A stretch of 18,224 nucleotides of DNA, taken from a virus. Lineage: Duplodnaviria; Heunggongvirae; Uroviricota; Caudoviricetes. The translations under genes were made by a program, and so were the position numbers. The stretch lies in IMG/VR virus record IMGVR_UViG_2802429235_000008; one strand, given 5' to 3'. The notes beneath the pieces were generated by a model. That model was not told the origin of the DNA and made no database searches. It saw only the letters and a list, made by a program, of their open reading frames with translations. Positions 1 through 18,224 of this stretch are shown here, in pieces; the first letter of the stretch is position 1, and each line of letters opens with the position of its first letter.

Positions 1-216
1 ATGAAATCCATGGACAAGTTAACAACGGGCATTGCCTACGGCACCTCTGCAGGCAGTGCTGGCTACTGGTTTTTACAGTGGCTTGATCAGGTCAGTCCGT
101 CACAGTGGGCGGCGATTGGAGTGCTTGGAAGCCTTGTGTTGGGTTTTCTCACTTATCTGACAAACCTTTATTTCAAGATTAAAGAAGATAAGCGTAAGGC
201 TGCGAGAGGTGAATAA
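1..216 (+). CDS. S: Class II holin (pinholin), phage 21 S-type, 71 aa
   Basis: ATG start at 1, stop TAA 214-216. Translation begins MKSM (Met1-Lys2-Ser3-Met4 dual-start motif). Two hydrophobic segments: a Gly/Ala/Ser-rich TMD1 ([19 protein letters not shown]) and TMD2 ([23 protein letters not shown]), then a charged C-terminus. Recognised from memory as near-identical to phage 21 S. Its RBS lies upstream of the window. Confidence 0.85.
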
Positions 217-713
217 TGTCGCCATCATTACGCAAGGCTGTAGCAGCTGCTATTGGTGGTGGGGCTGTTGCCATAGCGTCTGTGCTCATCACTGGTCCGA
301 GTGGTGACGATGGTCTGGAAGGTGTCAGCTACATACCATATAAAGATATCGTTGGCGTATGGACTGTATGTTACGGGCACACCGGAAAAGACATTATGCT
401 CGGTAAAACGTATACCGAAGCAGAATGCAAAACCCTCCTGAATAAAGACCTTGCCACGGTCGCCAGACAAATTAACCCGTACATCAAAGTCGATATACCG
501 GAAACAACGCGCGGTGCTCTTTACTCGTTCGTTTACAACGTGGGTGCTGGAAATTTCAGAACATCGACGCTTCTTCGCAAAATAAACCAGGGCGATATCA
601 AAGGCGTATGTGATCAGCTACGTCGCTGGACATACGCTGGCGGTAAGCAATGGAAAGGCCTGATGACTCGCCGTGAGATTGAGCGTGAAATCTGTTTGTG
701 GGGGCAGAAATGA
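216..713 (+). CDS. R: SAR endolysin, T4-lysozyme-like muramidase, 165 aa
   Basis: ATG at 216 overlaps the S stop (TAATG). N-terminal Gly/Ala-rich signal-anchor-release segment ([20 protein letters not shown]) followed by a Glu35/Asp44/Thr50 catalytic triad in the spacing expected for phage 21 R. Stop TGA 711-713. Confidence 0.85.
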
Positions 714-1171
714 GCAGAGTAACCGCGATTATCTCCGCTCTGGTTATCTGCATCATCGTCAGCCTGTCATGGGCAGTCAATTATTACCGTGATAACGCCA
801 TCTCCTACAAAGACCAGCGCGATAAAGCGAAGGAAAAACTCAGCCAGGCGAACGCCACCATTACTGACATGCAGCAGCGCCAGCGTGATGTTGCTGCACT
901 GGATGAAAAATACACGAAGGAGTTAGCTAATGCGAAAGCTGAAAATGATGCTCTGCGTGATGATGTTGCCGCTGGTCGTCGTCGGTTGCACATCAAAGCA
1001 GTCTGTCAGTCAGTGCGTGAAGCCACCACCGCCTCCGGCGTGGATAATGCAGCCTCCCCCCGACTGGCAGACACCGCTGAACGGGATTATTTCACCCTCA
1101 GAGAGAGGCTGATCACTATGCAAAAACAACTGGAAGGAACCCAGAAGTATATTAATGAGCAGTGCAGATAG
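710..1171 (+). CDS. Rz: Spanin inner-membrane subunit (i-spanin), 153 aa
   Basis: ATG at 710 overlaps the R stop (ATGA). N-terminal TMD ([20 protein letters not shown]), coiled-coil-like periplasmic region, C-terminus ...QKYINEQCR matches lambda Rz from memory. The ORF track extends to a GTG at 698, but the ATG at 710 gives the lambda-length product. Confidence 0.85.
930..1112 (+). CDS. Rz1: Spanin outer-membrane lipoprotein subunit (o-spanin), 60 aa, embedded in Rz
   Basis: ATG at 930 in the +1 frame of Rz with AAGGAG about 7 nt upstream. Signal peptide with lipobox (LVVVGC), and a proline-rich mature region ([15 protein letters not shown]). Confidence 0.8.
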
Positions 1172-1174
1172 AGC

Positions 1175-1192
1175 TGCCCATATCGATGGGCA
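1175..1192. terminator. Hairpin between convergent Rz and bor (7-bp stem TGCCCAT/ATGGGCA, 4-nt loop)
   Basis: Inverted repeat read directly from sequence between the Rz stop (1171) and bor stop (1203). No strong U-tract on either strand, so terminator function is uncertain. Confidence 0.3.
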
Positions 1193-1202
1193 ACTCATGC
1201 AA

Positions 1203-1496
1203 TTATTGTGAGCAATACACACGCGCTTCCAGCGGAGTATAAATGCCTAAAGTAATAAAACCGAGCAATCCATTTACGAATGTTTGCTGGGTTTCTGTTT
1301 TAACAACATTTTCTGCGCCGCCACAAATTTTGGCTGCATCAACAGTTTTCTCCTGTCCAATTCCCGAAACGAAGAAGTGATGGGTGATGGTTTCCTTTGG
1401 TGTTACTGCTGTCGGTTTGTTTCCAACAGTAAACGTCTGTTGAGCACATCCTGTAATAAGCATTGCCAGAGCGGCAGAAAACAACATTTTTTTCAT
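1203..1496 (-). CDS. bor: Bor outer-membrane lipoprotein (serum-resistance moron), 97 aa
   Basis: Reverse-strand ORF. Start chosen at the ATG giving MKKMLFSAALAMLITGC (signal peptide plus LITGC lipobox) with AGGA about 9 nt upstream on the mRNA. Length equals lambda Bor (97 aa) and the C-terminus ...LEARVYCSQ matches from memory. The ORF track extends to 1544 but the upstream codons lack an RBS. Confidence 0.85.
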   Translation of the reverse strand: MKKMLFSAALAMLITGCAQQTFTVGNKPTAVTPKETITHHFFVSGIGQEKTVDAAKICGGAENVVKTETQQTFVNGLLGFITLGIYTPLEARVYCSQ

Positions 1497-1660
1497 CTTA
1501 TTATCCTGCATTGTTAAAAACGGCAGAATCCTATGTGACAACAATTAAACGATAGTTAAATGGATTGATGAAAATTAAAACTATATAGGTGGATGCTCAG
1601 CCTATTGGAGGAGGGGGGCACTCAGAATCCTGTGGAATGAAATAAACCGCTCTTTCTGTC
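1497..1660 (-). promoter_or_regulatory. AT-rich region upstream of bor, probable bor promoter region
   Basis: Visibly AT-rich stretch immediately 5' of bor on the reverse strand. Bor is known to be expressed independently in lysogens. I could not pin unambiguous -35/-10 hexamers by eye. Confidence 0.25.
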
Positions 1661-1662
1661 CA

Positions 1663-1857
1663 TTACCCTTTTAGCTGCGCTGTATCGTCGCCGTATTCCT
1701 GCATTAACCATGACCGTAGCCCGACGGGGAATTCCTTCTGCGTGAGTGTGTGGGAATAATCAAAAACGATGCACACCGGGTTTTTACCGCGTTTATGATT
1801 CGCGGGTTTGTCCCTCATGCTCGCCAGCCCTGTGCGAGGGTGGAAGAAACAGGGCAT
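1663..1857 (-). CDS. Hypothetical small protein (64 aa from internal ATG), possibly a gene remnant
   Basis: Reverse-strand ORF; the track's 74-aa version starts at GTG 1887. No convincing SD before either start and no motif I recognise. This position in related prophages is occupied by a longer reverse-strand gene, so it may be a fragment. Confidence 0.2.
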   Translation of the reverse strand: MPCFFHPRTGLASMRDKPANHKRGKNPVCIVFDYSHTLTQKEFPVGLRSWLMQEYGDDTAQLKG

Positions 1858-1910
1858 GTATTCAGGAGCGTGCGACCGTGGTCGCACGGTATCTTTGTCA
1901 GGAGGTTTTG

Positions 1911-2021
1911 ATGAAAGAGTCGCATAAATTTAATTCAATAATGGAACGATTCAGTGCTCCTGAGCGAGAGGCTTACAACATGCATTCATTGAGTGCCTGT
2001 TGTAATATCGCCAAATATTAA
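1911..2021 (+). CDS. Hypothetical small protein (36 aa)
   Basis: ATG at 1911 preceded by GGAGG (1902-1906). In frame with an upstream GTG at 1878 that has its own AGGAG (1863-1867). No recognisable domain. Confidence 0.3.
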   Translation: MKESHKFNSIMERFSAPEREAYNMHSLSACCNIAKY

Positions 2022-2153
2022 TCAGGTGCGCGAGATGTCGGCTAATACTGACCCTGACGAAATGTGGCGCTGCTTTAATCTGAAAGATGGTGCAGACGAC
2101 CTGTAGTTCGCATCCATTCCTGATTACCCTATTCAAGTTGATGAGACAGAAAC

Positions 2154-2399
2154 ATGACAGCAGCTAAAGAGCAGATTGAATATGAGCTAAATGAATTCTT
2201 CGCGTCCGCCCTTGGTGATGTGTTTAAAAGTTGCCGACTGGCTGAAAGCGTATCGGATTACCAGATCTCTACTGTTAGTTTTCCAACGGAAAAAAACGCC
2301 TGGCTGGAGCTAGGTGAATTACCCGTGATTATCGAGTTGTCTAACGGACGTCGCTTTGAGATTAGTGCGTCTGAATGGTTGCAAATCACACCGCTTTAA
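2154..2399 (+). CDS. Hypothetical protein (81 aa), acidic, no recognised domain
   Basis: ATG at 2154, clean 81-codon ORF ending 76 nt before cosN, weak GAGA-type SD. Located in the bor-to-cos accessory segment. Confidence 0.4.
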   Translation: MTAAKEQIEYELNEFFASALGDVFKSCRLAESVSDYQISTVSFPTEKNAWLELGELPVIIELSNGRRFEISASEWLQITPL

Positions 2400-2474
2400 A
2401 TTAAGCCCGCAGCCCACCTTGGCTACTGGCATTCGCTAGTAGCTGGGTCCTTTCCAGCGATCCGGCAGGCTACG

Positions 2475-2486
2475 GGGCGGAAGGCG
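2475..2486. other. cosN: cosN, putative 12-nt cohesive-end core
   Basis: Flanks align to the lambda cos region as I recall it (TACG | 12 nt | CGCGGGTTTTCGCTATTTATGAAAATTTTCCGG). The 12 nt between them here read GGGCGGAAGGCG. Confidence 0.6.
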
Positions 2487-2519
2487 CGCGGGTTTTCGCT
2501 ATTTATGAAAATTTTCCGG

Positions 2520-2641
2520 TTTAAGGCGTTTCCGTTCTTCTTCGCCGTAACCTAATGTTTTTATTTAAAACACCCTATGAAAAGAAAGGAAACGACAGGT
2601 GCTGAAAACGAACTTTTGGGCCTCTGTCGTTTCCTTTCTCT
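2520..2641. promoter_or_regulatory. cosB: cosB: terminase small-subunit binding elements R3, R2, R1 around an IHF-site region
   Basis: CGTTTCC-type R elements: R3 near 2526-2537 (GCGTTTCCGTTC), R2 2588-2599 (GGAAACGACAGG) and R1 2621-2634 (CCTCTGTCGTTTCC). R2 and R1 are part of a near-perfect inverted repeat (2581-2599 vs 2624-2641) with an AT-rich stretch between R3 and R2, as in lambda cosB. Confidence 0.7.
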
Positions 2642-2663
2642 GTTTTGGGCCGTGGAATGAACA

Positions 2664-3183
2664 ATGGAAGTCAACAAAAAGCAGCTGGCTGACATTTTCG
2701 GTGCGAGTATCCGTATCATTCAGAACTGGCAGGAACAGGGAATGCCCGTTCTGCGAGGCGGTGGCAAGGGTAATGAGGTGCTTTATGACTCTGCCGCCGT
2801 TATAAAATGGTATGCCGAAAGGGATGCTGAAATTGAGAACGAAAAGCTGCGCCGGGAAGTTGAAGAACTGCGGCAGGCCAGCGAGACAGATCTCCAGCCA
2901 GGGACTATTGAGTACGAACGTCATCGACTTACGCGTGCGCAGGCCGACGCACAGGAGCTGAAAAATGCCAGAGACTCCGCTGAGGTGGTGGAAACCGCAT
3001 TCTGTACTTTCGTGCTGTCGCGGATCGCAGGTGAAATTGCCAGTATTCTCGACGGGATCCCCCTGTCGGTGCAGCGGCGTTTTCCTGAACTGGAAAACCG
3101 ACATGTTGATTTCCTGAAACGGGATATCATCAAAGCCATGAACAAAGCAGCCGCGCTGGATGAACTGATACCGGGGTTGCTGA

Positions 3184-3209
<26 letters not shown>
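2664..3209 (+). CDS. nu1: Terminase small subunit, 181 aa
   Basis: ATG at 2664. Protein recognised as lambda gpNu1 (MEVNKKQLADIFGAS...), with the N-terminal DNA-binding region and a P-loop-like VLRGGGKG. Length identical to lambda Nu1. Confidence 0.95.
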
Positions 3210-6890
<3,681 letters not shown>

Positions 6891-6910
<20 letters not shown>

Positions 6911-8210
6911 TCTCCCGCATATTGCCAGCATGGCCTTTAATGAGCCGCTGATGCTTGAACCCGCCTATTCGCGGGTTTTCTTTTGTGCGCTTGCAGGCCA
7001 GCTTGGGATCAGCCGCCTGACGGATGCGGTGTCCGGCGACAGCCTGACTGCCGGAGAGGCACCCGCGACGCTGGCGTTAGCCGGTGATGGTGACGGACCA
7101 CGACAGGCCCGCAGTTATCAGGTCATGAACGGCATCGCCGTGCTGCCGGTGTCCGGTACGCTGGTCAGCCGGACGCGGGCGCTGCAGCCTTATTCGGGGA
7201 TGACCGGTTACAACGGCATTATCGCCCGTCTGCAACAGGCTGCCAGTGACCCGATGGTGGACGGCATTCTGCTCGATATGGACACGCCCGGCGGAATGGT
7301 GGCAGGGGCATTTGACTGCGCTGACATCATCGCCCGTGCGCGTGACATAAAACCTGTATGGGCGCTGGCCAACGACATGAACTGCAGTGCAGGTCAGCTG
7401 CTTGCCAGCGCCGCCTCCCGGCGTCTGGTCACGCAGACCGCCCGGACAGGCTCCATCGGCGTCATGATGGCTCACAGTAATTACGGTGCTGCGCTGGAGA
7501 AACAGGGCGTGGAAATCACGCTGATTTACAGCGGCAGCCATAAGGTGGATGGCAACCCCTACAGCCATCTTCCGGATGACGTCCGGGAGACACTGCAGTC
7601 CCGGATGGACGCAACCCGCCAGATGTTTGCGCAGAAGGTGTCGGCATATACCGGCCTGTCCGTGCAGGCTGTGCTGGATACAGAGGCTGCAGTGTACAGC
7701 GGTCAGGAGGCCATTGATGCCGGACTGGCTGATGAACTTGTTAACAGCACCGATGCGATCACCGTCATGCGTGATGCACTGGATGCACGTAAATCCCGTC
7801 TCTCAGGAGGGCGAATGACCAAAGAGACTCAATCAACAACTGTTTCAGCCACTGCTTCGCAGGCTGACGTTACTGACGTGGTGCCAGCGACGGAGGGCGA
7901 AAACGCCAGCGCGGCGCAACCGGACGTGAACGCGCAGATCACCGCAGCGGTTGCGGCAGAAAACAGCCGCATTATGGGGATCCTCAACTGTGAGGAGGCT
8001 CACGGACGCGAAGAACAGGCGCGCGTTCTGGCAGAAACCCCCGGAATGACCGTGGACACGGCCCGCCGCATTCTGGCCGCAGCACCACAGAGTGCACAGG
8101 CGCGCAGTGATACTGCGCTGGATCGTCTGATGCAGGGGGCACCGGCACCGCTGGCTGCAGGTAACCCGGCATCTGATGCCGTTAACGATTTGCTGAACAC
8201 ACCAGTGTAA
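6891..8210 (+). CDS. C: Capsid assembly (prohead) protease / scaffold protein C, 439 aa
   Basis: GTG start at 6891, 20 nt inside the B 3' end, preceded by GAGGAGGAGAAGA. Length equals lambda gpC. The ORF-track start at 6777 is just open frame overlapping B. Confidence 0.9.
7605..8210 (+). CDS. nu3: Scaffolding protein Nu3, nested in frame within the 3' part of C (201 aa)
   Basis: In-frame internal ATG at 7605 (MDATRQMFAQKV...) at the position equivalent to lambda nu3; shares the C stop. Called by homology of arrangement; I see no strong SD by eye. Confidence 0.7.
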   Translation: MDATRQMFAQKVSAYTGLSVQAVLDTEAAVYSGQEAIDAGLADELVNSTDAITVMRDALDARKSRLSGGRMTKETQSTTVSATASQADVTDVVPATEGENASAAQPDVNAQITAAVAAENSRIMGILNCEEAHGREEQARVLAETPGMTVDTARRILAAAPQSAQARSDTALDRLMQGAPAPLAAGNPASDAVNDLLNTPV

Positions 8211-8219
8211 GGGATGTTT

Positions 8220-8552
8220 ATGACGAGCAAAGAAACCTTTACCCATTACCAGCCGCTGGGCAACAGTGACCCGGCTCATACCGCAACCGCGCCCGGCGGA
8301 TTGAGTGCGACAGCGCCTGCAATGACCCCGCTGATGCTGGACACCTCCACCCGTAAGCTGGTTGCATGGGATGGCACCACCGACGGTGCTGCCGTTGGCA
8401 TTCTGGCGGTTGCTGCTGACCAGACCAGCAACACGCTGACGTTCTACAAGTCCGGCACGTTCCGTTATGAGGATGTGCTCTGGCCGGAGGCTGCCAGCGA
8501 CGAGACGAAAAAACGAACCGCGTTTGCCGGAACGGCAATCAGCATCGTTTAA
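8220..8552 (+). CDS. D: Head decoration protein D, 110 aa
   Basis: ATG 8220 ([12 protein letters not shown]...) with a GGGA SD; 110 aa as in lambda gpD. The ATG at 8214 is too close to the SD. Confidence 0.9.
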
Positions 8553-8569
8553 CTTTACCCTTCATCACT

Positions 8570-8595
8570 AAAGGCCGCCTGTGCGGCTTTTTTTA
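8570..8595 (+). terminator. Intrinsic-terminator-like hairpin plus T-run between D and E
   Basis: GGCCGC-CTGT-GCGGC stem-loop (8573-8587) immediately followed by TTTTTTT (8588-8594), read directly from sequence. Confidence 0.55.
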
Positions 8596-8607
8596 CGGGA
8601 TTTTTTT

Positions 8608-9633
8608 ATGTCGATGTACACAACCGCCCAGCTGCTGGCGGCAAATGAGCAGAAATTTAAGTTTGATCCGCTGTTTCTGCGTCTCTTTTTCCGTGAGAGC
8701 TATCCCTTCACCACGGAGAAGGTCTATCTCTCACAAATTCCTGGACTGGTAAACATGGCGCTGTACGTTTCGCCGATTGTTTCCGGTGAGGTTATCCGCT
8801 CCCGTGGCGGCTCCACCTCTGAATTTACGCCGGGATATGTCAAACCCAAGCATGAAGTGAATCCGCAGATGACCCTGCGTCGCCTGCCGGATGAAGATCC
8901 GCAGAATCTGGCGGACCCGGCTTACCGTCGCCGTCGCATCATCATGCAGAACATGCGTGATGAAGAGCTGGCCATTGCCCAGGTCGAAGAGATGCAGGCA
9001 GTTTCTGCCGTGCTTAAAGGCAAATACACCATGACCGGTGAAGCCTTCGATCCGGTTGAGGTGGATATGGGCCGCAGTGCGGCGAATAACATCACGCAGT
9101 CCGGCGGCACGGAGTGGAGCAAGCGTGACAAGTCCACGTATGACCCGACCGACGATATCGAAGCCTACGCGCTGAACGCCAGCGGTGTGGTGAATATCAT
9201 CGTGTTTGATCCGAAAGGCTGGGCGCTGTTCCGTTCCTTCAAAGCCGTCAAGGAGAAGCTGGATACCCGTCGTGGCTCTCATTCCGAGCTGGAGACAGCG
9301 GTGAAAGACCTGGGTAAAGCGGTGTCCTATAAGGGGATGTATGGCGATGTGGCCATCGTCGTGTATTCCGGACAGTACGTGGAAAACGGCGTCAAAAAGA
9401 ACTTCCTGCCGGACAACACGATGGTGCTGGGGAACACTCAGGCACGCGGTCTGCGCACCTATGGCTGCATTCAGGATGCGGACGCACAGCGCGAAGGCAT
9501 TAACGCCTCTGCCCGTTACCCGAAAAACTGGGTGACCACCGGCGATCCGGCGCGTGAGTTCACCATGATTCAGTCAGCACCGCTGATGCTGCTGGCTGAC
9601 CCTGATGAGTTCGTGTCCGTACAACTGGCGTAA
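8608..9633 (+). CDS. E: Major capsid protein E, 341 aa
   Basis: ATG 8608 (MSMYTTAQLLAANEQKF...); 341 aa; C-terminus ...DPDEFVSVQLA matches lambda gpE from memory. The ORF-track start at 8581 is a GTG inside the terminator. Confidence 0.95.
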   Translation: MSMYTTAQLLAANEQKFKFDPLFLRLFFRESYPFTTEKVYLSQIPGLVNMALYVSPIVSGEVIRSRGGSTSEFTPGYVKPKHEVNPQMTLRRLPDEDPQNLADPAYRRRRIIMQNMRDEELAIAQVEEMQAVSAVLKGKYTMTGEAFDPVEVDMGRSAANNITQSGGTEWSKRDKSTYDPTDDIEAYALNASGVVNIIVFDPKGWALFRSFKAVKEKLDTRRGSHSELETAVKDLGKAVSYKGMYGDVAIVVYSGQYVENGVKKNFLPDNTMVLGNTQARGLRTYGCIQDADAQREGINASARYPKNWVTTGDPAREFTMIQSAPLMLLADPDEFVSVQLA

Positions 9634-9674
9634 TCATGGCCCTTCGGAGCCATTGTCTCTCTGTGGAGAAGTCC

Positions 9675-10073
9675 ATGACGAAAGATGAACTGATTGCCCG
9701 TCTCCGCTCGCTGGGTGAACAACTGAACCGTGATGTCAGCCTGACGGGGACGAAAGAAGAACTGGCGCTCCGTGTGGCAGAGCTGGAAGAGGAGCTTGAT
9801 GACACGGATGACACTGCCGGTCAGGACACCCCTCTCAGCCCGGAAAATGTGCTGACCGGGCATGAAAATGAGGTGGTATCAGCGCAGCCGGACACCATGA
9901 TTCAGGATGCGGCTGAACTGGTCACGGTCGTGGCAATGGTGACGCTGCATACTGATGCACTTCACGCCACGCGGGATGAACCTGTGGCATTTGTGCTGCC
10001 GGGAACGGCGTTTCGTGTCTCTGCCGGTGTGGCAGCCGAAATGACAGAACGTGGCCTGACCAGAATGCAATAA
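9675..10073 (+). CDS. FI: DNA packaging accessory protein FI, 132 aa
   Basis: ATG 9675 with GGAGAAG SD (MTKDELIARLRSLGEQ...); acidic linker (EELEEELDDTDDT); 132 aa as in lambda gpFI. Confidence 0.9.
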   Translation: MTKDELIARLRSLGEQLNRDVSLTGTKEELALRVAELEEELDDTDDTAGQDTPLSPENVLTGHENEVVSAQPDTMIQDAAELVTVVAMVTLHTDALHATRDEPVAFVLPGTAFRVSAGVAAEMTERGLTRMQ

Positions 10074-10084
10074 CGGGAGGCGCT

Positions 10085-10438
10085 GTGGCTGATTTCGATA
10101 ACCTGTTCGATGCTGCCATTGCCCGCGCCGATGAAACGATACGCGGGTACATGGGAACGTCAGCCACCATTACATCCGGTGAGCAGTCAGGTGCGGTGAT
10201 ACGTGGTGTTTTTGATGACCCTGAAAATATCAGCTATGCCGGACAGGGCGTGCGCGTTGAAGGCTCCAGCCCGTCCCTGTTTGTCCGGACTGATGAGGTG
10301 CGGCAGCTGCGGCGTGGAGACACGCTGACCATCGGTGAGGAAAATTTCTGGGTAGATCGGGTTTCGCCGGATGATGGCGGAAGCTGTCATCTCTGGCTTG
10401 GACGGGGCGTACCGCCTGCCGTTAACCGTCGCCGCTGA
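10085..10438 (+). CDS. FII: Head-tail connector protein FII, 117 aa
   Basis: GTG start at 10085 with GGGAGG about 4 nt upstream; (M)ADFDNLFDAAIARADETIRGYMG...; 117 aa as in lambda gpFII. Confidence 0.9.
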   Translation: MADFDNLFDAAIARADETIRGYMGTSATITSGEQSGAVIRGVFDDPENISYAGQGVRVEGSSPSLFVRTDEVRQLRRGDTLTIGEENFWVDRVSPDDGGSCHLWLGRGVPPAVNRRR

Positions 10439-10449
10439 AAGGGGGATGT

Positions 10450-11028
10450 ATGGCCATAAAAGGTCTTGAGCAGGCCGTTGAAAACCTCAGTTGTATCAGC
10501 AAAACGGCGGTGCCTGGTGCGTCAGCAATGGCCATTAACCGCGTTGCTTCATCCGCGATATCGCAGTCTGCGTCACAGGTTGCCCGTGAGACAAAGGTAC
10601 GCCGGAAACTGGTAAAGGAAAGGGCCAGGCTGAAAAGGGCCACGGTTAAAAATCCGCAGGCCAGAATCAAGGTTAACCGGGGGGATTTGCCCGTAATCAA
10701 GCTGGGGAATGCGCGGGTTGTCCTGTCCCGCCGCAGGCGTCGTAAAAAGGGGCAGCGTTCATCCCTGAAAGGTGGCGGCAGCGTGCTTGTGGTGGGTAAC
10801 CGTCGTATTCCCGGCGCGTTTATTCAGCAACTGAAAAATGGCCGGTGGCATGTCATGCAGCGTGTGGCCGGGAAAAACCGTTACCCCATTGATGTGGTGA
10901 AAATCCCGATGGCGGTGCCACTGACCACGGCGTTTAAACAGAATATTGAGCGGATACGGCGTGAGCGTCTTCCGAAAGAGCTGGGCTATGCGCTGCAGCA
11001 TCAACTGAGAATGGTAATAAAGCGATGA
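10450..11028 (+). CDS. Z: Tail completion protein Z, 192 aa
   Basis: ATG 10450 with AAGGGGGA SD; highly basic stretch (RRRRRKKGQR); 192 aa as in lambda gpZ. Confidence 0.9.
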   Translation: MAIKGLEQAVENLSCISKTAVPGASAMAINRVASSAISQSASQVARETKVRRKLVKERARLKRATVKNPQARIKVNRGDLPVIKLGNARVVLSRRRRRKKGQRSSLKGGGSVLVVGNRRIPGAFIQQLKNGRWHVMQRVAGKNRYPIDVVKIPMAVPLTTAFKQNIERIRRERLPKELGYALQHQLRMVIKR

Positions 11029-11420
11029 AACATACTGAACTCCGTGCAGCCGTACTGGATGCACTGGAGAAGCATGATACAGGGGCGACGCTTTTTGATG
11101 GTCGCCCCGCTGTTTTTGATGAGGAAGATTTTCCGGCAATTGCCGTTTATCTCACCGGCGCTGAATACACGGGCGAAGAGCTGGACAGCGATACCTGGCA
11201 GGCGGAGCTGCATATTGAAGTTTTCCTGCCTGCTCAGGTGCCGGATTCAGAGCTGGATTCGTGGATGGAGTCCCGGATTTATCCGGTGATGAGCGATATC
11301 CCGGCACTGTCAGATTTGATCACCAGTATGGTGGCCAGTGGCTATGACTACCGGCGCGACGATGATGCGGGCCTGTGGAGTTCAGCCGATCTGACTTATG
11401 TCATTACCTATGAAATGTGA
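11025..11420 (+). CDS. U: Tail terminator protein U, 131 aa
   Basis: ATG 11025 overlaps the Z stop (ATGA); 131 aa, recognised as lambda gpU. Confidence 0.9.
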
Positions 11421-11427
11421 GGACGCT

Positions 11428-12168
11428 ATGCCTGTACCAAATCCAGTAATGCCGGTGAAAGGTGCCGGGATCACACTGTGGGTTTATAAGGGGAACGGTG
11501 ACCCTTATGCGAATCCGCTTTCAGACGTTGACTGGTCGCGTCTGGCAAAAGTTAAAGACCTGACGCCCGGCGAACTGACCGCTGAGTCCTATGACGACAG
11601 CTATCTCGATGATGAAGATGCAGACTGGACTGCGACCGGGCAGGGGCAGAAATCTGCCGGAGATACCAGCTTCACGCTGGCGTGGATGCCCGGAGAGCAG
11701 GGGCAGCAGGCGCTGCTGGCGTGGTTTAATGAAGGCGATACCCGTGCCTATAAAATCCGCTTCCCGAACGGCACGGTCGATGTGTTCCGTGGCTGGGTCA
11801 GCAGTATCGGTAAGGCGGTGACGGCGAAGGAAGTGATCACCCGCACGGTGAAAGTCACCAATGTGGGACGTCCGTCGATGGCAGAAGATCGCAGCACGGT
11901 AACAGCGGCAACCGGCATGACCGTGACGCCTGCCAGCACCTCGGTGGTGAAAGGGCAGAGCACCACGCTGACCGTGGCCTTCCAGCCGGAGGGCGTAACC
12001 GACAAGAGCTTTCGTGCGGTGTCTGCGGATAAAACAAAAGCCACCGTGTCGGTCAGTGGTATGACCATCACCGTGAACGGCGTTGCTGCAGGCAAGGTCA
12101 ACATTCCGGTTGTATCCGGTAATGGTGAATTTGCTGCGGTTGCAGAAATTACCGTCACCGCCAGTTAA
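11428..12168 (+). CDS. V: Major tail tube protein V, 246 aa, with C-terminal Ig-like domain
   Basis: ATG 11428 with GAGGA SD ([14 protein letters not shown]...); 246 aa; the C-terminal third ([21 protein letters not shown]...) is a Big_2/Ig-like region as in lambda gpV. Confidence 0.9.
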
Positions 12169-12183
12169 TCCGGAGAGTCAGAG

Positions 12184-12606
12184 ATGTTCCTGAAAACCGA
12201 ATCATTTGAACATAACGGTGTGACCGTCACGCTTTCTGAACTGTCAGCCCTGCAGCGTATTGAGCATCTCGCTCTGATGAAACGGCAGGCAGAACAGGCG
12301 GAGTCAGACAGCAACCGGAAGTTTACTGTGGAAGACGCCATCAGAACCGGCGCGTTTCTGGTGGCGATGTCCCTGTGGCATAACCATCCGCAGAAGACGC
12401 AGATGCCGTCCATGAATGAAGCCGTTAAACAGATTGAGCAGGAAGTGCTTACCACCTGGCCCACAGAGGCAATTTCTCATGCTGAAAACGTGGTGTACCG
12501 GCTGTCCGGTATGTATGAGTTTGTTGTGAATAATGCCCCTGAACAGACAGAGGACGCCGGGCCTGCAGAGCCTGTTTCTGCGGGAAAGTGTTCGACGGTG
12601 AGCTGA
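12184..12606 (+). CDS. G: Tail assembly chaperone G, 140 aa
   Basis: ATG 12184 with GGAGAG SD; 140 aa, recognised as lambda gpG. Confidence 0.9.
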   Translation: MFLKTESFEHNGVTVTLSELSALQRIEHLALMKRQAEQAESDSNRKFTVEDAIRTGAFLVAMSLWHNHPQKTQMPSMNEAVKQIEQEVLTTWPTEAISHAENVVYRLSGMYEFVVNNAPEQTEDAGPAEPVSAGKCSTVS

Positions 12607-13022
12607 GTTTTGCCCTGAAACTGGCGCGTGAGATGGGGCGACCCGACTGGCGTGCCATGCTTGCCGGGATGTCATCCACGGAGTATGCCGACTGGCACCG
12701 CTTTTACAGTACCCATTATTTTCATGATGTTCTGCTGGATATGCACTTTTCCGGGCTGACGTACACCGTGCTCAGCCTGTTTTTCAGCGATCCGGATATG
12801 CATCCGCTGGATTTCAGTTTGCTGAACCGGCGTGAGGCTGACGAAGAGCCTGAAGATGATGTGCTGATGCAGAAAGCGGCAGGGCTTGCCGGAGGTGTCC
12901 GCTTTGGCCCGGACGGGAATGAAGTTATCCCTACTTCCCCGGATGTGGCGGACATGACGGAGGATGACGTAATGCTGATAACAGTATCAGAAGGGATCGC
13001 AGGAGGAGTCCGGTATGGCTGA
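12184..13022 (+). CDS. T: Tail assembly chaperone G-T fusion made by -1 frameshift at 12582-12588
   Basis: The -1 frame downstream of the slippery site encodes the T segment (...LSFALKLAREMGRPDWRAMLAGMSSTEYADWHRFYS...) ending TGA 13020-13022. Total span 839 nt, the same as lambda G-T as I recall it. Confidence 0.8.
12582..12588 (+). promoter_or_regulatory. Programmed -1 ribosomal frameshift slippery heptamer G_GGA_AAG
   Basis: GGGAAAG at 12582-12588 is in the G zero frame as G GGA AAG, 6 codons before the G stop. The -1 frame is open from here to 13022. Confidence 0.8.
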
Positions 13023-15576
13023 ACCGGTAGGCGATCTGGTCGTTGATTTGAGTCTGGATGCGGCCAGATTTGACGAGCAGATGGCCAGAGTCAGGCGTCA
13101 TTTTTCCGGTACGGAAAGTGATGCGAAAAAAACAGCGGCAGTCGTTGAACAGTCGATGAACCGGCAGGCGCTGGCTGCACAGAAAGCGGGAATTTCCGTC
13201 GGGCAGTATAAAGCCGCCATGCGTATGCTGCCTGCGCAGTTCACTGACGTGGCCACGCAGCTTGCAGGCGGGCAAAGTCCGTGGCTGATCCTGCTGCAAC
13301 AGGGGGGTCAGGTGAAGGACTCCTTCGGCGGGATGATCCCCATGTTCCGGGGGCTTGCCGGTGCGATCACCCTGCCGATGGTGGGGGTCACCTCGCTGGC
13401 GGTGGCGACCGGTGCGCTGGCGTATGCCTGGTATCAGGGCAACTCAACCCTGTCCGATTTCAACAAAACGCTGGTCCTTTCCGGCAATCAGGCCGGGCTG
13501 ACGGCAGATCGTATGCTGGTCCTGTCCAGAGCCGGGCAGGCGGCAGGGCTGACGTTTAACCAGACCAGCGAGTCACTCAGCGCACTGGTTAAGGCGGGGG
13601 TAAGCGGTGAGGCTCAGATTGCGTCCATCAGCCAGAGTGTGGCGCGTTTCTCCTCTGCATCCGGCGTGGAGGTGGACAAGGTCGCTGAAGCCTTCGGGAA
13701 GCTGACCACTGACCCGACGTCGGGGCTGACAGCGATGGCGCGCCAGTTCCATAACGTGACGGCGGAGCAGATTGCGTATGTTGCTCAGTTGCAGCGTTCC
13801 GGCGAAGAAGCCGGGGCATTGCAGGCGGCGAACGAGGCCGCGACGAAAGGGTTTGATGACCAGACCCGCCGCCTGAAAGAGAACATGGGCACGCTGGAAA
13901 CCTGGGCAGACAGGACAGCACGGGCATTCAAATCCATGTGGGATGCGGTGCTGGATATTGGTCGTCCTGATACCGCGCAGGAGATGCTGATTAAGGCAGA
14001 GGCCGCGTTTAAGAAAGCGGACGATATCTGGAATCTGCGCAAGGATGATTATTTTGTTAACGATGAAGCGCGGGCGCGTTACTGGGATGATCGTGAAAAG
14101 GCCCGTCTTGCGCTTGAAGCCGCCCGAAAGAAGGCTGAGCAGCAGAGTCAACAGGACAAAAATGCGCAGCAGCAGAGCGATACCGAAGCGTCACGGCTGA
14201 AATATACCGAAGAGGCGCAGAAGGCTTACGAACGCCTGCAGACGCCGCTGGAGAAATATACCGCCCGTCAGGAAGAACTGAATAAGGCACTGAAAGACGG
14301 GAAAATCCTGCAGGCAGATTACAACACGCTGATGGCGGCGGCGAAAAAGGATTATGAAGCGACGCTGAAAAAGCCGAAGCAGTCCGGCGTGAAGGTGTCT
14401 GCGGGCGATCGTCAGGAAGACAGTGCTCATGCTGCCCTGCTGACGCTTCAGGCAGAACTCCGGACACTGGAGAAGCATGCCGGAGCGAATGAGAAAATCA
14501 GCCAGCAGCGCCGGGATTTATGGAAGGCAGAAAGTCAGTTCGCGGTACTGGAGGAGACAGCGCAACGTCGCCAGCTGTCTGCACAGGAGAAATCCCTGCT
14601 GGCGCATAAAGACGAGACGCTGGAGTACAAACGCCAGCTGGCTGCACTTGGTGACAAGGTTACGTATCAGGAGCGCCTGAACGCGCTGGCGCAGCAGGCG
14701 GATAAATTCGCACAGCAGCAACGGGCAAAACGGGTAGCCATTGAGGCGAAAAACCGGGGGCTGACTGACCGGCAGGCAGCGCGGGAAGCCACAGAACAGC
14801 GCCTGAAGGAACAGTATGGCGATAATCCTCTGGCGCTGAATAATGTCATGTCAGAGCAGAAAAAGACCTGGGCAGCTGAAGACCAGCTTCGCGGGAGCTG
14901 GATGGCAGCCCTGAAGTCCGGCTGGAGTGAGTGGGAAGAGAGCGCCACGGACAGTATGTCGCAGGTAAAAAGTGCAGCCACGCAGACCTTTGATGGTATT
15001 GCGCAAAATATGGCGGCGATGCTGACCGGCAGTGAACAGAACTGGCGTAGCTTCACCCGATCCGTGCTGTCCATGATGACAGAAATTCTGCTTAAGCAGG
15101 CAATGGTGGGGATTGTCGGGAGTATCGGCAGCGCCATTGGCGGTGCTACCGGTGGCGGGGCATCAGCGTCAGGTGGTACAGCCATTCAGGCCGCTGCTGC
15201 GAAACTCCATTTTGCGACCGGGGGATTTACGGGAACCGGTGGCAAATATGAACCTGCCGGGATTGTTCACCGTGGTGAATTTGTCTTCACGAAGGAGGCA
15301 ACCAGCCGGATTGGCGTGGGGAATCTCTACCGGCTGATGCGCGGCTATGCCACCGGCGGTTATGTCGGTACACCGGGCAGCATGGCGGACAGTCGGTCGC
15401 AGGCGTCCGGGAAGTTTGAGCAGAATAACCATGTGGTGATTAACAACGACGGCACGAACGGTCAGATAGGGCCACAGGCGCTGAAGGCGGTTTATGACGT
15501 AGCCCGTAAGGCGGCAATGGATGTTGTGACCGGGCAGATGCGTGATGGTGGTCTGTTCTCTGGAGGTGGACGATGA
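13015..15576 (+). CDS. H: Tail tape measure protein H, 853 aa
   Basis: ATG 13015 with AGGAGGAG SD, overlapping the T end; 853 aa as in lambda gpH; long predicted helical/coiled-coil middle and a Gly-rich C-terminal part. Confidence 0.95.
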   Translation: MAEPVGDLVVDLSLDAARFDEQMARVRRHFSGTESDAKKTAAVVEQSMNRQALAAQKAGISVGQYKAAMRMLPAQFTDVATQLAGGQSPWLILLQQGGQVKDSFGGMIPMFRGLAGAITLPMVGVTSLAVATGALAYAWYQGNSTLSDFNKTLVLSGNQAGLTADRMLVLSRAGQAAGLTFNQTSESLSALVKAGVSGEAQIASISQSVARFSSASGVEVDKVAEAFGKLTTDPTSGLTAMARQFHNVTAEQIAYVAQLQRSGEEAGALQAANEAATKGFDDQTRRLKENMGTLETWADRTARAFKSMWDAVLDIGRPDTAQEMLIKAEAAFKKADDIWNLRKDDYFVNDEARARYWDDREKARLALEAARKKAEQQSQQDKNAQQQSDTEASRLKYTEEAQKAYERLQTPLEKYTARQEELNKALKDGKILQADYNTLMAAAKKDYEATLKKPKQSGVKVSAGDRQEDSAHAALLTLQAELRTLEKHAGANEKISQQRRDLWKAESQFAVLEETAQRRQLSAQEKSLLAHKDETLEYKRQLAALGDKVTYQERLNALAQQADKFAQQQRAKRVAIEAKNRGLTDRQAAREATEQRLKEQYGDNPLALNNVMSEQKKTWAAEDQLRGSWMAALKSGWSEWEESATDSMSQVKSAATQTFDGIAQNMAAMLTGSEQNWRSFTRSVLSMMTEILLKQAMVGIVGSIGSAIGGATGGGASASGGTAIQAAAAKLHFATGGFTGTGGKYEPAGIVHRGEFVFTKEATSRIGVGNLYRLMRGYATGGYVGTPGSMADSRSQASGKFEQNNHVVINNDGTNGQIGPQALKAVYDVARKAAMDVVTGQMRDGGLFSGGGR

Positions 15577-15902
15577 AAACCTTCCGCTGGAAAGTGAAAC
15601 CGGGTATGGATGTGGCTTCGACTCCTTCCGTCAGGGAGGTGCGCTTTGGTGATGGTTACTCCCAGCGCGCGCCTGCCGGGCTGAATGCCAACCTGAAAAC
15701 GTACAGCGTGACGATTTCTGTCCCCCGTTGGGAGGCCACGGCGCTGGAATCGTTTCTGGCAGAGCACGGAGGCTGGAAAGCCTTTCTGTGGACGCCGCCT
15801 TATGACTGGCGGCAGATAAAGGTGATCTGCGCAAAATGGACGTCGCGGGTCAGTATGCTGCGTGTTGAGTTCAGCGCAGAGTTTAAACAGGTGGTGAACT
15901 GA
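15573..15902 (+). CDS. M: Tail tip protein M, 109 aa
   Basis: ATG 15573 overlaps the H stop (ATGA), GGAGGTGGA SD; recognised as lambda gpM. Confidence 0.9.
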   Translation: MKTFRWKVKPGMDVASTPSVREVRFGDGYSQRAPAGLNANLKTYSVTISVPRWEATALESFLAEHGGWKAFLWTPPYDWRQIKVICAKWTSRVSMLRVEFSAEFKQVVN

Positions 15903-16600
15903 TGCAGGATATCCGGCAGGAAACACTGAATGAATGCACCCGTGCGGAGCAGTCGGCCAGCGTGGTGCTCTGGGAAATCGATCTGACAGAGGTCGGTGGT
16001 GAACGTTATTTTTTCTGTAATGAGCAGAACGAAAAAGGTGAGCCGGTTACCTGGCAGGGGCGGCAGTATCTGGCGTATCCCATTCAGGGGAGTGGTTTTG
16101 AACTGAATGGCAAAGGCACCAGTACGCGCCCCACGCTGGCAGTCTCTAACCTGTACGGCATGGTCACCGGGATGGCGGAAGATCTGCAGAGTCTGGTCGG
16201 CGGAACGGTGGTCAGGCGTAAGGTTTACGCCCGTTTTCTGGATGCGGTGAACTTCGTCAACGGAAACAGTGATGCCGATCCGGAGCAGGAGGTGATCAGC
16301 CGCTGGCGCATCGAGCAGTGCAGCGAACTGAGCGCGGTCAGTGCCTCCTTTGTGTTGTCCACACCAACGGAAACGGATGGTGCTGTTTTTCCGGGGCGCA
16401 TCATGCTGGCCAACACCTGCACCTGGACCTATCGCGGTGATGAGTGCGGTTATAACGGTCCGGCTGTCGCTGATGAATATGACCAGCCGACGTCCGATAT
16501 CACGAAGGATAAATGCAGCAAATGCCTGAGTGGCTGTAAGTTTCGCAATAACGTCGGCAACTTTGGCGGCTTCCTTTCCATTAACAAACTTTCGCAGTAA
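15902..16600 (+). CDS. L: Tail tip protein L, 232 aa, with C-terminal Cys cluster
   Basis: ATG 15902 overlaps the M stop (TGATG); 232 aa. C-terminal cysteines (CTWTYRGDECGYNG...DKCSKCLSGCKF) are consistent with the iron-sulfur cluster reported for lambda gpL. Confidence 0.9.
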   Translation: MQDIRQETLNECTRAEQSASVVLWEIDLTEVGGERYFFCNEQNEKGEPVTWQGRQYLAYPIQGSGFELNGKGTSTRPTLAVSNLYGMVTGMAEDLQSLVGGTVVRRKVYARFLDAVNFVNGNSDADPEQEVISRWRIEQCSELSAVSASFVLSTPTETDGAVFPGRIMLANTCTWTYRGDECGYNGPAVADEYDQPTSDITKDKCSKCLSGCKFRNNVGNFGGFLSINKLSQ

Positions 16601-16605
16601 ATCCC

Positions 16606-17349
16606 ATGACAGAGACAGAATCAGCGATTCTGGCGCACGCCCGGCGATGTGCGCCAGCGGAGTCGTGCGGCTTCGTGGTGAGAACGCCGGAGGGAGACAG
16701 ATATCTTCCCTGCGTAAATATCTCTGGTGAGCCGGAGGAGTATTTCCGGATGTCGCCGGAGGACTGGTTGCGGGCAGAAATGCAGGGTGAGATTGTGGCG
16801 CTGGTGCACAGCCATCCCGGTGGTCTGCTCTGGCTGAGTGAGGCCGACCGGCGACTGCAGGTGCAGAGTGATTTGCCGTGGTGGCTGGTCTGCCGGGGGG
16901 CGATTCATAAGTTCCGCTGTGTGCCGCATCTCACCGGGCGGCGCTTTGAGCACGGGGTGACGGACTGTTACACGCTGTTCCGGGATGCTTATCATCTGGC
17001 GGGGATTGAGATGCCGGATTTTCATCGCGAGGATGACTGGTGGCGTAACGGTCAGAATCTCTATCTGGATAATCTGGAGGCCACAGGGCTGTATCAGGTG
17101 CCGTTGTCATCAGCACAACCGGGCGATGTGCTGCTGTGCTGTTTTGGTTCATCGGTGCCGAATCATGCCGCCATTTACTGTGGTGACGGCGAGCTGCTGC
17201 ACCATATTCCTGAACAACTGAGTAAACGAGAGAGGTATACCGACAAATGGCAGCGACGCACACACTCCCTCTGGCGTCACCGGGCATGGCGCGCATCTGC
17301 CTTTACGGGGATTTACAACGATTTGGCCGCCGCATCGACCTTCGTGTGA
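16606..17349 (+). CDS. K: Tail tip assembly protein K, 247-aa form with JAB/MPN and NlpC/P60 motifs
   Basis: ATG 16606, 6 nt after the L stop; frame open to 17349. N-terminal HARRCAPAESCGF (ExCG-type) followed by HSHPGGLLWLSEAD (HxH...S..D JAMM motif); NlpC/P60-like Cys (VTDCYTLF) and His (PNHAAIY) downstream. The classical lambda K start corresponds to the internal ATG at 16750 (MSPEDW...). Confidence 0.8.
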   Translation: MTETESAILAHARRCAPAESCGFVVRTPEGDRYLPCVNISGEPEEYFRMSPEDWLRAEMQGEIVALVHSHPGGLLWLSEADRRLQVQSDLPWWLVCRGAIHKFRCVPHLTGRRFEHGVTDCYTLFRDAYHLAGIEMPDFHREDDWWRNGQNLYLDNLEATGLYQVPLSSAQPGDVLLCCFGSSVPNHAAIYCGDGELLHHIPEQLSKRERYTDKWQRRTHSLWRHRAWRASAFTGIYNDLAAASTFV

Positions 17350-17918
17350 AAACGGGGGCTGAAGCCATCCGGGCACTGGCCACACAGCTCCCGGCGTTTC
17401 GTCAGAAACTGAGCGACGGCTGGTATCAGGTACGGATTGCCGGGCGGGATGTCAGCACGTCCGGGTTAACGGCGCAGTTACATGAGACTCTGCCTGATGG
17501 CGCTGTGATTCATATTGTTCCCAGAGTCGCCGGGGCCAAGTCAGGTGGTGTATTCCAGATTGTCCTGGGAGCAGCCGCCATTGCCGGATCATTCTTTACC
17601 GCCGGAGCCACCCTTGCAGCATGGGGGGCTGCCATTGGTGCCGGTGGTATGACCGGCATTCTGTTTTCTCTCGGTGCCAGTATGGTGCTCGGCGGTGTGG
17701 CTCAGATGCTGGCACCGAAAGCCAGAACTCCCCGCACACAGACAACGGATAACGGTAAGCAGAACACCTATTTCTCCTCACTGGATAACATGGTTGCCCA
17801 GGGCAATGTCCTGCCTGTTCTGTACGGTGAAATGCGCGTGGGGTCACGTGTGGCATCTCAGGAGATCAGCACGGCAGATGAAGGGGACGGTGGTCAGGTT
17901 GTGGTGATTGGTCGATGA
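17247..17918 (+). CDS. I: Tail tip assembly protein I, 223 aa
   Basis: ATG 17247 with GAGAGG SD, 103-nt out-of-frame overlap with the K 3' end; 223 aa as in lambda gpI; hydrophobic Gly/Ala-rich C-terminal half. Confidence 0.9.
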   Translation: MAATHTLPLASPGMARICLYGDLQRFGRRIDLRVKTGAEAIRALATQLPAFRQKLSDGWYQVRIAGRDVSTSGLTAQLHETLPDGAVIHIVPRVAGAKSGGVFQIVLGAAAIAGSFFTAGATLAAWGAAIGAGGMTGILFSLGASMVLGGVAQMLAPKARTPRTQTTDNGKQNTYFSSLDNMVAQGNVLPVLYGEMRVGSRVASQEISTADEGDGGQVVVIGR

Positions 17919-17934
17919 TGCAAAATATTTTATG

Positions 17935-17962
17935 TGAAACCGCCTGCGGGCGGTTTTGTCGT
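17935..17962 (+). terminator. Hairpin plus T-rich tract between I and J
   Basis: AAACCGCC-TGCG-GGCGGTTT stem-loop followed by TGTCGTTT, read directly from sequence. Weak U-tract, function uncertain. Confidence 0.3.
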
Positions 17963-17978
17963 TTATGGAGCATGACGA

Positions 17979-18224
17979 ATGGGTAAAGGCAGCAGTAAGG
18001 GGCATACCCCGCGCGAAGCGAAGGACAACCTGAAATCCACGCAATTACTGAGTGTGATCGATGCCATCAGCGAAGAGCCGGTTGAAGGTCCGGTGGATGG
18101 ATTAAAAAGCGTGCTGCTGAACAGTACACCGGTGCTGGACAGTGAGGGGAATACCAATATCTCCGGTGTTACGGTGGTGTTCCGGGCAGGTGAGCAGGAG
18201 CAGACACCGCCGGAGGGATTTGAA
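17979..18224 (+). CDS. J: Central tail fibre / host-specificity protein J, N-terminal 82 codons (runs off window end)
   Basis: ATG 17979 (MGKGSSKGHTPREAKDNLKSTQLLSVIDAISEEP...), open to the end of the window. Recognised as the lambda gpJ N-terminus. Absent from the ORF track because no stop lies in the window. Confidence 0.85.
   Translation, partial: MGKGSSKGHTPREAKDNLKSTQLLSVIDAISEEPVEGPVDGLKSVLLNSTPVLDSEGNTNISGVTVVFRAGEQEQTPPEGFE

Follow-up and report, generated by a model that had tools for sequence, protein, structure and literature searches.

The canonical cohesive end of lambda, GGGCGGCGACCT, is common to phages lambda, 21, 434 and phi80. Across lambda-like cosN sites, differences at bp 7-12 are nevertheless common, the conserved parts being the CG pairs that flank the nicks, the left half of the site, and cosQ (Feiss et al., 2015, PMC4669245). 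N15 and phiD326 are unlike lambda at positions 9 and 12, and Gifsy-1 at positions 8, 9 and 11 (PMC4669245), while the cosN of mEp213/LLS reads GGGCGGCGCGCT (PMC12315714). The site is functionally asymmetric, with G2C costing about 10-fold and the symmetric C11G giving no phenotype, an asymmetry explained by cosB-bound TerS anchoring TerL for the bottom-strand nick; moreover, the yields obtained with lambda terminase are equal for lambda cosN and N15 cosN (PMC4669245). With the helper-packaging dilysogen assay of that study, the N15 mismatch between chromosome ends gave a 4-fold drop. Nicking also depends critically on the spacing between cosN and R3 (PMC9026076). Published tests of tolerance involve one or two substitutions, whereas the allele described here has five, including those at positions 10 and 12 together, the latter adjoining the bottom-strand nick.

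Among these systems, N15 and phiD326 share GGGCGGCGTCCG, with the N15 end experimentally defined, and theirs is a right-half variant ending in CG before CGC, as is the allele described here. The N15 right half, CGTCCG, was confirmed from NC_001901, whose record describes a 12-base 5' extension. The likeness has limits, since N15 differs from lambda at only those two positions, its cosB is simple and its TerL is only about 65% identical to that of lambda, whereas our locus differs at five positions and has lambda's own cosB and terminase. Gifsy-1 and mEp213/LLS, for their part, carry other 6-mers and differ in their cosB and in their head genes. The premise of the initial annotation, that a single cohesive end is common to lambdoid phages, was therefore incomplete, these four documented cases differing within bp 7-12, and the documented variants, together with the tolerance of the right half, largely remove the surprise of finding a changed cosN beside a lambda-type terminase.

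The window, by which we mean the whole stretch of 18,224 nucleotides analysed (IMG/VR record IMGVR_UViG_2802429235_000008), is a standard lambdoid late region. Genes for a P21-type holin, lysozyme, Rz and, on the minus strand, Bor lie upstream of cos, and Nu1, A, W and a portal gene follow it (all by Pfam), succeeded by open frames at the positions of the lambda head and tail genes. Alignment places the start of lambda homology at cosQ, the sequence leftward of it being unrelated to lambda. Between bor and cos are two plus-strand open reading frames (1746-2021 and 2154-2399; 91 and 81 aa) without a Pfam match. Close relatives of the segment from about 1860 to 2444 are few in the phage collection, and of the complete E. 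coli genomes only two extend across it. No complete E. coli genome carries the window unaltered; for 1550-2700 the best match reaches 96.9% over 89% of that interval.

Anatomy of the cos region

The window was aligned to a lambda reference made by joining the right end of J02459 (48428-48502) to its left end (1-260), and to a second reference, phage DE3, whose record annotates a 12-bp "cos site"; both gave the same base-for-base placement. Where lambda has its cohesive end, the window (2475-2486) reads GGGCGGAAGGCG, which differs at cohesive-end positions 7, 8, 9, 10 and 12 (window 2481-2484 and 2486), AAGGCG standing in place of CGACCT, between immediate flanks (...TACG and CGCGGGTTTTCGCTATTTATGAAAATTTTCCGG...) that are the same as in lambda. 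The initial annotation, which had marked the 12-mer with four bases on each side (2471-2490), gave the lambda end accurately and was right both about the five right-half substitutions and about the light divergence around them: the flanks differ from lambda at 14 of 244 positions (5.7%), with R3, R2 and R1 identical and a few substitutions in 2540-2582, the interval between R3 and R2 where a lambda-type cos has its IHF site I1, in the overall alignment. At that flank rate, a 6-mer mismatched at five of its six bases has an expectation of about 9e-4 over the region, so the cluster is not a product of chance. The 12-mer by itself is unremarkable, with 0.22 matches at no more than one mismatch expected in 18 kb; what counts is its position.

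Table 1. Elements of the cos region and the adjoining terminase genes, in window coordinates
Feature	Position	Strand	Remarks
cosQ	2445..2451	+	GGGTCCT; packaging-termination element (role from PMC4669245); exact lambda heptamer at lambda spacing to cosN
cosN, 16 bp	2473..2488	.	CG + 12-bp cohesive-end segment + CG; CGGGGCGGAAGGCGCG
Predicted nicks	2474/2475 (top strand); 2486/2487 (bottom strand)		Between the paired positions; predicted by homology
cosN left half	2475..2480	+	GGGCGG; cohesive-end positions 1-6; identical to lambda
cosN right half	2481..2486	+	AAGGCG; cohesive-end positions 7-12; 5/6 positions unlike lambda
cosN-to-R3 spacer	2487..2523	+	37/37 bp the same as lambda
cosB R3	2524..2539	+	Nu1 (TerS) binding site; AGGCGTTTCCGTTCTT; identical to lambda bp 50-65 (extent from PMC9026076)
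cosB R2	2583..2598	-	Inverted 16-bp R sequence; exact reverse complement of R1; identical to lambda
cosB R1	2624..2639	+	CTGTCGTTTCCTTTCT; identical to lambda
Nu1	2664..3209	+	Terminase small subunit, 181 aa; Pfam Phage_Nu1, E 3e-100
A	3184..5109	+	Terminase large subunit (ATPase and endonuclease), 641 aa; Pfam GpA_ATPase, GpA_nuclease

Of the parts by which a lambda-type cos is recognised, the window has CG-GGGCGGAAGGCG-CG with its left half, a cosQ in register, a complex cosB, and genes of the Nu1/gpA type. The window thus has in common with lambda (J02459) cosQ, the CG nick flanks, GGGCGG, the 37-bp spacer, R3, R2, R1 and the distance to Nu1, and departs from the canonical cohesive end at 5 of 12 positions. 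The pattern is that of a natural right-half variant, the changes being confined to bp 7-12 and leaving bp 1-6 and the CG flanks untouched. An altered nicking symmetry, also raised by the initial annotation, holds only arithmetically, the 16-bp cosN being rotationally symmetric at 8 positions here versus 10 in lambda; the right half is functionally tolerant (PMC4669245).

Recurrence of the allele and its settings

A 40-mer that matches only when the variant half-site is present was located 185 times among 5,426 complete E. coli genomes, 170 of which carry it, as compared with 7,414 places in 4,101 genomes for the lambda allele, which gives the variant a share of about 2.4% of such sites. The variant was further found in PLSDB, in 23 plasmid records (from E. 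coli, Shigella sonnei, E. albertii and E. fergusonii), in 31 metagenome contigs by the same 40-mer search, and in two deposited phage records, YDC107_1 (a Ravinvirus) and PhiR46_1 (PV340565; host ECOR13), which resemble each other in genome size and cos position. An exact 18-mer gave 86 matches in IMG/VR, about 83 of them genuine cos sites; the remaining three were rejected as cos sites, satellite ones included, being GC-rich and devoid of cos features (L138 and L192 on inspection, the third as judged from its flanks alone). A further IMG/VR scan constrained only a 30-mer on the cosB side and left cosN free; with the window and three reference loci added, the variant being present in two of the latter, it yielded 112 lambda, 10 variant and two singleton alleles among the matches listed, and the left half GGGCGG was kept in 123 of the 124. 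Among GTDB species representatives the variant was absent except in Escherichia sp. E1V33. The canonical lambda cos with lambda flanks, in turn, turned up in GTDB assemblies of Raphidiopsis brookii D9, Aeromicrobium sp., Archangium violaceum and an Alicyclobacillus fastidiosus "plasmid" (L130, L131, L132 and L133), where it probably represents contamination with lambda or cosmid DNA.

This recurrence bears out the suggestion of the initial annotation that the site is a natural variant of its lineage. It refutes the other suggestion made there, an assembly artefact at a prophage cos: a sequencing or assembly error, which had been raised as a general possibility only, is hardly credible for an identical 40-mer found in so many independent complete genomes, in plasmids, and in many metagenome assemblies from different projects.

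The allele is not tied to one background. Its left flank comes in at least 20 haplotypes, several of them shared with the lambda allele, and the cosB next to it is of the lambda type, the phage-21 type or a third type. In two loci, L039 (about 2560-3330) and L118 (about 4500-5260), the variant cosN is followed by a chimeric TerS with a lambda-like C-terminus and then by lambda gpA, the DNA-binding N-terminus of this TerS and the R sites, CATGTCGG, being what we take to be phage-21-like. Elsewhere it accompanies a gpA only about 60% identical to that of the window.

Carriage on plasmids is markedly uneven. In complete E. coli genomes, 16 of the 185 variant sites lie on plasmid records, versus 19 of the 7,414 sites with the lambda allele (odds ratio about 37, p about 2e-17). 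One of the carriers, NZ_CP101200.1 (L303, 46 kb), is an N15-like phage-plasmid that combines a protelomerase, a large RepA, SopA and ParB with a lambda-type terminase and head and tail modules. The roughly 37-fold enrichment of the variant on N15-like phage-plasmids is a new detail, for which the type of carrier was inspected in NZ_CP101200.1 only. The literature searched, which did not extend to Vahanian et al. 2017, contained no mention of the 12-mer GGGCGGAAGGCG or its reverse complement in a phage context, only unrelated plant and Streptomyces papers, nor did it include any paper on the PhiR phages. Papers on cos cite what is reportedly a dedicated cosN survey, Vahanian et al. 2017 (Virology 509:140).

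Terminase, cutting and cohesive ends

The Nu1 of the window is identical to lambda Nu1 at 178 of 181 residues (T18I, A75T and L132I being the differences) and its gpA to lambda gpA at 638 of 641 (S268A, V377L and I459V), so that the enzyme adjoining the variant cosN is lambda terminase itself. For a covariation test, 157 gpA sequences downstream of cos were aligned, and within those above 95% identity 54 linked to the variant were compared with 36 linked to the lambda allele. No gpA residue was diagnostic of the allele in this comparison, and the nuclease domain was without any consistent difference; the best associations, N9D and S21A (p about 5e-4), are partial, lie at the N-terminus next to cos, and are best explained by linkage to it. 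The first 40 residues of Nu1, its DNA-binding region, are likewise the same with both alleles. Co-adaptation of the terminase to the allele was accordingly rejected, as neither gpA nor Nu1 has a residue that tracks cosN, and judging from these alignments one and the same enzyme evidently serves both the lambda and the variant cosN.

The T18I change in Nu1 (codon 18, 2715-2717) falls within the recognition helix of the winged-helix domain (residues 17-24), and of the roughly 170 lambda-type Nu1 N-termini sampled no other carries it; binding to cosB could be affected in this prophage, which might then be impaired even if the allele itself is functional. This singleton, and the many defective lambdoid prophages in E. 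coli genomes, would fit a cosN that has decayed in a defective prophage, its five changes being damage that terminase cannot cut, and recurrence in prophages alone is indeed no proof of function. We regard decay as very unlikely all the same. It would leave scattered changes differing from site to site, yet the identical 6-mer is met hundreds of times while the flanks, the cosB type and the terminase next to it vary, and both flanks of cosN are perfectly conserved; the allele is present in a deposited phage with a named propagation host and in N15-like phage-plasmids of about 46 kb with complete virion modules; and the packaging, head and tail reading frames of the window are all open, which also disfavours it.

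Very probably, then, the window holds a functional lambda-type cos that is cut by lambda terminase and whose cosN has, in the half where sequence change is tolerated, an allele that recurs in nature. We infer the nick positions and the function of the allele as the best explanation of the observed anatomy, recurrence and independence from terminase sequence, taken together with the right-half tolerance established in the literature. By this mechanism Nu1, bound to R3, R2 and R1 (with IHF), would position gpA, which would nick the top and bottom strands at the predicted places (Table 1). The bottom-strand nick would be set by the Nu1-R3 anchor and not by the sequence of bp 7-12, and for that reason the same lambda terminase should cut the variant allele. 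The virion would be expected to carry 12-nt 5' overhangs, GGGCGGAAGGCG at the left end and CGCCTTCCGCCC at the right.

Cutting in a shifted register, in which the bottom-strand nick slips 2 nt, onto a different CG step, leaving overhangs of 10 or 14 nt, is an unlikely alternative that the variant itself brings to mind, because it creates the run GGCGCGCGGG, with CG CG CG at 2485-2490; the CG dinucleotide flanking the nick is a conserved local feature, and the terminase endonuclease has low intrinsic sequence specificity. In the published model, however, the nick falls at a fixed distance from the Nu1-R3 anchor, a spacing unchanged in the window, and N15 has the same ...CG|CGC arrangement with an extension of 12 bases in its record. 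Cutting at the usual positions thus appears most likely by analogy with these systems, and the resulting sticky ends would likely be different from those of lambda.

Predicted duplex energies point to what such a difference might entail: -19.0 kcal/mol for the lambda-lambda pair of ends, -18.6 for variant-variant, and -9.5 for lambda-variant, in which 6 bp are paired. Variant ends would thus pair with each other about as stably as lambda ends do, and poorly with lambda ends. As both ends of a genome derive from copies of the same cos, cyclisation should be unaffected, and on this model the only chromosomes to suffer would be those with a lambda cos at one end and a variant cos at the other. 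No contig or record that starts or ends at the variant cosN was found among the phage records, IMG/VR or the metagenome contigs, and cos is internal in both YDC107_1 and PhiR46_1.

Other right halves and the standing of the allele

Wider scans revealed a spectrum of right halves, those among the matches listed being CGACCT, AAGGCG, CGTCCG, GAGCGT, CAGCGG, CGACCG, CAGACG, GAGCGG, AGACCT, CAGGCG, AAGCGT and TGACCT; as the right-half scans were designed to exclude the lambda allele, pooled counts among these matches do not represent frequencies. The sole close neighbour beside a lambda-type cosB among the matches listed is CAGGCG, in GGGCGGCAGGCG, which is one substitution from the window allele and lies beside lambda-type cosB and Nu1 in at least three loci (L366, L398 and L403). 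The AAGGCG allele is therefore not completely isolated, and CAGGCG is, from its sequence, a possible evolutionary neighbour. Our first samples had given the impression of two alleles without intermediates, an impression weakened by CAGGCG and by the spectrum of other right halves.

A8 and G9 of the window allele are shared with Gifsy-1, and with CAGGCG, CAGCGG, CAGACG, GAGCGT and GAGCGG, a distribution that suggests, at the level of sequence, import of AAGGCG by recombination rather than five independent substitutions. Origin by local inversion of CGACCT was also considered, but the match of the inverted form (AGGTCG) is 4/6, was noted by eye, and is within chance, and the idea was dropped.

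The variant 12-mer is hence a real and largely ordinary natural allele of a half-site already known to be variable and tolerant; the kind of variation is familiar, and its extent, five changes out of six, exceeds the published examples. Most of the lambda-type cos sites sampled have one of two alleles, CGACCT or AAGGCG (about 2-8%), with CAGGCG rare. That they form discrete classes of cohesive-end compatibility under the same lambda terminase and cosB, with the AAGGCG class, concentrated in N15-like phage-plasmids, possibly a partial isolation barrier, seems doubtful to us. Were it so, an end of one class should hardly pair with an end of the other, chromosomes packaged from concatemers that are hybrids with a co-resident lambda-type prophage would meet a barrier to productive end-joining or cyclisation, and the right half of cosN would not be simply neutral.

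The practical relevance of the allele is modest. In annotating or engineering lambda-like prophages, cosmids and packaging extracts, the textbook end GGGCGGCGACCT is not to be assumed, given that in complete E. coli genomes GGGCGGAAGGCG is the end at about 2-3% of lambda-type cos sites, and at nearly half of those on plasmid records, and cos finders that look for the exact 12-mer would miss these sites. With five of its six right-half positions changed, the allele puts the freedom of bp 7-12 under an unchanged lambda terminase to a more extreme natural test than any so far, and it would offer a convenient natural substrate for probing the limits of cohesive-end mismatch in cyclisation. Of the other right halves, CAGACG occurs twice in one IMG/VR contig (L311), in two cos copies at 9601-9680 and 10546-10625, separated by 865 nt, that together make an inverted repeat of 80 nt with 98% complementarity, an arrangement that could reflect either a rearrangement or an assembly artefact.

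What the first reader, a model, noticed from the sequence alone, without database searches (positions are those of the whole stretch)
16601..16752. K reading frame is open from just after L; the classical short K start is 48 codons inside it
The frame containing K is open from the ATG at 16606 (6 nt after the L stop) and the added 48 codons carry an ExCG-type motif (AESCGF). Together with the downstream HSHPGGLLWLSEAD this completes a JAB/MPN (JAMM) metalloprotease signature, so the long form is the one with an intact N-terminal domain. By my recollection of lambda coordinates (L 13429-14127, K 14276-14875, I 14773-15444), the L-to-K-ATG interval is 1 nt longer here than in the lambda reference. 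That would put the reference upstream region out of frame and explain its apparently non-coding 148-nt gap in an otherwise tightly packed operon. Either this phage carries the intact ancestral K and the reference is frameshifted, or my coordinates are off by one.
Basis: partly seen in the sequence, partly recalled or inferred. Interest (0 to 1): 0.5.

Follow-up and report, generated by a model that had tools for sequence, protein, structure and literature searches.

The report
Full-length lambda tail gene K
The tail-assembly gene K of this lambda-like phage really is 247 codons long and encodes two complete peptidase domains. The textbook 199-codon K of the lambda reference sequence is an artefact of one G missing from that 1982 record, a useful correction but not new biology.

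Summary
Window 16606-17349 (+) is an open 247-codon frame that starts 5 nt after the L stop. The classical K ATG (16750) is codon 49.

The extra 48 codons are coding. Their dN/dS is 0.06-0.15, the same as the rest of K, and variable sites fall 5/3/18 by codon position. They supply the N-terminal helix, two strands and the invariant Glu19 of a JAB/MPN (JAMM) domain. The motif E19...H68-x-H70-x7-S78-x2-D81 is complete. An NlpC/P60 domain follows (C121, H187, H199).

Homologs down to 35% identity are about 230-270 aa and align from residue 3-10. Codon 49 is Ile in 17 of 30 homologs.

The lambda reference (J02459/NC_001416) lacks one G after base 14266, which corresponds to window 16740. Independent assemblies carry that G: lambda cI857 ind1 Sam7, an Ur-lambda-like stock, lambda gt10, DE3, imm21/imm434 hybrids and the J53 lysogen. 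No complete E. coli genome matches the reference allele. The reference is therefore almost certainly a record error, not an ancestral/derived polymorphism.

The long K is already annotated in RefSeq and several GenBank records, and the JAB+NlpC/P60 architecture was published in 2006. Novelty is low, but recent papers still use the 199-aa form.

The parts
15902..16600 (+). Gene L (minor tail protein L, 232 aa). Its TAA stop (16598-16600) lies 5 nt before the K start.
   Evidence: ORF list. Pfam Phage_tail_L, 332 bits. Same length as lambda L.
16598..16608 (+). L-stop/K-start junction TAAATCCCATG. There is no Shine-Dalgarno sequence here, so initiation probably depends on coupling to termination of L (inferred).
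   Evidence: The best anti-SD duplex upstream of 16606 is +0.7 kcal/mol, against -7 to -11 for M, L, H and Z. The junction is conserved, with spacers of 4, 5 or 10 nt in phage 21, lambda and Stx phages.
16606..17349 (+). Full-length gene K: a 247-aa tail tip assembly protein with a JAB/MPN (JAMM) domain followed by an NlpC/P60 (C40) peptidase domain.
   Evidence: ORF. Pfam PF14464 (res 4-98) plus PF00877 (res 111-224), both above cut-off. Close homologs are overwhelmingly 242-249 aa with both domains. Distant representatives align from residue 3-10.
16606..16749 (+). The 48 N-terminal codons absent from the classical K. They encode helix 3-15 and strands 21-27 and 30-36 of the MPN fold, and the conserved P-x-E-S-C-G motif with catalytic-type Glu19 (codon 16660-16662).
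   Evidence: dN/dS is 0.06-0.15 between the lambda and Stx groups, and variable sites by codon position are 5/3/18. E19, C21 and G22 are invariant in 30/30 homologs. AF2 pLDDT is about 90 over residues 1-30. PDB 2kks aligns from residue 4.
16740..16740 (+). The G that corresponds to the base missing from the lambda reference J02459/NC_001416 (between reference bases 14266 and 14267).
   Evidence: Alignment. Whole-genome comparisons. Published variant table '14266 C>CG' for lambda gt10 (PMC6760142).
16734..16752 (+). Internal SD-like GGAGGAG (16734-16740) and the classical K start ATG (16750-16752, codon Met49).
   Evidence: Anti-SD duplex -9.5 kcal/mol, 10 nt from the ATG. Codon 49 is ATT/ATC (Ile) in Stx-phage relatives and Ile in 17/30 homologs, so this start is not conserved.
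16807..16848 (+). JAMM metal-binding motif H68-S-H70-x7-S78-x2-D81 (HSHPGGLLWLSEAD).
   Evidence: Read from the sequence. H68, H70, S78 and D81 are kept in 29/30 homologs.
16936..17277 (+). NlpC/P60 (C40) cysteine-peptidase domain, residues 111-224. The candidate triad is C121 (16966-16968), H187 and H199.
   Evidence: Pfam PF00877, 49.3 bits, model 1-105 of 105. C121, H187 and H199 are invariant in 30/30 homologs. Foldseek matches MepS and C. difficile autolysins.
17247..17918 (+). Gene I (223 aa), which overlaps the last 103 nt of K in another frame. It has an N-terminal ubiquitin-like domain (res 14-97), a Gly-rich hydrophobic linker and a C-terminal plug domain. It is the proposed substrate or partner of K.
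   Evidence: ORF. Pfam Lambda_tail_I covers res 14-97. SD -9.3 kcal/mol upstream of 17247. Iyer et al. 2006 (PMC1779556). Only gpI residues 134/135-223 are resolved in virions.

Best explanation
Window 16606-17349 is the complete gene K of a lambda-type tail operon. It is translated from the ATG 5 nt after the L stop, most likely by termination-reinitiation coupling, because there is no Shine-Dalgarno sequence there (inferred). The product is a 247-aa protein with two peptidase domains.

- The N-terminal domain is a JAB/MPN+ (JAMM) zinc metallo-isopeptidase domain with E19, H68, H70, S78 and D81.
- The C-terminal domain is an NlpC/P60 cysteine peptidase domain with C121, H187 and H199.

The 199-aa 'classical' K is not a biological isoform defined by evidence. 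It is the best ORF available in a reference record (J02459/NC_001416) that lacks one G after base 14266. That missing base splits the gene into a 76-aa fragment and a 199-aa fragment.

For function I follow Iyer et al. 2006; this step is inferred and not shown here. K is a non-virion assembly enzyme. Its JAB domain would act on the ubiquitin-like N-terminal domain of the neighbouring gene product I, cleaving at or near its ...AGAKSGG end. This leaves the C-terminal plug domain of gpI in the tail tip. The NlpC/P60 domain would be a second processing activity.
For: Coding status of the N-terminal extension:
- The frame is open from 16606.
- dN/dS for codons 2-48 is 0.06-0.15 between the lambda and Stx-phage groups, against 0.11-0.14 for codons 49-247. 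Variable sites by codon position are 5/3/18.
- Eighteen N-terminal residues are invariant across 13 homologs down to 67% identity.

Domain integrity:
- Prok-JAB covers residues 4-98 only in the long form. The short form falls below the Pfam cut-off.
- The PDB JAB protein 2kks aligns to residues 4-107.
- The AF2 model places helix 3-15 and strands 21-27 and 30-36 at pLDDT about 90.
- The best structural match is Pyrococcus JAMM1 bound to ubiquitin-like SAMP2 (TM 0.65 on the target), followed by Rpn11, CSN5 and AMSH.

Family norm:
- Clusters with thousands of members are 247 aa with PF14464 plus PF00877.
- Representatives at 35-60% identity are 227-271 aa and align from query residue 3-10.
- Met49 is Ile in 17/30 homologs.

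Reference error:
- The indel is located.
- Only J02459, NC_001416 and two derivative records share the allele among 221 phage records.
- MW057783, which is lambda cI857 ind1 Sam7, differs from J02459 at exactly 6 sites, and one is this +G.
- LC730321 and lambda gt10 (PMC6760142) carry the same two indels.
- The best match in 5,426 E. coli genomes is 99.7%, the +G allele.
- PGAP annotates a 744-nt K in the J53 lambda lysogen (WP_000194780.1).

Functional context:
- gpK is absent from virions.
- Only gpI residues 134/135-223 are seen in tails.
Against: - There is no Shine-Dalgarno sequence upstream of 16606 (+0.7 kcal/mol). A strong one (-9.5 kcal/mol, 10-nt spacing) precedes the internal ATG at 16750. 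On initiation signals alone the short start looks better, and some short product may be made.
- One GenBank record with the Sam7 marker (OR974322) keeps the reference allele, so a real deletion in some stock is not strictly excluded.
- No protein-level evidence for the size of gpK (N-terminal sequence, mass) was found.
- The catalytic activities and the gpI substrate are predictions. The unresolved N-terminus of gpI in cryo-EM maps does not prove cleavage.
Confidence: 0.93

Rival explanations
1. The one-base deletion is a genuine mutation in the lambda stock that Sanger's group sequenced. On this view the 199-aa, NlpC/P60-only K made from the internal ATG is enough for tail assembly, and the JAB half is dispensable.
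For: - OR974322 carries Sam7 yet has the reference allele at 14266.
- The internal ATG has a strong SD.
- Iyer et al. 2006 noted some prophage K versions with only an NlpC/P60 domain.
Against: - MW057783 carries all four cI857 ind1 Sam7 markers and has the G.
- OR974322 also keeps the reference base at 138, where every independent assembly differs. It lacks the cI857, ind1 and 43082 markers and keeps reference coordinates throughout, which suggests a reference-guided consensus.
- No E. coli genome has the allele.
- The JAB residues are under purifying selection.
Confidence: 0.05
2. Both products are made in the lambda subgroup: full-length K from 16606, plus a nested NlpC/P60-only protein from the internal SD and ATG at 16750. 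This would be analogous to the nested C/Nu3 genes of lambda.
For: GGAGGAG sits 10 nt upstream of ATG 16750, with a -9.5 kcal/mol duplex. The ATG is present in the window, lambda and phage 21.
Against: - Codon 49 is ATT/ATC in Stx-phage relatives that keep GGAGG, and Ile in 17/30 homologs. The start is therefore not conserved.
- GGAGG is explained by the conserved Glu-Pro-Glu codons.
- A product starting at residue 49 would carry half of an MPN fold.
- No experimental evidence for two K products was found.
Confidence: 0.15
3. The upstream 48 codons are open by chance and the region is a non-coding L-K spacer, as drawn on classical lambda maps.
For: This is the classical annotation, still copied into some new records that carry the G, such as OM418625 and DE3. 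There is no SD at 16606.
Against: - Third-position bias and low dN/dS.
- Invariant motif residues.
- A Pfam match on the 48 residues alone (24.3 bits, E 3e-5), and a full-domain match only with them included.
- Distant homologs align from their N-termini.
Confidence: 0.01

Closest known systems
Lambda tail tip assembly protein K as annotated in resequenced genomes and RefSeq (WP_000194780.1 in E. coli J53; PV340536; MW057783; phage 21 OL657228): 247 aa, 'C40 family peptidase'
   Same: Same gene position (L-K-I-J), same length, 96% protein identity to lambda K, the same start 4-5 nt after the L stop, and the same two Pfam domains.
   Different: Only allelic differences of about 4% at the protein level. 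Nothing differs structurally.
Lambda reference K (NP_040598.1 / AAA96551.1, 199 aa; J02459 14276-14875)
   Same: Identical reading frame and about 96% identity over residues 49-247.
   Different: It lacks residues 1-48 because the record is missing a G after 14266. It keeps only Prok-JAB model positions 63-103 and loses the catalytic-type Glu.
[quoted passage not shown]
   Same: JAB plus NlpC/P60 protein encoded next to a ubiquitin-like TAPI protein and TAPJ. The prediction is that the JAB domain releases the Ub-like domain at its C-terminal glycine.
   Different: None in architecture. The paper does not mention the reference-sequence error in the passages retrieved.
Archaeal/prokaryotic JAMM desampylases (Pyrococcus furiosus JAMM1, PDB 5lda; Haloferax HvJAMM1-type 'desampylase' NF041370)
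   Same: MPN+ fold and the E...HxHx7Sx2D motif. It is the top structural match, TM 0.65 normalised to the target, with a weak NCBIfam hit over residues 3-114.
   Different: Only 20-25% identity. The NCBIfam score (25 bits) is far below the equivalog cut-off (130). K is fused to an NlpC/P60 domain and works in phage tail assembly, not SAMP recycling.

Membership tests
JAB/MPN+ (JAMM) metallopeptidase domain (Pfam Prok-JAB PF14464) | Profile match above the curated cut-off across the whole domain | tested here: met
   49.6 bits against a cut-off of 25, residues 4-98, model 4-103 of 114. The 199-aa form scores 19.7 bits and fails.
JAB/MPN+ (JAMM) metallopeptidase domain (Pfam Prok-JAB PF14464) | JAMM motif: an upstream Glu plus H-x-H-x7-S-x2-D | tested here: met
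   E19 and H68-S-H70-PGGLLWL-S78-EA-D81 read from the sequence. E19 is kept in 30/30 homologs and H68, H70, S78 and D81 in 29/30.
JAB/MPN+ (JAMM) metallopeptidase domain (Pfam Prok-JAB PF14464) | MPN alpha/beta fold | tested here: met
   AF2 model with mean pLDDT 79. Foldseek top hits are PfJAMM1 5lda/5ld9, 2kks, Rpn11, CSN5 and AMSH, all at probability 1.00.
JAB/MPN+ (JAMM) metallopeptidase domain (Pfam Prok-JAB PF14464) | Zn2+ binding and (iso)peptidase activity | not testable with these tools
   Needs purified 247-aa gpK, metal analysis and a cleavage assay.
NlpC/P60 (MEROPS C40) peptidase domain (PF00877) | Profile match above cut-off, and a conserved Cys-His-His/polar catalytic triad | tested here: met
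   49.3 bits against a cut-off of 23, residues 111-224, model 1-105 of 105. C121, H187 and H199 are invariant in 30/30 homologs.
Lambda-type tail assembly protein K (TAPK) | Encoded between L and I/J of a lambda-like tail-tip cluster, about 245 aa, with the JAB plus NlpC/P60 architecture | tested here: met
   Gene order M-L-K-I in the window. 96% identity to lambda K translated from DE3. Homolog lengths and domains.
Lambda-type tail assembly protein K (TAPK) | Required for tail assembly but absent from the virion | not testable with these tools
   Known for lambda from the literature. Not testable for this phage from sequence.

The most novel reading that the evidence does not exclude
In the lambda subgroup (this window, lambda, phage 21) the internal SD and ATG at codon 49 may be used as well as the upstream start. 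K would then be a nested gene pair, giving a full-length JAB-NlpC/P60 enzyme and a separate NlpC/P60-only protein whose ratio matters for tail-tip assembly. The evidence here argues against conservation of this start. It does not exclude its use in this subgroup.
Probability: 0.12. Interest if true: 0.4.

Novelty: already known. Interest (0 to 1): 0.3.

Why it matters

Work that starts from NC_001416 or NP_040598 inherits a K lacking the first 48 residues, so half of its JAMM domain and the catalytic-type Glu are missing.
- A 2020 review analysed 'gpK ... 199 in total' and found only the NlpC/P60 domain (PMC7291167).
- A 2025 screen lists NP_040598.1, the 199-aa reference protein, as the accession for the gpK it expressed (PMC12236752).

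Using the 247-aa protein is a precondition for testing two ideas. One is the 2006 prediction that K processes the ubiquitin-like domain of gpI. The other is whether K is the unknown protease behind gpH to gpH* cleavage (that link is my speculation). The case also warns that a 'non-coding gap' in a tightly packed operon of an old reference can be a one-base record error.

Tried and rejected
- I tried to read Casjens and Hendrix 2015 (PMC4424060 / PMID 25742714) to see whether the K error is noted there. The paper is not held.
- Full-text searches found no explicit statement that reference K is truncated by a sequence error. The term sets were gpK/lambda/JAB, J02459/sequencing error/gene K, gpK/gpI/gpL/MPN, gene K/frameshift/reference sequence, and gpK/lambda/tail/error. 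The only hit for the variant itself was the MutaMouse lambda gt10 table.
- I expected LC730321 (48,503 bp) to be commercial cI857 Sam7 DNA. It is an Ur-lambda-like cI+ S+ stock, so it could not by itself separate a strain mutation from a record error. MW057783 did that.
- OR974322 and OR474059 share the reference allele. I could not establish how they were assembled. I treat them as probably reference-derived and not as independent evidence.
- NCBIfam gave only sub-threshold hits (desampylase 25 bits, phage_NlpC_fam 23 bits). It adds nothing beyond Pfam.
- The minus-strand ORFs across the region (16621-17025 and 16931-17296) are mechanical ORFs with no supporting evidence, and I did not pursue them.
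- From memory only, not verified here: breseq example output for lambda lists '14,266 +G intergenic L/K' as an ancestral difference from NC_001416.

Full report
**What is in the window**

The region is the M-L-K-I part of a lambda-type tail operon.
- L is 15902-16600 (232 aa; Pfam Phage_tail_L, 332 bits).
- Five nucleotides later, at 16606, an ATG opens a 247-codon frame that ends at 17349.
- The ATG at 16750, which corresponds to the classical lambda K start, is codon 49 of that frame.
- I (17247-17918) overlaps the end of K in another frame.
- The DNA is about 96% identical to many lambda-like phages over L-K-I.

**The comparison with the lambda reference**

The L-stop to classical-ATG interval is 148 nt in the reference and 149 nt here.

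I aligned the window, NC_001416, phage DE3 (a lambda derivative) and phage 21. The difference is a single position: the reference reads GGAGGC-TATTTCC where the others read GGAGGCGTATTTCC or GGAGGAGTATTTCC. The base is window 16740, and it falls between reference bases 14266 and 14267.

In the reference, the ATG at 14133 opens a 76-aa ORF. That ORF begins MTQTESAILAHARRCAPAESCGFVVSTPEGERYFPCVNISGEPEA and then leaves the frame. This is why the reference appears to have a 148-nt non-coding gap.

**Is the reference allele real or a record error?**

- *Phage records.* Of 221 phage records matching this stretch, only four are 100% identical to the reference: J02459, NC_001416, an unverified unannotated engineered-strain record (OR474059) and OR974322. 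All other lambda stocks carry the extra G. They include KT232076, LC730321, PV340536, lambda imm21/imm434/h434 imm21, DE3, DN1 and HK629/HK630.
- *Whole-genome comparison.* MW057783 is deposited as 'Campylobacter phage CJLB-4' but is plainly lambda. It differs from J02459 at exactly six sites: 37589 C>T, 37742 C>T, 43082 G>A, 45352 G>A, a deleted G at 138 and the inserted G after 14266. As I recall them, the four substitutions are the markers of lambda cI857 ind1 Sam7. The split S gene in that record's annotation fits Sam7. So an independent assembly of the very strain that was sequenced in 1982 has the G.
- *Other independent stocks.* LC730321, an Ur-lambda-like cI+ S+ stock, has the same two indels. 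The lambda gt10 transgene of MutaMouse lists '137 AG>A' and '14266 C>CG' in every copy (PMC6760142).
- *E. coli genomes.* In 5,426 complete genomes (10,747 matching places) the best matches are 99.7%, which is the +G allele. None is 100%.
- *The one exception.* OR974322 shares the reference allele and has Sam7. It also keeps the reference base at 138, lacks the other three strain markers and follows reference coordinates. I regard it as probably a reference-guided consensus, but I cannot prove that.

Overall the missing G is very probably an error of the record, and lambda's own K is 247 aa.

**Are the 48 extra codons coding?**

I compared eight K alleles: the window, lambda/DE3, phage 21 and five Stx-type phages.
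- Between the lambda and Stx groups, codons 2-48 have dS of about 0.45-0.62 and dN of about 0.03-0.10. That gives dN/dS of 0.06-0.15, indistinguishable from codons 49-247 (0.11-0.14).
- Variable sites fall 5/3/18 on codon positions 1/2/3.

At the protein level:
- 13 homologs down to 67% identity (Salmonella, Citrobacter, Edwardsiella) share I8, L9, H11, A12, A16, P17, E19, S20, C21, G22, V24, Y33, P35, N38, S40, E42, Y46 and F47.
- In the all-against-all representative library, full-length relatives at 35-60% identity are 227-271 aa long and align from query residues 3-10.
- Close homologs form clusters with thousands of members at 247 aa carrying PF14464 plus PF00877. The 199-aa entries carry PF00877 only.

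**Domain integrity**

- *Profile match.* Pfam Prok-JAB matches residues 4-98 of the long form (model 4-103 of 114, 49.6 bits, cut-off 25). The short form keeps only model 63-103 and scores 19.7 bits, below cut-off. The 48-residue piece alone scores 24.3 bits.
- *Solved structures by sequence.* A profile of the family finds the solved JAB protein 2kks over residues 4-107.
- *Predicted structure.* An AlphaFold2 model (30-sequence alignment, mean pLDDT 79) places helix 3-15 and strands 21-27 and 30-36 at pLDDT of about 90. A protein beginning at Met49 would lack these core elements.
- *Fold search.* Foldseek against the PDB ranks Pyrococcus furiosus JAMM1 first, solved with the ubiquitin-like SAMP2. 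2kks, Rpn11, CSN5 and AMSH follow, and NlpC/P60 hydrolases match the C-terminal half.
- *Catalytic motifs.* The JAMM motif is complete: E19...H68-x-H70-x7-S78-x2-D81. E19 is kept in 30/30 homologs and the others in 29/30. The NlpC/P60 triad candidates C121, H187 and H199 are kept in 30/30.

**The start codon**

There is no Shine-Dalgarno sequence before 16606 (best duplex +0.7 kcal/mol). GGAGGAG sits 10 nt before the internal ATG (-9.5 kcal/mol). That is presumably why the internal ATG was chosen in 1982. It is also the one piece of evidence that favours, or at least permits, a short product.

Two points weigh against the internal ATG being the conserved start.
- Codon 49 is ATT/ATC in the Stx-phage alleles, which retain GGAGG. 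It is Ile in 17 of 30 homologs.
- GGAGG is accounted for by the conserved Glu-Pro-Glu codons.

The L stop and the K ATG are always 4, 5 or 10 nt apart. Neighbouring genes in this operon overlap or abut (H/M overlap by 4 nt, M/L by 1 nt). Termination-reinitiation coupling is therefore the likely mechanism. This is inferred, not shown.

**How it most likely works**

- *Shown here.* K is a complete two-peptidase protein encoded next to I.
- *From the literature.* gpK is needed for tail assembly but is not found in virions (PMC10721106; PMC12617516). gpI has an N-terminal ubiquitin-like beta-grasp domain ending in glycine. Iyer, Burroughs and Aravind predicted that the JAB domain of K releases it (PMC1779556). 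Only gpI residues 134/135-223 are resolved in the tail tip.
- *In this window.* Pfam Lambda_tail_I covers I residues 14-97, and the domain ends in ...PRVAGAKSGG, followed by a Gly/Ala-rich hydrophobic linker.
- *My inference.* K acts as an assembly-time protease or isopeptidase on gpI. The cleavage of gpH to gpH*, whose catalyst is unknown, is a second candidate substrate. That idea is speculation.

**Comparison with what is known, and novelty**

The JAB plus NlpC/P60 architecture of the K family was published in 2006. The 247-aa lambda K is already annotated by PGAP in lysogens (WP_000194780.1) and by submitters of PV340536, MW057783 and phage 21. The +G variant sits in a published table. The finding is therefore already known in substance.

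I did not find, in the searchable literature, an explicit statement that the canonical 199-aa K (NP_040598) is an artefact of a record error. The short form remains in use in several places.
- It is copied into new records that contain the G (OM418625, DE3).
- It is quoted as '199 in total' in a 2020 review, which consequently saw only the NlpC/P60 domain.
- NP_040598.1 is the accession given for gpK in a 2025 expression screen.

The practical value is a correction to a heavily used reference. The biology is ordinary for the family.

**Verdict**

Interest is 0.3.

Noticed in passing
window 17247-17918 (gene I); alternative GTG at 17346: Gene I has the mirror-image annotation problem. PGAP and several submitters start I at the GTG overlapping the K stop (190 aa; J53, PV340536, KT232076, JLK-2012). 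The Pfam Lambda_tail_I (ubiquitin-like) model covers residues 14-97 of the 223-aa form but only model positions 26-83 in the 190-aa form. ATG 17247 has a good SD (-9.3 kcal/mol) and the GTG has none. The 190-aa annotation probably truncates the Ub-like domain.
   Followed up: partly
lambda reference J02459 position 138 (outside the window's K region; locus L012): A second single-base discrepancy travels with the K one. The G at reference 138, near cos, is absent from MW057783, LC730321 and MutaMouse lambda gt10. J02459 therefore probably has two indel errors that cancel in total length.
   Followed up: partly
locus L013 (MW057783.1): A GenBank record named 'Campylobacter phage CJLB-4' from poultry faeces is lambda cI857 ind1 Sam7, with 6 differences from J02459 over 48.4 kb. 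It is presumably laboratory or spike-in DNA and not a Campylobacter phage. OR974322 ('cloacal swabs') is likewise lambda with Sam7.
   Followed up: partly
window 216-1544: The window starts in the lysis region: endolysin (Phage_lysozyme, 216-713), Rz (698-1171) and Bor on the minus strand (1203-1544). It then runs through the cos/terminase region into head and tail genes. The sequence is therefore in prophage or circularly joined order, not the linear virion order.
   Followed up: partly
loci L016-L019 (Stx-type phages), upstream of K: In several Stx-type phages the K reading frame happens to stay open for about 170-230 nt upstream of the conserved MTQ start, overlapping the 3' end of L in another frame. 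Mechanical ORF calls there give 304-325 aa. Over-long K entries (for example 325 aa 'Mov34/MPN/PAD-1 family protein') in the protein search probably come from this.
   Followed up: no
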